The position numbers were made by a program, and so were the translations under genes. Positions 1 through 64,000 of a stretch of DNA of 64,000 bases are shown piece by piece; position 1 is the first letter of the stretch; every line of letters starts with the position of its first letter. The notes beneath the pieces were generated by a model that saw nothing but the letters and a program-made list of their open reading frames with translations, searched no databases and was not told where the DNA came from. The stretch comes from a virus. The stretch lies in IMG/VR virus record IMGVR_UViG_3300009130_000010, positions 1 to 64,000 of that record, one strand, 5' to 3'.

Positions 1-1823
1 ATAAACTCTTTGTATCTCGCTACAGCGTCTTCATGTTCGCCTTCTGGTTGACCATCATATTTCATTAGTCCGCCAATCATAGTGCCTTCAGCAACTTTTT
101 TTGCTTCAATTTCTTCAACTGCCGCCTCTGCCTCAATTGGTAATTCTTTTGTTTCACCAACAACGCCTACCATTTTATTTAAAATTTCATTATGTGGTTC
201 TTCAAAGCCAGCCTTCGCGGCTTTTTTCAACCAAGCTATAATTGTAGGACGGGTATCTTCTTGTTCGCCTTGGTCTTTCCCAACAGCATATAGATCATCA
301 AATAATTGATCATCACCAAATATTTCACCAATTTCATCTGTTGCGGCTTGACCTTCTTCACCTGCGAAAACAGGTGTTGACATAATTTCTTTAAACCTTG
401 CTACGTCTTGATCACTTGATGGTAAATGCCATGTTCCTTCTTTTACAACTGAATCTGTCCATTTTTGAAATTCATCAACAGGTTCTTTAAGTTTAAATTT
501 AGGATCGAAGTCTTGTACTTCTACATCACCTTTAAGCCATTTACTAGCAACTGCTGTCATTAATTTAGCATCATGCTTATTTTCAAAACTATCATCTAAA
601 TTAAAAATAGCTCTTGCTAAATCATCATTTTTTGTACGAACTGATATTGTAGTTAAAATTCTTCTTACTAAAGCCTGTAAAGGATTCTCAGCATGATCTA
701 AACCTTGTGAATCGTTTGGCTTTTTAAACTTATTAGCTTTAACAAAGGCAAGTTGCTTTTTAATTAAAGCATCTTCTTCTTCATTAGGCGTAACAACAAT
801 TTTTTCTTTGCCTTGAATTATATCATGTAATGGTCCCATATCTTCTTGTACTTTCTTTCTTGCTTTAAGTACTGTAGGTAATAAACTTTCTAATTCTGTT
901 TGATCAACATTTCTTACTAACTTACCTTTTAATTCATTAATGTCTGATTCATCATATGTTGATTCTGTTGGTTTAAAGTTTTCAGCATACAATCTATATC
1001 CTTTTGGTCTACTAAGAGTTGTTATTGTTTCTCGTAAACCTTGATAACGTTTTTTAGCATCTAAAATAATATTAGCAGAATCTTCATCAACAAACCCGTC
1101 AGCACGGTTTAATTTGCGAACAAACTGTTTTAGCTCACGCATCTCTTTTATACATTCAATAATGTGTGTTCCTAATTCATCATGTGGATTGCCTCCAGCG
1201 TTGATGTGTCTTGCCATTGCTCTAGCACCTGGTAAGTACCTGTAAGGAAATTTAAATCTTTCTTTTGAACTATTTTCAATAAAGATTGCTTGTATTTGTC
1301 TACTTCTAGAACCCATTTTATCTTCATCTACTGCGGTTCTATGTTTTACTATAATTTTTGCTGATTCAACTGTTTGGTAACTTGTTTTAGTTGATCCCCA
1401 TAATTTGCTGACTGATTCCATGGTTATCTCATCCGTTGTGTATTGAGAACTATTTTTAGTAATAGCCTCATAATCTCGTTTATCTAACTGATTTTTACCA
1501 ATGTTTCTTACATCAAAATTCATCATATTTCTTTTAGCAAATTGTCTCATTTCTTTTAAAAATTTAAACCAACTATTTTGTATTGAGTCGGGTAAATCAC
1601 CACTTAAACTTTCAGCAAAATAAATTGTAAAATTAGCTGGGTCAATAATACTAATTGTTACAGGTCCGTACTTTTGTCCCTCGACAATGTAGTTAAAGTC
1701 AAATAATCTAGCTTGTTCTGACTCTAATACAGCACCTGCTGAACTATCAGCTATGTTTACTTCGCCGAATTTACTGGCTAAATTTTGATATAATGTATCA
1801 GCAATCTTATTAATCAGTTCCAT
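1..1823 (-). CDS. Large conserved phage protein, probably virion/head-associated; runs off the window start (3' partial)
   Basis: Not in the ORF track. Read manually from ATG at 1823: MELINKIADTLYQNLASKFGEV...KHRTAVDEDKMGSRSRQIQAIFIENSSKERFKFPYRYLPGARAMARH... TAAATA lies 5 nt upstream. Confidence 0.75.
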   Translation of the reverse strand, partial: MELINKIADTLYQNLASKFGEVNIADSSAGAVLESEQARLFDFNYIVEGQKYGPVTISIIDPANFTIYFAESLSGDLPDSIQNSWFKFLKEMRQFAKRNMMNFDVRNIGKNQLDKRDYEAITKNSSQYTTDEITMESVSKLWGSTKTSYQTVESAKIIVKHRTAVDEDKMGSRSRQIQAIFIENSSKERFKFPYRYLPGARAMARHINAGGNPHDELGTHIIECIKEMRELKQFVRKLNRADGFVDEDSANIILDAKKRYQGLRETITTLSRPKGYRLYAENFKPTESTYDESDINELKGKLVRNVDQTELESLLPTVLKARKKVQEDMGPLHDIIQGKEKIVVTPNEEEDALIKKQLAFVKANKFKKPNDSQGLDHAENPLQALVRRILTTISVRTKNDDLARAIFNLDDSFENKHDAKLMTAVASKWLKGDVEVQDFDPKFKLKEPVDEFQKWTDSVVKEGTWHLPSSDQDVARFKEIMSTPVFAGEEGQAATDEIGEIFGDDQLFDDLYAVGKDQGEQEDTRPTIIAWLKKAAKAGFEEPHNEILNKMVGVVGETKELPIEAEAAVEEIEAKKVAEGTMIGGLMKYDGQPEGEHEDAVARYKEF

Positions 1824-1838
1824 ATTTTTATTTATCCA

Positions 1839-3410
1839 TTATATAACTACAAAAGGCATTGGCTCAATAAAGTCATCTTCACTTGATCTCATATCTTTTT
1901 GTATACTAGGGTCGTATGTTCCTAAAAATACAGCAATTCTCAAAGCCAAAACAAGAGCCATAACTAAATCGTCATGTTCTCCTGGCTTACTTTGGTAGCT
2001 ATTACCACTCGCTACAAATGTTTTTAACTGTGATATAAGAGGTTTACTATGAACTACTAGCTTTTGATTTTCTACTAGTTCTTTTAACTTGGCACAAGAA
2101 GCCAATTTACTTTTATGTGTTGTATTAAATCCTTTTCTAAAGCGTCTAACGTGACCGCTTCTAGCAGGTTCACTCATAAAATATCCATGGATTGCTTCTT
2201 CGCCTACTTCTGCTATAGAAACTAGGGCCGCCTCTCCTAGCGTATTGTTTTCTACGCTGTAATAGATATTATTATTATCATTTGTAATGCCATAGATATA
2301 TTTTGTAATCTGTTTTAAAATAGTTATTTGTTCTTGTATTGTTGTTTTATTATGTTGCCATTCAGCACATTGTTTCATACCTGGTAATTCAAATACTTGA
2401 ATAGCACTATAGTCACCACCTGTACCTAAACTTGGATCTAATCCAAGCACATACGTCATTCCTTTTCTAGGTTTATGATACCAACGTACTTGTCCTTGTT
2501 TATATAAAGGTTCATGTCCTTCTAAACTTGCTAATATAATTGGGTTGATTAGCGTCTCGTCAAATATGATAGGCTCACATTCGTGTTCACGTTTGAACCT
2601 TTCAATTCCTATTCTTCCTCGCTCATCTTCAGCCCATTTTTTATCTCTATCAGGATGTTCATCCCATAAAGCCTTAAAGGCATGGAACCCGTTAACACCA
2701 ACTTCATTAGCATTACCAAAGTTATCTAAAATTTTATTTGCTTCAGTCCATAATAACCAAAACTGGTCTTCGTCTGAATTTGGTGTAGAAGTAATAATCG
2801 CTTTACCACCTGTTGCTAGTGTAGGTGAAATAGAAGTCCAAAATTCTGTTGCTATGTTATTTCGCACAAAGGCAAACTCATCACAATATAATAATGTAAT
2901 GGACATACCTCTTCCTGTATTTTCTGTAGTCGCTTGTGATACAATTCTACTACCGTTCTCAAATTCAATTGATCCTCTATTGTAATTTGTAACACCTGCC
3001 CTAATATAATCAGGACAAAGTTCATATCCATATCTAATACGTTGCATAATTTCTTGGGCGCCAGCGTATTTGTGTGCCGCAATTAATATTACACTATCGG
3101 GAATAAACATAGCATACCATAATAAGTATCCAGCCGCTGTTGTAGTTTTACCCATTTGGCGACTTAACAAGTTTATACTAAATCTATTTTTATGGTAACT
3201 ATCTGTTAATAATTCTTGGAATGGGTACGGTTTATATAACAACTTTCCATCAACAGGATGTTGTATATGGAAATAATTTTCAAGAAAATGCTTTGGACCA
3301 CCAACAGGGTCGGCACAAGCCACAAAACTGTCAATTTGTTCTTTAGTAAACTGTTGACCTTTGTTAGCTTTTTTAACTAAAACACCATCTAAAGTTTTAT
3401 TACTGCTCAT
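1839..3410 (-). CDS. terL: Terminase large subunit (T4 gp17-like)
   Basis: Walker A SRQMGKTT, Walker B LLYCDEFAF, ITSTPN coupling motif, RNase H-like LGLDPS...DYS and HDDLVMA. Confidence 0.97.
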   Translation of the reverse strand: MSSNKTLDGVLVKKANKGQQFTKEQIDSFVACADPVGGPKHFLENYFHIQHPVDGKLLYKPYPFQELLTDSYHKNRFSINLLSRQMGKTTTAAGYLLWYAMFIPDSVILIAAHKYAGAQEIMQRIRYGYELCPDYIRAGVTNYNRGSIEFENGSRIVSQATTENTGRGMSITLLYCDEFAFVRNNIATEFWTSISPTLATGGKAIITSTPNSDEDQFWLLWTEANKILDNFGNANEVGVNGFHAFKALWDEHPDRDKKWAEDERGRIGIERFKREHECEPIIFDETLINPIILASLEGHEPLYKQGQVRWYHKPRKGMTYVLGLDPSLGTGGDYSAIQVFELPGMKQCAEWQHNKTTIQEQITILKQITKYIYGITNDNNNIYYSVENNTLGEAALVSIAEVGEEAIHGYFMSEPARSGHVRRFRKGFNTTHKSKLASCAKLKELVENQKLVVHSKPLISQLKTFVASGNSYQSKPGEHDDLVMALVLALRIAVFLGTYDPSIQKDMRSSEDDFIEPMPFVVI

Positions 3411-3425
3411 ATACTGTATTTACTC

Positions 3426-3464
3426 AAAAAAAAGCCAGCTATATTACAAGCTGGCCATTTTTTT
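3426..3464 (-). terminator. Rho-independent terminator, possibly bidirectional
   Basis: GCCAGCT-8nt-AGCTGGC stem with A8 on one side and T7 on the other. Confidence 0.8.
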
Positions 3465-3490
3465 ATCTTATTATATGCTTTAAAAAGCTA

Positions 3491-4090
3491 TTATTCCATA
3501 TCGTCGTATGATTTCTTTAATTTCATAACTATTCTGTTATGACCATCATTACCTACTGTTGGCATAGCTTTTGGTCTATTAATTCCACCTGATAATTTGT
3601 TTAATTGTGTATCAGCATCAGCATATTGCTCATCTGGTGAGTTAGAATATTCGTCAACTGGTTCAGCACCATCTTGTGGCTGATTAATATCAGCATCTGT
3701 AACAGGTTTTAGTCCTGCTAAATTTAGAAGTGTTGATAAAGTAGTTGTATCCATAGAAACCATTTCAGGTTGTTCTGTTACTTCTTCTTCAGCTACTTCT
3801 TCTTCAGCAACTGGTTTGTCTTTAACGACAGCAATAACAGGTGTTTCTTCTACTTTAACTATATCTTCAGAAACTTCTTCTTTAGTTTCTTCAACTGCTT
3901 CTTCTTTTGCTTCATCAGTAGTTTCATCAGCTTCTTCGACTGCTGAGTCATTGTCTGTTTCTTCTACTTCTTTAATTGTTTTTTTAAATTCTGATTCTTC
4001 TTTTGCTTCGTTTTTAGCGTACTCTTCTTCCTGAATTTCTCTAAAAAGACCAGCAACTTTATGTAAATCAATTAATTTATTGTCTTCCAT
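3491..4090 (-). CDS. Highly acidic protein, putative internal head/scaffold-like protein
   Basis: 199 aa, Glu-rich, repeated VEE/DEA motifs, SD GGGAG. Confidence 0.6.
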   Translation of the reverse strand: MEDNKLIDLHKVAGLFREIQEEEYAKNEAKEESEFKKTIKEVEETDNDSAVEEADETTDEAKEEAVEETKEEVSEDIVKVEETPVIAVVKDKPVAEEEVAEEEVTEQPEMVSMDTTTLSTLLNLAGLKPVTDADINQPQDGAEPVDEYSNSPDEQYADADTQLNKLSGGINRPKAMPTVGNDGHNRIVMKLKKSYDDME

Positions 4091-4092
4091 AA

Positions 4093-4647
4093 TTATCTCC
4101 CTGCCACCGGTGATTTTGTACCTTGTGGCAAATCACTAGTTGTTTTAGCTTTTTCTGTTGTACCGCCAGCAATTTCAATTTCAGGTGTTTCTTTTACATT
4201 ATTTAATTCTCTAATGAAACCTAATTTTGCTTCTGCTGGTGCTTCACCCGAAGCGTAATCGTTTCCAAGTTTTGTTTCATATTCTTGTCCTTGTGTTGCT
4301 ACTGCTTCTTCTCTAGCAATTTCTTCCGGGTGTTCGCTATTAATAACAACAACTTGGTTTCCAGGAATTCCTGCTAAATTTACTAAATCAGCATGAACAA
4401 CTTGAGGTGTACTTGGATATGTTAATGTAATTTCAAAAATTGTTACCTTGCTATTGCGAAGGTTTTGAAAGTCCATTGGGTGTTCTTGAATTGGCGTTAC
4501 TTTAGGAGCCGTGATATCTTTAACATCATACTTGCCTAGAACCCTTTCAATTAGGTCCATCAAATCAGGTTCAGCTTCTATTGCCAGTTTAACCTTAAAT
4601 TTATATTCTTTTATTGACTCTGTCAAGTATTCGTTAAATGACTTCAT
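4093..4647 (-). CDS. Hypothetical virion protein (start likely ATG 4647)
   Basis: GGAG SD before MKSFNEYLTES, an N-terminus resembling processed head proteins of T4-like phages. TAAATA upstream. Confidence 0.6.
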   Translation of the reverse strand: MKSFNEYLTESIKEYKFKVKLAIEAEPDLMDLIERVLGKYDVKDITAPKVTPIQEHPMDFQNLRNSKVTIFEITLTYPSTPQVVHADLVNLAGIPGNQVVVINSEHPEEIAREEAVATQGQEYETKLGNDYASGEAPAEAKLGFIRELNNVKETPEIEIAGGTTEKAKTTSDLPQGTKSPVAGR

Positions 4648-4670
4648 TTCAATCTCCATTTGTATTATAA

Positions 4671-5189
4671 CTATTTATTATCTTTTGTGTCATTTTTGCT
4701 AAGAATTCTCTCTAATAACTCGTTACGATTTAATATAGTTGCTTCGCCAGTTTCAGCACCATCACCTAGTTTACCCATATCACGGTCTATTCTAGCGTCT
4801 AAGGCCTTCTTACGAAGCTGTAATTCTACCATTTTTAGCTTTTTATCTATCTTAGCCTGCTTGGCATTCAATGTAATAGTTAACATTTTACTAGCTGTAT
4901 CAAATATTTGTCCACTAAATCTAGCTTCTACGTTCATACCTAAGTCCATTAGGTTATTAAAAGAATCTTCTGCCTTGCCGGCAATTTCATCCATTTCTTT
5001 ATCATTTGCTGTTAAATTCTCAACTCCTGCCAATGCTGATTCAATAGTATCTACTTGTTTTAACTCTTTTTCTACTTTATCTACTGTTTCCAAAGACTTA
5101 TGTGGATCAACCTCTTCAGGGAGAGCTGTACTATCATCTTTATCTACATTGGGGGCTATATTTAGAAGCTCTTCTAGTTTTTTTGTCAT
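4671..5189 (-). CDS. Putative terminase small subunit / helical conserved protein
   Basis: Helical coiled-coil 172 aa upstream of TerL, ending in ILNRNELLERI. The function call is inference. Confidence 0.5.
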   Translation of the reverse strand: MTKKLEELLNIAPNVDKDDSTALPEEVDPHKSLETVDKVEKELKQVDTIESALAGVENLTANDKEMDEIAGKAEDSFNNLMDLGMNVEARFSGQIFDTASKMLTITLNAKQAKIDKKLKMVELQLRKKALDARIDRDMGKLGDGAETGEATILNRNELLERILSKNDTKDNK

Positions 5190-5217
5190 GTTTAAACCTT
5201 ATTAGTAATAAAGGTAT

Positions 5218-5664
5218 TTAGCGACGGCGTTTTCCTTGATGAAACAAATCGTTTTCTGTTACTACCCTAAAACGTATACCTTTTTGTTTACACCAGGCTG
5301 TTGCGGCCTCCCATTTAGCCATATTTTGTACTACAGCCATTTGTCTATTTTTACTTTTACCAGCGGCTTCCATTGTGGATTGGTTACTAGGTTTAATTTC
5401 AACTACTTCAGTTCTTTTCTTACCTTTAGCATCTTGATACTGTACAAAAAAATCTGGTACATAAGTTGTTGTTTTACCAGTTAAAGGATTTTTATAAGGA
5501 ATTCGTACAGCTTCACTGGCCCAGCCTATAACACCGTGACTATTATCACAAAACGTCATAAAAGCGTGTTCCCAGCTTGATCTATAAATTGGTGTTTTTG
5601 TGCCGGCGTATTTGTCTGGATTCTTTAATGTGTATCGACCGCGGGCAACTCCCTTGCCTATCAT
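5218..5664 (-). CDS. Head completion nuclease (T4 gp4-like, TnsA-type PD-(D/E)xK)
   Basis: YRSSWE, WASE..IPY, YVPDF, VEIKP, AKWEAA motifs. Confidence 0.9.
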   Translation of the reverse strand: MIGKGVARGRYTLKNPDKYAGTKTPIYRSSWEHAFMTFCDNSHGVIGWASEAVRIPYKNPLTGKTTTYVPDFFVQYQDAKGKKRTEVVEIKPSNQSTMEAAGKSKNRQMAVVQNMAKWEAATAWCKQKGIRFRVVTENDLFHQGKRRR

Positions 5665-6044
5665 TCAATGATGTTCCTTAATACATTTGGGTTTGCTGTT
5701 CTAGAATTAGCGTATCCTAAGACACTAGTTTTTATTCTATAACTGTTTATAATAGCTATTAAATTTTTTTGTACGTCATTAATATTTTCTGATTCTAATC
5801 TTTCTATTAAAGACATTATATCATATCCACCATTATAAGCAATCTCAAACAGACTATCTGTTAATGTACTTGCTGTTGTTTGATCATCATTTGTTTTTCT
5901 TAAAAAGAAAGATTTAACTGCTTGATGTTGTGCGGCATCAATAGATATATTTTGATTAAAATATCCATTAAAAAAATCTACTGTTTTTTCTTTTGATTCT
6001 ACGTTTTGATCTACGTTTGTACTAGCATATAAATTCTCAGCCAT
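5661..6044 (-). CDS. Hypothetical protein
   Basis: 127 aa ORF translationally coupled to both neighbours. Confidence 0.7.
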   Translation of the reverse strand: MAENLYASTNVDQNVESKEKTVDFFNGYFNQNISIDAAQHQAVKSFFLRKTNDDQTTASTLTDSLFEIAYNGGYDIMSLIERLESENINDVQKNLIAIINSYRIKTSVLGYANSRTANPNVLRNIIE

Positions 6045-7594
6045 TATTCACCTGCCTCTGGAGTCCAAGTACTAGAATTATTCTTTTTAACAATATATGG
6101 TTCGCCGTCAATTTCTGCTAGTTCTGAACCTTTAGCAATTGATTGTCCTGTATAAGCTGTAGCGTCTTGATGAGGATTACTTGCTGTTCCGTATGTTGTG
6201 CTTCTCGAAGAAGCAGACGAAGAACTTAATTGTGTGTTTACTTCACCTTTACTAGTTGTTGCTCCACCTAATGTGTTTATTATTGTACCTGCGGCCGCAC
6301 CAGCAATAACTCCTTTAACCATTCCTTTAATATCACCGTCCATGATAGCACCTGCGGCGGCTCCAACAATAAGAGATTTAGTCATTGTACTCATATTAAA
6401 TCCTGATTGTACTCTGCTATTTCCACCTTCTGGAACTCCCATTCCACCAAACTCCATCCCGCCAGCACTAGCAACTGATCCAGCACCACCACTCGCGTCA
6501 GCTTGTAAGTACGCCATTGGGCCAGCGGCAAACGGTTGTGTACCTTGAACAGCATTTCCGTCTTCACCAGTAACTGTGCCTGTGCCTGTTATAAAATTCG
6601 TTTTAGGTAATGGGTTAAATTTTCTTGCGACGCTTTGACCGGCTGATCCTGGGAAGGCAAATGGATTTTCACCTTTTAATGCTTTACGAACTCCCTGACT
6701 TATTTCAGAATTTACAAAACTTTTTAAATCAACATTTTGGAAATTTTGAAATGTTCTTAAACCTTGTATTGCGGCACTTCCAAATTTTCCTGAAGCTAAA
6801 TCCTGAGACATTTGTCCAGTAGCATCAAATAAACCGCCTACACCAAATAATGATGTTGTACCTCCGCCTTCTGGCGACAATGGACTTGCTTTTTTATCAT
6901 AGTGTAAATCACCAAAGCCTGTCGGCGAACCTACACCACCAATAAAACCAGTAGCATATTTTACAAGTTCATATTCAACTTGCATTATATTTTCTAATAC
7001 ATCACTTTGACTATGATCATGACTGTCATGATTATAATTTGTTAGTAATGGATTAATTAATGTGTATTCTGTAAACTTTTTACCGTATATACTATAAATT
7101 CTTATATCATCAAAAAACGGTTCGTGATTTGCTCTTTCATAACCAAACATTCTAGCAACTCTAGGGCCATATGTATCTTTATACCTATAAGTAGCGAAAT
7201 TTTCATATGCTTGATCAGTATAGTAATAATCCATGTAAGCATACCACATATTTCGTGATATGTCTGCCATATCATCGTGTATTCGTATGTTTATAGGGTT
7301 AAAATTTAATTTGGATTGAATATTTCTGACACGATTGTATTGATTCATCTGAGTTGTGTCAAAAGTGTATGTTGGTAATTCAACTGATTTTACCAACATA
7401 CTTATTTCTCTTTTTGTTTCGTCTTTTACTATAGCCGCCGCTGTTGGCGACAAGTTAAACACGACATAAAATAAAAACTTTTGCTTCGGTGCTAACCTAA
7501 AATTACCATCTCTAAAAGTTCTAGAGGCGTGTTGGTAATCTCTTATAGCTTTCCGACCGGTTAAGGCATTAAGAAAAGCGTTCATGCTCCCCAT
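6044..7594 (-). CDS. Tail tube-like/baseplate tube paralog with Gly-rich C-terminal extension
   Basis: N-terminal tube-fold-like LVKSVELP...NQYNR...INIRIHDD, comparable to the neighbouring tube protein (VNIRDD). Confidence 0.6.
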   Translation of the reverse strand: MGSMNAFLNALTGRKAIRDYQHASRTFRDGNFRLAPKQKFLFYVVFNLSPTAAAIVKDETKREISMLVKSVELPTYTFDTTQMNQYNRVRNIQSKLNFNPINIRIHDDMADISRNMWYAYMDYYYTDQAYENFATYRYKDTYGPRVARMFGYERANHEPFFDDIRIYSIYGKKFTEYTLINPLLTNYNHDSHDHSQSDVLENIMQVEYELVKYATGFIGGVGSPTGFGDLHYDKKASPLSPEGGGTTSLFGVGGLFDATGQMSQDLASGKFGSAAIQGLRTFQNFQNVDLKSFVNSEISQGVRKALKGENPFAFPGSAGQSVARKFNPLPKTNFITGTGTVTGEDGNAVQGTQPFAAGPMAYLQADASGGAGSVASAGGMEFGGMGVPEGGNSRVQSGFNMSTMTKSLIVGAAAGAIMDGDIKGMVKGVIAGAAAGTIINTLGGATTSKGEVNTQLSSSSASSRSTTYGTASNPHQDATAYTGQSIAKGSELAEIDGEPYIVKKNNSSTWTPEAGE

Positions 7595-7600
7595 GGCGCC

Positions 7601-8227
7601 TTACCCCGTAATAACTTGTCCTGCCGCTCTAGCCACTGCCGCGCCTATACCTGCTCCGCCGGCTCCAGCTGGTAATTGTACCGCATTATCAAATCTAATT
7701 GACATAGTAACACTTGCTGGTTCTGATGAAGCATAGTTCAAGTCATTGTAATTAACATTCTCAATATAACAACCATATAGTTCCCACTCTTCTAATGAAG
7801 TAGGAGCAGATGATCCGTTACCGCCATCTAATAGCTCAAATCTTGTTAAGAACTTATAATCAATACCAGCTGAAGCTGATGCTTGTTCCATGAAGTCAAA
7901 TTGCTTCTGAACTTGCTCGCCTACTAGTTTTGATACATTACTTGAAACGTCATCTCTTATATTAACTGTAACGGGGTCCCACGTATGTTTCCCAATTATA
8001 TTAATCTTAGAGTTATAAACATCTACAGGAATTTGCTCAAAGTTAACGCTTGGACGGGTTACATCCATAACCTGTTTTGTAAGTTCTGCTCTTGAAGTAG
8101 ATACTCCAAAATTCTCAAAACTCACTCTAAAGCGATATTTAAGTTTTGGCATAAGCAGACCTTGTGAACTTGCACTTTGTCCGCCTGCTAGTGGAACAGT
8201 AAACTTGTTTAATGAACTTACTGACAT
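7601..8227 (-). CDS. Tail tube protein (gp19-like)
   Basis: PKLKYRFRV, GKHTWDPVTVNIRDD, WELYGCY, IRFDNA; directly downstream of the sheath gene. Confidence 0.88.
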   Translation of the reverse strand: MSVSSLNKFTVPLAGGQSASSQGLLMPKLKYRFRVSFENFGVSTSRAELTKQVMDVTRPSVNFEQIPVDVYNSKINIIGKHTWDPVTVNIRDDVSSNVSKLVGEQVQKQFDFMEQASASAGIDYKFLTRFELLDGGNGSSAPTSLEEWELYGCYIENVNYNDLNYASSEPASVTMSIRFDNAVQLPAGAGGAGIGAAVARAAGQVITG

Positions 8228-8276
8228 TTGTACGTCTCCTTTATTATAATATTATTTATCATATCTTTCGACCTAT

Positions 8277-8303
8277 AAATTAGGCGGCATAACCGCCTAA
8301 TTT
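8277..8303 (-). terminator. Hairpin/terminator after tail sheath gene
   Basis: AAATTAGGCGG-CATAA-CCGCCTAATTT perfect 11-bp stem. Confidence 0.7.
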
Positions 8304-8318
8304 AATTGATTCAATTAA

Positions 8319-11300
8319 TTATACCCCTGATATAGACCCAGTATTCTGTATTCTTACTGGAATGTATATAAACTCAACACTCTTAACAGGTTCAACAGCA
8401 ACGTCAATATATAATTCGTTTCTATCTATTCTGTCTGATGTGTTATTAGTTTCATCACAAACTACCAAGTAGTCGTATAATCCACGTTTAGCAACCAAGT
8501 CATTCATTAGTGACTCAACAACACCTTTAACTTCATCTCTAGTTAACTTGTCGTTTGGTTCAAATACAAATGGTTTTGTAATTTCGCCTAGTCTTTCTCT
8601 AATATAAGCTACTAATCTAGCAACGTTAATTCTGTCTAACGCTGAAGCAGAGCTATGTCTTGTTTTGTTACCAAAGTTTAATATACCTACACCTGGGAAA
8701 AATGATATAGGATTAATTTTATTTTCATATAACGTATCTCTTAAAGATTCTCTAATACCTACAGTTTGGAATTCACCTGTCGCTTTGTCAATGTGACCCA
8801 ATGCTGTAGCATTATCTACGCCACCTCGTCTAGTACCAGCTGGAGCAAACCAAGGAAAACTAGCATCATCTGAACGTAATATTGTTCTCAATGCCATGTG
8901 TGTAGGCGGAACAACAACTTTGTTTCCGTCTAAGTCTGTTGTGTTACCCGCTGGATAAAACACACCTTGATAAGTGTCTGCTGTAACTAGTCCATCTTCA
9001 TCATTGTCAATAGCTAATTTAGTATTACTAGCCCAGTTCTGAATATCAGTACTATTTGGTGCTAATCTAAATGGAGCATCTCCAAGAATAAAGCCAGTGT
9101 TACGTCTTTCATTATTAAGAGCTACTAGGTTAGCCATAAGTTCTGGATATCCAGGAGCAACTAATAAGTTAAAGTTACGTTGTTCTTCACGAATCTCTGC
9201 TGATGTTTTAACAGCTGACTTCATAGCTGATACAACAACGTTACGTTGAGCAAATCTGCCCATAAACGGTGAACCATCATTTTTCAATCCTGAAGTTGTT
9301 ACCCAAGCATTTGTTTCTGTAGGTAAAGTTTCACCTGCGAAATCAGTAGCATTAAAGTAACTCTTAGTATATTTTTTAACACAATTCGAGCTTCTTCTTA
9401 AGTTATATGCTAGTGTGCCTTTTGGATATAAGGCGGCACTTGGAGCATCTAAGTCTAAGTAGTCACTCTTTAACAATGTTTTTGTTGATGTCATTGATGA
9501 TGTTGTTACATCATCAGTACCACTATCATGGAATCTAAAGTCAGCAAATACAATACCATCTTCAGTAGTTTGGTCAGCATTATCAATCAATACCCATTTA
9601 TCTTCACCAGATACACTTTCGTATCTGTTAAGTTTAGGATAAGCATCTAAATCTGAACTGTCTAACCATAAGTCACCATATACCAATGCTGTCTTATCTG
9701 ACTGGGCTGTGGGCTCACTTGCTGAAACAATTACACCATTTGGTGAAGTGTTTGACAAGTTAAAACCTCTAGCATCAGAAGTAACATTTTGGTAACCTTT
9801 CCAAGCTGACCCATCATGTATCATTACATCAACTTCATCTACAGCCGCACTAAACCAAAGTCTTCCATCTGCTGGATCGCTAGTTGGTTGTGTGTTTGAA
9901 GCTGTATATGTGTAAGTTTTCCAATTTGATATAATAAGATCACTGTTATTACCTGATCTTACTGTATCGTCGTCTGTACTAATACCAGCGTCAGCTATCG
10001 GAGTACCACTTGTATCTTTAACTACAATAACACCACCTAAATCATGTGTTAAAGTAATTTTATTAGTAGTAGTATCTCTTGATACTGATAAATTGGAAAT
10101 GTTTTTAGCTGTTAAGTCTGCTACAAACGTTTCAGCAGTTGTACCACTCATAGTAACTGTTACTGCCGCTGGTAAAGTTGCTGTCTTATCTGAAACTTGA
10201 ATTGTGAACGTTTCAGACGCTGTAAAGCTAGGACTATCAACACCGCTCGCTGTAGTAACTCCTTTGGCGTGTCTAGTATAGAATCTATATCCTACTCTTC
10301 CGTTGTCTGCTGGATCGTATTTTACATACATAGTATCAGCTTCAACATTTAATCCGCCGCCTGCTTTATCTAAACCAAAGTTAGCTGATTGATCATTTTG
10401 ATAAATCGGAGCTGTTAACGTTTCAAATAAAGAAGTATTAGAGTTATATTTTTTCAAACTAACATTAGCACCTAAGTTAGGTGTAGTAGTTTTAATCCAC
10501 ATAGCACCACTTGGTCTAGTGTAAGTATCTGCTGTTTTCCATTCAGGTACGCTAGTGTGAGCCGCTACTGTTAAAATAGGGCCATAATAAGTACCAGCAG
10601 TTAACCCACAGACTGTGAGGATTGTACCTGTGCCGTTCGCTAGTACGATTGTAGCATTAGCTGTTGAATCTCCACCTGATGAACTATCAGCATAAATCTG
10701 TAATTTGTTATTAACTACATCAGCAGTAACTCCAGTTAATGAAGCACCGTTAATATCTGATGCCATTGTAGTAACTGTAGTTCCTGAAGCTGTAACAACA
10801 TTACCATTAATAGAAATTGTATTACCAGCAACAATAGTTGGTGAACTTTCTGTTCCTGATATTGTTGGGAATGATTTCTGCCAAGTAGATGTTCCAACTT
10901 GTGTCCAAGCATTGTTAGACTTTTTGTAAAATAACGGGTTTTGTGTATTAGTAGCATCAATGGCGTAATCGCCTATTGATCCAAAAGCCGCTTTAGGAAC
11001 TGAACCGGAAATATCATTTGAATCTGTAATAACTTTTGGTACTTTGTTTTCGAACTTCTGTGTAGAAGCATTCCAAACTTGGACACCAAATAATGTTTTA
11101 CTAGTATCAAACCATTGTGTATTTGCCGCTGGTGTTCCTGTAGGTCTTCCAGCTGATGTAATTATTTCTGATAAATCTACATCTGCTCTTAATACATAAG
11201 CTCTGTTACTAACACCTAATACGCTGTAGGCCGCTAATAATCCGTACTCGTTTGGTTCAATACCATGTAACGGAGTACCACTTGTATTCTTATAAAAATT

Positions 11301-11519
11301 AGGCTCACCGTAGGTTGTCACCAACTCTCTTTGAGACCCAATTAAATATGTTTTTTCTGCATTTGCTTTAGTAGTACCTGCCGCCGTTGCGGTGCTTGTA
11401 CCACTAGTTTTGTCTTGGGCTGTGGCGATAACAATTAACGGAATCGTTCCAACTGCCGTTGGAGCGTATTGCGATTCGTCTGTTACACTAACCTGTATGC
11501 CCGGTGATATAAGTGCCAT
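8319..11519 (-). CDS. Contractile tail sheath protein (gp18-like) with large internal insertion
   Basis: N-terminal LISPGIQVSVTDES; C-terminal PWFAPAGTRRG, LYENKINPI, ALDRINVARL, FEPND, VCDETNNT, EFIYIP. Confidence 0.96.
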   Translation of the reverse strand: MALISPGIQVSVTDESQYAPTAVGTIPLIVIATAQDKTSGTSTATAAGTTKANAEKTYLIGSQRELVTTYGEPNFYKNTSGTPLHGIEPNEYGLLAAYSVLGVSNRAYVLRADVDLSEIITSAGRPTGTPAANTQWFDTSKTLFGVQVWNASTQKFENKVPKVITDSNDISGSVPKAAFGSIGDYAIDATNTQNPLFYKKSNNAWTQVGTSTWQKSFPTISGTESSPTIVAGNTISINGNVVTASGTTVTTMASDINGASLTGVTADVVNNKLQIYADSSSGGDSTANATIVLANGTGTILTVCGLTAGTYYGPILTVAAHTSVPEWKTADTYTRPSGAMWIKTTTPNLGANVSLKKYNSNTSLFETLTAPIYQNDQSANFGLDKAGGGLNVEADTMYVKYDPADNGRVGYRFYTRHAKGVTTASGVDSPSFTASETFTIQVSDKTATLPAAVTVTMSGTTAETFVADLTAKNISNLSVSRDTTTNKITLTHDLGGVIVVKDTSGTPIADAGISTDDDTVRSGNNSDLIISNWKTYTYTASNTQPTSDPADGRLWFSAAVDEVDVMIHDGSAWKGYQNVTSDARGFNLSNTSPNGVIVSASEPTAQSDKTALVYGDLWLDSSDLDAYPKLNRYESVSGEDKWVLIDNADQTTEDGIVFADFRFHDSGTDDVTTSSMTSTKTLLKSDYLDLDAPSAALYPKGTLAYNLRRSSNCVKKYTKSYFNATDFAGETLPTETNAWVTTSGLKNDGSPFMGRFAQRNVVVSAMKSAVKTSAEIREEQRNFNLLVAPGYPELMANLVALNNERRNTGFILGDAPFRLAPNSTDIQNWASNTKLAIDNDEDGLVTADTYQGVFYPAGNTTDLDGNKVVVPPTHMALRTILRSDDASFPWFAPAGTRRGGVDNATALGHIDKATGEFQTVGIRESLRDTLYENKINPISFFPGVGILNFGNKTRHSSASALDRINVARLVAYIRERLGEITKPFVFEPNDKLTRDEVKGVVESLMNDLVAKRGLYDYLVVCDETNNTSDRIDRNELYIDVAVEPVKSVEFIYIPVRIQNTGSISGV

Positions 11520-11636
11520 TTTTTGTCCTCACTAATAAGTTTGTTATATCTTTTTTATAAGTGTATTTACCAATAATGTTGAAAAAGGCTCTAAATAAAA
11601 GCCCTTTATAAAGGGCACCAGCGAATAAATACTGTT

Positions 11637-11969
11637 ATGACCAGGCCTGTATGTATAACTTGTAATGCTCCAGCGGCAATAAATTACAAAAGAAAAGGAA
11701 AAATTTACTATCGTAGATTTTGTGATAGCTGTGTGCGACAAACTAAAAAACCTAATCCTTTTAAAGTACACGGATTTATTAAAAAAGACACTTGCGATCA
11801 CTGTGGATACAAGAGTAAATATCCTGATAGTTTTTTAATTTATTATTTAGATGGAAATAAAAGTAATACTAGAATGTCTAATCTTAAAACTATTTGTCAG
11901 AATTGTAAAGTGGTTCTAAGTCGGACCGGGTGGAGTAAGATTGCTGGTGATCTAACACCTGATCTATAG
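11637..11969 (+). CDS. Zn-binding HNH-fold protein, catalytic residues degenerate
   Basis: Four CxxC pairs; YYLDGNKSNTRMSNLKTICQNCK matches the HNH pattern but lacks the His residues. TAAATA 5 nt upstream. Confidence 0.7.
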   Translation: MTRPVCITCNAPAAINYKRKGKIYYRRFCDSCVRQTKKPNPFKVHGFIKKDTCDHCGYKSKYPDSFLIYYLDGNKSNTRMSNLKTICQNCKVVLSRTGWSKIAGDLTPDL

Positions 11970-12573
11970 AGTGATATAACGTTTCAATAGTATCTTTATT
12001 TGTAAGTAAAATATCAAAATCCCAACCTGCCCAGCGCCATTCACTGCGATGAACATTTGGATGATTTTTTGCTACTGGGTTATCTTCTGGTGGGTTCGTA
12101 TGTAGCTTATTAAGTTTTCCTGCCATCTTCCAATACTCGGGTTCTTTATCTCGCCACACTTCCCAAGTATACCCTTTAAGCCCTTTAACCATTTCAAGTT
12201 CATTAAAGAATCTACAATCAGGTATTACAAAGTTTTTACTAGGATTTTCTAGTATTTGTTGTTTAACTAAACTAACCCAAATACCATCAAAAAATCCTCG
12301 TCTTAAACATTCAGTTCCATATAACTGTAATACAAGTCTAGGTGTTATTTCTCTGCCTGTTTCGTTGGACCAGTATTCGTCTACTGTTTCTCTAAATTCT
12401 CTTGACTCAACTGTATCGCCTTCAAGTAGTGCTCTATCCCAGCCAAACAAAGTTGATACACCATCCTTTAATCTATCAGCAAAACTTAATTTTATAAAGT
12501 TATGGTTATCAACTAGGTAGTCAGCTACAGTTCCTTTACCTGATCCAATTAACCCACATATTCCTATAATCAT
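11890..12573 (-). CDS. Deoxynucleoside monophosphate kinase (T4 gp1-like)
   Basis: GLIGSGKGT P-loop, SFADRLK, TPRLVLQLYGTE, VIPDCRFFNE, HRSE. Confidence 0.92.
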   Translation of the reverse strand: MIIGICGLIGSGKGTVADYLVDNHNFIKLSFADRLKDGVSTLFGWDRALLEGDTVESREFRETVDEYWSNETGREITPRLVLQLYGTECLRRGFFDGIWVSLVKQQILENPSKNFVIPDCRFFNELEMVKGLKGYTWEVWRDKEPEYWKMAGKLNKLHTNPPEDNPVAKNHPNVHRSEWRWAGWDFDILLTNKDTIETLYHSIDQVLDHQQSYSTRSDLEPLYNSDK

Positions 12574-12579
12574 ACTTGT

Positions 12580-12609
12580 ATTATACTATAAACACAAGTT
12601 GGTTGTCAA
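12580..12609 (-). promoter_or_regulatory. Sigma70-type promoter of the dNMP kinase gene (probably leaderless)
   Basis: TTGACA-18nt-TATAAT, 6 nt before the ATG. Confidence 0.8.
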
Positions 12610-12634
12610 GTTCTTTTTTTAATTAAATAATGGT

Positions 12635-13402
12635 ATGAACGAGCTTATTAAAAAAACTCAAACAGTACTTGTATACTGTCCAGGAATGGGAGGTGAATAT
12701 ATTGCTTGTATGAAAACTCCAAAATCATATAGACCAGACTTACTAACAAAACACGGTTTAATGACTTCGTTTACTGATACTAATAAATGGGTATCTTGTG
12801 GTTTTCCTAGAGAAGATTTTTTACGAGAAAGAGTAATGGGGTTACAAAGTTTATCAAAAGAATATACTCCTGAACAACGACTAACTTTTAAAACACAAAA
12901 AGAAGCATTTGATTATTTGTACAAAATAGGTTTAGATCCTCACAAAACTCCTCCCCATACAGAACCATTACTTAATAATGCTTGGTTAAGTATACATTGG
13001 CATTATGGATTATGGGAGGATCATTGGAAATGGGTTGATTGGGATAATGATGATTGGATCTATCATTGGGGTATATGCCATAATTGGAAATTTAAAAATA
13101 GAGACGAAGACTGGACTAAATTAGATGATATTAGTTATAATAATGCTAACAATAACCCTAACTGGCTTCATGATCATATTAACTGGTTTAGATTACAAAC
13201 AACTCGCTATAAAGAATATTTTAATAAGCACTTTCCTAACAATGGATTTAATATAGACAGAAAAGATGGCGAGTTAATTGATTATAAAGGATGGGCAAGA
13301 AATAACCTAAAAGCACTTGAGGGTCAAGACTTTTACAAACAAGGGTTAGTACCAGATTATTATTTAAAAAAATTTAAAAGTGTAATTGATCAAACAACGT
13401 AA
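12635..13402 (+). CDS. Hypothetical Trp-rich protein
   Basis: 255 aa ORF with N-terminal VYCPGMGGEY loop; TAAATA 5 nt upstream. Confidence 0.7.
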   Translation: MNELIKKTQTVLVYCPGMGGEYIACMKTPKSYRPDLLTKHGLMTSFTDTNKWVSCGFPREDFLRERVMGLQSLSKEYTPEQRLTFKTQKEAFDYLYKIGLDPHKTPPHTEPLLNNAWLSIHWHYGLWEDHWKWVDWDNDDWIYHWGICHNWKFKNRDEDWTKLDDISYNNANNNPNWLHDHINWFRLQTTRYKEYFNKHFPNNGFNIDRKDGELIDYKGWARNNLKALEGQDFYKQGLVPDYYLKKFKSVIDQTT

Positions 13403-13554
13403 TTTACTTTCTGGTCATGGTAACATTTTTTACCACAATGTGGACAAAATAATTCTTTTGGAACCCACTTATCCATAGTAGCAATAGACCAAAATCCAGT
13501 ACAACTTTTACAAGTAAAATGCCAAATTATTTCTTTGGTTGTTTCGATTTGAAA
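13390..13554 (-). CDS. Small zinc-ribbon protein without canonical start codon
   Basis: FQIETTKEIIWHFTCKSCTGFWSIATMDKWVPKELFCPHCGKKCYHDQKVNYVV*. Two CxxC motifs; fills the intergenic gap; in frame directly after the neck gene TAA. Confidence 0.6.
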   Translation of the reverse strand, partial: FQIETTKEIIWHFTCKSCTGFWSIATMDKWVPKELFCPHCGKKCYHDQKVNYVV

Positions 13555-14316
13555 TTATCCTATAACAAAACTTAAAGGAGTACTACCTTCTTCGTAGTTA
13601 TGTAGAGACGCTTCTAATTTCTCTATTAGTGCCGACGCTTCTTGTTTTAAAGCATCACCATTCATAGTAGTACCACCTTGTGGACCGGCTATTGTGGCAA
13701 ATTTGCTTCTAGCTTCACCAAGCATATACATACAATGAGCTTTTGTATAATCATATATCCAAGGTTGGCTTCTATGATCTTTTAAAAGTGTTACATCTGG
13801 TTTATGATTATACAACCAAAGTAACACACTTTCACCTGATTCAGGTACTTTTCTAACTATTGTAAGTTTTTTAGATACAGGATTAAAAGTAAAATTAATA
13901 AATCCACCAAACATTCTAGCAGTTAATTCTTGATATTGACTAAACAATTCATACGTTGCTAAACCACCTACTCGTCCTGCCTGCATTAAGTAAACATTAA
14001 CATAGCCTGCTTCAAATGGTTCAAATTGATTAGCACCATCGCCCTGACTAGAACCAATAGTTCTACGAAATACTTGTCTTACTTCAGTTACTATACTAGG
14101 TAATGTGTATTCTTGAGTTTCTTTTATTAGCTCTAAAAAGCCATAACTTTCTTCTACGCTATTTGAACTTCGTTGACGATATACAGCCGTTGCTTTTTTA
14201 AAAGCTATATTATAATGTTCTGGATCTAACTCCACATCAACCATACCATCGCCTAAGCTAAAGCGTACATAATCGATTAGTTTTGTTTTTTCAGTCTGTA
14301 GTTCTGTGTCAGCCAT
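13555..14316 (-). CDS. Neck protein (T4 gp13-like)
   Basis: LGDGMVDVEL, WIYDYTKA, GEARSKF, GPQGGTTMNG motifs. Confidence 0.88.
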   Translation of the reverse strand: MADTELQTEKTKLIDYVRFSLGDGMVDVELDPEHYNIAFKKATAVYRQRSSNSVEESYGFLELIKETQEYTLPSIVTEVRQVFRRTIGSSQGDGANQFEPFEAGYVNVYLMQAGRVGGLATYELFSQYQELTARMFGGFINFTFNPVSKKLTIVRKVPESGESVLLWLYNHKPDVTLLKDHRSQPWIYDYTKAHCMYMLGEARSKFATIAGPQGGTTMNGDALKQEASALIEKLEASLHNYEEGSTPLSFVIG

Positions 14317-14343
14317 TTATGTTTCCTACTTTAATAGTAGTAT

Positions 14344-15603
14344 TTAGCTCGTTAGCAATAGGATTGTTTCAGGATTAATACGGCCGTTTAGTTTGATTTC
14401 TGTAACTTTAAGGCCTTCAAAAAACTTTTTACGCTGTATTTTACCACACTTCTTAAATTCAGCTAGTTGTTCTGCTGGCTTTCTTAGTGTTTTACAAACA
14501 CTTTCATCTTCTTTAAAGCCAGTAATTGTAGTACCTTTAACACTTAATCCTGTTCCATCACGTTTTTGATGTAATGGATCTAGGTTAGATGCTACATATT
14601 TTCCTAGCTTTCTAGTTTTAGTATTATAAACCCAAAGCATTTCAGACTTAATAATATCAATAGGGTTAATACTAACAAGAGTTGTTTTTTCGTCTTGTAG
14701 TTTATATTTTATTTTAGTTACTAGTTTTTCAGCACTTTTTGGTTTTACTTTACGAGATTTCCTATTAACTTTAGCGTCAGCAATAAGCATATCACAAGCA
14801 TCTACAATTAATTTATAAGCACCGTATCTAGTTTGTATTTCTTCTTTAGTAAAACATTCAAAGCTCTCATCAAGTTGAGCTCTCCAATCAAGCTCTTGCT
14901 CTGTCATTTTTGCTTTTTCTTTTGCTTTTGGGGGATTAAGCAATTCATGTAATTCATCATAACCTGGTTTATAAAAGCCTTTAATAATTTTAGCGTGGTT
15001 TCCTTTACATTGATGATTCTGTAACCATTTTAAAGGTTTAAATGTTGTTAAATTAATAACACTATCATCAGCTTCTATAACATCATCTATCTCTTGTGTC
15101 ATTTTAATAGCCGCCTGATATAATCTTTGTTGTATAGTTGGCTGATAAAAGATAGATTTTTTTGCGTCTTCTTTTTTCTTTTTCTCAACAAGAACCTTAC
15201 CTTGTTCAATTCCTTTTGATATTTGGATTTTAACCCATTCAGTTGCTGGTTTAATATTTCCCATAGTTCCTGCTAACGTTTGCCAATGATCATCTTCCTT
15301 TTGATTAAAGTCTGGCATTCCGTTTGTTAGCATACGACAAGTTATATGTGTTGTAGTACCTATAACATATGAAGGGACAGCTTTAACACATTTAATTTCT
15401 TCTTTACTATAACCATTATTTTCCATCCACTCATATGTATGAGTGGAAAGTTCGTCTGGTTTAAACGTTTGGTAATACCACGAATGTATAGAATCTCTAA
15501 ATCGATGGTATTGTTGACCGTCCATATCTTCCCAACCTTCCCATGTAGGTTCGTTACTTTTCTCTTTTTTTGTGATACGACGTGCTTTACGTTTGATAGC
15601 CAA
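14344..15603 (-). CDS. Conserved hypothetical phage protein (early/middle expressed)
   Basis: 419 aa, TTG start with AGGAG SD. C-terminal LWVYNTKTRKL...SVKGTTI...KTLRKP...NGRIN block familiar from T4-like phages. Confidence 0.7.
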   Translation of the reverse strand: MAIKRKARRITKKEKSNEPTWEGWEDMDGQQYHRFRDSIHSWYYQTFKPDELSTHTYEWMENNGYSKEEIKCVKAVPSYVIGTTTHITCRMLTNGMPDFNQKEDDHWQTLAGTMGNIKPATEWVKIQISKGIEQGKVLVEKKKKEDAKKSIFYQPTIQQRLYQAAIKMTQEIDDVIEADDSVINLTTFKPLKWLQNHQCKGNHAKIIKGFYKPGYDELHELLNPPKAKEKAKMTEQELDWRAQLDESFECFTKEEIQTRYGAYKLIVDACDMLIADAKVNRKSRKVKPKSAEKLVTKIKYKLQDEKTTLVSINPIDIIKSEMLWVYNTKTRKLGKYVASNLDPLHQKRDGTGLSVKGTTITGFKEDESVCKTLRKPAEQLAEFKKCGKIQRKKFFEGLKVTEIKLNGRINPETILLLTS

Positions 15604-15683
15604 TTTTATCTCCTGTGTAATGCTTATATAGTAACATTATTAAAATTAGGGTTATTTCTGTCAGGGTTTCTGTTTATTGTATG

Positions 15684-15712
15684 ATTATAATGTCTTCTTC
15701 GAAACTTGTCAA
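15684..15712 (-). promoter_or_regulatory. Consensus sigma70 promoter
   Basis: TTGACA-17nt-TATAAT upstream of 14344..15603. Confidence 0.85.
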
Positions 15713-15748
15713 CCGATAAATAATACTATCGTAGAATAGGAAAAAAAT

Positions 15749-16900
15749 ATGCCCAGAATCTCAATGTGGAAAGAGAATAAAGGACTTGATTACAGCTTTC
15801 ATGACAATAGAATCAGTGAAATGTTCACTATTGGCGGAACTGGTGTTAATATCCACAAATATTTAGGTACTTTTGAACAAGCGGCTGGTGATGCCACACA
15901 ACCTAAATATGACACTATTACTGAAAATCGTATACAAGATTTACTATTCTTAGAAAACAGAGATCGTAAGTATGATCAAACAATATATCAATTAAGAGGT
16001 ATTTACAACGTACAAGATATTGATTTTGATTTAACACAGTTTGGTTTATTTTTAGCTAACGATACACTTTTTATAAACTTCCATATGCAGAATATGGTGG
16101 AAACATTAGGTAGAAAACTAATGAACGGTGACGTTTTAGAGTTACCACACTTAAAAGAATTCTACCCATTAGATACAGATTTACCTACAGCACTAAGAAG
16201 ATACTATGTTGTACAAGATGCGAGTAGATCCGCTGAAGGGTTTAGTCCTACTTGGTATCCTCATTTGTGGAGATGTAAATGTACACCACTAGTTGATGCT
16301 CAAGAATATAGAGATATACTTGGTGATGCTAGTGAATCAAATAGTTTAAAAAATTTACTATCTACATACAAACAAGAATTAGAACATAATAACGCTATTA
16401 TTGAACAAGCAGAAAAATATGTTCCTAAAACAGGTTATGATACAGAAAAATTTTACATCATTCCTACAAAGAACGACGGAACAGCGGCTGATCCAAAAGG
16501 TAATACCGCAGATGATACTAATATTAAAGCTAGTTCAACTACTCACGAAACAAGTAGTACATTGGTTAGTCCAAGTGGTGAAGGTTGGGGCAAAGGTTAC
16601 TTAACTGGTGATGGTTTAGCACCAAATGGATTTCCTGTTACTCCTGGAATAGTATTTCCATCCAATCCTATCGAAGGCCAATATGTATTAAGACTTGACT
16701 ATATGCCAAATAGATTATTTAGATATGATGGTGCTAGATGGGTTAAAGTTGAAGATGCTGTTAGAACAAAATTAGATGGAACTGGAGATAGACATCATGA
16801 TTCATTTATTAATAACACAGGAACATACATTGACAATAAAGGCAATAAGAAATCTGGCAGAACTGGATTAAGTAAAGCACTTGAGCCGGAGGAAGATTAA
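15749..16900 (+). CDS. Neck/head-closure protein (gp14-like)
   Basis: IQDLLFLENRDRKY, FDLTQFGLFL, GRKLMNGDVLELPH, WYPHLWR; lies between gp13- and gp15-like genes; TAAATA at 15717. Confidence 0.7.
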   Translation: MPRISMWKENKGLDYSFHDNRISEMFTIGGTGVNIHKYLGTFEQAAGDATQPKYDTITENRIQDLLFLENRDRKYDQTIYQLRGIYNVQDIDFDLTQFGLFLANDTLFINFHMQNMVETLGRKLMNGDVLELPHLKEFYPLDTDLPTALRRYYVVQDASRSAEGFSPTWYPHLWRCKCTPLVDAQEYRDILGDASESNSLKNLLSTYKQELEHNNAIIEQAEKYVPKTGYDTEKFYIIPTKNDGTAADPKGNTADDTNIKASSTTHETSSTLVSPSGEGWGKGYLTGDGLAPNGFPVTPGIVFPSNPIEGQYVLRLDYMPNRLFRYDGARWVKVEDAVRTKLDGTGDRHHDSFINNTGTYIDNKGNKKSGRTGLSKALEPEED

Positions 16901-16902
16901 TA

Positions 16903-18321
16903 ATGAAAACTTTTTTCTATGATGAACAAATTCGCAGATTTATTTTACAATTTGTTAGAATGTTCTCACATTATCAAGTAGAATTTGGTAAAGGGAGAGA
17001 CGGTACTGTAACACTTTATCAAGTACCAGTACGTTATGGTGATGCTAGTAGACAAGCGTCAGCTATTATGAAACATAATAGTGAAAACGGTATTCCTACT
17101 TCACCTCTTATAACTGTTTATATAAGTGACTTACAATATGACAGGGATAGAATGCAACAACCAAGTCACGTTGACAAAATGCAGGTTCGTACAAGAGGCG
17201 TAGACGAAAACACAGGAGCATATACTCAACAACAAGGTGAAGCATATACTATTGAACGTCCTATGCCTACACCATACAGACTACAAATGAATGTTGATAT
17301 ATGGACAACTAATACAGAACAAAAATTACAATTATTAGAACAAATTTTAACTTTGTTTAATCCTGATTTAGAAATACAAAGTACAGACAATTACATTGAC
17401 TGGACTAGTTTAAGTTACGTTGAACTAACTAGTCAAACTTTTACAAGTAGAAGTATTCCTACTGGAACTGAAGACCAAATTGATATAGCAACATTAATTT
17501 TTTCAATGCCTATATGGTTGAGTTTACCTGCTAAAATTAAAAAACTAGGTGTTATTAGAAACATTGTTAGCGGTATACATGATAATTCAGGTACAATTAA
17601 AGAATTAGATGTAGGATTATTATACGGTAGTAGAATAGCTGTTACTCCTCAAGGTTATGGTATAATATTACTAAATGGTCAAGCACAATTAATTAGACAA
17701 GCAGATGCTACTGAAACTGATCCTATTAAACTAACTAAAACACTTAATAAAAATAGAAAGAAACCAAGCTGGGCTACTGTTATTAATGACTTTGGTAAAC
17801 TAACAAATTTACAACAAGCTACACTTAACAACGGAACCAGTCAATTGAGAGTAGTACAAGAAATTGGAAGTACTACAGAAGTAATAGGTACTGTAGCACA
17901 TCATCCCACAGATGAAGATATATTATTGTTTAGTGTTGATGCTGATACTATACCTACAAATACGTTAGGAGCCATTGATGCTATTGTTGATCCTACTAAA
18001 AATGGACCAAGTTCAGGTTTAACAGCATCAGTAGAAGGACAAAGATACTTAATTATACAAGACATTGGTGCTGAAGGTAATACAGATGGTGCTGATGCTT
18101 GGAAGGGTGCTAATAACGAAGATTTGATAGCATCAGCGAACGATATTATAGAATATAAGAGCAATAAATGGCAAGTAGTTTTTGACTCGTCAACAATGAA
18201 AACCGATGTACACTATATGACAAATACAAAAACCGGAATTCAATATAAATGGGACGGATCGAAATGGATAAAAAGTTACGAAGGCGAATACGAAGCAGGG
18301 AAGTGGAGGCTAGTACTTTAA
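16903..18321 (+). CDS. Tail sheath stabiliser/terminator (gp15-like) with C-terminal extension
   Basis: FFYDEQIRRF, VPVRYG, MPTPY, QKLQLLEQILTLFNP. Confidence 0.82.
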   Translation: MKTFFYDEQIRRFILQFVRMFSHYQVEFGKGRDGTVTLYQVPVRYGDASRQASAIMKHNSENGIPTSPLITVYISDLQYDRDRMQQPSHVDKMQVRTRGVDENTGAYTQQQGEAYTIERPMPTPYRLQMNVDIWTTNTEQKLQLLEQILTLFNPDLEIQSTDNYIDWTSLSYVELTSQTFTSRSIPTGTEDQIDIATLIFSMPIWLSLPAKIKKLGVIRNIVSGIHDNSGTIKELDVGLLYGSRIAVTPQGYGIILLNGQAQLIRQADATETDPIKLTKTLNKNRKKPSWATVINDFGKLTNLQQATLNNGTSQLRVVQEIGSTTEVIGTVAHHPTDEDILLFSVDADTIPTNTLGAIDAIVDPTKNGPSSGLTASVEGQRYLIIQDIGAEGNTDGADAWKGANNEDLIASANDIIEYKSNKWQVVFDSSTMKTDVHYMTNTKTGIQYKWDGSKWIKSYEGEYEAGKWRLVL

Positions 18322-18740
18322 ATAGTGTTGGTTGCTTATTCTGGGCTCGTAAAACAAACCGCTTTCTTTTTGTTTTAAGAGCTACTAAAACATATAAGTT
18401 TACATGGGCCTTAGTAGGTGGTAAAGTTGATAGTGGTGAAACTGTTTATCAAGCTATGTGTAGAGAAATAGAAGAAGAACTTGGTTCGTTACCTGACATA
18501 ATTAAAACAATTCCTATAGAAAAATTCACTCATAAAAAAAATAAATTTGTTTATGAAACATTTGTAAACATAATCGAAGAAGAATTTATTCCTAAACTAA
18601 ATTGGGAACATACAGGCTATGCTTGGGTTGGCATTGATCACTTTCCTAAACCATTACATCCAGGTTTATATCAAACTCTTAATATTGATGCTATTGGTGA
18701 AAAGTTAAAAGTATTAATTAATCAGTATAATATTACATAG
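18303..18740 (+). CDS. NUDIX hydrolase (start probably GTG 18303)
   Basis: Nudix box GGKVDSGETVYQAMCREIEEELG; LNWEH, PLHPG. Confidence 0.9.
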   Translation: MEASTLNSVGCLFWARKTNRFLFVLRATKTYKFTWALVGGKVDSGETVYQAMCREIEEELGSLPDIIKTIPIEKFTHKKNKFVYETFVNIIEEEFIPKLNWEHTGYAWVGIDHFPKPLHPGLYQTLNIDAIGEKLKVLINQYNIT

Positions 18741-19488
18741 ACCCAATGTCTAATTCACTTGTAAATTCTCTATAAGACATTTTTCTTAAATTTTTATACC
18801 AATTAAAATCATCTGGGTATCTAGCAGGGTTATTATCAACTAAAGTAAATGATACATCTGGATATGCTCCAAATATTTGACACATATTCCTCTCCCATTT
18901 GACACTAGATGTTGAATGTTGTTGTGGATTATAATGAGGTGTTCCGGCATATAAATTATTATTATATCCTTCACCACCATTTTGTCCATCAAAGCCTACC
19001 ATGTAAATATTTTTATGATTATCAAAAGCCGCAAGATACAAAGCAATACATCCAGCGTTCATTCTTACATTATTTGGAACCAAATGAAACTTTCCTGGGT
19101 TTTCTAAGCAACTTGTGGCAGAAGAGTAAACTATGTTCTCATCAGCAAATGGTATTTCATAAAATTCTGTGCTATTAGCAATTTCATCAACCATACCTTT
19201 ACCAGTTGCTACTAAAAAATCTGGTTTAAATTCTCTAGATAAAGCGTTACAGCCATACGTTTGGCAAGCCATGGACCCTAATAGTCCACCTCTATGTCCT
19301 TTTAATAAGTCGTGTCTGAAGGTTTTTCTACTTTCGCCATTACCAATAACTACAGCATATCCTAAATGAGTGTCATTAAATACTGTTCTTGGTATCCATT
19401 CTCTAGTTTCTTGACGTTTTCCAGCCTCATATTTTACTGAGGTTATAAAAAACTCACCTTCATAGTCGTTGGATGTTTTTCCTAGCAT
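18733..19488 (-). CDS. Putative glycosyltransferase-like protein (DUF115/MAF/sialyltransferase-like fold)
   Basis: VIGNGESR, YGCNA, PDFLV, IYMVGFD, NNLYAGT motifs; paralog of 31061..31714. Confidence 0.55.
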   Translation of the reverse strand: MLGKTSNDYEGEFFITSVKYEAGKRQETREWIPRTVFNDTHLGYAVVIGNGESRKTFRHDLLKGHRGGLLGSMACQTYGCNALSREFKPDFLVATGKGMVDEIANSTEFYEIPFADENIVYSSATSCLENPGKFHLVPNNVRMNAGCIALYLAAFDNHKNIYMVGFDGQNGGEGYNNNLYAGTPHYNPQQHSTSSVKWERNMCQIFGAYPDVSFTLVDNNPARYPDDFNWYKNLRKMSYREFTSELDIGSM

Positions 19489-19569
19489 ACTATTAATTAT
19501 CTTCCTATGGGGGGTATTGTAAATGTATTTATTATTAAGGGTTTTTGAGTATTAAATAAAATGGTCCAT

Positions 19570-19600
19570 AAAAAAAGGGCGACCCTAAAGCCGCCCTCTT
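19570..19600 (-). terminator. Rho-independent terminator after the 1666-aa fibre gene
   Basis: Minus strand AGGGCGGC-TTTAGG-GTCGCCCT followed by a T run. Confidence 0.85.
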
Positions 19601-19622
19601 TAAAATTTCAATTGTTTTTGGC

Positions 19623-22600
19623 TTACATTCTGCCTACAACAACCTCAATCATACCTTCTTCACCGTCATGATCTTCTAATGCTTTACCAATTACTTGGCC
19701 CATTTTCGGATCTTCTTCGGCTCTTGCCGCACCATGTCCAGCACTTACCATCATGTCGCCTTTTGATACTTTTCCTTTAACTTTACAAGGAACTCTACCA
19801 ACCAATGCTACAGAACATTTGTTCTCAGCATCTAAGCCGTCATTCATTAAGTAAGCAGGATTAGATGTAACAACACCTGCAACGGATTTACAACCATCAA
19901 TATCACAAAGTGATACTTCATGCTCTCCACCAAAGTGGACAACTGTACCTGGAGCATATTCGGCGTCTGCCGCATAACACTCTGCCAAGTCAGCAAATTG
20001 AGCCTGTGTAGCTGTACCAGTAAGTGTATCTACTCTCATATTCGCATATGAAGTAATACCTACGTTACCTGCTGTAGTACCGTCTTCTGTAGTGTTAATA
20101 GCCGCGAATGTATCAGCACTTTCGTCCCAAATCATTCCAACATTAGCACTTGATCCACGCTCAACAACCCAACCTGAGTCATAAGCAGGAGATCCTGACT
20201 GTCCAGTAGCCCAAATCTGTAATGGATCTTCAACAGTTGTGTTAGTTGAACTAACAGTTGTTGTTGAACCGTTTACAGTTAAGTTTCCTGTAACAATCAT
20301 GTTTCCAGTAGCAGTAACTTCATCATCCAATTGAATGATACCAGTACCATTTGATTGTAATACTAGGTTTTCATTAGTAACAGCGTTTTTAACTGAGTTA
20401 CCTATAATAGTAACGTTACCAGCTTTAGCACCGTCGGATAATAGTACACCAGTAGCAGAGTCATCAGCATGAGCAGTAAGTGTAACACCACTTCCCATTT
20501 CTGTTGTTCTAAGCACCTGGATTCCAGCACCACCGTCTAATTGTAGTAAACCTGAGCCTGAACCTGAAGCAACTTTTAAGTTTTGGTTCGCATCAGTACC
20601 CATAGTTATTGTACCACTATCGTCTTGAAGTACTTCTTTACCATTAACGTACAATGATCCTGAGGATACATACAAGTCTTTCCATTGAGCACTTGATCCA
20701 CCTAAGTCAAATCCTGTTGAACCGTTGGAGTTAACGTTAGGTACAAGTCCACCACTTGTAAATTTAGCAATAGAAGTGCCACCACAAGTAAACTGAATTT
20801 CATCAGCATCAGCAGTAGCTTCTACACTAATTTTAGTATCAGCATCAGCATCTTGCATTTCAGTGATTGTTGATGTAGTAGTTAAAACTCTAGCATCAAT
20901 AACGTCGCCAGTTGCCGGAGCTTCTGTAAACGTTAGTGTTGTTCCACTTACCGCATAAGCTGTTGTTGGAATTTGTACCACACCGTTTATCATAACGATT
21001 GTAGTCGCTGTAGTTCCAGCTGAGCTTAATGTAAATGCTGTCGCACTATCATCACCGTTGTAAGAGTTAGCTGTAATTGTTGTAAAGTCAGCACCTGAGT
21101 TCCATTCAGATCCAGTATAGATCTCCATGTTACCCAATGTAGTGTTGAATCTAAACATACCAGCTGAACCACTTCCTGGTCTTTGAGCTGTTGTTCCAAC
21201 TGGAATCATCATAGAGTCCGTAGCTGAAACGTGTAATGTTACGTCTGTTGTAGGAGTACCAGTTCCAATACCAACACTTCCTGTAGAACCTTCTACAAAG
21301 AAAGCATTAGCGTCGTTATCTGATTCAACTCTAAAGTCGACGTCGGCACTTGCTTCGTTAATAACAATTTCTTGACCAGCAACACCTTCAACTATAAGTT
21401 TACCACTTGTAGAAGAAATTGTATTTGAATCAATGCTTATGTTATCAATGTCAACAGCACCTGCTGTTAATGTAGTACCATCAAAAGTTAAGTCAGCGTC
21501 ATCTTGTAACTCACCACCAGTACCAGCGTATGTAACGCGGCCTGCTGTTAAGTCTTCAACTTTAGCTGTAGCTAAAGTAGACGCACCGTCAACTTCTAAA
21601 GCACCACTAAACGTACCTTTACCAGTAACGTCTAATGTACCAGCAACTGTAGTATTACCTGACGCAACTGTAACCTGGAATTTTTCACTTCCAGCCGCAC
21701 CCACGTCTAAGGTTGTGCCGTTATATCTTAATGTAGCGTAGTCGTCCAAAGAACCAGATGTTCCAGCAACAACAACTCTTCCAGAAGTTAAATCTGAAAC
21801 AGTCGCACTATTCATAGTTACACCACCAGCAACAGCATTTAGTACTGTAGTTGAATCGACTTCAACAGCAAACGAACCTGTTCCTGAATCAGAAACAGTA
21901 GCAGTTGTATTACCCTGCTCTAATCTAGTTGAAGTTTGAGAATCAACGTATGCCTTAGTAGCCGCATCTTGAGCCGAAGTAGGATCAGTAACGTTAGTTA
22001 CTTTATTACTTCCCATGCTAATTGTTTGTGAGCCAGCTACGGTTAGTGAACCATTAATTGCTGTAGCACCATTTGATGTTAATGTACCAGCCACTGTAGC
22101 TGTTCCATCAACGTCTAAGTTACCACCCATATTAAGGTTTTCAGCAAGTCCTAAACCACCTAATACTAATAACGAACCTGAGTTGTTAGAAGTTGAAGTA
22201 GTTGTAGCATTTGCTGTTATAACGCCTGTACTTTCTAATGTACCAGCAACTTGAGTATTTCCTGAAGCCGCTGTAACGATGAACTTATTAGTGTTAACTG
22301 TAAAGTTTCCACCAACATCACCAGCGCCACTTATATTAAGTGTAGCACCAATGTATTCACCAGCACAAGTTAAGTTAGTACCATCGTATGTTAAACCAGC
22401 ATCATCTTCAAGTAAACCTGAAGCGCCAGCTGTTACAACACGACCGTCAGTTAACGTACCTGATTTTACAGAACCAACAATTATATTACCAGCTGTACCT
22501 GACATCACTTCTGATGTGTTAGTAACACCTGTCATATAAACAAAAGCATCTGCTGAATTGTCATAACCGAAGAAACCTAATTTAGCACTTCCGTCATAAT

Positions 22601-24614
22601 ATCTAAATTCAATACCTCTGTCTTTACCGTCGTCTGAACCAGGAGCAGAATCACCACCCAATGTAAATATTGGATCGTCAACTGTTACTGTAGTTGAGTT
22701 TGTAGTAGATGTTGTACCGTTAACTGTTAAGTTACCAGTTACAATTAAGTTATCTCCAACTGTCACGTTAGCGCCAGAAGAAGAAAGTGTACTTGCCGCA
22801 ATTGACAAGTCACCAGCTGTAAACGTTGTACCTTCCCAAGAACCAATTTCGGAACCATCAACTGTCATAGCAATTTTTCCGTTTGATCCTGTGTCAGTGA
22901 TAGTAATATTTGTATCACCTTTTTCGATTACATTACCAGCCGCTGAAATTGTATTATCAACATAGTATTTTGTAGCCAAGTCTTGGTTATCAGTTGTAGT
23001 GTATGACGTATGTGCTCTAATTTGTAAAGCACCTGCCGCCGTCGCACCAATTGTAAGTACTTCAGTATCAGTACCACCAACAACAGCCTGAACAACGACA
23101 GAGCCGTCTTCAGTACCATTTGTGATATCTACTGCCTTACCTTTAAGTTGAGCGAAAGTAGTAGTATTATTTCCGTCATCATAACCTTTCCAAGTTATTT
23201 GTCCACAGCTATCGCCGTCCGCCGGAGAAGCAGATTGTTTATTAAACAATAATTCTCCACCATAAGCATCAGCGTTAGAGTTAAGCATAGTCATTTGAGG
23301 TTTAGAACCACCTGATTGAGACATTAATACGTCTGAACCAATAGTACCATTAACTGTTATGGCATCGCCTGCGGCGTCACCTAAAGTTACAGCACCATTT
23401 AAAGTAGTAGTTCCTGCCGCTGTTAAAGTACCATCAATATCAGCGTTACCGCCCATATTAAAGTTCTCAGCAAGACCTAAACCACCATCAATTATTACAG
23501 CACCTGTAGTGTTTGTAGTTGATGTAGTAGTGTCGTTAAAGTTTGAGATACCTGTTACGTTTAAAGTAGCTCCAACAACTACGGCTCCTGCCGCACTTGC
23601 TGTAAATGAACCACCAACGTCTAAAGCACCTGTTGTGACAATTTGTCCACCAACATATATATCTTCAGCAACACCCATACCACCATCAACAATAACAGCA
23701 CCAGTAGTGGTACTTGATGAAGCGGTTGTATTATTAAAGTTAGCAACACCACTTGCGTCAAGTGTACCTACTGATGTATTACCAGTAGCATGAGCAATAG
23801 TGGCAGAACCAACTGTTAACGTTGTTCCGTCAAATGTAAAGTTAGCGTCGTCTTCAACAGCGCCAGAGGCACCTGCGATAACAACACGGTTATCTGTTAA
23901 ATCAGTAATCTTCGCTGATGCTACAGTAACATCTGAAGCATTAGCAGTAAACACAGTAGTTGAATCAAGTTCCATTGTAACTGAACCTGTACCACTGTCA
24001 CTTACTGTTACTGAAGTATTTCCCTCGATCAAGCGTGACGCCGAACCTAGTTGAGAATCAACATAGGCTTTGGTAGCCGCATCTTGGTTTCCTGATGGAT
24101 CAGCAACACCAGTAATTCTATTACTGCCTGCCGCTATATTACCTGCTGGATTAAGTGTAAAGTCACCAGCTGATGTAGTAATTCCATTGGAATCGAGAGT
24201 GGTATTATCAACAATTAAAGAACCAGCTTGAAAAGCCGAGTATGCCGATAATGTTATATTTCCTGCTGTTGTACCAGCTTCTGTAGTAGTCGCTACAACG
24301 AATTGATCAGCACTTTCGTCCCAACCAATAAACACGTTTGTATCGTCACCACGTTCAGTTACAAGACCGGCGTCAACCGCTCCTGAACCAGTAGCACCAG
24401 AGGATAATACCATTAAAGGATCAGCTACAGATGTATTTGTAGAGTCAACTGTAGTTGTTGTTCCTTGAACTGTTAAGTTACCAGTAATTGTTAAGTTCGA
24501 ACCGTATGTTATAGAATTAGCAAGTTTACCAGCCGTAATCGCATTATTGGCGATTTTAGCCGTTGTTACCGCTAGGTCTGTAATCTGATTCGATTTTATT
24601 CTTGTTACGGGCAT
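19623..24614 (-). CDS. Large modular fibre/appendage protein with C-terminal autocleaving chaperone (peptidase G2-like)
   Basis: Ser/Thr/Gly-rich. Repeats DAATKAYVD, GNLTVxGTTT, RVVxAGxSGxLEDD. C-terminal ADLAECY...VALVGRVPCKV...IGKALE. AAGGAG SD fits ATG 24614. Confidence 0.8.
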   Translation of the reverse strand: MPVTRIKSNQITDLAVTTAKIANNAITAGKLANSITYGSNLTITGNLTVQGTTTTVDSTNTSVADPLMVLSSGATGSGAVDAGLVTERGDDTNVFIGWDESADQFVVATTTEAGTTAGNITLSAYSAFQAGSLIVDNTTLDSNGITTSAGDFTLNPAGNIAAGSNRITGVADPSGNQDAATKAYVDSQLGSASRLIEGNTSVTVSDSGTGSVTMELDSTTVFTANASDVTVASAKITDLTDNRVVIAGASGAVEDDANFTFDGTTLTVGSATIAHATGNTSVGTLDASGVANFNNTTASSSTTTGAVIVDGGMGVAEDIYVGGQIVTTGALDVGGSFTASAAGAVVVGATLNVTGISNFNDTTTSTTNTTGAVIIDGGLGLAENFNMGGNADIDGTLTAAGTTTLNGAVTLGDAAGDAITVNGTIGSDVLMSQSGGSKPQMTMLNSNADAYGGELLFNKQSASPADGDSCGQITWKGYDDGNNTTTFAQLKGKAVDITNGTEDGSVVVQAVVGGTDTEVLTIGATAAGALQIRAHTSYTTTDNQDLATKYYVDNTISAAGNVIEKGDTNITITDTGSNGKIAMTVDGSEIGSWEGTTFTAGDLSIAASTLSSSGANVTVGDNLIVTGNLTVNGTTSTTNSTTVTVDDPIFTLGGDSAPGSDDGKDRGIEFRYYDGSAKLGFFGYDNSADAFVYMTGVTNTSEVMSGTAGNIIVGSVKSGTLTDGRVVTAGASGLLEDDAGLTYDGTNLTCAGEYIGATLNISGAGDVGGNFTVNTNKFIVTAASGNTQVAGTLESTGVITANATTTSTSNNSGSLLVLGGLGLAENLNMGGNLDVDGTATVAGTLTSNGATAINGSLTVAGSQTISMGSNKVTNVTDPTSAQDAATKAYVDSQTSTRLEQGNTTATVSDSGTGSFAVEVDSTTVLNAVAGGVTMNSATVSDLTSGRVVVAGTSGSLDDYATLRYNGTTLDVGAAGSEKFQVTVASGNTTVAGTLDVTGKGTFSGALEVDGASTLATAKVEDLTAGRVTYAGTGGELQDDADLTFDGTTLTAGAVDIDNISIDSNTISSTSGKLIVEGVAGQEIVINEASADVDFRVESDNDANAFFVEGSTGSVGIGTGTPTTDVTLHVSATDSMMIPVGTTAQRPGSGSAGMFRFNTTLGNMEIYTGSEWNSGADFTTITANSYNGDDSATAFTLSSAGTTATTIVMINGVVQIPTTAYAVSGTTLTFTEAPATGDVIDARVLTTTSTITEMQDADADTKISVEATADADEIQFTCGGTSIAKFTSGGLVPNVNSNGSTGFDLGGSSAQWKDLYVSSGSLYVNGKEVLQDDSGTITMGTDANQNLKVASGSGSGLLQLDGGAGIQVLRTTEMGSGVTLTAHADDSATGVLLSDGAKAGNVTIIGNSVKNAVTNENLVLQSNGTGIIQLDDEVTATGNMIVTGNLTVNGSTTTVSSTNTTVEDPLQIWATGQSGSPAYDSGWVVERGSSANVGMIWDESADTFAAINTTEDGTTAGNVGITSYANMRVDTLTGTATQAQFADLAECYAADAEYAPGTVVHFGGEHEVSLCDIDGCKSVAGVVTSNPAYLMNDGLDAENKCSVALVGRVPCKVKGKVSKGDMMVSAGHGAARAEEDPKMGQVIGKALEDHDGEEGMIEVVVGRM

Positions 24615-24771
24615 TTTCCACAACTCCTTTTTATATTATTATGCATAAGTGGCGCCGAAGAGCACCTGTAATTGGAGCATTACTGCCACCGTAATATTAG
24701 TCTAAAGATAGATTAATGTACGATAATGTTATTTATACAATTTTGGAAAAAGATATAAGATCAGATCTAAA

Positions 24772-26052
24772 TTAATGTAAATCGACCCAGCCACCGTTAG
24801 CGTAGCCTTGGAACTTATTTGTTGTAGAATTATATATTACAGCACCATTAGAAGGTGATGTAGCATTTCTTTGTGTGGTCGTATAACTAGCAAACTGAAC
24901 TAGTTGACTATGTGTTGTTGCTGTATTTGTTATTGTTAACTTATCAGACCCTGCTACTTTTATATAAACAGTATCATCATCTGCTGTACGCTCAACTTCA
25001 ATTTTTGTATCAGCATCAGCGTCTTGTACTTTATCTAAATATGTTATACCTCTAAATATTCTAGCAGATATATGGTCAGTATTTGCCGGTGCTGATGTAA
25101 ATGTTAAAGTACTACCACTTATAGTATAAGCATTTGTAGGTTCCTGGACTACACCATTTAAAGTAACAATTACTGTATTGGTTGTGGCATCGCTGACGCT
25201 TAATGTAAAAGTTGTATCAGAGCCATCACCATTAAACTCATCATGTGTTACTGTTGATAAATCAGGATCACCTACTCTAACCCAAGCACTATTTTTATAT
25301 ACTTCAACATAATCTAAAGTTGAGTTATATCTAACTTCACCTTCAGATGGTGACCCAGGTCTCTGTGCTGTAGTACCAACTGGTAACAATAAAGATTCTG
25401 TAGAATTAATTTTAACTTTACCTGTACCTTGTGGCTCAAGTATTAAATCATCGTTAGTTGGAGTATAAAGTGTAGTATCTTCTGCTGTTATATCTCCTAA
25501 AGAACTACTTGCTCCACCTACACCAAATGTTCCTGTGTATCTAGCACCTGAAATATAAACTGACTTGCCTGAAAAAGAAATTCCATTTGGTAAATTTGTT
25601 CCTATAAAATGTACAACACCAGATTGATAATCAAAAAACCATTCGTCGTCATTACCAGAACCTGTAGCATATACCTGAGTTCCACCACTTGCGGCCGAAC
25701 CAGCATTTCCTGATGTATGTACATAAATTTTAAGTTGATATGTTGAACCTACCTCAGGTGGTATCCAATCAGTTAATCCTGATTTCCAAGTTCTGTTTGC
25801 TGTTGCTGTACCATCTACAGTACATTCACGAGGACTACCTGTAGCATATACTGTAACTACTCCAGAACTTGATCCTGGCATAACAGCAGGAATTGTATCT
25901 GCTTGTTGCCAAACTTTGTCACCTCTTAATAATAGAGGAGATGCTATAGCTTCGTTAGGTGCTTTTTTAACAGCATTTGTATCTGTTTTAGTTGCTCCGT
26001 ACCCTAGCTTCTTCCAAAGGTAATCAATTTTTTTACTATCAGGTATCGCCAT
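24772..26052 (-). CDS. Fibre/virion structural protein sharing modules with the 1666-aa protein
   Basis: PVGTTAQRP, NGVVQEP..AYTISGSTLTF, QDADADTKIEVE; C-terminal YNSTTNKFQGY. Confidence 0.75.
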   Translation of the reverse strand: MAIPDSKKIDYLWKKLGYGATKTDTNAVKKAPNEAIASPLLLRGDKVWQQADTIPAVMPGSSSGVVTVYATGSPRECTVDGTATANRTWKSGLTDWIPPEVGSTYQLKIYVHTSGNAGSAASGGTQVYATGSGNDDEWFFDYQSGVVHFIGTNLPNGISFSGKSVYISGARYTGTFGVGGASSSLGDITAEDTTLYTPTNDDLILEPQGTGKVKINSTESLLLPVGTTAQRPGSPSEGEVRYNSTLDYVEVYKNSAWVRVGDPDLSTVTHDEFNGDGSDTTFTLSVSDATTNTVIVTLNGVVQEPTNAYTISGSTLTFTSAPANTDHISARIFRGITYLDKVQDADADTKIEVERTADDDTVYIKVAGSDKLTITNTATTHSQLVQFASYTTTQRNATSPSNGAVIYNSTTNKFQGYANGGWVDLH

Positions 26053-29000
26053 TACGCATCCTCAATCTCTAATAACGTAAGCGAGTCGCCACTTACTAGT
26101 TTGATTCTAACTAAAACAGTATTACCTGTAGAGTTGTTCATATTTTCAGTACCAAGTGTTAATGTTTTGCTTTCATTTGATACTGTTGAACCTGTTGTTA
26201 CTCTGTCACCTGATGTAAAGGCACAACCATCACTACCATTGCCACCATTACCTGTATCACTACCTGGAACTCCACTACCAGCATAAGTTGATGTAGCATC
26301 TATCCAACCACTTAATCCACTAGCACTATCAATAGCAGTACCAGGTGCCGCTATCCATACACCTGATAACTTTCCGCTAAATTTAAATTTAAAGTTAGCC
26401 GCTGGTGTTCTACGGAAAGCAAAAGTATAATATTGTGCTCCGCTTCTTCCTGTTGCTAAATCAGGACCTGCTGGTAAGTAACCAGAACTTAAATCTGTTG
26501 TAAAATGTTGTACTGTTCCAAATCTACAAATTGCTTCTTGTGTTCCTGCTACTGTTACAGCACCACTCCAAGCATTACTTGTATAGTAATTTGTTGCTCC
26601 TGTGAAACTAGGCGTGTCGCTGGCCGCACCAAAACCTGTAATTCTTTTACCATCATCTGTATGTGTACTTCCGTTACCTAAACTATCTGAAACTGGAATA
26701 CCTGCTTCATCGTCCATAGTTAATAATGTATTTGTGTATAACTGAATATTTGTACTTGCTGTACTATAAGAACTTGTACCATTACAGTTACTAGCTCTCA
26801 TTTTAATTTGTTGTACTGAACGTCTTTGAGTACTTAAAAGTGGTACAGTTAAAGTTCCTAAAGTATAAGCACTACTAACACCTGTGTTTACTTTTGGTAT
26901 CCCACCATTTAACATTGTTGTACTACCATCAACATTAGCGTATGTAAAACTCAAATTAGATATAACGTGTCCTGATGTTCCTTCTTGGTTACTACCTGGG
27001 TCAACTTCAACAGGATCAGTTGTATCTTTATATGCTTGTCCTGTAAAGTTTGCTACAGTTGATCCTGTAATACTTAAACTAGGTGAGCCTGTATTATAAT
27101 ATGGTACTCCTGAAATATATCTTTTAGAACCAGGTGTACCTTCTGCTACTGTTCCTATTGTTGCTGTAGGACTTGACGTCATATCATCTTTAACTACATA
27201 AACGAAATTAGTATTTCCACCGTCTGAACTTTCTATTCTTTGAGCACTAGATCCAACAGCATAACCAGTTAGGTTTAGTCTTTGCATGGCCGATGCTACA
27301 AGATATGCTCTCTGTGGATATGACGAAACTACTTCATCATAATCTTGGTGACCTGCTATTGCTAGAGTAGTATATGTGTTATTGTTTCCGCCACCTTCTG
27401 ATGTTGTAAGGGTATGACTTCCTCCAGTACCTGTATTATTAATTTCTGATGTAATAGTTTGATTGGTACCATCGTAATGGTTAGTTAAGAAATTCATAAC
27501 AAAGTTCGTGTCAATTGGGTTAGCAGTTGTATAACGTCTTGCTATGGTATTTGTTAATGCCGCACCTGCTGATTGTGACGTAAACGTTCCTGTATTATCT
27601 GTAAATCCATGACATAATTTTGGTGCCGTTCCTTGGTATGAGGTGCTTAATGTTAAACTCTTTGTACTTAAATTTGCCGGCGCCGCCGGTACAGAATTCA
27701 TTTGGAATGTTATTCCTGTATATGAATCTGTTTGTGCTGTTATGTCTGGTGTGGCACTTACACTAAGATTTAAATTATAATTTCCTGCTGACTCTCCAGC
27801 ATAGTTATGAGTTATAGCATTACCTACTGTACCTGGTGATGATCCGTTTTCTGTAGGTGTATCATTTGAACTTCCGTCAGCCCAATTAAATGTATAACTG
27901 GCTCCTGTTACTGTAGGACTAACAGCATTGGTTACTGTTACTAAAGCTCTATTGTTTCCGTCTATATCTGTATAATCATATATGTCATATTGGTTATCAC
28001 TACTACCATCACTTGTTGTTACAGCCGTACCAGTAGCACTAGCTCTCATATCTGGTTCAACGTGTACTGTAAAGTTTGATGTAGCAAAAGGTGAACTAGA
28101 ATGATCACTTAAAACTTCTAACTTACCTGTATAATCTACATCGGTGCCAGCATTTTGTTGAGCATTGGTTAATGTATAAGTGTGACTTAAATTACTTGTG
28201 CCTGTATCACCTGGGTTTCCACTACCAGTGTTAACTGTTGTTGTAGTTCCATCACCCCAAGTATATTTGTATTGAATTCCGTATGTTGAATGAGAACCAA
28301 TTGTGTTTTCTGTATTGTTTGTAAATGTTACAGGGTGTCCACTTGTTCCTATTTCATTAATTCCACTTGTACTCGACAACGATACTGTTGGAGTATGTGT
28401 ATCATAAATTTTATGTGCTGTTGATGTATCTCTAGGAATTTCACTTGGTGTTGCTGTAGAGTGAGCGTCAAGTGTTAATTCTACTGTACGAGTTTGTTCT
28501 TGTTCTGTACTTGCTGTAAATGTATGAGCTAGTCTTCCACCACCTACACCACCTGCTACAGCATCGCTGTTTATAACATTATCAGATTCACTGTCACCCC
28601 AATCCCAAGTATATTGAACTGTTGCTCCACTTGTATTTGTTGTATTGTTTTGGAAATAAACAGTATCGCCATCATCCCATTGTGTAATAGGTGAACCACC
28701 AGTTGAGGCCGCGTATGCGGCAAAACTTACCACAGGAGTAGCTGTGTATATAATAATATAACTTGCTCTTGTTTTGCTTACAGTTGAACCTTTTCCACTT
28801 CCACTATTATTTTTTGCTGTTACTATTACAGTAAAAGGTGAATTAGTATTTGAATTGTAAGTATGCGAAGGAGTAGAATCTGTTGTATTGCTTGTTGCTG
28901 TTTCTCCTGTACCCCAATCAATATCATAATGTGTAGGGTTACCGTCTGTTGAAATTGTAAGTGTTACAACTAATCCAGCACCACCTGACGTAACGTCTGC

Positions 29001-29486
29001 TGTAAAATCAACGTTAGCAACGGCAGTATTATTAATAATATTTTGTGATAATTCATTTAAATCGTCAATTGCTGTACTGACGTTAGTAGTATCTAACCAA
29101 GTATTAATAGCACCAGTAGGATATAATGAACTATCATCCGGCCAACTTAAAGTGACATCTCTTCCTGTAACTAGTCCGCCACTTGCGACACTTGTCCAAG
29201 ATAAGTTACCTGATCCATCTGTTGTTAAAACTTGATCACCACCACCACCAGTAATAGTAATATCTTCTACAGCACCTAAGTTTAAGTCACCAGATGTGCT
29301 TCGGATATTACTTCCGCTAATTGTAATGTTATCTACTTGTAGACTTGCTGAAGGAGTGTTTGTGTTGATGCCTATTCGGTCATTGACCACATCTATGTAT
29401 AACAGGTCTGTTTCAAAAGCTATGTCGGTACCTAATCGCTCAAGGTTAGCCTTAAGCATAGCACCGGATATTCGTCCTATGGCCAT
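26052..29486 (-). CDS. Virion structural protein with multiple PKD/Ig-like domains
   Basis: Repeated YxWxWGD/IDWGTG...SHTY motifs of PKD domains; Thr/Ser-rich. Confidence 0.75.
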   Translation of the reverse strand: MAIGRISGAMLKANLERLGTDIAFETDLLYIDVVNDRIGINTNTPSASLQVDNITISGSNIRSTSGDLNLGAVEDITITGGGGDQVLTTDGSGNLSWTSVASGGLVTGRDVTLSWPDDSSLYPTGAINTWLDTTNVSTAIDDLNELSQNIINNTAVANVDFTADVTSGGAGLVVTLTISTDGNPTHYDIDWGTGETATSNTTDSTPSHTYNSNTNSPFTVIVTAKNNSGSGKGSTVSKTRASYIIIYTATPVVSFAAYAASTGGSPITQWDDGDTVYFQNNTTNTSGATVQYTWDWGDSESDNVINSDAVAGGVGGGRLAHTFTASTEQEQTRTVELTLDAHSTATPSEIPRDTSTAHKIYDTHTPTVSLSSTSGINEIGTSGHPVTFTNNTENTIGSHSTYGIQYKYTWGDGTTTTVNTGSGNPGDTGTSNLSHTYTLTNAQQNAGTDVDYTGKLEVLSDHSSSPFATSNFTVHVEPDMRASATGTAVTTSDGSSDNQYDIYDYTDIDGNNRALVTVTNAVSPTVTGASYTFNWADGSSNDTPTENGSSPGTVGNAITHNYAGESAGNYNLNLSVSATPDITAQTDSYTGITFQMNSVPAAPANLSTKSLTLSTSYQGTAPKLCHGFTDNTGTFTSQSAGAALTNTIARRYTTANPIDTNFVMNFLTNHYDGTNQTITSEINNTGTGGSHTLTTSEGGGNNNTYTTLAIAGHQDYDEVVSSYPQRAYLVASAMQRLNLTGYAVGSSAQRIESSDGGNTNFVYVVKDDMTSSPTATIGTVAEGTPGSKRYISGVPYYNTGSPSLSITGSTVANFTGQAYKDTTDPVEVDPGSNQEGTSGHVISNLSFTYANVDGSTTMLNGGIPKVNTGVSSAYTLGTLTVPLLSTQRRSVQQIKMRASNCNGTSSYSTASTNIQLYTNTLLTMDDEAGIPVSDSLGNGSTHTDDGKRITGFGAASDTPSFTGATNYYTSNAWSGAVTVAGTQEAICRFGTVQHFTTDLSSGYLPAGPDLATGRSGAQYYTFAFRRTPAANFKFKFSGKLSGVWIAAPGTAIDSASGLSGWIDATSTYAGSGVPGSDTGNGGNGSDGCAFTSGDRVTTGSTVSNESKTLTLGTENMNNSTGNTVLVRIKLVSGDSLTLLEIEDA

Positions 29487-29578
29487 TTTATCTCCTTCAC
29501 CTCATTTCATTCCAGGGTGAGCCCGGGTATAATATAATAGGTAATCCTATTACAAATGTATTTATATGAATGAAAAAA

Positions 29579-29998
29579 TTAAGATAATACGCTGGTTGTT
29601 GTACTATTCATACCTACAAAAGCATAAATTCTATGTGTGTTTGGAGGAGCAGAACCAAAAGTAAGATTAGTTCCTGATATTGTATAAGCCTGTGTAGGCT
29701 CTTGTACAACGTTACCTACTACAACAATAACGCTATTCACATCAACAGGTGCTGAAGTAAAAAAGCTATTGAATACTGTAGTTGTTCCGTCACCTACTTC
29801 ATTACCATCTTTAATCATAGCTACTGTACCTTGAGGAGTACTTGAACGCCATGATGTTGTACCTTTGTCATAGTATTCTAATCTACTAGTATCTGTATTA
29901 AAACGTATTGTACCTGATTTAGGATCTGCTGGACGTTGTGCTGATGTTCCAGATGCTGTAGTTTGTCCTGCTGTCTTATGCTTTAAAAAATATCCCAT
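29579..29998 (-). CDS. Small virion protein, stand-alone copy of the shared fibre module
   Basis: GTSAQRP..IRFNT, GDGTTT, VGNVVQEPTQAYTISGTNLTF. Confidence 0.7.
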   Translation of the reverse strand: MGYFLKHKTAGQTTASGTSAQRPADPKSGTIRFNTDTSRLEYYDKGTTSWRSSTPQGTVAMIKDGNEVGDGTTTVFNSFFTSAPVDVNSVIVVVGNVVQEPTQAYTISGTNLTFGSAPPNTHRIYAFVGMNSTTTSVLS

Positions 29999-30000
29999 TT

Positions 30001-30309
30001 TTAAATACTCACGTATGAAACATTAGCATATACTGATGAAGCGTGAGAGCATTTTGCTTGTATTGTATCACCATTTGCTAATACAATTTTTTCAGCACTT
30101 AAAATATATGTGTCTGCTCCATCAATTGATAATTCTTTAATAATTCTATTTGTAGCATCTGCTGTTCCGCTGTTTGACACAAGATGAACGTCAATAGTTC
30201 TTGCCGCGGCATTATCATTTGTAAAAAATATTGATGTAGTAGCAGAATCATTAGTACTAGTATAAACTGTACCTATGCTTGTTCCTAAAGTTGCTTTTGC
30301 TAACGCCAT
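30001..30309 (-). CDS. Small beta-rich virion protein
   Basis: 102 aa, EKIVLANGDTIQA motif, SD AGGA. Confidence 0.7.
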   Translation of the reverse strand: MALAKATLGTSIGTVYTSTNDSATTSIFFTNDNAAARTIDVHLVSNSGTADATNRIIKELSIDGADTYILSAEKIVLANGDTIQAKCSHASSVYANVSYVSI

Positions 30310-30319
30310 TTTCTTTTTC

Positions 30320-31048
30320 CTAAAATATTAATCCGTATACGATTGCTTTACTCTTACTTACCATTTCTTCCGCATTACCTGTAGGTGCCTGAACGTATAC
30401 TCCTGTTCCTCCACCGCCTGGTGCTTTAGCATATACTAATGATTTGCCAGCTACCGCACTTGGATCTGTTGTTTGTGTTAATCTCATAAGGCCATCAGTA
30501 GTAATATTACCTGTAACATCTAATGTAGTTGATACAGTTGCGGCTCCTGTAACTGCCAATGTTGAACCATCGAAAGTTAAATTTGCTTCACCTGTAATAG
30601 CGTTAGCACCTGTAACAGTAGTAACTTGATTATTAGTTGACCCTGTTAATGCTGTTCCACTACTTAAACCATCTACATAACTTTTTGTTGCTAAATGATC
30701 TGAACTTGTCGGTGTTGCCGCTGATACAGTAGTTAATGAACCACCTTCTTTAAAAGTAAAACTATCAATACTGTCATCATACAGCATTGTTACGTTTGTT
30801 GCTGTACCTCTTTCTATTTCAATACCAGACGTTGTTGCTGTAATACCAGCACCAGTTTCGCCACTGTTTAAAACAATAGTATTATCTGATATTGTAGAAT
30901 TAGTTGTTTCTACTTCAGTTTTAGTACCTTGAACAACAAGATTTCCATCTACTGTAAGTGAATGAGTTTTTACTGTGACATTAGAATCGGCACCACTAGT
31001 GGTGATTTTATAATGTCCGTCAAACCGTTTTTCAGAAATTTTTGCCAT
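30320..31048 (-). CDS. Virion structural protein (fibre-related)
   Basis: GNLVVQGT, ISDNTIVLN, GIEIERG, LATKSYVD; ends KSKAIVYGLIF. Confidence 0.7.
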   Translation of the reverse strand: MAKISEKRFDGHYKITTSGADSNVTVKTHSLTVDGNLVVQGTKTEVETTNSTISDNTIVLNSGETGAGITATTSGIEIERGTATNVTMLYDDSIDSFTFKEGGSLTTVSAATPTSSDHLATKSYVDGLSSGTALTGSTNNQVTTVTGANAITGEANLTFDGSTLAVTGAATVSTTLDVTGNITTDGLMRLTQTTDPSAVAGKSLVYAKAPGGGGTGVYVQAPTGNAEEMVSKSKAIVYGLIF

Positions 31049-31060
31049 AATCAATTATCC

Positions 31061-31714
31061 TTATACATTATTTATTTCTTTTTCGAACTGTTCAAATGTT
31101 ATTTCACGGTGATTAGAGCAACAATCCCACTCTTTTGGCACATAATTGCTTAAAGCACCGACTCTAGTAAAATTTATTGCTGGATAATCTAACATTATTC
31201 TACGAATTTGATCAACCCAATTCATATAATATGTTGCGGTCGCTGTTTCAGGTTTATAAGCATTGGTTCCAGCATATATATTATTTAAATTATTCATCTT
31301 ATCACCAATACCTAAAAAATCAAATCCTATTATATAAATGAATTTGGGTGATTCTAAACAAGCATAAGTTAAAGCAACTTGACCACTACTGTATCCCCAA
31401 TTATGTTCTATTTTTCTACTGTAATTATTTTGATAATCTGTCTCCTGCCATTTCCTATTCATATGAGTTTTAATAAGTTTGCCAGGTCGTCTTGTATAAA
31501 AAGGAATTTTTTTTGGAATATTTTCTAAAACATCTGGATTTATTTCTGATAACTCTATTTCTTCCCTCATATTATCATCAGTACACACTAATACATCTGG
31601 TAAGAAATCTCTATATAGAGCATTACACCCGTATATAGTTCCTTTTCCTCTTAATGTATTTAAATCAAAATTTGATCTTGATGTTCCGTTACCTATAACG
31701 AATGCTTTTGACAT
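31061..31714 (-). CDS. Putative glycosyltransferase-like protein, paralog of 18733..19488
   Basis: FVIGNGTSR, YGCNALYRDF.PDVLV, WGYSSG, IYIIGFDF, NNIYAGT. Confidence 0.55.
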   Translation of the reverse strand: MSKAFVIGNGTSRSNFDLNTLRGKGTIYGCNALYRDFLPDVLVCTDDNMREEIELSEINPDVLENIPKKIPFYTRRPGKLIKTHMNRKWQETDYQNNYSRKIEHNWGYSSGQVALTYACLESPKFIYIIGFDFLGIGDKMNNLNNIYAGTNAYKPETATATYYMNWVDQIRRIMLDYPAINFTRVGALSNYVPKEWDCCSNHREITFEQFEKEINNV

Positions 31715-31726
31715 TGTAGTTCCTTC

Positions 31727-31763
31727 AAAAAAAAATGACTGCTAACGTTAATTAGCAGTCATT
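31727..31763 (-). terminator. Rho-independent terminator
   Basis: AATGACTGCTAA-6nt-TTAGCAGTCATT stem followed by a T run on the minus strand. Confidence 0.85.
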
Positions 31764-31793
31764 CTGTATTTCAAATTATGTATCTGAATTAGA

Positions 31794-32255
31794 TTATGCG
31801 TCTTCAGTGAAGTCGTCGTCATCTCCGCCGACTAACGTATTGTCGTCGCCAGATTCTTCCATTCTAACTTTACCAGTAGCCGCCGCTTCATCTAGAGACC
31901 ATTGAATTGATTCTCCGTCTAAAGCATTTGAACCTGTAGCACTTGGTTTAGCTAAAGTAACTTTACGACCTGAAATTTTGCTCACGCCATAAGTTTCTGA
32001 ATCAGCACCTTGTACTGAAATTGACATTTCAGTAGCCGCCAAAGCCGCAGGTAATTTTCCTGTAGTAAGTGTACAATCAAAAGTTCCAGCTGTGCCGATT
32101 TCTTCAACACGGAATTTTTTACTGCCAATTTGTTTTACGATATAGCCTTCTTTAACAGCCGTACCGTTATGAAAATTTACTTTGATTTCTAATCCTGAAG
32201 CAGTCGGGCCTACGCCTTCGACTCCAAAGAATTTTTTATTAAGTGGACGTCCCAT
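31794..32255 (-). CDS. Putative virion/head decoration protein
   Basis: MGRPLNKKFFG...GYIVKQIGSKKF; has its own late promoter, structured leader, AGGAG SD and terminator. Confidence 0.65.
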   Translation of the reverse strand: MGRPLNKKFFGVEGVGPTASGLEIKVNFHNGTAVKEGYIVKQIGSKKFRVEEIGTAGTFDCTLTTGKLPAALAATEMSISVQGADSETYGVSKISGRKVTLAKPSATGSNALDGESIQWSLDEAAATGKVRMEESGDDNTLVGGDDDDFTEDA

Positions 32256-32353
32256 TTTTTTTCTCCTAAGTTACGTTCTATGTAATACGCGGTGGGTCAA
32301 TTCCGCATAAGTCCTCTGTTGAGGCACGATTTTCGACACTAGTATTTATCCAA

Positions 32354-32953
32354 TTAAATGTGTTTTCTTACTACATCATAAACACATTTATGACCATAAG
32401 CATTTAATTTTCTATCGTTAGTACAATCTCTAAAAAACGATCCAACGTTTGTTAAATCAGGATGTTGTTCCATTACCCATCCCCAAAATTGAGGTATTTC
32501 TCCCCTCTTAAGATAAGGTATAATAAAAAGTTTATCAGTTGAAATGTTTCTATTTTCTTGTACAAAAAATAAACAACGTTTATCTTTTGACCATTGATCT
32601 AATATATTATAAACAAAATTAGATTGCCATTTACAATAATCATCTATTATTTGAGGTCCATGATCATCTGTATTATGTATTGGGCCTCTACTATCCCAAT
32701 TTAAAGATCTATGTGACGAGGGTACTACACTTATAAAAAAATTATCATCGATGTTACTGTTTATAATAATACTAGCATAATACAATGGACTTACTGAATG
32801 TGACGTAAATGGTCCTTCTAGTAATTCAGGTGTTAAACCTAGCTCTTCTGCTAATAATTCCCACCAATGTTCACCTTGTTTTACATTAAAATTATCATAA
32901 GCACCTGGGCTTGTTATTGTTTGATCACCGTACACTATTAACTTCTTACTCAT
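32354..32953 (-). CDS. Degenerate SGNH/GDSL-like protein
   Basis: LIVYGDQ (GDS-like), WWELLAEELG, C-terminal LNAYGHK; nucleophile Ser absent. Confidence 0.45.
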   Translation of the reverse strand: MSKKLIVYGDQTITSPGAYDNFNVKQGEHWWELLAEELGLTPELLEGPFTSHSVSPLYYASIIINSNIDDNFFISVVPSSHRSLNWDSRGPIHNTDDHGPQIIDDYCKWQSNFVYNILDQWSKDKRCLFFVQENRNISTDKLFIIPYLKRGEIPQFWGWVMEQHPDLTNVGSFFRDCTNDRKLNAYGHKCVYDVVRKHI

Positions 32954-32961
32954 ACTAATAC

Positions 32962-33306
32962 CTATAAAATGTGATGTGCTTTAACAATTAACGTATTTGT
33001 TTCTACATCTTTTAATTTACATTGACAACCTAATCGACTTTTAATAGATTCGTTATAATGCATTTTTCCAGCAAGTTCTAATACACGAATTTCTTGCCCA
33101 CTTAATTTAATATCCTGTCTTGTTTGATAACCTTGAATAATTTCAACATGACAAGTAGCACACTTCATATTGCCTCCACATTTACCCCATGGCTCACGTT
33201 GATTTATCTGAAATTGATCATATAGTGCTGTCATTATTGTATCATTATCGGAATATTCTACGTTAATTTCTTTTTCTTGACTTGTAATACATTTAAACGT
33301 TTTCAT
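32962..33306 (-). CDS. 2Fe-2S ferredoxin, adrenodoxin type (start likely ATG 33306)
   Basis: CGGNMKCATCHV ... SRLGCQ; TATAAATA 5 nt upstream of ATG 33306. Confidence 0.88.
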   Translation of the reverse strand: MKTFKCITSQEKEINVEYSDNDTIMTALYDQFQINQREPWGKCGGNMKCATCHVEIIQGYQTRQDIKLSGQEIRVLELAGKMHYNESIKSRLGCQCKLKDVETNTLIVKAHHIL

Positions 33307-33325
33307 ATTAATATTTATAGAGGTC

Positions 33326-33354
33326 AAAAAGAAAGGCGCCTAAGCGCCTTTCTT
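33326..33354 (-). terminator. Terminator after major capsid gene
   Basis: AAGAAAGGCGC-CTAA-GCGCCTTTCTT stem with T run on the minus strand. Confidence 0.88.
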
Positions 33355-33378
33355 AATGTAGTAAAATCTAATCTAATA

Positions 33379-34551
33379 TTAGCTAAAGCTAATGTTAGAC
33401 ATTGCAATTTCACCCAAGTAGTCACCAGCATTACCAAGTGAAGATGCTGTGTTAGTTAACTCAACATATCCATATCTTGTCATAAAGCCAACAACTGGTT
33501 CTAATGTAGCTGGATCAAGCACAACGCCTGAGCTCATTAGAGGTACGTATGGGCAGTAGAACGCCGCCGCATCTGCTTCGCTTGAACCTTTGTATCCAAC
33601 TAGTACAGCTGAGTTATCAGCCGCATAAGTGTCAACGTAGATTTTCATAGCGCCATTCAATGTACCTACAAACTTGTTGTTTGTTGGTGCTTCAAATGAA
33701 CCTTCAGTTGTTCTTGCGAACGCTGAAGTAGAAGCAGACTGAAGTACTGTAAGAGCAAGTGGAGAAACCACAGCCCAGTTACCAGCACCACGTCTTGTTC
33801 TTTGTGCGATTTTATTAGCAACTCTGTTAATTAAAACAGCCAGAGCCGCGTGTTCATCACCAACGTAAGTAGCAGTACCGCTTACAGCCGCTTGGTTGTA
33901 AGTTTCTTCAGTAGCCGCTAATGATCTCAAAGAAGTAAGAACTTCTTGGTCGATCTCAGCAGTAATTTCTTGAGCCAGTGCGGCCATAATTTCTGCTTCA
34001 ACGTCGATTCCGTGCATTGATTGAGCATCTTGTGCCGATTCAAAAGTCCAACGAGCTGATAGCTTTCTTGTTTTAGCTTCAACAGGTTGCTTTAAAATCT
34101 GAATGTTCAATCTTTTACCTGCGTTACCCTCTAAAGCAGAAGTACTAGCACCTGCTCCTGGGTCACCGTCATTACCTGAGTAAGACTCAGCAATTTTAAA
34201 CGGACTTAATGCCTCGTCACCAGCGGCGATGTTTGTAGCACCACCAGTAGTAGCATCAGCATATCTCACACGAAGTGTGTGAATTTGGCCAACTGGACCT
34301 TGCATTGGTTGAACACCAACGATTTCGTTCGCGATCACAGTAGGCATAACACGTCTGATTACAGGTAGAATCACACGGTTTAGAGTAGCAACGTTGCCGG
34401 CAGATGTAGCGCCAGCCGTCGCCGCCTCTTTTAAGTAATTGCGGGTGTTTTCTAAAACAACACTCATAGTAGTTTTAGAAGAACCTTCTAAACCTTCCAT
34501 AAGAGCCGATTTAGTGTCATCCCAACGGCTTTCAATTAATGTATCTGACAT
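33379..34551 (-). CDS. Major capsid protein (T4 gp23-like)
   Basis: IRRVMPTVIANEIVGVQPM, TRKLSARWTFE, EITAEID, TRRGAGN, FYCPYVPL, FMTRYG. Confidence 0.97.
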   Translation of the reverse strand: MSDTLIESRWDDTKSALMEGLEGSSKTTMSVVLENTRNYLKEAATAGATSAGNVATLNRVILPVIRRVMPTVIANEIVGVQPMQGPVGQIHTLRVRYADATTGGATNIAAGDEALSPFKIAESYSGNDGDPGAGASTSALEGNAGKRLNIQILKQPVEAKTRKLSARWTFESAQDAQSMHGIDVEAEIMAALAQEITAEIDQEVLTSLRSLAATEETYNQAAVSGTATYVGDEHAALAVLINRVANKIAQRTRRGAGNWAVVSPLALTVLQSASTSAFARTTEGSFEAPTNNKFVGTLNGAMKIYVDTYAADNSAVLVGYKGSSEADAAAFYCPYVPLMSSGVVLDPATLEPVVGFMTRYGYVELTNTASSLGNAGDYLGEIAMSNISFS

Positions 34552-34568
34552 TTTTTATGTCTCCCTTT

Positions 34569-35660
34569 TTACATTCCTGCCAATTTTCGAAGAAGAACAA
34601 TGTTATCCTCAGAATTTTGGCTAGTTTTATTAGATTTATTTCCAGTAACCTCTTTACGAGCTTCAGTAATAATCTTTTTACTTGGCGCTTCGTCTTTTAG
34701 TACTGCTGGCAAATATTTGTCGTAAGCTGATTGTATTTTATCAGTTGCGACGCTCTCGAGTAAACTATTCATTACTTCCGCCTGCTTGTTACCAAGTGGC
34801 TTCATTAATTCATTAAGTTTTGATTTTCTTTCGATACCCTCGTTAATTTTCTCAATTTTTGCCTTTTGAGTTTCAACTTCTTTAGCAGATGCTTCTGATT
34901 TCTCATTAGCTTCTTTTAATTGTTTGTCTTTATCAACTATTACTGCTTCTAAATCTTTCATTTCTTGATTTTCATTCAAGTAACTAGTAGAATATTCAGC
35001 GGCAAATGTTTCGAACAATTTACGTCCAAAGTTATTTTCACGAGCTTGTTTGATATCTTCTTTGAGTTGAGTTAGTTCATCCTTCAAAGAACCTGTTACA
35101 GCTTCTTTAACAAGTTTGCTTGATTTCTCTATGAATTTCTTCTTAAGATTATCTAATTGATCTTTTGCTTCAGATACTAATTTAACTTTAGTTTCAATGA
35201 CGTCTTTCTTGTCTTTGTGGAACTCGTTAATTTCTTCAGCAAGATTATTAATTACAAACTTTTCAAGTTTTTCCATTGTAGCTTTCTGAGACTTACGATC
35301 TGATCTAAGTTCTGTAATTTCTTCAGCTAATTTCTTAACCATAAAACTATTAAACTTTTCAGAAGCTTCAGTCATTTTCGTATTAAACTTAACACGATCT
35401 TCAGCTAGTGCTTTCTTTTCAGCAACAACTTTGCTAATTTCAGCACTCAGGTGTTCTGTAACCATCTTGTCAAGAGCCTCAACCATTGTTTGTTTGTCAT
35501 GCTCGTAACGACCTGCGAACTCCTCACGGAGGTCTTGACGAACCTCTTCACGGATTTCCTCTAACTTGGTATCCCAAGCTTCAGTAATCTGCTTACGAGT
35601 TTCTTCATTTACTAAATCGCTATCTAGCAATGGTTTGATGACTTCTAGCATATTGGTCAA
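34569..35660 (-). CDS. Prohead core scaffold protein (gp22-like); start may be ATG 35651
   Basis: Coiled-coil protein between protease and capsid genes; FGRKLFETFAAE. Confidence 0.85.
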   Translation of the reverse strand: MTNMLEVIKPLLDSDLVNEETRKQITEAWDTKLEEIREEVRQDLREEFAGRYEHDKQTMVEALDKMVTEHLSAEISKVVAEKKALAEDRVKFNTKMTEASEKFNSFMVKKLAEEITELRSDRKSQKATMEKLEKFVINNLAEEINEFHKDKKDVIETKVKLVSEAKDQLDNLKKKFIEKSSKLVKEAVTGSLKDELTQLKEDIKQARENNFGRKLFETFAAEYSTSYLNENQEMKDLEAVIVDKDKQLKEANEKSEASAKEVETQKAKIEKINEGIERKSKLNELMKPLGNKQAEVMNSLLESVATDKIQSAYDKYLPAVLKDEAPSKKIITEARKEVTGNKSNKTSQNSEDNIVLLRKLAGM

Positions 35661-36289
35661 CTCCTAACTTTTAAGTCTTGGATGAGTTTTAATACTTCAT
35701 CCTTTAAGTATTTCTGTACCATATTATCATGCTGTGCCTCTTTAGCAATTTCTAAAACTTTATGACCATGTTTCATGTTCAAAAGTCCTTCGTATATTGC
35801 CTGAGGGTAGGCATTAGGTGCAGAAGGTTGAGCTACGACATCTATCGTAACTATCTCGAATTCGCTCACCTGTCCGGTGGCTTCATTGACGTTGCCGCTT
35901 CCGCGACTTGATACCCCTAATTTAACACCACTGTCTAACATAGTTTTCACTAGTTGTCCCATTGGCGTGGGTAAAATCTTTAACTTACCAAATCCGTTTG
36001 GACCATCCATCCACATACTTTCTACTAGGTGGCATACTCTTTCCAGGTTAACTTGTAACCCTTCAGGATGATCAACTTCGCCAAGCACACTATTGCCTGT
36101 CTGGACTTGATCGTTTAATTTCTTAACTGCCGAAGCAATTTCATTCACAGGATATACTCTTTCATTGGCGTTTTTAACTCCGCCTTGAATACAAATCCCT
36201 TTCATGTACAAGTCTTTGCCTTCGTTAGCGGACTCAACTATTAAGCCTGCTTGATCGAATGTTAAATTTTCTTGTAATAAAGGTTTCAT
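35657..36289 (-). CDS. Prohead protease (T4 gp21-like)
   Basis: NANERVYP, LGEVDHP, GVSSRGSG, DVVAQPSAPNAY. Confidence 0.95.
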   Translation of the reverse strand: MKPLLQENLTFDQAGLIVESANEGKDLYMKGICIQGGVKNANERVYPVNEIASAVKKLNDQVQTGNSVLGEVDHPEGLQVNLERVCHLVESMWMDGPNGFGKLKILPTPMGQLVKTMLDSGVKLGVSSRGSGNVNEATGQVSEFEIVTIDVVAQPSAPNAYPQAIYEGLLNMKHGHKVLEIAKEAQHDNMVQKYLKDEVLKLIQDLKVRS

Positions 36290-36302
36290 GTTTTAAGTAT
36301 CC

Positions 36303-37247
36303 TTACTTTGTAACTGGTTTTGGTGCTGGTTTTAAAGCCTGCTTACCGCCGCCTTTTGTACCTGTGTTACCTGCATCTTCGATTTTTGGAGATGCCGCTT
36401 TAGCACCTTTTTCTTCAGCTGAACCTTTTGCGATATTACCGGCAGAGCCGCCCATATCATTTTTACCAGCAACTGGTCCACCTTTGCCGTCGCCTTCTTC
36501 TGAAGTTACTGGAGCAGGTGCTTTTGTTTTGTACTCAACAACCTTCTCTTTAGCTTCGTCAACAGCTTCGTCATCTGATGCTTCTTCGACTGCTTCGTCT
36601 TCTTTTGTTTCTGGAACAATTGACTCTTCAGGAGCAATTTCTGGCTCCATCTCTGGGTCCATTGCTGGCTCCATGTCATCAGCTGGTGCTTCTTCGTCAT
36701 CAGCAGGTGCTTCTTCTTTACCAGTCATTTGTTCAAATTCGCTTCTTAAATCATCAATAGCAGTTTGAAGATCTAAAATTTCGTCTTCCATGCGTTCAGC
36801 ATCGTCGTCATCCATTTTAGCTTCGCCTTCTTCACCACCATCAACACCAAGTTCGTCAGCTATATCACCAGCATCTGATTCAGGATCTTCATCGTCGTCA
36901 TCATCTTCTGATTTTATGCCAACTTCGTCAGCTTTAATATCGGCAACCATGTCAGCAGTTTCGTCATCGGAAAAGTGTTCTTCAACTTTTTCGTCTGATG
37001 CTTCTTCTACTTCATCGGTTGATTCTTTTGTTTCGTCGGCTTCTTCAACTTTTTCATCTTCATCTTTAGCTTCTTCGACTTCGTCTTCTTTTGAAGCTTC
37101 ATCGATATCAGCAAGATCTTCTTCGTCGATTAAATTTTCGTAAATTTTACGAGATTCATCAACCGCGATCTCATGAAAAAGTTCTTTAGCCTTATCTTCT
37201 TCCTCGTTAACTACTAATTCAACGAGAGATTTCCATTTGTCATTCAT
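36303..37247 (-). CDS. Very acidic prohead core/internal protein
   Basis: 314 aa Asp/Glu-rich, in the head operon; many VEEA/IDEA repeats; TAAATA at 37294. Confidence 0.7.
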   Translation of the reverse strand: MNDKWKSLVELVVNEEEDKAKELFHEIAVDESRKIYENLIDEEDLADIDEASKEDEVEEAKDEDEKVEEADETKESTDEVEEASDEKVEEHFSDDETADMVADIKADEVGIKSEDDDDDEDPESDAGDIADELGVDGGEEGEAKMDDDDAERMEDEILDLQTAIDDLRSEFEQMTGKEEAPADDEEAPADDMEPAMDPEMEPEIAPEESIVPETKEDEAVEEASDDEAVDEAKEKVVEYKTKAPAPVTSEEGDGKGGPVAGKNDMGGSAGNIAKGSAEEKGAKAASPKIEDAGNTGTKGGGKQALKPAPKPVTK

Positions 37248-37386
37248 ATTGTGACTCCTTTAATACATGAGATATGGCGCATTTTCGTAATAGTATTTAC
37301 AAATATGCTATGTTAATTAGTTAAAACGTCAGATTATTGACGGTTTTGGCCGATTATCTGATATTTTAATTGGGGGTTTTATGATG

Positions 37387-37605
37387 TTATAAATCGTCGC
37401 CTGATTCTTGTTGCCCGTACTGTGCCTTAATCTTTTCTATCATTTTTGACTTTTCGAATTTTTTAGCATCGTACATTTTTCTCAGGCCATTTATTTGACT
37501 CAAAGTCAACTTACTCTTGCGAGTATTACCTTGTGCTAAAACACTATGATCTTTTTCTGGATCATAGAATTTATCATCTTGTTGATTTAATTCAAATAGT
37601 TTCAT
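37387..37605 (-). CDS. Small conserved head-region protein (start likely ATG 37605)
   Basis: MKLFEL...TRKSKLTLSQINGLRKM...QYG; TAAATA 5 nt upstream. Confidence 0.7.
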   Translation of the reverse strand: MKLFELNQQDDKFYDPEKDHSVLAQGNTRKSKLTLSQINGLRKMYDAKKFEKSKMIEKIKAQYGQQESGDDL

Positions 37606-37613
37606 AACTGTAT

Positions 37614-37829
37614 TTATTTCCAAGGACGGCCAGCAAATAAGCCTTTTGTGTTACCGTTATCTTTTACTTTATCTGTACGATTTTCACCAGGGGCATATAA
37701 CGTAGGTAATCTTCCTTTTATAAGTTGAGATGGTTTGCCATCTCTAGCACGTTTTTCAGCCGCGGCGGCTAATTTGGCTTCTTGCCTTTGTCTTTTATAT
37801 TGTAAATGTGATATACCGTTAGCACTCAT
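37614..37829 (-). CDS. Small basic hypothetical protein
   Basis: MSANGIS...LPTLY...GRPW; TAAATA 5 nt upstream. Confidence 0.7.
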   Translation of the reverse strand: MSANGISHLQYKRQRQEAKLAAAAEKRARDGKPSQLIKGRLPTLYAPGENRTDKVKDNGNTKGLFAGRPWK

Positions 37830-37845
37830 ACTAATATTTATTCAA

Positions 37846-39522
37846 TTAGATTGAAATATCTTCTTCGCCGCCGGCTTCTGGTTCTGCTCCAGCTTCGCCT
37901 TCACCACCTTCACCACCTTCACCTGTGTCAAGATCAGCGCCGCCGAGATCGCCACCCATAGTATCCATGTCAGCACCTAATCCACCAGGAGTAATACCAG
38001 CACTTCTAAGTGCCTTACCACCTAACACATTATCAGAATCGCCTTGTTCTTCACGCCACAGAATATCATTCTTTTTCATTTCTTCTTCAGTTAAACCTAA
38101 GAATCTTTCTAAAGCAAATCGTTTACTAATATAATTAATACCTTCTGTTTGTGTAAAGTTACTAATTCTACTAGCATCAATATCACTTTGTCTGTAACTA
38201 GCAAAGTTTTGAGGCTCATTAAATTCAATATCAAAAATTGAATTGTCAATGTTAACACCTCTCCAACGTAACCACAATTTAAATTCAGCGTCCATTGTAC
38301 TTGCTATTAAACTTTGTAGTCGCATACAATACTGATTAAATCTGTGTTCTTGGATTAATGCTACACCTACTTTACCATCTGCTACTGTATTAGTAGCGTC
38401 ATCACCTGATGTAGGTAGATATGTTGCTGGAATTCTTAAACCTCTATACAACTTATTAGTAAAGTATTTTAAGTCTGATATCTCACCAAGGTTTTCACCG
38501 CCTGGTAATGTTTCAACTTTAGAACCTCTACCTTCTGCTGTTTGAGGGAAGAAATAATCTTCATTAATTGATAATGGATTGTAAGTAGCATCCATCATAC
38601 TTTGTCCACCACCACTTTGTGTTGGAATACGTCTTTGGTGAATTTCGTTTTTAACTCTTTCAACATAGCCCATTGCCATATGTGTCGGCATATTACCTAC
38701 GTCAATATAAAACACTCTACGCTCAGGTGCTCTTTGTACCCTGTATATAATAATAGCGTCTTCTAATAATTCTTTTTGTTTGAATACTTTAAATATATTT
38801 TCTAATATACTTGTACCAAAAGGCCAGTTAGCATCTAAGCCTTCTGTTAAACTTAAATGTACAACGTTCTCAGCATCTATAGAGTTTTCAGTTGTTTCTG
38901 TTTGTCTGCCACTATACATACTAGCTTGATTGTAACCAGTTGTAGTTGAACTAGGTTGCATCTGTGCTGTTTCTGTATGTTGCGGTGCTGTAACTGTTAA
39001 GTTTTCAAAGTTAGGAGCAATATCTTTTAATACATAAACTTCAGGTTGTTTTCCTTTAGCTTCATTAACAACAACTTTTACCACGTTTTGTGGTTCAACC
39101 CAAAACCATTCAAAAGTTTCTGGATCTCTAATAAATGTTTGGTCGCCGTACTTGAGTACGTTGCGAAACATTTTAAAAATTCTTTTATTAAAATCGTTTA
39201 AGCTAGTCCAATTTTTAAGTTGTTCTGCTAAAACTTTCATTTCAGTTTCAGTTGGTGCTTCTTTAAAATTAAATGTAAATGGTGTTCCGTTTTCTGGGGA
39301 CTTCATTGTACAAAATTCTGCTAAAATATCAATTGCTGTATTAACTTCTGAATCCATATCCATAGATTCATATTGAGCATATCTTTCAATTCTATTCGGG
39401 TGACCAATATATACTTCGGGAAGTTGACTTTGATAGTTCTTAAAAGCTAGATCTGGGGTCGAGCCTCTAATAGGACTAATTGTTCCTGTATCTACTGTCT
39501 TAAAATATTTTTTCCAACTCAT
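37846..39522 (-). CDS. Portal protein (T4 gp20-like)
   Basis: LLEDAIIIYRVQRAPERRVFYIDVGNMP, EDYFFP, GSKVETLPGG. Confidence 0.97.
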   Translation of the reverse strand: MSWKKYFKTVDTGTISPIRGSTPDLAFKNYQSQLPEVYIGHPNRIERYAQYESMDMDSEVNTAIDILAEFCTMKSPENGTPFTFNFKEAPTETEMKVLAEQLKNWTSLNDFNKRIFKMFRNVLKYGDQTFIRDPETFEWFWVEPQNVVKVVVNEAKGKQPEVYVLKDIAPNFENLTVTAPQHTETAQMQPSSTTTGYNQASMYSGRQTETTENSIDAENVVHLSLTEGLDANWPFGTSILENIFKVFKQKELLEDAIIIYRVQRAPERRVFYIDVGNMPTHMAMGYVERVKNEIHQRRIPTQSGGGQSMMDATYNPLSINEDYFFPQTAEGRGSKVETLPGGENLGEISDLKYFTNKLYRGLRIPATYLPTSGDDATNTVADGKVGVALIQEHRFNQYCMRLQSLIASTMDAEFKLWLRWRGVNIDNSIFDIEFNEPQNFASYRQSDIDASRISNFTQTEGINYISKRFALERFLGLTEEEMKKNDILWREEQGDSDNVLGGKALRSAGITPGGLGADMDTMGGDLGGADLDTGEGGEGGEGEAGAEPEAGGEEDISI

Positions 39523-39566
39523 AATATTCTGTTCCTTATCCCTTTATATGGGTATATTATATTTAG

Positions 39567-42296
39567 TTACGAATAGTTAGCATCTCTTAATTCACGAATA
39601 CCAAAACCTGTTTTTTGGTTTACATTCAAGATTTTCGATAAAAGATCTATTTGTTCAAATAATGCCGAATTGCTTGTGTTTAATCCTTGTCCAGTTTCAC
39701 CTGCTAAACGTGAAACCCCATCATTTAATTGTTGAAGTAAAGCTACAACACTCATATTACCTGATTTTGTAGCTAAATCATGTGACGGTGTAATTGTACC
39801 TGCTGTACTTGGTGAAAATAATTCTGCTCCACGCTCACCTACCCAATAAGGAGTATTCATTCCTACTGGTCCACCGTATTTTCTAAATGGAGCAGTAAGG
39901 CCGGCCGACATAATCTCATTGTTTATGTTGTGGCGTATCCACCACAAATCTCTTTTCTTAGGAGACCATCCTTGGAAAGTACCCATAAAATCTGGGTCCA
40001 TTTGTCCTGGACCACCATAATGCTGTGACGCACCAATACCATTGTTGGCAAAGATTTTTGACATCTCATCAATAGTTGGTGTAACAGTTGCTGGAATAGA
40101 TCCGCCATTCTGCCACATTAAGTCGATTAAATTCTTGGCAAAATTACTACTTGCTATTCTATATGAAGAACCATCTCCTATACCCATATCATCTCTAGCA
40201 GTAGACCATTGTGTTAACATAGACGCTAGTGCCGATTTATGACCATAGTTAGCAGTACCATCCTTACCATCAAGTTTAGGTGTAACAGTAGATTGAGCTG
40301 TTATTTCTTCTACAGCCGCCGCTGTATCAACTCTATTTCTCTCTCTAATTTTAGCAACTATACCTAGACCTTCTTTTTTGCTTCTACCAAATCCCATTAA
40401 TACAGCTCTAGCATCTTCACCAGATAAACCTGATATTTCATCTGAGGACATACCTGTTTTATCTCCTAAAGCAGTAACTTGGTCTCTTAATTCTGAAGTA
40501 CTTGTGCCTCCCATTAAGAAGTCCCATGGTGCCGCGGCAACTATACTAAACGAACTATAAAAATCTTGAAAGGTTATTAACATCGAAGCTAAAGAATTTT
40601 TTATCCCACTAGCAGATGTTTGGAATGATGCAATAGTAGTGCCTAAGTCTGATGTTGGTTTTGTAAGGTCAGAAACTGCTGTTTGGATCGAGTTAATATT
40701 ATCAAAAAACTCTGTTAAATCTTTTCCTACTTCTTCACTAAAACCATACTGTTCAGCTAAATTTGCCGCTGTATCTTGTAGCCCTTGAGCTATCTCACCA
40801 CTTAATTGATCTAGCTTACCTTTAATTTCTACAAATGTACCACCAATACCTGTTGCTTCTATACCTTCTTTAATACCTTTCCAAGTTTCTTCTTGGTCTT
40901 CTACTGCTTCAGTTTGCTTTTTGATAATTTGATTACCTTGCTCATTAATTTTCTTAAAACCGCCCGTAGCCAACAAGGCTTGAGTGGCAACATCATTAAT
41001 ACCATACAACCCTTGGAATTCTTTAGATCTATTAATAACTTGTCCTGACAATCCATGCATATTACTAAAGAATTGTTCTTGTGTTATTTGTCCATTAGCA
41101 ACTTGTTCCGACCATAAACGTATTTGTTCAGCCGCTTCTGGATTCGCCGCCATGAATTCTTTTACGCCTGGTGTACCTGCCGCAATTTCTGCCGCTAAAC
41201 TTCTGCCGGCAAAGCCAGCCATCATAATATTATCTACAGCACTACCTGGATCAAAGTATGATCTCATTAACGCCATTGCTTCTTTGGCATCTTGTGTCGC
41301 GTAACTTAATGCCAATTCGGCATCTGCTCTTAATTCCATTTGAGCAATTTCTGACGCTAACTGTTTTCTATTTTTACCTGTTAATGTAACTATCTTGCCT
41401 AAGTCTGAGATATACTCTCTATACATCTGACTTTGTGTAGCATAACTGGCATTATTGAAATCTGTATTTCTTTGTTGTGAAACCATGTAATCTGCTAATA
41501 ACTCTGCTTGTTCTTCGAACATAATACCCATAGCATATAAGTTACCACCAAATTGATTTTTTGTAATGTCAGCTAACTCGACAAAATGTTTTGTACCAGC
41601 TCTAACTGTACCACCAAATACAGCAAAGCCTTTAGCATTTTGTTGAACTAGTTGTGTGAAAGAATTTAAATTTAATCCTAGACCTCTAATATCTGCTGAT
41701 ATTTTAACAACGTCTGAATGATAATTAGCACCCTGTTGAGATAAAGCAACAAATCCATCTGTTACATTTTGAGCATAAGCGGCCACGGCCATTAAACCAG
41801 CACCAGCTACGGCAGTCGCACCTTTTACAACTGTACCCAATGAACCAATAACAGGTACAGCGCCTGCCATACCTTGAGTTAATTCTTCTGCTAATTCTCC
41901 TGCTTGGCTTAATCCTGATTGTGCGGCTCGACCTAATGTTTCAAAACTCATCGGTCCTCGAACAAGTTGGGTAATTACTGATCCAGTACTCTTGGCAATT
42001 TTGCCTAATTCTTTACCTATCTTGTTACCGATTTCTGTAAATGTCTTTGAGGAAGTTTGTTCGATATCGTCAAATGTTTCAACAACTTTGCCTAAATCAA
42101 CAGAAGCATTTTTCAGATTTTTAGCCGCTGTATTCATGGACTTTTCAGTTTCTTTTAATTTTGAAGCCCCGCCGACACCTGATCCTCCAGCAGAACCTTG
42201 CCTTTTTAACTCCTCAACAAGCTCTTTAAGAGTTTCTTCGCTCGCGGCATCATTTAATGTTATCTGATCACCATCTATTTGTATTGTTGTTGCCAT
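39567..42296 (-). CDS. Tail tape measure protein
   Basis: 909 aa helical Ala/Gly-rich; N-terminal NDAASEETL; C-terminal YGGPV..PYWVGERGAELFSP; divergent from the tail chaperone genes. Confidence 0.78.
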   Translation of the reverse strand: MATTIQIDGDQITLNDAASEETLKELVEELKRQGSAGGSGVGGASKLKETEKSMNTAAKNLKNASVDLGKVVETFDDIEQTSSKTFTEIGNKIGKELGKIAKSTGSVITQLVRGPMSFETLGRAAQSGLSQAGELAEELTQGMAGAVPVIGSLGTVVKGATAVAGAGLMAVAAYAQNVTDGFVALSQQGANYHSDVVKISADIRGLGLNLNSFTQLVQQNAKGFAVFGGTVRAGTKHFVELADITKNQFGGNLYAMGIMFEEQAELLADYMVSQQRNTDFNNASYATQSQMYREYISDLGKIVTLTGKNRKQLASEIAQMELRADAELALSYATQDAKEAMALMRSYFDPGSAVDNIMMAGFAGRSLAAEIAAGTPGVKEFMAANPEAAEQIRLWSEQVANGQITQEQFFSNMHGLSGQVINRSKEFQGLYGINDVATQALLATGGFKKINEQGNQIIKKQTEAVEDQEETWKGIKEGIEATGIGGTFVEIKGKLDQLSGEIAQGLQDTAANLAEQYGFSEEVGKDLTEFFDNINSIQTAVSDLTKPTSDLGTTIASFQTSASGIKNSLASMLITFQDFYSSFSIVAAAPWDFLMGGTSTSELRDQVTALGDKTGMSSDEISGLSGEDARAVLMGFGRSKKEGLGIVAKIRERNRVDTAAAVEEITAQSTVTPKLDGKDGTANYGHKSALASMLTQWSTARDDMGIGDGSSYRIASSNFAKNLIDLMWQNGGSIPATVTPTIDEMSKIFANNGIGASQHYGGPGQMDPDFMGTFQGWSPKKRDLWWIRHNINNEIMSAGLTAPFRKYGGPVGMNTPYWVGERGAELFSPSTAGTITPSHDLATKSGNMSVVALLQQLNDGVSRLAGETGQGLNTSNSALFEQIDLLSKILNVNQKTGFGIRELRDANYS

Positions 42297-42377
42297 ATTC
42301 TAAATTCACCATTATATAGTCATATAAATACAATGACTAACTACTATTATTAAATGTATTTAGCGGAGAAAAAATCG

Positions 42378-43316
42378 ATGGAAAAAGAAAAACAAAGTTT
42401 GGCTGAGGTTTTTGCGCCAGCTGACGAAAAAGGTGAAAAAGCTCCTATTAAACAACCAAATCCACTACAGGCATACTTTCGTAGGCCTTCAATTTATATT
42501 AAATTACCAACAGGTGGAAGGTATAATACAGTTGAAGAAATAGAAGTACCACCAAATGGTGAAATTCCTGTTTATCCTATGACAGCAAAGGACGAAATCT
42601 TAATGAGAACTCCTGATGCTTTAATGAACGGTGCTACTACTGTAGACGTTATCCAAAGTTGTGTACCAGCAATTAAAAATGCTTGGAAATTAACTTCTTT
42701 AGATGTCGACCTAGTACTTGTTAGTATTCGAATTGCTAGTTACGGAGAAACTACTGATGTTAAAGGTGTTTGTCCTAAATGTACTGAAGAAACAACATTT
42801 GAACTAGACTTACGAACAATTACTGACAGAGTATCGTCAATAAAATTTCAAGAAGACTTAACTATAGGTGACTTACAAATAAAGTTTGCTCCATTAACTT
42901 ATGATACAGCTACTAAAGGAGCACTTAAAAACTTTGAACAGCAACGTATGGTTCAATCTATTAGTAATACAGATGATCCAAATACTTCAGCAGAAGAAAG
43001 GCTTGAAAAATTTCAAAGTGCTTTTCTAAGATTAACAATGTATAATGTTGGAATTTTAGCAGATACTATTAAAAGTGTTACTACACCAACAGACGTTGTT
43101 ACTGATCGTAATATGATTTCTGAGTTTGTAGCAAACGCTGATCATAAAACTTTTAATGCTATTAAAGATCATTTAGGAAAAGAAAAACAACAAACAACTA
43201 TACCACCAATAAAATTCAAGTGTGATGGTTTTACTGATCTAGAAGGCAAAAAGACAGCGTGTGATGGCGAATGGGAACAACCATTTACAATAGATAATTC
43301 AACTTTTTTCGCATAA
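42378..43316 (+). CDS. Baseplate hub/tail assembly chaperone (T4 gp26-like)
   Basis: NPLQAYFRRP, LPTGG, PMTAKDE, DALMNG, IRIASYG, CPKC; GGAG SD fits ATG 42378. Confidence 0.8.
   Translation: MEKEKQSLAEVFAPADEKGEKAPIKQPNPLQAYFRRPSIYIKLPTGGRYNTVEEIEVPPNGEIPVYPMTAKDEILMRTPDALMNGATTVDVIQSCVPAIKNAWKLTSLDVDLVLVSIRIASYGETTDVKGVCPKCTEETTFELDLRTITDRVSSIKFQEDLTIGDLQIKFAPLTYDTATKGALKNFEQQRMVQSISNTDDPNTSAEERLEKFQSAFLRLTMYNVGILADTIKSVTTPTDVVTDRNMISEFVANADHKTFNAIKDHLGKEKQQTTIPPIKFKCDGFTDLEGKKTACDGEWEQPFTIDNSTFFA
43304..43310 (+). other. Putative -1 programmed ribosomal frameshift heptamer T TTT TTC
   Basis: X XXY YYZ heptamer one codon before the stop. The -1 frame continues directly into 43322..43540. 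Confidence 0.7.
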
Positions 43317-43321
43317 GGCTT

Positions 43322-43540
43322 TTGGCGTTAAGCAATGAAGAGATTGTTAAATTATTAGACGAATTTGACAAGCAGACAAAAGCCCTAGAAAAAGAACTCT
43401 TAGAAATAACCTGGTATATGAGGGGTGGGATATCCTATTCTGAAGCTACTGGTTTATCTTCTAGTGAGAGAAGACATATTAACGAAATCATTAAACAAAA
43501 TATTAAAAACGTTAACGAAACGAAACTTCCCCTATTATAA
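43322..43540 (+). CDS. gp51-like tail assembly chaperone, probably made as the C-terminal part of a frameshift fusion
   Basis: WYMRGGISYSE...SERRHI; only a TTG start and no SD. Confidence 0.7.
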   Translation: MALSNEEIVKLLDEFDKQTKALEKELLEITWYMRGGISYSEATGLSSSERRHINEIIKQNIKNVNETKLPLL

Positions 43541-43587
43541 CAAAAACGTTCATCGAATAAATACTACTGAGTGAGGAGTATTATTAC

Positions 43588-44538
43588 ATGAACTTTCTAA
43601 AACTAGTTTTGGCCACTTGTATAGTGGCAATGTTGTCTATGTCTGCTTTAGCGGATACGTCAAGTACTGGCGCCACTACAAACACACAAACAGCAACAAC
43701 AGGATCTAACACTACTATATCAGGTGGTTATTCAGCTGAATCAACTACTACATATCAAGATGGTTCAACTAATGATACCACAAGTACTACTAATAATACT
43801 ACTAACAATAACAACAATACTAAAGTTCCAGTACCTACAGCGAGTGCTCCAAGCATGAGTGCTTACTCCCAAGATATATGTGCTGTTGGAAAATCAGGTG
43901 GAATACAAGCACCTGGATTTGGTATATCAGGTGGTACTACAACACGTGATATGAACTGTGAACGTATGAAGCTTTCTAAACTGTTGAACGATTACGGTAT
44001 GAAAGTCGCGGCTGTGGCAATACTTTGTCAAGATCCAAGAGTGTTTGAAGCTATGGAACAAGCAGGAACACCATGTCCGTTTGAAGGTAGAATTGGTTCT
44101 GCGGCAATGGAGCAATGGAAAAAGTATGACATTGAAAGACCTGATTACGAAAAATATGTTGAAAAAATGGACGAACGTTTAGAAATAGATGAACGTATTA
44201 TGAAAGAAGAAGGCGTACTTGAAGAAAACGAAACATTAAAAACAGACGTTAAAACTATTAGTAAAGAAAACAAACAGTTACAAAAAGATATTGAAGAATT
44301 AAAGAAAATGCAAGAAGAATTAATTAAAGCTCAAAAGGAAGAAGTTAAACGTCTTACAGCTTTAGTTCCTGAGGTTCATGAAGATGAAGAAGTTCCTGTT
44401 GAGGAGGAAATTATACTTCCTAAACCTAAACCAAATAACATATTTGTTGAAGAAGTAATTATTGAAGATCTTCCACCAATAGAAGATCCAGAAGACATAA
44501 CATCAAACCCGTTTGAAATTAAAAATATGGGTAGGTAA
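43588..44538 (+). CDS. Exported protein with signal peptide, Cys-containing domain and coiled coil
   Basis: MNFLKLVLATCIVAMLSMSALA signal; QDICAVG...DMNCERMKLSK...LCQDPRV...TPCP; GAGGAG SD; TAAATA at 43558. Confidence 0.75.
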   Translation: MNFLKLVLATCIVAMLSMSALADTSSTGATTNTQTATTGSNTTISGGYSAESTTTYQDGSTNDTTSTTNNTTNNNNNTKVPVPTASAPSMSAYSQDICAVGKSGGIQAPGFGISGGTTTRDMNCERMKLSKLLNDYGMKVAAVAILCQDPRVFEAMEQAGTPCPFEGRIGSAAMEQWKKYDIERPDYEKYVEKMDERLEIDERIMKEEGVLEENETLKTDVKTISKENKQLQKDIEELKKMQEELIKAQKEEVKRLTALVPEVHEDEEVPVEEEIILPKPKPNNIFVEEVIIEDLPPIEDPEDITSNPFEIKNMGR

Positions 44539-44540
44539 AA

Positions 44541-46301
44541 ATGAATAAGTGGCTCCTTGCTCTTATATTTGTTTTAGCATTAGGTTACACAAATGTTAAT
44601 GCTGAAACAACTACTACATCATCAGTTAGTTGCGTTGATACAGATAATACACCTGAAGAAGGTGATACAACTACAGTATGTACAACCACTACTGTTACAA
44701 CTGTAACCACACCAGAGTCAACTACAACTACAACAACTACATCAGAAAATCTTACAAGTTCAGGAGACATATTAACTAACTCAACTTTTGGTGGTCCTGG
44801 CACCGGATATGATGCTACAGGCTGGACTGTTGAAACTAATCCTGGCTACCACTCTGGTACTAACGCCTATAATAATGGAGGAAGTACAGTAGGTGGTGTT
44901 GTCGCAAGTGGTGACCAAACAGTTATTCATCAAACTGTTTCATCAGTTAAGACAGCAACTGGAATGTCAGAAGCAGAATTACAACATGGCTTCCGTTCAA
45001 CACTATCAGCAAGATTATGGTTTTGGAATGTTAAAACTAATACAATAACACTTAAACAAACTATTACAGACAATAGTGGAAATGCTACTGTACAAACAAG
45101 AACTCTTACTGATACAGGTTGTGGAAGTAATAACTGTGGTGCATGGGAATCTTTTGATGATACTTACATACAAGGTACCAATACAGCAACCGACTTCTCT
45201 ATTAAAGCAGAAGTAAGCAACGATGTTCATGGTGGCAACTGGCATCAATCAGTACACTACGGACCAGATATTGATGATATAGAATTAAATATACAACACA
45301 ACGAAATTACAACAACTACAACAACTGTTCCAGCAAGTTCAACTTCTTCAACAGCAACATCAACAGCAACTACAATAGAATACTGTTGGCAAAAAGTTCC
45401 ATCGACGTGTGCTGGTAATCAACCAGGATTAGATGATGTTGAGGAACAAATTACTGATGCTGTTACTAACATTACAACTGAAGATGTAACTGTTATTGAT
45501 GTTACAAACTTAGATGTTCAAACTATAGAAATTGTTGACGTTACAATAGACGAAGCAATAACTCAAGAACTATCAATATCAGAACCAGAAACAACATTTG
45601 AAGAAGCATTTAATAATATAATAGAAGAAGCAGGGTTAGAAGAAACATTCAACGACGCATTAGCAGAAGAAGATATAACTGAACAAGAATTTTTTGACGA
45701 AGTTGAAGAAGTAATGGAAGAAGAAATGGCATCTACTACAGAAGTAGAAACCGAAACAGAAGTTGAAACTGAAACTACGGAGACACCAAATGAAGAAACA
45801 ACAGAAACAGAAGAAATACAAGAGTCCGATAGTGATGTTGAAGAGCAAGTGGAAGGAAGTGGAGAGACCGAACTTGCGGAAACAGATGGTGAAGATGCGA
45901 ATATTGGAGAAGTTACAGTAGAAGATAAAGTTGCTGACATACAAGCAAAAATTGAAAAAGTTATTGCTAAAGTAGAAGCAAACTTACAACGTGTAGATTT
46001 AAAATTAAAAGCAACTGCCTTTATACTTGCTAAAGCAATGGTCGACCAACAACCAGATATGTCGGAATATACCCAAAAAGAATTTTATAAAACAGTCCAA
46101 TTACCCGATAATACAGATTGGTATGCTGAAGCTACAATTTTAGAAACGTATGGTAGATCAATTTACCAAGATATAACATTGGCGGCTTACCAGGCAACAG
46201 ATCCTGTTGCCCAATATGAACAAAAGATAAATACTGTAAATAATAATATCAGCGTATTAGAAGCTGAATTGGAGGTAATGAGAAATGAGCTTAATCAATA
46301 A
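44541..46301 (+). CDS. Exported protein: signal peptide, beta domain, acidic linker, C-terminal coiled coil
   Basis: MNKWLLALIFVLALGYTNVNA signal; Thr-rich and Glu-rich tracts; paired Cys. Confidence 0.75.
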   Translation: MNKWLLALIFVLALGYTNVNAETTTTSSVSCVDTDNTPEEGDTTTVCTTTTVTTVTTPESTTTTTTTSENLTSSGDILTNSTFGGPGTGYDATGWTVETNPGYHSGTNAYNNGGSTVGGVVASGDQTVIHQTVSSVKTATGMSEAELQHGFRSTLSARLWFWNVKTNTITLKQTITDNSGNATVQTRTLTDTGCGSNNCGAWESFDDTYIQGTNTATDFSIKAEVSNDVHGGNWHQSVHYGPDIDDIELNIQHNEITTTTTTVPASSTSSTATSTATTIEYCWQKVPSTCAGNQPGLDDVEEQITDAVTNITTEDVTVIDVTNLDVQTIEIVDVTIDEAITQELSISEPETTFEEAFNNIIEEAGLEETFNDALAEEDITEQEFFDEVEEVMEEEMASTTEVETETEVETETTETPNEETTETEEIQESDSDVEEQVEGSGETELAETDGEDANIGEVTVEDKVADIQAKIEKVIAKVEANLQRVDLKLKATAFILAKAMVDQQPDMSEYTQKEFYKTVQLPDNTDWYAEATILETYGRSIYQDITLAAYQATDPVAQYEQKINTVNNNISVLEAELEVMRNELNQ

Positions 46302-46752
46302 ACTTACAACCTACGCATCATTGATTGGAGTCATCGGTGCCATTGGAGGAGGCTTTTACGCTTGGGGTGAATTCAACACTCGTTTAACAGCTATTGAAAA
46401 TAAACAATTTGTAGTAAACGAAACTGTTGATCTTACACCAACAAATGATAGAATTTCAGCATTGGAAGTAGATCTAATCGATCGAATAAATGCTTTGAAA
46501 GAACAAGTAGAGTCAGGTCAAGAAATTGATCTTACTGAAATATCAGAAACTATTGTAGAACTAAACCGTTCATTAACAGCAAAAATAAACGAATCTAGCG
46601 ATAGTATTAAATCTGATTTAAATGCTATGAAAGAAACATTAACAGAAGTTGATAAAAAAGTTGCTATAGCATTAAAAGAGAATGAGTTACAAGACGAAAA
46701 AATAGAATCAAATAGACTTAAAGCAACAAACCCGTTAGCTAACTCAAACTAA
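46285..46752 (+). CDS. N-terminally membrane-anchored coiled-coil protein
   Basis: YASLIGVIGAIGGGFYAW TM segment followed by heptads; ends NPLANSN; overlaps the previous gene. Confidence 0.75.
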   Translation: MSLINKLTTYASLIGVIGAIGGGFYAWGEFNTRLTAIENKQFVVNETVDLTPTNDRISALEVDLIDRINALKEQVESGQEIDLTEISETIVELNRSLTAKINESSDSIKSDLNAMKETLTEVDKKVAIALKENELQDEKIESNRLKATNPLANSN

Positions 46753-46824
46753 ATTCCATTATTTAATGGCCGTACACCAAATAACATACTTTAATGTTTA
46801 GTACAGTCATCTAAATAATAACCT

Positions 46825-47013
46825 ATGTACACAAGATACAACGTGGTTAACAAGCAAACCAAAGATATTTATTGTACGGTTTTTTCGTTAGAAGAAGCCC
46901 AGCAAGTTATTGACATGGAAAAAATAAACCATCCTCATTGGGAATTAATCGTAGAAAAAATAGAAGTAAGTCCGGTTAAAAATGGTTTTGGCCGTGATCC
47001 TGATTTACATTAA
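46825..47013 (+). CDS. Small hypothetical protein
   Basis: 62 aa ORF with TAAATA 7 nt upstream. Confidence 0.6.
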   Translation: MYTRYNVVNKQTKDIYCTVFSLEEAQQVIDMEKINHPHWELIVEKIEVSPVKNGFGRDPDLH

Positions 47014-47069
47014 GAGCTCTTGAGCGACCAGTCAGAGTTTCCTGAAACATTAATATACTAGTAGAACTT

Positions 47070-47517
47070 TAACAATATCAGCTTCGCTGATATGTTTTTT
47101 CGCTTTCGCTCAAAACACTTATTTGTTATAACGAAATTTATTTCGTTTATCATTCAGATATTTTGCCCATACTTCACCCGCTAGGGGCAAAGTATAAGGT
47201 AGTTCATCATTCGAGTAACTCACCCATAACGTCTAAGAAGATTTAGTATTACTACTAACGGAGGCGGAAACCCGCTAACCCCCTACTTCAGCTTCACATA
47301 AGTTTCGGAACATTTATTCACCCAGAACGTCGAATGTTTAAATGTTGAAGTTGTATCTTTTTCACAGAGCTTCATCTTTTAGCCTTTAAGTATAATGGCC
47401 TTCACTTGCTACAACCCAGATCTGAGTACAGGTGTCTGTACCCTCAAGGGTATGTTTGTGAGGTAGCTATATAGTTGTTAATGTTTGCCTGAATGTTGCT
47501 GTTAATAGTATGTTATC
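47070..47517 (-). ncRNA. Candidate large structured non-coding element (RNA or ssDNA)
   Basis: Longest ORF-free gap in the window, about 9 stems, G-U pairs and GUAA/GAAA tetraloops on the minus strand. Confidence 0.55.
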
Positions 47518-48030
47518 TTAGGCACACAATGTTTTAACCAAATCTGAATTTCTTGTGAAAAATTCCTCAAAATTTGATATGCGCCAGTTAGAGCCTGTAG
47601 TGTTAGACCAGTAGTCTATATAGTTTTTTGATTTTGAATTGTGCCTAGTTTCTATGGCTATGAATTTGCCTACTTGATTGAATTTCATTATTAATATATT
47701 AAAGTCGTCTGGTACTGCTACATCCATTAGTTGAGATATCCACTCTTCTAACATTGGAATCGGTTCAGGTTGTAATAGTCTGTGAAACGGAAATGCTTTA
47801 TAAAATTTACATTCCGCATTTAGTTTAGGAAAACTTTGTCCAGGGACAATGTCTCCTTTGAAGGCTCTTACTTGACCTTCGTGAAGTATTTCCATTCTAG
47901 CTTTATTAGACCCGCCCACATAAGCACCGGAACCAGGAGCTCTTATAAAACTTTCATTGTATAGTCCGGACAAGAATCTTGCGACATCTCGCTCCCAACC
48001 TGATCCTTTTGCTTTTTGTGGGCTTGGCAT
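47518..48030 (-). CDS. Holliday junction resolvase (PD-(D/E)xK, Hjc-like)
   Basis: KAKGSGWERDVA, RAPGSGA, GDI, ECKFY. Confidence 0.85.
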   Translation of the reverse strand: MPSPQKAKGSGWERDVARFLSGLYNESFIRAPGSGAYVGGSNKARMEILHEGQVRAFKGDIVPGQSFPKLNAECKFYKAFPFHRLLQPEPIPMLEEWISQLMDVAVPDDFNILIMKFNQVGKFIAIETRHNSKSKNYIDYWSNTTGSNWRISNFEEFFTRNSDLVKTLCA

Positions 48031-48066
48031 AAATTTAAATTACTTTCTTATAAGAAAGAACTCTAA

Positions 48067-48246
48067 TTACATAGCGTTCTTTTTTTCTTGTATTTCTGCT
48101 CTACGAGATTTGCCTAACTTAGATAATTCACCTAGTGCCTTACGAGCTCTAGTAGCCGCCGCTTTATTACCTTTGCTATCAAACTTGTCAGATTCGGTCA
48201 TATAATTATTATATGCCTCAGTTATTTGCTCATGTAGTGTTGACAT
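48067..48246 (-). CDS. Small basic histone H1/Hc1-like DNA-binding protein (59 aa)
   Basis: Below the ORF-track cutoff. MSTLHEQITEAYNNYMTESDKFDSKGNKAAATRARKALGELSKLGKSRRAEIQEKKNAM; AGGAG SD; TAAATA at 48287. Confidence 0.8.
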   Translation of the reverse strand: MSTLHEQITEAYNNYMTESDKFDSKGNKAAATRARKALGELSKLGKSRRAEIQEKKNAM

Positions 48247-48325
48247 TTTTTTCTCCTATTAGCTGTATAATCCAGCTATTGTGTTTTATTTACTGTTTAA
48301 GGTACCTAGGACAACGATTTCTGAA

Positions 48326-48916
48326 CTATTTCTTCGTTTTCTCCCAAACTACCATGTTATGATACTTTTTTTCACCTTCTGGTGTGGTTATACTATGTAC
48401 TTTTTCAATACTAACAACTTTTAAATCAGTCTGTTTTTCCCAACCACCTTCTGTTATCCAATCTTTTGGAGTTATACACATACTACAATATAGTAACCCG
48501 TCGTCAGTTAAACTATCAGCTATATGCTTTGAAGCACTAGCATCAACGTGTCCAAATGTTAGTACGCCAATTGCTGTTAAGCATTTATATTTTTGTGGTA
48601 ATGGTGCTTTAGTTATATCGTGTATCTTAGTAGTTCTATAATTACCTGCCACAAATCTATTAAGCATAGGTTGATTTAAATCGTAACCATCAATTAAGTA
48701 TTTGTGATTTATTAATCCAAGTCCTACTTGACCGTTTCCACAACCAATGTCTCCTACTTCTGTTCCTTCTAGAAAATTATCTATAATCCAATTAGAAGCA
48801 ATAGTATGACATACCCATCCTCGTTCATTTATAACTTCGTCATGATAGTTATCCCAACCATCATACAATTCGCTATTACTTTTTTTATAAATTTCGTCTA
48901 ACCAATAATCAGTCAT
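48326..48916 (-). CDS. Class I SAM-dependent methyltransferase
   Basis: LYDGW, VGDIGCGNG motif I, IDGYDLNQPML, GVLTFGHV. Confidence 0.88.
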   Translation of the reverse strand: MTDYWLDEIYKKSNSELYDGWDNYHDEVINERGWVCHTIASNWIIDNFLEGTEVGDIGCGNGQVGLGLINHKYLIDGYDLNQPMLNRFVAGNYRTTKIHDITKAPLPQKYKCLTAIGVLTFGHVDASASKHIADSLTDDGLLYCSMCITPKDWITEGGWEKQTDLKVVSIEKVHSITTPEGEKKYHNMVVWEKTKK

Positions 48917-49598
48917 AATATTTTACCATGTCATTTAGGTTTTCTCTAGCTGTTCGATATTTGTTAATTATGTTTTTAGTATCTTCGTATCCAATACTCA
49001 TACCACACAATACAATTTTTTCTTTATACTCAGGTAATTCTTGTCTTACTATATCAGCATACTCTCCTAATGACCCCTGTGGACAGGTTGCCAGGCCATG
49101 TTCAACAGCTGACAACATAATCGACTGTATAAACATACCATAGTCTACATAAGAACCTTTGCCTAATGCTCTGTCAATAAAAAATAATAACATAACAGGA
49201 GCATCAAACCCTCTATAATTTTTAGCATATAACAAATTTTTACGTTCTGTCATTTCTCTAGTAATACCTAGTTGATTATATAAAGCTAATCCACATTCTT
49301 TTCTTCGTTGCTTATACTCTCCAAACCATTCAGCATCTTTTTCACTAAACTTATCAAATGGATAATACTCGTAATCCATAACAGGTGTTATACCAGAACT
49401 AAATGCTTCTTCTAATTTGTTACATAAATTATTTTTTGACGTACCTGTAAGTACAGCTACTTGCCAAGGTTGATGATTATCACCACTTGGTGCTTGTTTG
49501 GCTTGCTCTAATATTTTGTTTATAGTATCAATAGAAACTTCTTTATTTAAAAAAGCTCTTGTTGACTTACGAGTTGCTAAAGCATCACTAACTATCAT
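48909..49598 (-). CDS. Nitroreductase-family flavoprotein
   Basis: RKSTRAF, APSGDNHQPW, FDAP, DYGMFIQSIMLSA..GLATCPQ, GMSIGY. Confidence 0.93.
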   Translation of the reverse strand: MIVSDALATRKSTRAFLNKEVSIDTINKILEQAKQAPSGDNHQPWQVAVLTGTSKNNLCNKLEEAFSSGITPVMDYEYYPFDKFSEKDAEWFGEYKQRRKECGLALYNQLGITREMTERKNLLYAKNYRGFDAPVMLLFFIDRALGKGSYVDYGMFIQSIMLSAVEHGLATCPQGSLGEYADIVRQELPEYKEKIVLCGMSIGYEDTKNIINKYRTARENLNDMVKYYD

Positions 49599-51010
49599 AC
49601 TTCTGAATAATCCTTTACATTAACCTTAGAAATAATATGAGGAGGAAAACTATTTTTAACAATGGCAGGCAATTTACTTCTTTGAAATTTATTTGGACCA
49701 GAAAAATATAAATGTTCAGTTACATGATATATATCGTGTGGTCGTTTAGCCTTTTGAGCATTATCAGTAAAGTGTTTAGCTACATCATTAGCATTAGCTG
49801 TTCCTGTATATATTAAGTAATGAAGTTCATCTTGTTCGCAACTAGCAACATTTTCAACACCAGGAACTTCGAGTGCCAATGCTTCTACTAATCCTGTATA
49901 AATTTTTATACCACTTTTCATAAAGATAACATCATCAAACACTCTACCAGAATAATACCATGTACCATTTTCATCTCTAAACTTATCACCATCTGTTTGC
50001 CAATCTAGTGTTCCGTACTTGTACCAAAGTACGCCTTCTTTGTCAAGTTTTAACTCCCCGTTATAAAGATGTTTTGTAAATCCATAAAAGTTTTTTATTG
50101 GATCACCTGGTCTATAAACAGCAACTGAATGGCAATCTGCTTCTGTACTTGCCATCATATTGTAAATTGCTTTAAACTTAAATTTCTTTATAATACTTTT
50201 GAGAACTACTTCTGGTGTATGTCCTCCAGAACATTCCCAGTAATCTATAGGCCAATTGAAATCATCAGGACATTCATCAACTATCTTTTTAATAGCATTA
50301 GGATATGATATACAACAATTAGGTTTTGCTTTTACTATCTCCCCAGGTATATTATCTCCCCAATTTAAAAAATGTATACTACCACCTATTAAGTATATTC
50401 TTAACAAGTTATAAGGATTATAAGTAGCAGTAAATCCTGCTGTACAAAGAATTCTTGGTCGTTTATCTTTTGTAAATTCAGGTGCTATAGCAAATAAATG
50501 ATTAGTAGATGCCTGTGCTGTACATCCTAATAATGTCTGCCCATCTACAATAGCTTCTTCATGATCTTCGTAATCCCAAAAGAAAGGATACATTTCAAAA
50601 AACTCTTTAACTGTAGTTCCGCTTGTCATACCTCTATATATTTCTTTAGGATGTAATATAGTAGGTCCTGTTTCAGCTGGATCACTTAACATTGTTATTT
50701 TATTAGAACGTATAATACAAGTTGCTTTACAACCTTTAATCAATCCTTCACGCTCCATCTTAGATTGTCTAGCGTCAGCCTGTGTAGCTGATCCACCGTT
50801 TTTAATACTAGCAAGTATCCATAAGTAATCATCTATTGTAACTTGATCTTCTGCTATTACAAAAACAACGTGTGGTCCTATACCATGCTCTTTAAGTCTT
50901 TTAATTTTAGCATCTAAATTATCGTGTAACTCTCCCCAAGTAATTTGTTCAGTAGAATTACTTAAAAAAATATCATCTTCACTGAGAGGTCCTTGTGTTT
51001 GTTTTAACAT
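49595..51010 (-). CDS. Adenylate-forming (ANL superfamily) acyl-CoA/AMP ligase
   Basis: MTSGTT P-loop, YNMMASTE, QTDGD, SGRVFDDVIFMKSG, C-terminal NKFQR lysine. Confidence 0.8.
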   Translation of the reverse strand: MLKQTQGPLSEDDIFLSNSTEQITWGELHDNLDAKIKRLKEHGIGPHVVFVIAEDQVTIDDYLWILASIKNGGSATQADARQSKMEREGLIKGCKATCIIRSNKITMLSDPAETGPTILHPKEIYRGMTSGTTVKEFFEMYPFFWDYEDHEEAIVDGQTLLGCTAQASTNHLFAIAPEFTKDKRPRILCTAGFTATYNPYNLLRIYLIGGSIHFLNWGDNIPGEIVKAKPNCCISYPNAIKKIVDECPDDFNWPIDYWECSGGHTPEVVLKSIIKKFKFKAIYNMMASTEADCHSVAVYRPGDPIKNFYGFTKHLYNGELKLDKEGVLWYKYGTLDWQTDGDKFRDENGTWYYSGRVFDDVIFMKSGIKIYTGLVEALALEVPGVENVASCEQDELHYLIYTGTANANDVAKHFTDNAQKAKRPHDIYHVTEHLYFSGPNKFQRSKLPAIVKNSFPPHIISKVNVKDYSEV

Positions 51011-51011
51011 A

Positions 51012-51824
51012 TTATTCCTTAAAAATATTTGTGTAATCTAATGCTACACGCCAAAGTTCTCTACTTTTGTTTACAACAGGTGAACGTCTGTGTATAGTAT
51101 ACAATTGATCCATTAATAATAAATCACCTTTTTTAAATACAAAATGTTTTTGATAAATTGATCTGTCTAATGTTTTTTTATATTTTTCTTTTACAATATC
51201 TACGTTTACTGGCTCACCGTTTTGCCATGCTTTTTCTAACAATGGTGGTTGCCAATATAAAAACTCTTGCCCATCTACAGGATGTTTATTTACTGCTGGC
51301 ATACAGTCATCACCGTCGTGATGAATTGGCATAACGTAATCATCTAAACTTGTATCAACATTTGATTCTTCTTTTGACCCATATATACCATAACTACTAA
51401 AATTGTTTAACTGTATATCAATAGAACGCCAATAGTCTTTTTCTTTTTCAGGTAACTCATTAAAAGCATCTCTATTGTTTAATAAACTAAAAACAGTATC
51501 AGGACATTCTCCTACACAATATAAAGCAATTAGTATTTCTTTAAACTCACCTAAATGATGTATTGTGCCATTGGCGTGCCATTGTAGTTCTGTTTCTCCA
51601 AACAATCCACCTGGCATTACTCTTGCTATGTCTGGATTTTCTTTTGGGTTATAATGAAATTGTCCCATTGTATCGTCGTCTGTATTTCCTATACGTCTAC
51701 AATAGTCAACTAGTTGAGGTTGTGTTAAATTTTGTTCATGATGAAATGTATATCCATCTTTTAATACTTGTTGAATTTCTGATTTTAATTCTGAATCTGT
51801 ATATTCTAATACTTGTACAGTCAT
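51012..51824 (-). CDS. TauD/TfdA-family Fe(II)/2-oxoglutarate dioxygenase
   Basis: EQNLT, WHANG (HxN), KHPVDG, KGDLLLMDQLYTIHRR, RELWR. Confidence 0.85.
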   Translation of the reverse strand: MTVQVLEYTDSELKSEIQQVLKDGYTFHHEQNLTQPQLVDYCRRIGNTDDDTMGQFHYNPKENPDIARVMPGGLFGETELQWHANGTIHHLGEFKEILIALYCVGECPDTVFSLLNNRDAFNELPEKEKDYWRSIDIQLNNFSSYGIYGSKEESNVDTSLDDYVMPIHHDGDDCMPAVNKHPVDGQEFLYWQPPLLEKAWQNGEPVNVDIVKEKYKKTLDRSIYQKHFVFKKGDLLLMDQLYTIHRRSPVVNKSRELWRVALDYTNIFKE

Positions 51825-51857
51825 TGATAACACCCTTTACTATGCTTTAATTACTTA

Positions 51858-52724
51858 TTATTTCTTCCAACGATCATCACGTTTATTGTATGCTTGAACA
51901 ACTCTATCAATAATAATTGCTAAAGCAACTATTGACAATCCACTTATAACACCTAATCCTAAAAATTGATTTCCAACAGCGTTCATAACTTGTGACCCTA
52001 ACCCTCTAACACCAATCATTGATGCTATTACTACCATTGCCAGTGCCATCATTATTGTTTGGTTAATACCACCAAAAATTGTTGCTCTTGCTAACGGTAA
52101 TTCAACAAGAGCTAAAATATGTTTAGCTCGTAATCCTAATGCTTCTGCTGTTTCTATTAAATCTTTATTAATTTCTCGAATACCGATATTTGTAAATCTA
52201 ATTACTGGTGGCATAGCATAAAAACATATAGCAATTAAGCCAGGGACTTTGCCAAGTCCAAATAACATTATAACAGGAATTAGATATACAAAACTAGGAA
52301 TAGTTTGCATGAAATCAAGCATAGGTAAAATTATAGATTGTGCTTTATCTTTTTTTGCCATTAGTATTCCGAGAGGAATACCAAATGTAACACAAATAAA
52401 TGTAGATACAGAAACTATAGCTAAAGTTCTCATGGTATCATCCCACATACCAACTAAACCTATAGCTATAAAGGCAGTCAATGATCCTAAAATTATTTTC
52501 CAGTTTTTAGTAAGAACCCATATTAATAATCCTACTACTAATAAGAATACATAATATGGCGTTGCTAATAATAATTTTTCAAACCAAATAAGAAAATAGA
52601 GGAGTGGGGAAAGAAAGTCTTGGAAACTTTCTCCCCACGTACTAGCAAATTCTCTAAACGTACTGTCAATAAATTTCTTAATCGCTACTATGTTACTCTT
52701 TTCCAATGATGGAAAATTACTCAT
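51858..52724 (-). CDS. proW: ABC transporter permease, ProW/OpuAB family
   Basis: Hydrophobic; LDFMQTIPSFVYLIP, GLGKVP, PPVIRFT, EAA-like loop ETAEALG, GINQTIMMALAMVVIASMIG. Confidence 0.93.
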   Translation of the reverse strand: MSNFPSLEKSNIVAIKKFIDSTFREFASTWGESFQDFLSPLLYFLIWFEKLLLATPYYVFLLVVGLLIWVLTKNWKIILGSLTAFIAIGLVGMWDDTMRTLAIVSVSTFICVTFGIPLGILMAKKDKAQSIILPMLDFMQTIPSFVYLIPVIMLFGLGKVPGLIAICFYAMPPVIRFTNIGIREINKDLIETAEALGLRAKHILALVELPLARATIFGGINQTIMMALAMVVIASMIGVRGLGSQVMNAVGNQFLGLGVISGLSIVALAIIIDRVVQAYNKRDDRWKK

Positions 52725-52729
52725 AGCTA

Positions 52730-53755
52730 TTAATCAAGTGTTACGTTCAAGCCTAGCTTTTCAGCCGCCTCCGGCGTTACCCATTTAGACCAAGTTTCTT
52801 TATGTGATTTAAGAAACTCTATAGCAACGTCAGTTGGTGATGCTTGATTATCATTAGAATATATTAATAAAGTGTTTAATACATCACCTGGCATTTGCCT
52901 TTTAGATAGATAAACCATTACATCTGGATGAAGACCCGATGTAACTACTGTGGCAATAATTGTTTCTGGATATGCTGATGGCTTTGGTCCAATACATTCA
53001 TCATCAGGTAATGTTATACACTCCCAATTTTCTTGTCCAGCGAATTCAGTTTCAAAAGGAAGTTTTGACAATCCTAATTTACCTACTAATAATGTTGGTG
53101 ACCAGTAATAACCGAAAAAGTTTTCCTTTTTAGTTACAGCACCAGTCCAAGCGGCATCTAAACCTACACCAGATCCAGGGTTAATAAGTTTCCAGCCTTT
53201 TGCCTCCATATCAAATGCTTCGAATAAATTTTGATGTTGCATTTGACAAGCCCAGCCGTCAGGACAAATAGCAATTCCGCCTTTTGTCGCATCTTCTGGA
53301 TGTGGAAATAGTTCTGGATGTTCAAGTACCTTTTCAAAAGAAGTTAATTCCGGATGTGCTTCTAACACATAATCAGGAACATAAAATCCTTCACCAGCAC
53401 CTTCAATAACTCCTATACTTGCTGTAAGTAATTTACCTTCAGCTACAGCTTCGTCATATCCAGCACCTAAAAATGAAGTCCAAGCTTCACTAAAAATATT
53501 AGGTGACTCTGTGGCTAACATTGACGTAATAGTAGCTTCAGTTCCACCTGGAACTATTTCTACTTTATGTCCATAGCCTATTTTAAGTATTACAGTATCA
53601 ATATGAGCCAATATCGTTCCCGATGGCCAATTGAGTTCTGCTATTTTAATTTCGTCAGCTTTTGCTTGTGCTGTAAATAACCCGGCTGTTGAAACCATAG
53701 ATATAAACAGCATACTGACTATAATTAAGAAACGTTTAATGTGTTTGCTAGTCAT
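52730..53755 (-). CDS. proX: ABC transporter substrate-binding protein, ProX/OpuAC (betaine-type) family
   Basis: Signal peptide; ELNWPS, EAW, GEGFYVP, CPDGWAC, GYYWSPT, WSKWV. Confidence 0.88.
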   Translation of the reverse strand: MTSKHIKRFLIIVSMLFISMVSTAGLFTAQAKADEIKIAELNWPSGTILAHIDTVILKIGYGHKVEIVPGGTEATITSMLATESPNIFSEAWTSFLGAGYDEAVAEGKLLTASIGVIEGAGEGFYVPDYVLEAHPELTSFEKVLEHPELFPHPEDATKGGIAICPDGWACQMQHQNLFEAFDMEAKGWKLINPGSGVGLDAAWTGAVTKKENFFGYYWSPTLLVGKLGLSKLPFETEFAGQENWECITLPDDECIGPKPSAYPETIIATVVTSGLHPDVMVYLSKRQMPGDVLNTLLIYSNDNQASPTDVAIEFLKSHKETWSKWVTPEAAEKLGLNVTLD

Positions 53756-53766
53756 TTCTTTCTCCT

Positions 53767-55530
53767 TTAGTTAACGTTAACGTCATTATTGTAACTGGTA
53801 AAACCGTTTTCTTTAGTAACGGTAAGCACGTTGTTTACTCTACCAGCAAGTTCATCTCTATGTGAGATAAGCCATATGCTTTTCTTTCTTTCTCTTGATA
53901 TCTTTTTCAAAACAGCAAGAGAGCTTTCAACTCCAGAGGTGTCCATGCCTGAGTCAATCAACTCGTCGATAAACAACAAGTTTATAGGTTGGTATAGATT
54001 TTCCCAAACATCGCGGAAAGACCAACTTAATGCTAATATCAATCTATTCCTCTCACCTCTGGATAAGTTATCAAAGTCAAGATCGCGACCTAACTCGGTG
54101 ATCTCAATTGATAAATCATTTTGGAATATCACTTTATGTGGTAATCCAATCTTGTCAAGATAGTATGTTAATCGTTTATTTAAGAATGCTAAATTCTGTT
54201 CAATAATACGTTTACGAACAAAACTATCTTTACTTGTTAGTAACTTGTATAAAAATTCTTGGTGTTCTTTTACGTTATTTAACTGTTCTAATACATCAAA
54301 CGAGATCTCTTGAAGACCAGACTCTTCCATTTCAGTTATTTGTTCATTATAGGTATTTTCTTCTGCTTGTTTATTTGTCAATTGATCTTCAAGAGTTGTT
54401 AACGTACTTTTATGATTGTGTGCTTCTGTGGCACTTTCATAAAAAGTTTCTGGTCGTTTACCAATATCAACTCTTAATAAAATTTGTTCAGCAACTCTAT
54501 TATTTGCATTTTCTAATTCTTTTGTTATATCTTTTTGTTCTTTCTGAAGATTTTTTAATTTTTCTTTATAATCTTTTAAATGTTTAATGTCTTGACCACA
54601 ACTATCACAAGTATGATTTTCAACAAGTTTTAGACTGTCAGCAATTTTTTCTGATTCTTTAATAAGTCTATCTACTGCTCGTTCACTACTAGCTACCTCG
54701 GTCTCTAATAACGATTGTTCGTTTTTAAGAGTCATAAAATCATTTAATTGCTCATGTTGTTTTAATTCAGCATCAATGTCTACATCACCTAAATCAGCAA
54801 TCGCTTTTTCTAATTTTTGTACTTGCTCGTCTTTACTATCTTCCCATAACTTACTTCTACGTTTAAGATTTTCTATTTGTTCTTTAATATGAGCATTTGC
54901 TTGTTCAACACCTTGTATTCTATATTCTTCTTCTTTAGCATCATCTCTATTTTTCTTCATCTGTTCTTTAAGTTTCTCAGATTTTTCACTTAATAAAGTA
55001 ATACCTAATAGTTGCTCAATAATAGCACGTTGGTCATTATTTTTAAGTGCTAAAAAAGGTTCCGTGTAAGTGTTCAGTGCCACAACGTGTTTAAACATTT
55101 CGTGACCCATTTCAAGTAAACGATTTATTTCATGTTGTGTTTCTCTACTATCACCTTGAGCATTATCTTCTGCTTCTTGCTCTTGCTCATCAATATAAAA
55201 TTTTAATAAGTTAGGTCTACGCCCACGTTCAATTTTATACTTCTTATCATTCTTTTCAAATTCTAAACAAACAAGCATATTCTTGGCGTTTGTTTTATTA
55301 ATTAAATTGTCAACTCTAATCTTAGTAAGTGCTTGTCCGTATAAAGCATAACTTAAAGCATTAATGATTGTTGTTTTACCAGTACCATTTCTAGCACCTG
55401 TATCATCACCACCTAAGTCTAAGTTCTCTCCGAGTACAAGTGTTAAATCATCTCTATTGAAATCTATTGCCTGTGTGCTGTTACCCACACTCATAAAGTT
55501 CTTGACTGTAATACTGTTTAAGTTAAACAT
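53767..55530 (-). CDS. Recombination endonuclease ATPase subunit (T4 gp46/SbcC/Rad50-like)
   Basis: KNFMSVG, NGTGKTT, CDSC zinc hook, LSRGE signature, LLFIDE, ISH. Confidence 0.96.
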   Translation of the reverse strand: MFNLNSITVKNFMSVGNSTQAIDFNRDDLTLVLGENLDLGGDDTGARNGTGKTTIINALSYALYGQALTKIRVDNLINKTNAKNMLVCLEFEKNDKKYKIERGRRPNLLKFYIDEQEQEAEDNAQGDSRETQHEINRLLEMGHEMFKHVVALNTYTEPFLALKNNDQRAIIEQLLGITLLSEKSEKLKEQMKKNRDDAKEEEYRIQGVEQANAHIKEQIENLKRRSKLWEDSKDEQVQKLEKAIADLGDVDIDAELKQHEQLNDFMTLKNEQSLLETEVASSERAVDRLIKESEKIADSLKLVENHTCDSCGQDIKHLKDYKEKLKNLQKEQKDITKELENANNRVAEQILLRVDIGKRPETFYESATEAHNHKSTLTTLEDQLTNKQAEENTYNEQITEMEESGLQEISFDVLEQLNNVKEHQEFLYKLLTSKDSFVRKRIIEQNLAFLNKRLTYYLDKIGLPHKVIFQNDLSIEITELGRDLDFDNLSRGERNRLILALSWSFRDVWENLYQPINLLFIDELIDSGMDTSGVESSLAVLKKISRERKKSIWLISHRDELAGRVNNVLTVTKENGFTSYNNDVNVN

Positions 55531-56543
55531 TAAAGGTCCCTGTAAATTTCTCTTAAAAGATCTTTATCATAAAAATCACTTTGTACAGCATCAAGTTGAC
55601 TATAAACAATACTGTCTACTGATTCAAAATTAATTTCTACTGTCTCATCAACATTTGTATCTTCTAACTTTTGTTGTATTAAACTTAATTCACGTATAGG
55701 ATATTGTTCCATAAAATTTTCTCTTATAAAATTAGCTTCTTCATAACTAATTTCAATATCAAGCATAACTCTAGCATACGTTTTTGGTAACAAATACTCT
55801 TCAGGTTTATCTAACAGTTGTCCTAACTTTAATGTTTTATACTTTGGAGCATCTGGCCATGCTGTATACTTGGGTTCTTTACCCCATTCTAAAGTCATTA
55901 TACCACGCTCGTCATCCCAAGCATCTGAGTAATTGTGTGGGAAAGCATTACCAATATATGTAATGTTTCCTCTTGTTTGTCTTTTATGAAAATGTCCACT
56001 AAAGGCGTGTTCGACACCACCAAAGTCTTTGTCATGTAGTTCACCAACATCGGGCATTTGTACCATGGCATTCATATAAAAGTGAGGAAGCTCTAGGTGT
56101 CCAAACATATATTTGGCTTTTAATTTTTTAATACTTTTATGTTCGTCACCTACTAGCCATGGTACGATCGCCACGTCACCATCTACAGTAACGTCGTTGT
56201 AAATTTTTATATTTGAATAATTTTTAATCCAAGCAATTGAATTAAAATCTCGTTTATCACGATAATATTCATCATGATTTCCTGGAATGAAAATCATTTT
56301 TTCGAATGCTTTACTTAAAGCATCGATGGCTTTAATACTATAATTGAGTGTAGCAACATTAATTGCCGCCCTGTGATGGTGCCAATCGCCGAGGAATATA
56401 CAAGTCTCACAGTCTTGTTCTTTACCTTGTTCAATAGCCCAATTAACGAAGTCTATACAGTCATCATTAAACAACGATGAATTGGACTTATTACCAAAAT
56501 GAATGTCTGTAAAGGCTAATGCCTTTTTAAATAAATTTGCCAT
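55530..56543 (-). CDS. Recombination endonuclease nuclease subunit (T4 gp47/SbcD/Mre11-like)
   Basis: TDIHFG, LGDWHH, GNHD, GHLE, SGHFH. Confidence 0.96.
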   Translation of the reverse strand: MANLFKKALAFTDIHFGNKSNSSLFNDDCIDFVNWAIEQGKEQDCETCIFLGDWHHHRAAINVATLNYSIKAIDALSKAFEKMIFIPGNHDEYYRDKRDFNSIAWIKNYSNIKIYNDVTVDGDVAIVPWLVGDEHKSIKKLKAKYMFGHLELPHFYMNAMVQMPDVGELHDKDFGGVEHAFSGHFHKRQTRGNITYIGNAFPHNYSDAWDDERGIMTLEWGKEPKYTAWPDAPKYKTLKLGQLLDKPEEYLLPKTYARVMLDIEISYEEANFIRENFMEQYPIRELSLIQQKLEDTNVDETVEINFESVDSIVYSQLDAVQSDFYDKDLLREIYRDL

Positions 56544-56563
56544 ATACCAACCTTATTATGACT

Positions 56564-56593
56564 ATTATACATTAACAATAATAGCTTTGTCAA
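56564..56593 (-). promoter_or_regulatory. Sigma70 promoter of the gp47-gp46 operon, likely continuing into proX/proW
   Basis: TTGACA-18nt-TATAAT. Confidence 0.8.
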
Positions 56594-56627
56594 TCTTTTT
56601 CCTAGGAAGAATCCAAAATATTTCCAT

Positions 56628-57497
56628 TTAGTCACGAACCTTTGGCCAAGCATCTTTTTTGATACTAACCACAGGTCCATTATTCTCACCTGGTTTCATT
56701 TTCCCAGATTTAATTTCATTTTCTGTTTGTCTTGTAAAGCTAGGCATTAAACCTGCTTCTTCAAGAATATCATCTCTAATAATTTGATTACGTTTTTCTA
56801 AATTTAAAACTCTTGTAAAACTATTTGTAATAGCCGCTGTATAATAAGCAAATGGGTTTTGTGATTTGGATTCGTCGAATTGTAATCCAATTTGACTTAA
56901 TTGTAATAGTGCTGTACTTCTCATTTCATCATTGTAAGTATAGCCACGCCAGTTAGATCTAGTAGCATAACGTTCACATAATTTTATAAACATTTTAGCT
57001 AATTCGTTATTAATAGCACCATGCTCTTTATTAAAGAATCCATTTTCCATACCACCTTCCCAGTGACTTTTACCAATAATTATTAGCTCACCTTCTTCAT
57101 TAAAGCGATAATGTTGATATGGTGGAAAGTTACATCGAACGTGTCGGTCAGCTATTGTTTTTGGGTTTTTCTTTCTACCTGGTTCTTCCGGTATATGCTC
57201 AAAAGTCATAATACGGAACACTACATCTGTTTTAAGAATTTTCTTCCAATCAACAGCAAATTCGGCTTGTTTTACTTTTTGTCCATCTTCGATGGCGGCT
57301 GTATAAGCCAATTTTGCTTGTCTATCTGCCCTATTACGTTTGGCTTCGGCTGTAGTTCTGATGTTTATTCTATCGATTGATGGCAAAATGATATCATATT
57401 GACTATCAGTTTCAGGATCAACATATGAACTATAACTATTTTTACTATTCGCGATCTCTTTTAAGAGGTCTCTATTATTTAAATATTTTTTTCTCAT
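56628..57497 (-). CDS. Late-transcription sigma factor (T4 gp55-like); start likely ATG 57497
   Basis: YLNNRDLL, NWRGYTYNDEM, FDESKSQNPFAYYT, SFTRVLNLEKR; gp55-47-46 synteny. Confidence 0.88.
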   Translation of the reverse strand: MRKKYLNNRDLLKEIANSKNSYSSYVDPETDSQYDIILPSIDRINIRTTAEAKRNRADRQAKLAYTAAIEDGQKVKQAEFAVDWKKILKTDVVFRIMTFEHIPEEPGRKKNPKTIADRHVRCNFPPYQHYRFNEEGELIIIGKSHWEGGMENGFFNKEHGAINNELAKMFIKLCERYATRSNWRGYTYNDEMRSTALLQLSQIGLQFDESKSQNPFAYYTAAITNSFTRVLNLEKRNQIIRDDILEEAGLMPSFTRQTENEIKSGKMKPGENNGPVVSIKKDAWPKVRD

Positions 57498-57536
57498 AAA
57501 TGTTTTCCTTTTATTATATACCCATATAATAACACA

Positions 57537-57544
57537 TATAAATA
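57537..57544 (+). promoter_or_regulatory. Late promoter TATAAATA for the baseplate operon
   Basis: Exact T4 late consensus. The TAAATA core also recurs at 1829, 3417, 8253, 11564, 11626, 12624, 14341, 15717, 24730, 29559, 32343, 33312, 37294, 37611, 37835, 42325, 42357, 43558, 46812 and 48287. Confidence 0.8.
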
Positions 57545-57578
57545 CAAAGAGCAAGACAAAAAAAGGAAATAATTAGTA

Positions 57579-58619
57579 ATGGCAATTCATAACAGGACAA
57601 ACCCACACGTTGGAGTAAGTCACCCCGACAACTACGGAGCATACGTTACTGACGATGCTACTGGCAAAATAACTTGGCGTAATACTGGCCAAGGAGGCGG
57701 TCGCGAAGGCGGTCATGCTAACGTACACGGCGGTGCCGCGAGTTCTGGGTATAAAGAATTTAGAGGAGAAGGCGAAGGTAATTCAAAAACTGATAAAAAA
57801 CCTATATCATCTAAAAATCTTAATACTCTTATCACTGATTTCTTTTCCAATTTTAGACAGCAAAATTTACGAAGTACAGTTCCTGCTGGTGCTGAAGTAC
57901 CAAAAAGAACAAGGGGAAAAATAACAGATAACCGAGTAAACGACACACATGAAAGAAGGGTAAAATTATCTCTCCCTGATGGTTTGAGACGTTTTTACAA
58001 TGCTGACAACGGTGAAGAAGCTGGATTATTAAAACCATTAATTGAAAGTAGAGGAATAATTTTTCCTTATACTCCTCAAATTATTATGAATAATACAGCC
58101 GTTTATAATTCGCGTTCCCCTGTACATACTAATTATCCCTTTCAAATGTATTCTAACTCACAAGTGAGTACAATTAACTTACTAGTACAATTTACAGCTC
58201 AAAACGCCGAAGAGGCAAGATATGTTTTAGCTTGTATAACATTTTTAAGACTAGTAACAAAGAGTTTTAGAAACAATGATCCAGATGCTGGATCACCTCC
58301 TCCAGTATTACGATTATCAGGACACGGTAAAAATTTAATACCAAGGGTACCAGTAGTTGTACAAGACTTTGCTTTAACATTGCCTAACAATGTTGATTAT
58401 ATAACTATTGACGATAATCCATTACATGATACTGACAGAAGTTTTGCTTTACGAGCCATGGATAGAGCAGGTAAAGAAATGGCTGTTGACAGGGTTCCAA
58501 CAGTAACAGATATTTCTGTTACAATGATGCCTGTATACAGCAGAATGCAACTTGCTGATTATGATGTCCGAGATATAGTTTCAGGAGGATTGTTAGGTAA
58601 CCCAGAAGGATTCTTATAA
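57579..58619 (+). CDS. Baseplate/tail tube initiator-like protein
   Basis: GIIFPYTPQI, HTNYP, FTAQN, GSPPPVLRLSG, VPVVV, LPNNVDYI. Confidence 0.7.
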   Translation: MAIHNRTNPHVGVSHPDNYGAYVTDDATGKITWRNTGQGGGREGGHANVHGGAASSGYKEFRGEGEGNSKTDKKPISSKNLNTLITDFFSNFRQQNLRSTVPAGAEVPKRTRGKITDNRVNDTHERRVKLSLPDGLRRFYNADNGEEAGLLKPLIESRGIIFPYTPQIIMNNTAVYNSRSPVHTNYPFQMYSNSQVSTINLLVQFTAQNAEEARYVLACITFLRLVTKSFRNNDPDAGSPPPVLRLSGHGKNLIPRVPVVVQDFALTLPNNVDYITIDDNPLHDTDRSFALRAMDRAGKEMAVDRVPTVTDISVTMMPVYSRMQLADYDVRDIVSGGLLGNPEGFL

Positions 58620-58918
58620 TGGCTGATTACTCACAAACTAGTCCTTATTACTCTACATCACAAATAAAACAAGAACTTCAAGTTTTAAATTATAGAGATA
58701 TACCACACGAAGCTGATGACTTGTCTTACGAGATAACAGCAGAATTTAATAATAGACCCGACCTATTAGCATACGATCTTTATGGAAATGCTAGTTACTG
58801 GTGGGTTTTTACAAACAGAAACCCTGATGTTCTAAAAGATCCAGTATGGGATTTCACAACAGGAAAAGTTATTTTTTTACCAAAGAAAAGTTCTATTAAA
58901 GAAGTACTAGGAACATAA
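58619..58918 (+). CDS. Baseplate wedge protein (gp53/LysM-like)
   Basis: RPDLLAYDLYGNASYWWVF..RN..LKDP. Confidence 0.85.
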   Translation: MADYSQTSPYYSTSQIKQELQVLNYRDIPHEADDLSYEITAEFNNRPDLLAYDLYGNASYWWVFTNRNPDVLKDPVWDFTTGKVIFLPKKSSIKEVLGT

Positions 58919-58919
58919 A

Positions 58920-61900
58920 ATGGCAGATAAAGCCTACCTATCATCAAAAGATTACACAGGTCATTATTCTAACATTGATAAACTTAATGCTGGAAGTATG
59001 ACATTGAGTGCTGTCCAATTTGCTAATCCTAATATACCTATATACAAAGACGGTGTAACTGGCAAGTATACAGGTAGTCCGACAGCTAATTATCCAAAAG
59101 ATATTAAAACTTGGTATAATACAAATTCTGCCAACGATGTTCTTGGTAAAAAATATATAGGACAATGGCCTTATAATGGTAATGGATCACTTACAAAAGC
59201 AGGTTATGAAAAATTTAAATCTGAAGTTGTAATTAATAAACCAGTAGCTGTTGATAGGGCTCTTTACGCCACTGAAAACAGAAAACCTGCTACTTCTAAT
59301 GTAGTTCATGACATAGCACAACTAGATTCTGATATTAGAGATTCTCGAATAAAAGCAACAATGCTAATATCACATCGATTGAAGATGACAGAAAAGTTTA
59401 CCACTTCGGGCTCACCAAATGCATTTAAGCCAGAAACTACATATATTGAGAAACAATATTATAATGCTTTAAACTTGGCTATTAAAGCCACAGCTTCAAT
59501 TACTAAAGTAGGTGGTATTGAAAGAATTGAAAGACAAAAAGATCCTGAGAACAAAGTATTTTCATCTTATAATAAACTAGTATCATCTGTTACTGAAAAA
59601 GGTAAGGATGTACCTCCTAAAAATCTTACAGCTGAAGAACTTGATAGTTCAGTACCACAGCCTGGAGAAGTAATAGAACATTCAGGACAATCTAACGAGT
59701 CAGAGGCAACTTTCGCCGCAAAATTAGAAGTAGCCAAAAGTGCTATTAATGACTCATCTGAAATAATAAAATCTATGAAGGACGCTAGTACTACAAGCGT
59801 CGCTATTACTACAGACGGTTTCCCATTTAGTGGAAACACAAAACCTACAGTTGTCGAAAGTGAAGTTGTTGATAAAAGTGATCCAAAAAACACTCAAAGT
59901 AAAACTGGCAGTACTGTATCAACTATAAAGAAAGAAAAGATGTTTGACAAATGGAGACAACACCCAGGTGGTACTCCAAGAGATAATATGCTACATTATT
60001 TTGCTAGTTATAATACACAATTTGATTTATTCTTAATGAACCCAACTGATTATAATCATATTAATCAAAGTATAGCTATTGACAAATGGAACGAACAATT
60101 ATTTTTTGATTTTACAAAATTACCAGAAAGATTATTAATAAGTTCTTCCGGTGTTAGAACCGACCATACAAAAAAAGGATCATCTAGTAATAGGTATTTT
60201 GCTGATAGAGATTATTTTATTGATAATGTAGCTGTCGAAAGTTATGTAGCACCAGGTAAAAAAAGTGGCGGTGCCAAATATACCAATTGTAATTTAGAAA
60301 TATTCGAACCATATGGTTCGACACTATTAGAAAATTTAATTAGAGCAACAAATGATTCACCAATCGAAGGTGAATCATATATAGATATGCCGTATATGTT
60401 AAGAATTAAATTTAACGGGTATGACGAAACTGGTGAAAAACTTAATACACGAATACCAACAAAAGCTAACGAATTACCACCAAATATGAGAGGTGAAACT
60501 GTTTACAGTCAAAACGATTATGGTGTAAAATACTTAATGTTAAAAATTGGTAAATTTAATTTTAAAGTATCAAATGAAGGAACTACTTACCAACTCGAAT
60601 TTTATAATTATAATTCTTTTGCTCTTGAAGATTATGGGGGAATGGTTTCTTCCAACCTTCAAGTTAATTCAACAACATTAGGACAATTTTTTGGTTTATA
60701 TTCTGGAGGAAACTCTGATAATTCCAATCCAGATATCCATGGTAATGGTATTACAGCATATAGTTACGAAACACAACACTATGATAACCAATTTGGTTAT
60801 GTTCAAAGTGTTAAAAGCACACCAGCAAAAAAGATAGCTGGACCTATTCAAGGTGTTGGCGACACTCCACAATACGACACTCAAAGATATTTACAAGGTA
60901 TACCTGTAAAAAGTTATAGTGATGTTAATGAAAAAGGTGAAATATTAAATAGCGATACTGGAGCATGGGTTAAACCAGACGGAATGGGACATAGATATCA
61001 AGAAGGGCCACCTTCAGTGCGAGAGAATCCTGATATTAATTCTTTTAAACCAAAAACACTTGTAAAGAAAGGAACGACCCAGAGAAGTTTTGATGCTATT
61101 TTAAATAGCATTGAAGCAGAAAAATGTGTACCTGATCCGAAGACTGGCTATCAAGCCCAAGAATATGCTGACACATATAATTTTAAATTTAAAGAAGGTT
61201 TGTTTGACCGTACATTTTTAGATAAAAGAATAGCAAAACCAGATTCTTTTGATATAAATCATGTACCTGTTTTTAATAATTTAGTTAAAGCGACATCTCC
61301 GTACATAGCTAATTGGACTTTTGGAATGCAAGAAGGATTTGAAACAGCATTTCAAATACCAGCCGGTAAATCGATTATGGAAGTTATTCATGCTGTTATT
61401 AGTTCTAGTACATTTATGACTGACCAAGTTGAAACTGTAACAATGTCAAATGTAGGACGAGGAAATAATATAAAACAAGACATGACAATAGTTGATTGGA
61501 AAGATACAAAGGATCAACCTATTATAGCTTATAAAGTTACACCTATTGTCCATATTGGTAAATGGGATAGGATAAGAAAAACATATCAAAAACATTACAC
61601 TTACATTATAGCTTTATGTGAATTACAAGGTGAAACCGAAACTGATATGGGGAAATATGCTGTTACTGATGTTTGTAAGCAATATGATTATATGTACACT
61701 GGTACAAACAGAGATGTGTTAGAATTTGATTTAAACTTTGACGCCGCTTATTACGAAACTAATGTTATAGGTGGTTGGACATCTAAACTAGCAGGACAAA
61801 CATCAGCTGAAAAAACTAAAAAAGCAACGCTTCAAAGAAATGCTGATGCTTTCGCAAGTGCTTTTGTAACATCAACTAAAAATGTTAGAACAAATCAAAC

Positions 61901-62744
61901 TAGATGGATGCCTGGTAGTGCTAGTGATTTCCAAGTTGTAAAAGCACAAAATCTTATGACAAGAATATATAATACTGGTGCTGATAGACTAGCAGGCGAA
62001 TTAACAATAATTGGCGACCCAGATTTTATTGTACAAGACGAAGGATTTAATCTTGAAGCTTTTGCTAATCATTATAGTCCAAACGGTAGTATAAGCACAC
62101 ACAAACAACCTATTATTTTAATAAACTTTTTAACACCAATTGACATTAATTCTAAAACAGGTACTATCTTTAATCCTAACGATTTAGCAAGTGAAGGACC
62201 GGCCGGACGGTACGGTACACAAAAACCTTCAACATCAGTCTTTAGTGGTTTTTATAAAATTATGAATATAACATCTGCGTTTGAAGGCGGTACTTTCCAG
62301 CAAGTATTAAGGTTAGTACGAGTACAAAACCAAGAATATGATTATCCTGAAGGAAAATTAAGAACAGCAATGGGAGATGGTGCTGTAACTCAAAGCCCAT
62401 TTAAACACGGCGTAACACATGACAAATCATTACTACGACAATTAGATAACACACCTTTAACTGACGACGAAAAAGCCGCCAATAAAATTGCCGCTGAAGA
62501 AAGATTAAAAATGCATCAACACAATATCAAACATGGCTATGATAGGAAAGCTGTTTTAAATTATGGAAAACAAAAACCTAAACTTTCTGACGCTACTACC
62601 ACAAATGTTAAGTGGACGGAAGGACCAGCTAGTCAATATAAACGCGAATTACCAATAACTCAAATTCAGTCTAGCAAATCTAATGTAACTGGAGTTCTAC
62701 CTCCAGGGCTAAAAGATAAATTAAAAAAAGGTAATCAGTCCTAA
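58920..62744 (+). CDS. Large baseplate hub protein (gp27/late control D-like)
   Basis: IFEPYG, PYMLRIKFNG, YDYMYTG.N.DV, LTIIGDP, FSGFYKI...F.Q.L; lies between gp53 and gp5. Confidence 0.65.
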   Translation: MADKAYLSSKDYTGHYSNIDKLNAGSMTLSAVQFANPNIPIYKDGVTGKYTGSPTANYPKDIKTWYNTNSANDVLGKKYIGQWPYNGNGSLTKAGYEKFKSEVVINKPVAVDRALYATENRKPATSNVVHDIAQLDSDIRDSRIKATMLISHRLKMTEKFTTSGSPNAFKPETTYIEKQYYNALNLAIKATASITKVGGIERIERQKDPENKVFSSYNKLVSSVTEKGKDVPPKNLTAEELDSSVPQPGEVIEHSGQSNESEATFAAKLEVAKSAINDSSEIIKSMKDASTTSVAITTDGFPFSGNTKPTVVESEVVDKSDPKNTQSKTGSTVSTIKKEKMFDKWRQHPGGTPRDNMLHYFASYNTQFDLFLMNPTDYNHINQSIAIDKWNEQLFFDFTKLPERLLISSSGVRTDHTKKGSSSNRYFADRDYFIDNVAVESYVAPGKKSGGAKYTNCNLEIFEPYGSTLLENLIRATNDSPIEGESYIDMPYMLRIKFNGYDETGEKLNTRIPTKANELPPNMRGETVYSQNDYGVKYLMLKIGKFNFKVSNEGTTYQLEFYNYNSFALEDYGGMVSSNLQVNSTTLGQFFGLYSGGNSDNSNPDIHGNGITAYSYETQHYDNQFGYVQSVKSTPAKKIAGPIQGVGDTPQYDTQRYLQGIPVKSYSDVNEKGEILNSDTGAWVKPDGMGHRYQEGPPSVRENPDINSFKPKTLVKKGTTQRSFDAILNSIEAEKCVPDPKTGYQAQEYADTYNFKFKEGLFDRTFLDKRIAKPDSFDINHVPVFNNLVKATSPYIANWTFGMQEGFETAFQIPAGKSIMEVIHAVISSSTFMTDQVETVTMSNVGRGNNIKQDMTIVDWKDTKDQPIIAYKVTPIVHIGKWDRIRKTYQKHYTYIIALCELQGETETDMGKYAVTDVCKQYDYMYTGTNRDVLEFDLNFDAAYYETNVIGGWTSKLAGQTSAEKTKKATLQRNADAFASAFVTSTKNVRTNQTRWMPGSASDFQVVKAQNLMTRIYNTGADRLAGELTIIGDPDFIVQDEGFNLEAFANHYSPNGSISTHKQPIILINFLTPIDINSKTGTIFNPNDLASEGPAGRYGTQKPSTSVFSGFYKIMNITSAFEGGTFQQVLRLVRVQNQEYDYPEGKLRTAMGDGAVTQSPFKHGVTHDKSLLRQLDNTPLTDDEKAANKIAAEERLKMHQHNIKHGYDRKAVLNYGKQKPKLSDATTTNVKWTEGPASQYKRELPITQIQSSKSNVTGVLPPGLKDKLKKGNQS

Positions 62745-64000
62745 TGGCAAAGTATATTTTTAGAACAGATCCTAAAATGGCTGGCTCTAATTATAGAGCA
62801 GGAGAATTACCAGCTGGCCCATACATAGCAGAAGTAATGGCTATTGGCGACCCAACAAAAAATAATAGAGTTGCTGTTTCTATAATAGACCAAGACAATT
62901 CTGTTAGTAAAGATGATCCTGCCACATGGATTGATGTTACTATTGCTTTACCTCATTATGGTGCTGTACCTCATACGACAGGAAGATCTAGTAGATCAAA
63001 AGACGAACACGACGGTGGTACTAGTTATGGACTAACTATATCAGAACCTGATGTTGGTACAAATTGTCTAGTTACTTTTGCTAACGGTGACAGGTCACAA
63101 GGTTACATTATTGCTTTTATTCCAAACCCATTTCAAAGTGCTACAACTACAGGCAGAGGTATTGCTGTAGATAAAGAGCTAATAGCATGGACTGACTACG
63201 ATAAAGAAGAATGGTTTAACAGTGGTAAACAATTTCCTATCATAGAGAAAAACCTAAAAGCCGCAGATAAACCAAATTATTCTACTATTACAAAATTAAA
63301 ATACGGCTTTGATAGACTTATGTCTAGAATATTGTATGCTCAAGGATTATTATTTGATACTATTAGAGGTGTAACAAGTACTAGTACTGCCAGACAAGCA
63401 CCTAAGGGTATGATTGGTATGTCTACACAAGGACGTAAACTACCAGACCCAGCTGACGATTCAGAGCTATTAGAAAAATATCAAAGTAATCCATACGGAT
63501 TATCAACAAGTGAATTAGATATAACATCAAGAAAGCCAGGACATTCTTTTATAATGGATGATGGTGAAGTTAGTGGATCAAATGATTTAATTAGATTACG
63601 TTCGGGTACTGGGCATCAAATATTATTACATGATACAAAAGGCTTACTTTATATTGCTAACGCTTCAGGAACATCATGGATTGAAATGTCTAAGAGTGGT
63701 AAGATTGATATATTTGCTGGAGACTCGATGAGCATTCATACACATGGAGATTTAAATTTAACAGCCGATAGAAATTTTAATTTAACAGTTGGTGAAGATG
63801 TTAATATTTCAGCTAGTGGTAAAGTAAAATCACAATCTGGTAAAGGTACACATTTAACAGCAGGTGAATCTATAAGAACAAATGCTGGAACTAGTACAAC
63901 AATTAATAGTGGCACATTTATGGCCAACTATGCTGAGACAAATCAAACAATGATTGCTCAAGGAACTACTAACGTTGTAAGTAAAGGTATTCTATCACTT
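62744..64000 (+). CDS. Baseplate central spike (gp5/VgrG-like), 3' partial
   Basis: Read manually from ATG 62744: GPYIAEV...DPTKNNRVAV...PDVGTNCLVTF...GHSFIMDDG...IRLRSGTGHQILLHD...SWIEM, followed by beta-helix repeats. Confidence 0.88.
   Translation, partial: MAKYIFRTDPKMAGSNYRAGELPAGPYIAEVMAIGDPTKNNRVAVSIIDQDNSVSKDDPATWIDVTIALPHYGAVPHTTGRSSRSKDEHDGGTSYGLTISEPDVGTNCLVTFANGDRSQGYIIAFIPNPFQSATTTGRGIAVDKELIAWTDYDKEEWFNSGKQFPIIEKNLKAADKPNYSTITKLKYGFDRLMSRILYAQGLLFDTIRGVTSTSTARQAPKGMIGMSTQGRKLPDPADDSELLEKYQSNPYGLSTSELDITSRKPGHSFIMDDGEVSGSNDLIRLRSGTGHQILLHDTKGLLYIANASGTSWIEMSKSGKIDIFAGDSMSIHTHGDLNLTADRNFNLTVGEDVNISASGKVKSQSGKGTHLTAGESIRTNAGTSTTINSGTFMANYAETNQTMIAQGTTNVVSKGILSL

What the first reader, a model, noticed from the sequence alone, without database searches (positions are those of the whole stretch)
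47070..47517. ~450-nt densely structured non-coding element downstream of the Holliday junction resolvase
Seen: this is the only ~500-nt gap in a tightly packed window and it is tiled with stems (plus-strand coordinates). They are GCTAC/GTAGC (47408-12/47463-67); two overlapping, mutually exclusive hairpins at 47426-41 and 47439-52; TGAAG/CTTCA (47346-74); an 8-bp stem (47309-46); GCGG/CCGC (47264-75); UUAGUA-GUAA-UACUAA with a GNRA loop on the minus strand (47243-58); an 11-bp stem that needs two G-U pairs and so works only on the minus strand (47169-95), with an alternative partner at 47162-68; a stem at 47130-47; and GCGAAAGC (47102-09) and an 8-bp GAA-loop hairpin containing GCGAAGC (47075-93). 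It lacks tRNA, tmRNA, RNase P and group I intron signatures. Established: GCGAAGC and GCGAAAGC are exceptionally stable DNA mini-hairpins known from ssDNA phage origins. Inference: an unrecognised large phage ncRNA co-transcribed with the resolvase, or an RNA-primed replication origin.
Basis: partly seen in the sequence, partly recalled or inferred. Interest (0 to 1): 0.85.

Follow-up and report, generated by a model that had tools for sequence, protein, structure and literature searches.

The report
Large twin-box RNA of jumbo phages
The 450-base gene-free gap encodes a real, intricately folded and pseudoknotted non-coding RNA, one member of a widespread family in giant T4-related phages that RNA catalogues hold only as a fragment, and what it does is still unknown.

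Summary
Window 47070-47517 (minus strand) encodes a structured RNA of about 400-450 nt.

- **Distribution:** Its 146-nt core occurs once per genome. A probable, diverged copy lies in cultured E. coli phage 121Q.
- **Structure:** Covariation supports the helices, including a three-way junction and a pseudoknot. G-U pairs and consensus folding energy pick the minus strand.
- **Known families:** Rfam, tRNA and tmRNA scans find nothing here. In four other phage contigs the same core sits about 85 nt downstream of the Rfam motif Polynucleobacter-1, so that orphan motif is an alternative 5' module of this RNA.
- **Nuclease link:** The upstream nuclease is a swappable neighbour. It is PDDEXK here and a small GIY-YIG protein in most relatives.
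- **The "DNA mini-hairpins":** These read better as a terminator region; the last one is a two-way intrinsic terminator between convergent operons.
- **Unexplained feature:** Two 7-nt boxes are identical within each RNA but differ between phages. I found no partner for them.

Function is unknown; a trans-acting scaffold is my best guess. This scan had already noted the same family on other genomes.

The parts
47518..48030 (-). Upstream neighbour: 170-aa PDDEXK_15 nuclease gene, annotated 'RusA-like Holliday junction resolvase' in PHROGs. Context only, not part of the RNA.
   Evidence: Pfam PF24608, E 6e-20; phrog_244, E 4e-12. Most relatives have a 141-aa SegE-type GIY-YIG gene in this slot.
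47468..47517 (-). Leader directly after the stop codon, with about three 12-nt repeats (AUUAACAGCAAC / AUUCAGGCAAAC / AUUAACAAC). Copy number varies in relatives. Whether it belongs to the RNA is not known.
   Evidence: Read from the sequence. L001, L004, L110 and L209 show 3-6 similar units. Tandem Repeats Finder did not report them at score 30.
47403..47467 (-). 5' domain. P1 is GCUAC 47463-47467 with GUAGC 47408-47412. It encloses a CCC/GGG closing stem and the extended hairpin GGGUACAG-ACAC-CUGUACUC (47414-47451).
   Evidence: RNAalifold on the window clade shows GC to CG and AU to GC changes. The family alignment shows 3-5 pair types per pair. The same domain occurs in 47 'type-B' loci.
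47381..47400 (-). Hairpin GGCC...GGCU.
47347..47373 (-). Hairpin GAAG-CUCUG...CAAC-CUUC. This is one of the best-covarying helices.
   Evidence: Example pair types: UA 30, GC 29, CG 9; GC 52, UA 7, CG 7, AU 6.
47309..47346 (-). Long hairpin AACAUUUAAACAUUC...GGGUGAAUAAAUGUU.
   Evidence: 6-7 consecutive pairs, all varying.
47302..47305 (-). Pseudoknot PK1, 5' strand AAAC. It pairs with the tetraloop GUUU at 47268-47271.
   Evidence: 97.7% paired against 65.1% in shuffles. Covariation score 0.906 against 0.239, reached by 0 of 500 shuffles; slid controls 0.15 or less. All four pairs change on both sides (UUGA/UCAA, AAAC/GUUU, CGUA/UACG). Kept in phage 121Q as UUGCU/AGCAA.
47233..47289 (-). Three-way junction core. 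Pa is GAAG 47286-47289 with CUUC 47237-47240. Pb is GGGGG-UUA-GCGG-GUUU-CCGC-CUCC (47260-47283), with a constant central G-U pair. Pc is UUAGUA-GUAA-UACUAA (47243-47258).
   Evidence: Pa covaries at all four pairs. Pb is invariant, partly because the loci were found with this pattern. Pc covaries: GUA/UAC, GUG/CAC, GCC/GGC, GCA/UGC and others.
47204..47228 (-). Repeat unit 1, UAUGGG-N7-ACUC-GAAUGAU-GA. Box 1 is the 7-mer at 47206-47212.
47170..47194 (-). Hairpin H4, UACUUUGCCCC-UAG-CGGGUGAAGUA, which contains G-U pairs.
   Evidence: Five of nine pairs change on both sides.
47147..47171 (-). Repeat unit 2, UAUGGG-N7-AUCU-GAAUGAU-AA. Box 2 is the 7-mer at 47149-47155, identical to box 1.
   Evidence: The 7-mers are identical in 67 of 76 non-redundant RNAs, with 12 different 7-mers across the family.
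47131..47146 (-). Small hairpin ACGAAAU-AA-AUUUCGU.
   Evidence: Many relatives have a hairpin of different sequence at this place.
47095..47115 (-).
   Evidence: Conserved with covarying outer stem across the family.
47075..47093 (.). 8-bp hairpin AUAUCAGC-GAA-GCUGAUAU. It is a two-way intrinsic terminator and probably marks the 3' end of the RNA.
   Evidence: The terminator scan on the + strand finds the hairpin followed by GTTTTTT. On the minus strand an A-run precedes it and UUGUUAAAGUU follows. The stem covaries in the family.
46825..47013 (+). Convergent 62-aa ORF that ends the opposing operon. Context only.
   Evidence: Conserved by tblastn in 14 related loci of both nuclease types.

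Best explanation
What it is (shown). Window 47070-47470, possibly starting as far up as 47517, is a single-copy gene on the minus strand for a structured non-coding RNA of about 400-450 nt. The fold has these parts, 5' to 3':
- a 5' hairpin domain;
- a three-way junction with a constant G-U pair;
- a pseudoknot that ties the junction's tetraloop to the strand in front of it;
- two tandem units, each showing the same 7-nt box (GAAUGAU here);
- two 3' hairpins, the last of which is a two-way intrinsic terminator shared with the convergent operon.

It belongs to a large modular family of T4-related jumbo phages. Both the 5' module and the core can be exchanged. In some phages the Rfam motif Polynucleobacter-1 is the 5' module.

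How it works (inferred, not shown). It is made as the tail of the Hc1-nuclease transcription unit, or from a promoter I could not recognise. It then acts in trans as a folded scaffold. The scaffold presents two identical single-stranded boxes to a sequence-specific partner, either two copies of one RNA or a dimeric protein. The nuclease gene next door is conserved gene order, not a working partner.
For: Conservation and copy number
- The element is kept at 78-86% nucleotide identity in five close relatives, with 16 compensated pairs among five sequences.
- The core pattern occurs in at least 120 IMG/VR contigs.
- Core model R1 scores 48-156 bits in all 83 loci searched.
- R1 finds exactly one copy in the window's own record, in a 204-kb relative, and in a complete 346,856-bp genome.

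Structure
- 99.0% of cells are paired, against 87.1% in shuffles. The covariation score is 0.320 against 0.113, reached by 0 of 500 shuffles.
- Pseudoknot: 97.7% paired, score 0.906 against 0.239, 0 of 500 shuffles.
- 68 of 95 predicted pairs are at least 85% canonical, and 33 of those have three or more pair types.

Strand
- G-U cells outnumber A-C cells 891 to 145.
- Consensus folding energy is -106.2 against -87.9 kcal/mol for the family, and -90.4 against -63.3 for the window clade, both in favour of the minus strand.

Not coding, not a known RNA
- No ORF longer than 34 aa; no tRNA or tmRNA; no Rfam family.

3' end
- A terminator hairpin with a T-run on the opposite strand.

Link to Polynucleobacter-1
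- In four contigs, RF01718 (104-111 bits) is followed about 85 nt later by the R1 core (69-70 bits).

Nuclease not a partner
- 99 of 125 loci have a SegE-type GIY-YIG gene and 14 have PDDEXK, both in the same Hc1-...-small-ORF setting.
- A complete GIY-YIG-type genome has no PDDEXK_15.
- In the seven loci checked, either an ORF of 164-343 aa with no Pfam match lies between nuclease and RNA, or (L180) the GIY-YIG gene itself is longer, 355 aa with a NUMOD3 motif.
- The 121Q copy has no recognisable nuclease beside it.

Twin boxes
- The two boxes are identical in 67 of 76 RNAs, with 12 different 7-mers across the family.
- Each variable box position shares high mutual information only with the same position in the other box.

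Expression (weak)
- One 250-nt contig from a metatranscriptome library covers 47198-47447 with 2 differences.
Against: - Transcription, transcript ends and stability are not shown. The single RNA-library contig has depth 2.7 and could be carried-over DNA.
- No promoter was found.
- No partner for the boxes was found, and several tests came back at background:
  - no covarying complement inside the RNA or within -1600/+900 nt;
  - no preference for box 1 to pair with its own box 2 (-4.54 against -4.59 kcal/mol);
  - no excess of the box or its complement in the 103-kb record or in a complete 347-kb genome.
- The boxes could therefore be structural, or kept alike by recombination between the two repeat units.
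- Module swapping would also fit several small RNAs cut from one precursor.
- The invariance of helix Pb is partly an artefact of how the loci were collected.
Confidence: 0.6

Rival explanations
1. A cis-acting 3' untranslated element of the Hc1/nuclease transcript. In this reading the fold protects the mRNA from 3' exonucleases, terminates transcription, or feeds back on expression of the upstream genes. It has no function in trans.
For: - It starts directly after the stop codon on the same strand, with no recognisable promoter.
- It always lies at the 3' end of a transcription unit and ends in a terminator.
Against: - A 400-nt fold with a pseudoknot, a constant junction and twin boxes is far more than protection or termination needs.
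- The upstream gene is exchanged between unrelated families, or separated from the RNA by other ORFs, while the RNA is kept.
- In 121Q a hairpin followed by a T-run that looks like a terminator lies between the upstream gene and the RNA.
Confidence: 0.13
2. Not one RNA but an array of several small stable RNAs cut from one precursor, as in the T4 tRNA/stable-RNA cluster. The pieces would be the 5' hairpin module, the junction module and the two box units.
For: - The family is modular. The 5' domain is replaced by Polynucleobacter-1 (141 nt) in four contigs.
- The core is replaced by a different 'type-B' core in about 70 loci that keep the 5' domain and the 3' hairpins.
Against: - The pseudoknot joins the strand upstream of the junction to its loop.
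- Order and spacing of the modules are fixed.
- No RNase P-type or tRNA-like processing signal was found.
Confidence: 0.1
3. A replication origin at which a structured transcript forms an R-loop and primes DNA synthesis.
For: - Short 12-nt repeats of variable number lie in front of the fold.
- The region is AT-rich and single-copy.
- T4 origins do use transcripts as primers (my own knowledge).
Against: - It lies where transcription converges, not where it diverges.
- GC skew changes only with gene strand, and similar switches occur at about 42 kb and 57.5 kb.
- Selection acts on RNA base pairs, including G-U pairs, and on a pseudoknot. A primer does not need these.
- Earlier notes of this scan disagree with each other on this point.
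Confidence: 0.05
4. A guide or cofactor RNA for the adjacent small nuclease. The twin boxes would act as short programmable recognition sequences.
For: - Nearly every non-truncated locus has a domain-only nuclease directly upstream: 141-aa GIY-YIG or 170-aa PDDEXK.
- The boxes vary between phages the way guide sequences do.
Against: - Two unrelated nuclease folds occupy the slot.
- Other ORFs can intervene.
- 121Q has no nuclease beside the RNA.
- Close homologues of both nucleases occur without the RNA in cultured phages PA5oct, SCTP-2, Melnitz and P-SSM2.
- The complement of the box is not enriched nearby or genome-wide.
- Seven nucleotides is very short for a guide.
Confidence: 0.04
5. A DNA-level signal. 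In this reading GCGAAGC and GCGAAAGC act as extra-stable single-stranded DNA mini-hairpins, for example at an origin or a packaging site.
Against: - In relatives the loop letters change (CGAAG, CGUAG, CUUUAG, GAAA, GAUAG) while the stems covary. The hairpin is conserved, not the DNA motif.
- The last hairpin has the T-run of an ordinary terminator.
Confidence: 0.03

Closest known systems
Polynucleobacter-1 RNA motif (Rfam RF01718; Weinberg et al. 2010, Genome Biol 11:R31, PMC2864571)
   Same: - In four IMG/VR phage contigs a full RF01718 match (104-111 bits) sits just behind the nuclease gene.
- About 85 nt downstream on the same strand comes the same 146-nt core found in this window.
- So both are versions of one RNA at one genomic slot. 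Both are orphan RNAs from aquatic samples.
   Different: - The window has no match to RF01718 at all: E > 10 in the region and no hit in the whole record.
- Its 5' module is a different hairpin domain.
- Rfam describes only the 141-nt 5' module and lists it as an sRNA. The junction, the pseudoknot and the twin boxes are not catalogued.
Large ornate RNAs of unknown function often linked to phages (GOLLD, ROOL; also OLE, raiA; Kretsch et al. 2025, PMC12286853)
   Same: They share size class (hundreds of nt), many covarying helices, pseudoknots, occurrence in phages and unknown function.
   Different: - No sequence or model similarity: Rfam holds those families and none matches.
- This RNA is not next to tRNA genes.
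- Whether it forms homo-oligomers is untested.
- The concerted twin boxes have no counterpart known to me.
Nuclease-associated guide RNAs (HEARO/omega RNA of IscB, TnpB reRNA)
   Same: A structured RNA encoded directly beside a small nuclease gene.
   Different: - Those RNAs go with one nuclease family and carry a long guide at one end.
- Here the nuclease family is swapped or absent while the RNA is kept.
- No target for the boxes was found.
Repeat RNAs that evolve in concert with a protein partner (type III antitoxin ToxI repeats)
   Same: Tandem units inside one RNA keep the same short sequence within a genome and differ between genomes.
   Different: - There are only two units.
- Only 7-9 nt are kept alike; the hairpins that follow differ.
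- No endoribonuclease partner is known. This is an analogy from my own knowledge, not tested here.
Two-way intrinsic terminators between convergent genes
   Same: The hairpin at 47075-47093, flanked by an A-run and a T-run, fits exactly.
   Different: This explains only the last roughly 40 nt of the element.

Membership tests
Polynucleobacter-1 RNA (RF01718) | Match to the Rfam covariance model at or above 37 bits | tested here: not met
   No hit at E <= 10 in window 46700-47800. No hit in the whole 102.9-kb record.
Polynucleobacter-1 RNA (RF01718) | Same genomic slot and same downstream core as bona fide RF01718 loci | tested here: met
   Core model R1 scores 114 bits in the window. It scores 69-70 bits about 85 nt downstream of RF01718 in L078/L216, L213, L214 and L215.
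Twin-box jumbo-phage RNA (unnamed family defined here by model R1) | Three-way junction: Pa, plus hairpin Pb with AGUAGGGGG...CCGCCUCC and a central G-U pair, plus hairpin Pc | tested here: met
   Window 47233-47289; R1 scores 114.1 bits, E about 1e-20.
Twin-box jumbo-phage RNA (unnamed family defined here by model R1) | Pseudoknot between the Pb tetraloop and the strand 5' of Pa | tested here: met
   AAAC 47302-47305 pairs with GUUU 47268-47271. The family covaries strongly at these four pairs.
Twin-box jumbo-phage RNA (unnamed family defined here by model R1) | Two 7-nt boxes identical within one RNA | tested here: met
   GAAUGAU at 47206-47212 and at 47149-47155.
Twin-box jumbo-phage RNA (unnamed family defined here by model R1) | A transcribed, stable RNA | tested here: inconclusive
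   One 250-nt contig of an RNA library lies at 47198-47447, at depth 2.7. Contigs show neither strand nor ends.
tRNA / tmRNA | Cloverleaf, or tRNA-like domain with tag reading frame | tested here: not met
   ARAGORN finds none in the whole window.
RNase P RNA, group I/II introns, GOLLD, ROOL, OLE, HEARO and all other Rfam 15 families | Covariance-model match | tested here: not met
   No match at E <= 10 in the region. No match at gathering score in 12 related loci. Among 20 PDDEXK loci the only match was RF01718 in L078.
Intrinsic (rho-independent) terminator | GC-containing hairpin followed by a U-run | tested here: met
   47075-47093 followed by GTTTTTT on the + strand. The U-tract on the minus strand is weaker (UUGUUAAAGUU).
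Replication origin | Skew switch independent of gene strand, with initiator sites and an unwinding element | tested here: inconclusive
   The skew switch coincides with the change of gene strand, and two similar switches lie elsewhere. Short repeats are present in the leader. There are no replication data.
RNA-guided nuclease system | Obligate pairing of one nuclease family with the RNA, and a guide with findable targets | tested here: not met
   PDDEXK and GIY-YIG are interchangeable, and 121Q has neither beside the RNA. No targets were found.

The most novel reading that the evidence does not exclude
The twin boxes are programmable recognition elements. The constant pseudoknotted scaffold would hold two identical 7-9-nt single strands that pair with two copies of one nucleic-acid partner, for example a host or phage tRNA or mRNA. 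The middle of the box is almost always AUG, AUA or AUC. On this reading the boxes change in step because the partner differs between phages. That would make this a new class of trans-acting phage RNA with a bivalent, evolvable specificity.
Probability: 0.15. Interest if true: 0.85.

Novelty: new variant of a known kind. Interest (0 to 1): 0.7.

Why it matters
- **Rarity.** Large, highly structured bacterial and phage RNAs of unknown function are rare. Each earlier one (RNase P, tmRNA, OLE, GOLLD, ROOL) has led to new biology.
- **Reach.** This family is widespread in aquatic giant phages and is single-copy at a fixed genomic position.
- **A lab system.** It probably has a copy in a cultured E. 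coli phage (121Q), so its function can be tested at the bench.
- **An old orphan reinterpreted.** It shows that a 2010 orphan Rfam motif, Polynucleobacter-1, is only the first module of a much larger RNA.
- **A concrete puzzle.** Two boxes stay identical within each RNA but differ between phages, with no partner in cis. That points to a specific unknown partner and gives an obvious experiment.

Tried and rejected
**Searches for known relatives**
- blastn of the locus against 50,697 deposited phage genomes found no match.
- PA5oct, SCTP-2, Melnitz-3 and P-SSM2 have homologues of the neighbouring nucleases. They have no large gap behind them and no convincing R1 hit; Melnitz scored 17.3 bits at E 0.3, which I treat as noise.

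**Partner of the twin boxes**
- No complement inside the element, in the flanks, or by mutual information.
- No preferred box 1-box 2 duplex.
- No enrichment in the 103-kb record or in a complete 347-kb relative.
- In the window itself CAUUCAG and CAUUCGA are complementary to the boxes plus their prefixes, but relatives do not keep this. I reject it as chance.

**Other structural ideas**
- Earlier notes of this scan mention a second pseudoknot. My scans for runs of three or more covarying non-nested pairs found none beyond PK1.
- A long-range pairing ACUAUUAAC/GUUAGUAGU was predicted in the window clade. I reject it, because relatives that lack the 5' strand fold the 3' strand into the local Pc hairpin, with covariation.
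- I considered a box C/D or kink-turn reading of AUGAUGA/CUGA. The box variants GAUAAU, GUCGAAA and GAUCAA do not keep the G-A pairs.
- I considered small ORFs starting in the boxes. The AUG is not conserved.
- I considered target-site duplication. It does not explain the two boxes changing in step.

**Bacterial genomes**
- The core pattern gave 18 hits in 596 Gb, about what chance gives. Only three contigs passed the model: two in a Haliscomenobacter MAG and one in a Legionellales MAG. These are probably phage contigs binned with bacteria.

**Sequencing runs**
- Of the four RNA libraries laid on the locus, only X15 had a contig inside the element. The other three covered only the neighbouring genes, and some stretches of the element had no cover at all. 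Contigs cannot rank expression, so I draw nothing from that.

**Promoters**
- TATAAATA late promoters lie in front of five genes in the window but not in front of the RNA.
Full report
**Setting**

The window comes from a 102.9-kb IMG/VR virus record that CheckV rates 25% complete. DNA runs that hold it are marine or seawater metagenomes. Gene content marks it as a T4-related jumbo phage: a baseplate hub, T4-type TATAAATA late promoters in front of structural genes, and relatives such as PA5oct and SCTP-2.

The finding lies between convergent genes:
- On the minus strand: an Hc1 histone-like gene (48067-48246) and a 170-aa PDDEXK_15 nuclease (47518-48030), which PHROGs calls 'RusA-like resolvase'.
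- On the plus strand: a conserved 62-aa ORF that ends at 47013.

All listed stems are present. No ORF in the gap exceeds 34 aa. There is no tRNA or tmRNA and no Rfam match, even at E 10. Folding of the single sequence beats shuffles only modestly on both strands (z -2.8 and -2.4). That alone would not be convincing.

**Relatives decide it**

Loci encoding the nuclease were fetched from IMG/VR. Five close relatives keep the whole element at 78-86% identity, with 16 compensated pairs among five sequences.

A covariance model of the 146-nt core (R1) gave these results:
- It scores 48-156 bits in all 83 loci tried.
- It finds exactly one copy in this record, one in a 204-kb relative, and one in a complete 346,856-bp genome with terminal repeats.
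- On the model-based alignment, 99.0% of cells pair, against 87.1% in shuffles. The covariation score is 0.320 against 0.113 (0 of 500 shuffles), and slid controls reach 0.105 at most.

In a separate 76-sequence alignment, 68 of 95 predicted pairs are at least 85% canonical, and 33 of those show three or more pair types.

Caveat: helix Pb looks invariant partly because the loci were collected with that pattern.

**Strand**

- G-U cells outnumber A-C cells 891 to 145.
- The consensus fold is more stable on the nuclease-sense strand: -106.2 against -87.9 kcal/mol for the family, and -90.4 against -63.3 for the window clade.

**Anatomy in window coordinates**

1. A leader with about three 12-nt repeats (47468-47517).
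2. A 5' domain (47403-47467).
3. Three hairpins (47381-47400, 47347-47373, 47309-47346).
4. A three-way junction (47233-47289). It consists of Pa (GAAG/CUUC), Pb (with its constant G-U pair and a GCGG-GUUU-CCGC tip) and Pc (the GUAA-loop hairpin).
5. Two tandem units, each ending in the 7-mer GAAUGAU (47206-47212 and 47149-47155), separated by hairpin H4 (47170-47194).
6. A small hairpin (47131-47146).
7. Two 3' hairpins (47095-47115 and 47075-47093).

Earlier notes of this scan mentioned pseudoknots, so I searched for non-nested covariation. I found one clear case: the Pb tetraloop pairs with the strand in front of Pa.
- In this window it is AAAC 47302-47305 with GUUU 47268-47271.
- Elsewhere it is UUGA/UCAA, CGUA/UACG and others.
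- 97.7% of cells are paired, with a score of 0.906 against 0.239 (0 of 500 shuffles).

I could not find a second pseudoknot.

**The 3' hairpins**

The last hairpin is followed by GTTTTTT on the plus strand and preceded by an A-run, so it is an ordinary two-way terminator for the two converging units. GC skew only follows gene strand. I see no support for an origin or a single-stranded DNA signal.

**Relation to known RNAs**

In one nuclease locus (L078), Rfam found a full Polynucleobacter-1 RNA (RF01718, 103 bits) directly behind the nuclease gene. R1 finds the core of the present RNA about 85 nt further on. Three more contigs, fetched with a Polynucleobacter-1 pattern, show the same pairing.

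Polynucleobacter-1 is an orphan motif from Weinberg et al. 2010 (PMC2864571). It is therefore the 5' module of a variant of this RNA. The window's RNA carries a different 5' module and does not match RF01718.

A further 70 or so nuclease loci keep the window-type 5' domain and the 3' hairpins but have a different central part and give no R1 hit. So the family is modular.

**The nuclease is a neighbour, not a partner**

- Of 125 core-bearing loci, 99 have a 141-aa SegE-type GIY-YIG gene that ends about 200-260 nt before the core. Fourteen have PDDEXK. The other 12, nearly all cut short on the upstream side, showed neither.
- Hc1 upstream and the small ORF downstream occur with both nuclease types.
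- A complete genome of the GIY-YIG type has no PDDEXK_15.
- In the seven loci checked, either an ORF of 164-343 aa with no Pfam match lies between nuclease and RNA, or (L180) the GIY-YIG gene itself is longer, 355 aa with a NUMOD3 motif.
- Homologues of both nucleases occur in cultured phages without the RNA.

**A probable cultured member**

R1 gives only 16.9 bits (E 0.011 within 4 kb, 0.9 genome-wide). The hit lies in a 612-nt unannotated gap (NC_025447 192,745-193,356). It keeps these features:
- Pa;
- Pb as GAGAG/CUUUC, with the central G-U pair;
- Pc with a GUAA loop;
- the pseudoknot as UUGCU/AGCAA;
- H4;
- two near-identical boxes, GCGUCAA and CCGUCAA.

I rate it a probable distant member. 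Its neighbours have no Pfam domains.

**The unexplained feature**

In 67 of 76 non-redundant RNAs the 7-mer after ACUC (box 1) equals the 7-mer after AUCU (box 2). Yet 12 different 7-mers occur across the family, for example AGAUGAU 23, GGAUAAU 15, AGAUAAU 9 and GAAUGAU 2.

- Each variable position shares high mutual information only with its twin in the other box.
- I found no covarying complement in the RNA or its flanks.
- Cognate boxes do not pair with each other better than non-cognate ones.
- Neither the box nor its complement is over-represented in this record or in a complete relative.

Two identical sites that change in step suggest a sequence-specific partner acting in trans. That is an inference. 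Recombination between the two repeat units or an unknown structural constraint is not excluded.

**Expression**

One 250-nt contig from a metatranscriptome library lies inside the element (47198-47447, 2 differences, depth 2.7). This is a weak hint only.

**Verdict**

- This is a real, strand-specific, pseudoknotted non-coding RNA gene.
- It belongs to a large family that is uncatalogued apart from its Polynucleobacter-1 fragment.
- Function is unknown. My best guess is a trans-acting scaffold with two identical recognition boxes.
- The origin and DNA-hairpin readings are unlikely.
- The same family was noted on other genomes earlier in this scan. My tests agree with those notes on the main points.

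Noticed in passing
window 32253-32326 (-): Rfam freshwater-2 RNA (RF02980) scores 53.4 bits against a cut-off of 49.9. It lies in the gap between two minus-strand genes (31794-32255 and 32354-32953), so it would be the leader of the 153-aa gene. This is a second orphan RNA motif in the same phage.
   Followed up: no
window 47468-47517 (-); L001 3514-3590; L110 and L209 upstream of their RNA: Short tandem units of about 12 nt (UUAACAGCAC / UUCAGGCAAAC / UUAGGCAC-like) lie between the nuclease stop codon and the first stem of the RNA. There are 3 to 6 copies in different phages. They could be protein-binding sites or part of a promoter.
   Followed up: partly
L006-L080 (about 70 loci), about 500-600 nt downstream of the PDDEXK gene: A sister 'type-B' RNA. 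It shares the 5' hairpin domain and the 3' CGAAG-loop hairpins, but has a different, strongly conserved central part (for example GGUAGUGCUGAAUAGCACUACCAUGGCU). It gives no hit to core model R1 or to Rfam.
   Followed up: partly
L086 8538-8963 and 99 similar loci; G005: One gene slot is filled by either a PDDEXK_15 or a 141-aa domain-only GIY-YIG nuclease. A complete 347-kb genome with the GIY-YIG form has no PDDEXK_15. This looks like replacement of one small nuclease by an unrelated one with the same role.
   Followed up: partly
phage records P-SSM2 (PSSM2_218), S-ShM2 and many cyanophages: Homologues of the small GIY-YIG nuclease (Pfam SegE_GIY-YIG, E 1e-37 for the query) are deposited as 'NAD synthetase', and PHROG 447 carries the same name. 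This is probably a propagated misannotation.
   Followed up: no
L221 and L225 (Haliscomenobacter MAG EUL_031, contigs of 148 and 183 kb); L223 (Legionellales MAG SP228): These 'bacterial' MAG contigs carry full-scoring copies of the phage RNA core (95-154 bits). They are probably jumbo-phage contigs binned with bacteria.
   Followed up: no
window 24730, 29559, 33312 (-); 42323, 57537 (+): Exact T4-type late promoter boxes (TATAAATA) lie about 25-40 nt in front of structural genes. There are only 5 in 64 kb, fewer than chance (10.7), so the word seems to be avoided elsewhere.
   Followed up: no
window 48067-48246 (-): A 59-aa Hc1 (chlamydial histone H1-like) protein gene (PF07432, E 3e-13). It is conserved just upstream of the nuclease-RNA pair in many relatives.
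   Followed up: no
L240 1942-2010 (NC_025447 about 192,741-192,809): In phage 121Q, a promoter-like site with an extended -10 box (TGnTATAAT) is followed at once by a strong hairpin with a T-run (GGTGAC...GTCACC TTTTTTT). Both lie between gene 415 and the RNA gap.
   Followed up: no

Follow-up and report, generated by a model that had tools for sequence, protein, structure and literature searches.

Background

In the case of pstS, a phage supplies a periplasmic binding component for an ABC system of its host. The locus described here, carried by an uncultured marine giant phage (contig of 103 kb; the window is the whole stretch of 64,000 nt of it that was presented for analysis), likewise supplies a binding component, and in addition a membrane permease and a downstream set of enzymes.

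The described importer to which the locus is closest is DmpXWV, an ABC system through which Roseobacter and SAR11 bacteria specifically take up DMSP (Li et al., ISME J 2023, PMC10030565). Its binding protein RnDmpX has been solved with DMSP bound (7YLE), mutation of Tyr200 abolishes DMSP binding, and TMAO, betaine, choline and carnitine are poor ligands (PMC10030565). The phage protein has an identical pocket and a ProW-type permease is encoded directly downstream, but the DmpV ATPase is missing from the phage locus and the enzymes come next in its place. DddP, an M24-peptidase-like DMSP lyase (4RZY, 4S00, 4B28; PMC4108388), has no counterpart in the window, whereas a gene of the sister phage L011 keeps all its catalytic residues.

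The phage oxygenase shares with TauD, AtsK and TfdA (PF02668) the fold, the two His ligands, the 2-oxoglutarate Thr and Arg and the substrate-anion Arg, but most members have Asn in place of the carboxylate ligand. DmdB and PrpE are ANL enzymes, as is the phage ligase, and the role that we propose for the latter, to activate, at the expense of ATP, a carboxylate that derives from DMSP or resembles it, would be shared with them and with DddX. However, the ligase has no specific sequence similarity to DmdB or PrpE, being a minimal ANL protein from a virus-only family, and DddX, an ATP-dependent lyase, belongs to another superfamily. Finally, in ScoE isonitrile lipopeptide clusters, as in the phage, a TauD-family oxygenase is encoded beside an adenylating ligase, and ScoE is among the top structural matches; in contrast to these clusters, the phage has no ACP, ScoD or NRPS and its triad is HxN.

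In the literature that we searched, we found no account of DmpX-type importers or DddP-like lyases encoded by phages, nor of linked enzyme sets. The reading that we weigh below against its alternatives, and to which we give an even chance of being right, is that cassette and importer would together serve to import DMSP or a close analogue and to process it oxidatively or in a CoA-dependent way.

Organisation of the locus

The features of the locus are collected in Table 1. Consecutive genes of the cassette overlap (MT/NTR by 8 nt, NTR/LIG by 4 nt) or are separated by a gap of 1 nt (LIG/TauD), and the start of TauD is more likely the ATG at 51824, for which an AAGGG Shine-Dalgarno sequence is present. 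The cassette is flanked by gp47, gp46, ProX and ProW upstream and by an Hc1-like gene and a PDDEXK/RusA-like gene downstream. An earlier reading, made from the letters alone (the sequence-only reading), had placed four abutting or overlapping genes between gp46/proXW and the H1-like/resolvase genes, and the ORFs lie exactly where it had put them.

Table 1. Features of the importer-cassette locus and its surroundings (positions in the window)
Feature	Position	Strand	Description
Methyltransferase (MT)	48326-48916	minus	ORF; Pfam matches below cut-off, motif I present
Nitroreductase (NTR)	48909-49598	minus	NfnB-like NAD(P)H:FMN family; Pfam 7.9e-24
ANL adenylate-forming ligase (LIG)	49595-51010	minus	Stand-alone, 471 aa; AMP-binding Pfam
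TauD-like oxygenase	51012-51833	minus	TauD/TfdA-family Fe(II)/2-oxoglutarate oxygenase variant
DmpW/ProW-type ABC permease	51858-52724	minus	BPD_transp_1 8.9e-27
DmpX-type periplasmic substrate-binding protein (annotated ProX)	52730-53755	minus	7YLE E 7.5e-48
gp46 (SbcC-like)	53767-55530	minus	Recombination nuclease; context fixing the genomic slot
gp47 (SbcD-like)	55530-56543	minus	Recombination nuclease; context fixing the genomic slot
sigma70-type promoter	56564-56593	minus	TTGACA-18-TATAAT, 12/12, upstream of gp47; consensus match only
Intergenic element with TAAATA motif	48247-48325	minus	Precedes the Hc1-like gene; conserved

The contig L120, which has the same flanks without the enzymes (gp46-ProX-ProW-Hc1-PDDEXK), shows that the four genes have been inserted between ProW and the conserved element that precedes Hc1. 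This element is common to the window, L011 and the cassette-less L120, and bounds the insertion slot on its right-hand side. DNA contigs from a separate study of 2024 span Hc1-MT-NTR, NTR-LIG-TauD-ProW and ProW-ProX-gp46 with few mismatches; the four genes are intact genes, beyond chance ORFs. No tRNAs were found in the window.

The cassette closes the gp47-gp46-ProX-ProW unit, at the head of which the sigma70-type promoter is the probable start of transcription. A TAAGTA late promoter had been proposed just upstream of the cassette in the sequence-only reading; the hexamer is indeed at 51857-51852, but it is a lone hexamer in an AT-rich gap of 24 nt and we do not retain the promoter role, a TAAATA motif being found instead in the conserved element ahead of Hc1. 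Contigs from RNA libraries of three studies were near-exact to ProX, to the gp46/ProX and ProW/ProX junctions and to Hc1, which hints, at best weakly, at transcription of ProX. No near-identical RNA-library pieces fell on the four enzyme genes, although such contigs cannot show absence and may derive from DNA carry-over.

Binding protein, permease and the missing ATPase

The structure 7YLE was the sole real PDB match of the phage ProX, and no other OpuAC-family structure (ProX, ChoX, TmoX, OpuAC) matched it at E < 1e-3. All eight residues of the DMSP pocket are identical, precisely W43, T72, W92, E122, W168, A169, Y216 and W218 in the phage protein, equivalent to W35, T64, W84, E113, W152, A153, Y200 and W202 in RnDmpX; the phage protein also has an N-terminal signal-like hydrophobic stretch. 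The adjacency of cassette and importer had been recognised before, under the name ProXW, and it stands, but the DmpX (DMSP) type of the binding protein had been missed.

The best NCBIfam matches of the permease were ProW (5.5e-74) and ChoW (4.5e-72), both below cut-off, and its identity to Roseobacter, Granulosicoccaceae, SAR116, SAR11 and Vibrio proteins was 52-60% alike. The phage binding proteins form a long-stemmed clade of their own, with the sister group undecided in a quick tree, and neither the permease identities nor this tree indicated a host. No ABC ATPase gene lies beside X-W in the window or in any phage locus, and the only ABC ATPase of the contig is SufC. The contig encodes SufC/SufD/SufE-like genes, which fits a theme of sulfur demand.

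An ATPase adjacent to X-W was likewise found in 0 of 22 loci of SAR11 (Pelagibacteraceae), against 52 of 58 in other taxa. In the SAR11 island, X-W precede MTHFR-like and DmdA-like genes, and a divergent GbcA-like Rieske oxygenase and a methyltransferase are encoded there too; over 115 aa, the phage MT shares 32% identity with this methyltransferase. The layout of this island is analogous to that of the phage locus, as both have a DmpX-type binding protein and permease without adjacent ATPase, demethylase or oxygenase genes and a related small MT; the island differs in that its oxygenase is of the Rieske type, its demethylase is of the GcvT type, and ANL ligase, NTR and TauD are missing.

The same logic could apply to another onium compound or osmolyte (glycine betaine, dimethylsulfonioacetate, gonyol, arsenobetaine, a trimethylammonium or a phosphonate compound), the strongest of the alternatives, which we consider rather unlikely. 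ProW and ChoW as best permease matches and the GbcA-like betaine-type Rieske oxygenase of the SAR11 island are in its favour, and BBOX and TmpA are a precedent, being TauD-family enzymes able to act on trimethylammonium compounds. In addition, six of the seven phage binding proteins have only 6/8 of the pocket residues, with Ile and Ser at two carboxylate-contacting positions of DmpX, and because of these two changes their ligand may differ. The window ProX, in contrast, has the pocket complete, including the Tyr critical for DMSP, the threshold of E 1e-3 was reached by no other OpuAC-family structure, and a DddP-like lyase is found in the sister cassette described below; these points argue for DMSP.

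Sister phages and distribution of the cassette

L011 is near-isogenic to the window phage (gp46 89%, PDDEXK 91%), and its arrangement occurs in two metagenome samples. Its slot reads ProX-ProW-LIG-[406 aa]-TauD, the 406-aa gene (L011:5353-6573) standing where the window has NTR and MT. The encoded protein matched DddP in the PDB (4rzy, 7.9e-70) and in NCBIfam (9e-83, against 1e-18 for the next family), and the six metal ligands, Tyr366 and Asp377 were all identical in the alignment with 4rzy. As its NCBIfam score is 278 bits against a cut-off of 600, we consider it a member of a divergent DddP-like subfamily and a predicted lyase. The phage version is found in one lineage only; a cellular homologue (59% identity) adjoins a BCCT betaine-type transporter. 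No genes for a cupin PF16867 DMSP lyase, GcvT/DmdA or M24 proteins were found on the window's contig, and the sister phage with its putative lyase had escaped the first reading.

The window, L011 and L120 thus show one slot with three different contents. Since L011 swaps in a DddP-like gene and L120 has the importer alone, the cassette is an optional add-on to an importer without its own ATPase.

Co-occurrence and synteny of the four genes, suggested in the sequence-only reading as a check, were confirmed in part. In 22 IMG/VR contigs homologues were found with the gene order unchanged, at 42-82% amino-acid identity, and the identity matrices of LIG, NTR, ProW and ProX correlate positively, but the modules also occur apart. 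ProX/ProW without enzymes were found in L117, L118, L120, L126, L131 and L132, and enzymes with no importer nearby in L004 and L017; the pelagiphage Mosig has TauD and a methylase without ligase or importer. Two allelic MT types swap independently in the slot among relatives.

Adjacency alone is weak evidence, because phage accessory genes tend to pile up in hot spots. The cassette might belong to the oxygenase-rich accessory islands known from marine myophages and be functionally unrelated to the importer, its place beside ProX/ProW being due to a recombination hot spot; it would then modify a macromolecule of host or phage (a protein, lipid/LPS, tRNA or DNA) or relieve oxidative or electrophilic stress by detoxification. 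Besides the separate occurrence of the modules and the exchange of MT alleles, this is favoured by the surroundings in some relatives: in Mosig the TauD(HxN)-methylase pair stands among cupins, a desaturase, GNAT and a nitroreductase, near tail-fibre genes, in L002 a third TauD and a desaturase are nearby, and in L017 LIG-TauD-MT stand amid twitch radical-SAM and PP-loop genes. We judge it distinctly unlikely, since in 7 of ~10 distinct contig types the enzyme genes lie directly against ProX/ProW, and this in three gene orders, a small-molecule lyase of the DddP-like type replaces two genes in the same slot, the retained substrate-anion Arg of TauD suits a small acid, and neither a carrier nor a partner protein is found for the ligase.

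The four enzymes

The oxygenase scored 46.6 bits with the TauD Pfam PF02668 (cut-off 27), and its AF2 model (pLDDT 80) matched the double-stranded beta-helix fold. The expected facial triad HxD/E...H was not found, a point missed in the first reading: the metal triad reads His-x-Asn...His (H83, N85 and H245, in the 270-aa numbering from ATG 51824), within the motif WH(A/S)NG...H. The Asn is invariant in 16 homologues and aligned to the Asp of WHtD in FT_T/RdpA, whereas HxD was found only in a second paralogue, which adjoins the HxN copy in two-copy cassettes, and in L017. The replacement of Asp by Asn could alter or abolish the oxygenase activity. The 2OG-binding T110 and R255 are invariant, as is a second Arg, R259, the counterpart of the substrate-anion-binding Arg in TauD.

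The ligase reached 33.6 bits with the AMP-binding Pfam (cut-off 29.9). The motifs A3 TSGTTxK, A5 STE, A7 TDGD, A8 GRxxD..K.G.K and the A10 Lys are intact, and invariant in 15 homologues. Its AF2 model (pLDDT 80) has a two-domain fold with Foldseek matches to MenE, EntE and DltA (1e-17 to 1e-19), at 13-16% identity, which is a generic ANL fold; in NCBIfam only generic acyl-CoA synthetases were matched, at <=25 bits and far under cut-off. P0122-P0131 are distant relatives of the ligase.

A pattern scan of GTDB (one genome for each of ~186,000 species), which detects fairly close relatives only, gave no prokaryotic relatives of either the oxygenase or the ligase. Against 50,697 phage records, the sole match of TauD was in the pelagiphage Mosig (33%), and neither tblastn with the ligase nor megablast with the region gave any match. 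In the ESM Atlas, the ligase matched only 'viral AMP-binding' and the MT only 'METTL27-like methyltransferase'. From these searches, the ligase and TauD families appear to be restricted to viruses.

The nitroreductase scored 85.2 bits with PF00881 (cut-off 23.5), and its family profile matched 3gr3 (3.7e-53, residues 4-227), 7dp0 (2e-42) and 2wzv (2e-29). A RutE-like role was discarded, as only a weak N-terminal match (3e-4) was seen. The MT reached 22.2 bits in Pfam (cut-off 30), with a conserved motif I DIGCGNG, and its family profile matched solved SAM methyltransferases (3d2l 1.8e-8, METTL27 2.6e-6); it is probably a small class I SAM-dependent methyltransferase, METTL27/WBSCR27-like. We also rejected an MddH-type thiol methyltransferase, as MddH is of the UbiE family and showed no specific similarity to the MT.

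Natural-product style tailoring, in which the cassette would make a secondary metabolite (a ScoE-like isonitrile or similar), is very improbable: the top Foldseek matches of the oxygenase do include SfaA, ScoE and Rv0097, the distant matches of the ligase profile are NRPS adenylation domains and some relatives add radical-SAM/SPASM genes, but the ScoE equivalog scored 17.3 bits against a cut-off of 400, the subfamily check by AlphaFold/Foldseek suggested in the first reading did not separate ScoE/SfaA/Rv0097 from TauD and AAD/FT_T (all at 1e-15 to 1e-12 and 14-20% identity), the triad is HxN against HxD in ScoE, the Asp with which NRPS A domains bind the alpha-amino group is not present in the A4 region of the ligase (GFTATY), and the absence of a carrier protein or NRPS, noted earlier for the window, holds for the whole 103-kb contig, on which no ACP/PCP, ScoD, NRPS or PP-binding domain was found.

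Proposed pathway

Since the enzymes lie directly behind a DmpX-like binding protein and a permease, the phage probably causes its host to import a DMSP-type compound and to transform it chemically. Of the sequence-only proposal of a compact phage pathway acting on a small molecule, we therefore keep the co-inherited module and, given the adjacency in three gene orders, a substrate likely imported by ProX/ProW, and we drop the natural-product tailoring.

The gene structure, the synteny, the pocket and catalytic residues and the apparent virus restriction of the families are observed; from them we infer the following course for the import and processing of DMSP or a close analogue, including its substrate, its single chemical steps and the recruitment of an ATPase from the host. 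At an early stage of infection, the DmpX-like binding protein and the DmpW-like permease would be made by the phage, which would borrow an ABC ATPase of the host, and DMSP or a very close sulfonium/betaine analogue would enter the cell. The four enzymes would then convert the imported compound or its first breakdown product. The TauD-like 2-oxoglutarate oxygenase would hydroxylate the carbon beside the charged sulfur of a carboxylate-bearing substrate, following the logic of TauD and AtsK next to sulfonate and sulfate, and the unstable product would give either 3-methylthiopropionate and formaldehyde (oxidative demethylation) or a sulfide/thiol and malonate semialdehyde. The ANL ligase might adenylate the short carboxylate so formed (methylthiopropionate, acrylate or 3-hydroxypropionate) and transfer it to CoA, the flavin nitroreductase might reduce a reactive aldehyde or enoyl intermediate, and the methyltransferase might cap a thiol or another nucleophile. 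In this way the phage would obtain reduced sulfur as well as carbon and energy for its replication. None of the cassette enzymes gave a specific match to known DMSP enzymes.

A bolder version, which we hold to be improbable, is that the HxN TauD and the virus-only ANL ligase constitute a novel folate-independent, 2-oxoglutarate-driven breakdown of DMSP or of its thioether/thiol products. In such a route, CoA activation would come after oxidative demethylation or after cleavage of the C-S bond, and the uncharged 2-His-1-Asn iron centre may be suited to a substrate that is anionic or bears a thiolate.

Implications

Two leads for enzymology come from the cassette, the conserved 2-His-1-Asn iron site of a TauD-like protein and a family of minimal ANL ligases that is known in viruses only. 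For the orphan pair of binding protein and permease, in phage and SAR11 alike, one must ask which ATPase of the host drives it. DMSP ranks among the major currencies of reduced sulfur and carbon in surface ocean waters, and climate-active DMS is formed from it. If the proposed uptake and conversion are true, infection would alter the split between DMS and methanethiol and the sulfur supply directly, beyond the effect of lysis; if the 2-oxoglutarate-driven route also holds, giant marine phages would steer DMSP sulfur to DMS, methanethiol or biomass during infection.

Gene order and insertion slot

Each of the four ORFs has the family assignment claimed for it in the sequence-only reading, namely a TauD-like oxygenase (TauD), an ANL ligase (LIG), a nitroreductase (NTR) and a probable methyltransferase (MT). 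Homologues with 42-82% identity were found on 22 viral contigs, and several independent marine studies have DNA assemblies that contain the stretch again. The parent contig is an IMG/VR viral contig of 102.9 kb (estimated completeness about 25% by CheckV) with portal, baseplate and late-sigma genes and a gp46 that shares 43-47% identity with its counterparts in jumbo phages, PA5oct and Atu_ph07 among them.

Within the packed series that holds the cassette (see table) the spacing is at most 24 nt, with overlaps at three junctions. The hexamer previously read as a late-promoter variant upstream of the cassette is there, but it is unsupported as a promoter; a TAAATA motif lies instead inside a conserved element preceding the Hc1-like gene. 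A predicted sigma70-type promoter with a 12/12 consensus match is found directly before gp47.

The proposed insertion of the four genes between gp46/ProXW and the Hc1 side was borne out by a relative, L120 (gp46 72%, PDDEXK 86% identity), which has the slot without enzymes, in the order gp46-ProX-ProW-Hc1-PDDEXK. In the window the order is ProX-ProW-TauD-LIG-NTR-MT-Hc1, and in the sister phage, L011/L136 (gp46 89%, PDDEXK 91%), it is ProX-ProW-LIG-[406 aa]-TauD-Hc1. An element of about 75 nt before Hc1 is the right boundary common to all three.

Coordinates of the features considered (L-numbers, loci on other contigs unless stated otherwise)
Feature	Position	Strand
Series gp55-like sigma, gp47, gp46, ProX, ProW, TauD-like, ANL ligase, nitroreductase, methyltransferase, Hc1-like, PDDEXK		-
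Binding protein (ProX)	window 52730-53755	-
Pre-Hc1 element with TAAATA motif, fixed right edge of variable slot	window 48247-48325	-
Same element, sister phage	L011:7399-7459	
Same element, empty-slot relative	L120:3300-3377	
Lone ProX/ProW pair, surroundings	L117:7584-8995	
TctA-family subunit	L010:12199-13692	
Radical SAM/SPASM genes	L006:5867-6874; L004:3888-5027	
Run ending in LIG-TauD-MT	L017:118-11900	
Phage Mosig, region with TauD homologue	L029, record 50487-63275	
Fe-S assembly genes, same contig outside the window	G000:C1 about 93850-95950 (L032:647-2740)	
SAR11 island, example locus	L075:2985-9018; 21 other Pelagibacteraceae loci (L047-L096)	

Linkage of the enzymes to the importer

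The enzymes abut ProX/ProW, which lies upstream of them in the window, L002, L006, L011 and L012 and downstream in L010 and L014. In L013/L129 some 10 kb of contig separate the two, in L004 and L017 no importer is within reach, and other relatives carry ProX/ProW alone, among replication genes. The identity matrices of LIG, NTR, ProW and ProX correlate (Spearman 0.4-0.6), and there are two types of the methyltransferase, one replacing the other where the rest of the background is nearly identical (L013 versus L014: LIG 95%, NTR 93%, MT 42%). Cassette and importer genes are therefore a recombining yet persistently co-located set, and not the independent, shuffled genes with unrelated phylogenies that had been named beforehand as an argument against a module.

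As for the surroundings, the lone pair of L117 follows PRPP synthetase, PsiE (phosphate-starvation) and ClpP genes, a TctA-family tricarboxylate transporter subunit (3e-83) is directly 3′ of ProW in L010, and in L006 and L012 the MT gene is followed, at a distance of 1.0-1.8 kb, by ORFs of 479 and 486 aa.

Indications of the substrate

The sole real solved relative of the binding protein is 7YLE (E 7.5e-48), the structure of RnDmpX, which serves DmpXWV as its DMSP-specific binding protein; eight of its pocket residues have been named, and its Tyr200 mutant no longer binds DMSP (PMC10030565). All eight residues, Tyr200 included, are identical in the window protein. Independently, the 406-aa gene of the sister cassette is DddP-like (4rzy at 7.9e-70; NCBIfam DddP 9e-83, next family 1e-18); in its product Tyr366, Asp377 and the six metal ligands are all retained, and a cellular homologue adjoins a BCCT betaine-type transporter. 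Two proteins that are unrelated to each other thus indicate DMSP, or else a compound very close to it. TMAO, betaine, choline and carnitine are poor ligands of DmpX; a different onium substrate is conceivable for the phage importer, but we consider it unlikely.

The exact RnDmpX pocket (WTWEWAYW) was found in the window protein alone, the proteins of L002, L006, L010, L011, L012 and L014 having WIWEWSYW. Against these same loci the window binding protein is only 51-55% identical and the permease 70-76%, which suggests an allele replacement or a ligand shift.

Missing ATPase and cellular parallel

No ABC ATPase was found beside ProX-ProW in any phage locus. The sole one on the window's contig is SufC (2.5e-102, above cut-off), located among Fe-S cluster assembly genes, the others being SufD-like (short; 7e-40) and SufE-like (weak), beside a glyoxalase/FosB-like gene. 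For comparison, searching with the permease gave 80 loci from cells: an ATPase was directly downstream of the pair in 52 of the 58 non-SAR11 loci and in none of the 22 SAR11 loci. The latter form a conserved island in which the permease and a DmpX-type binding protein are followed by MTHFR-like and DmdA-like (GcvT-family) genes. A Rieske oxygenase of GbcA-like type is encoded on the divergent strand, as is a methyltransferase of 209 aa with 32% identity to the phage MT over 115 residues; the METTL27-like methyltransferase is present in about 12 of them. Hence cells, too, have an importer lacking an ATPase of its own that is coupled with oxidising or demethylating enzymes and with this methyltransferase type.

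In a quick tree the binding proteins of the phages group together on a long stem, with good support, in the SAR11/Roseobacter/SAR116/Granulosicoccaceae half, which indicates old residence in phages and does not indicate a host.

Other gene neighbourhoods

In L017, LIG-TauD-MT close a long same-strand run in which three radical SAM genes of the twitch-domain type accompany a PP-loop/QueC-like gene, a cupin and another, short AMP-binding ORF, with no importer; this may be a larger pathway. Radical SAM/SPASM genes also lie between ligase and nitroreductase in L006 and upstream of the cassette in L004. The cultured SAR11 phage Mosig (Pelagibacter phage Mosig EXVC030M) has a TauD homologue (33% identity, His-x-Asn motif) fused in an operon with methylase, GNAT, cupins, desaturase, FMN reductase and nitroreductase, adjoined by tail-fibre genes. 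Mosig and L017 suggest that the cassette could be an unrelated macromolecule-modifying or stress island, placed beside the importer by hot-spot chance; we regard this as unlikely.

Cassette enzymes

All ANL core motifs are present in the ligase and its predicted fold is confidently ANL, although no solved enzyme is more than 13-16% identical to it. Among 1.8 billion proteins a profile search gave 64 matches, the distant ones being NRPS adenylation domains; its clusters in the ESM Atlas are 100% viral, and a pattern scan of GTDB species genomes found no relatives. The alpha-amino-binding Asp is missing and no carrier domain was found on the contig; a natural-product or isonitrile pathway seems to us very improbable.

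Score and fold both place the TauD-like protein firmly in PF02668. The metal motif reads His-x-Asn...His, in which the Asn, invariant in 16 homologues down to 40% identity, aligns to the Asp that solved relatives have in WHtD. Two-copy cassettes have one protein with this motif and one with His-x-Asp, and L017 has the latter only. The 2OG-binding Thr and Arg are kept, plus a second Arg (the substrate-anion Arg in TauD). The nitroreductase is clearly NfnB-like (3gr3 at 3.7e-53), and the methyltransferase is small and METTL27-like, probably a class I enzyme.

Proposed function

In the DMSP-type reading, a host ATPase would power uptake of the compound by the importer, and the cassette would process it. 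Hydroxylation beside sulfur is TauD/AtsK chemistry; the oxygenase could hydroxylate the carbon adjoining the sulfur, leading to oxidative demethylation or C-S cleavage. The short acid so formed would be the substrate that the ligase activates; reduction of a reactive intermediate would fall to the flavoenzyme, and capping of a nucleophile to the methyltransferase. In the sister phage the DddP-like lyase may be an alternative first step. We give this whole statement, import plus processing, about an even chance, and each individual step considerably less.

In the literature searched, neither DmpX nor DddP nor an enzyme set linked to them is described from a phage; the sister cassette with its DddP-like gene, the relative with an empty slot and the parallel in SAR11 come from the present analysis. 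The cassette is probably an enzymatic addition to an operon for DMSP-type import.
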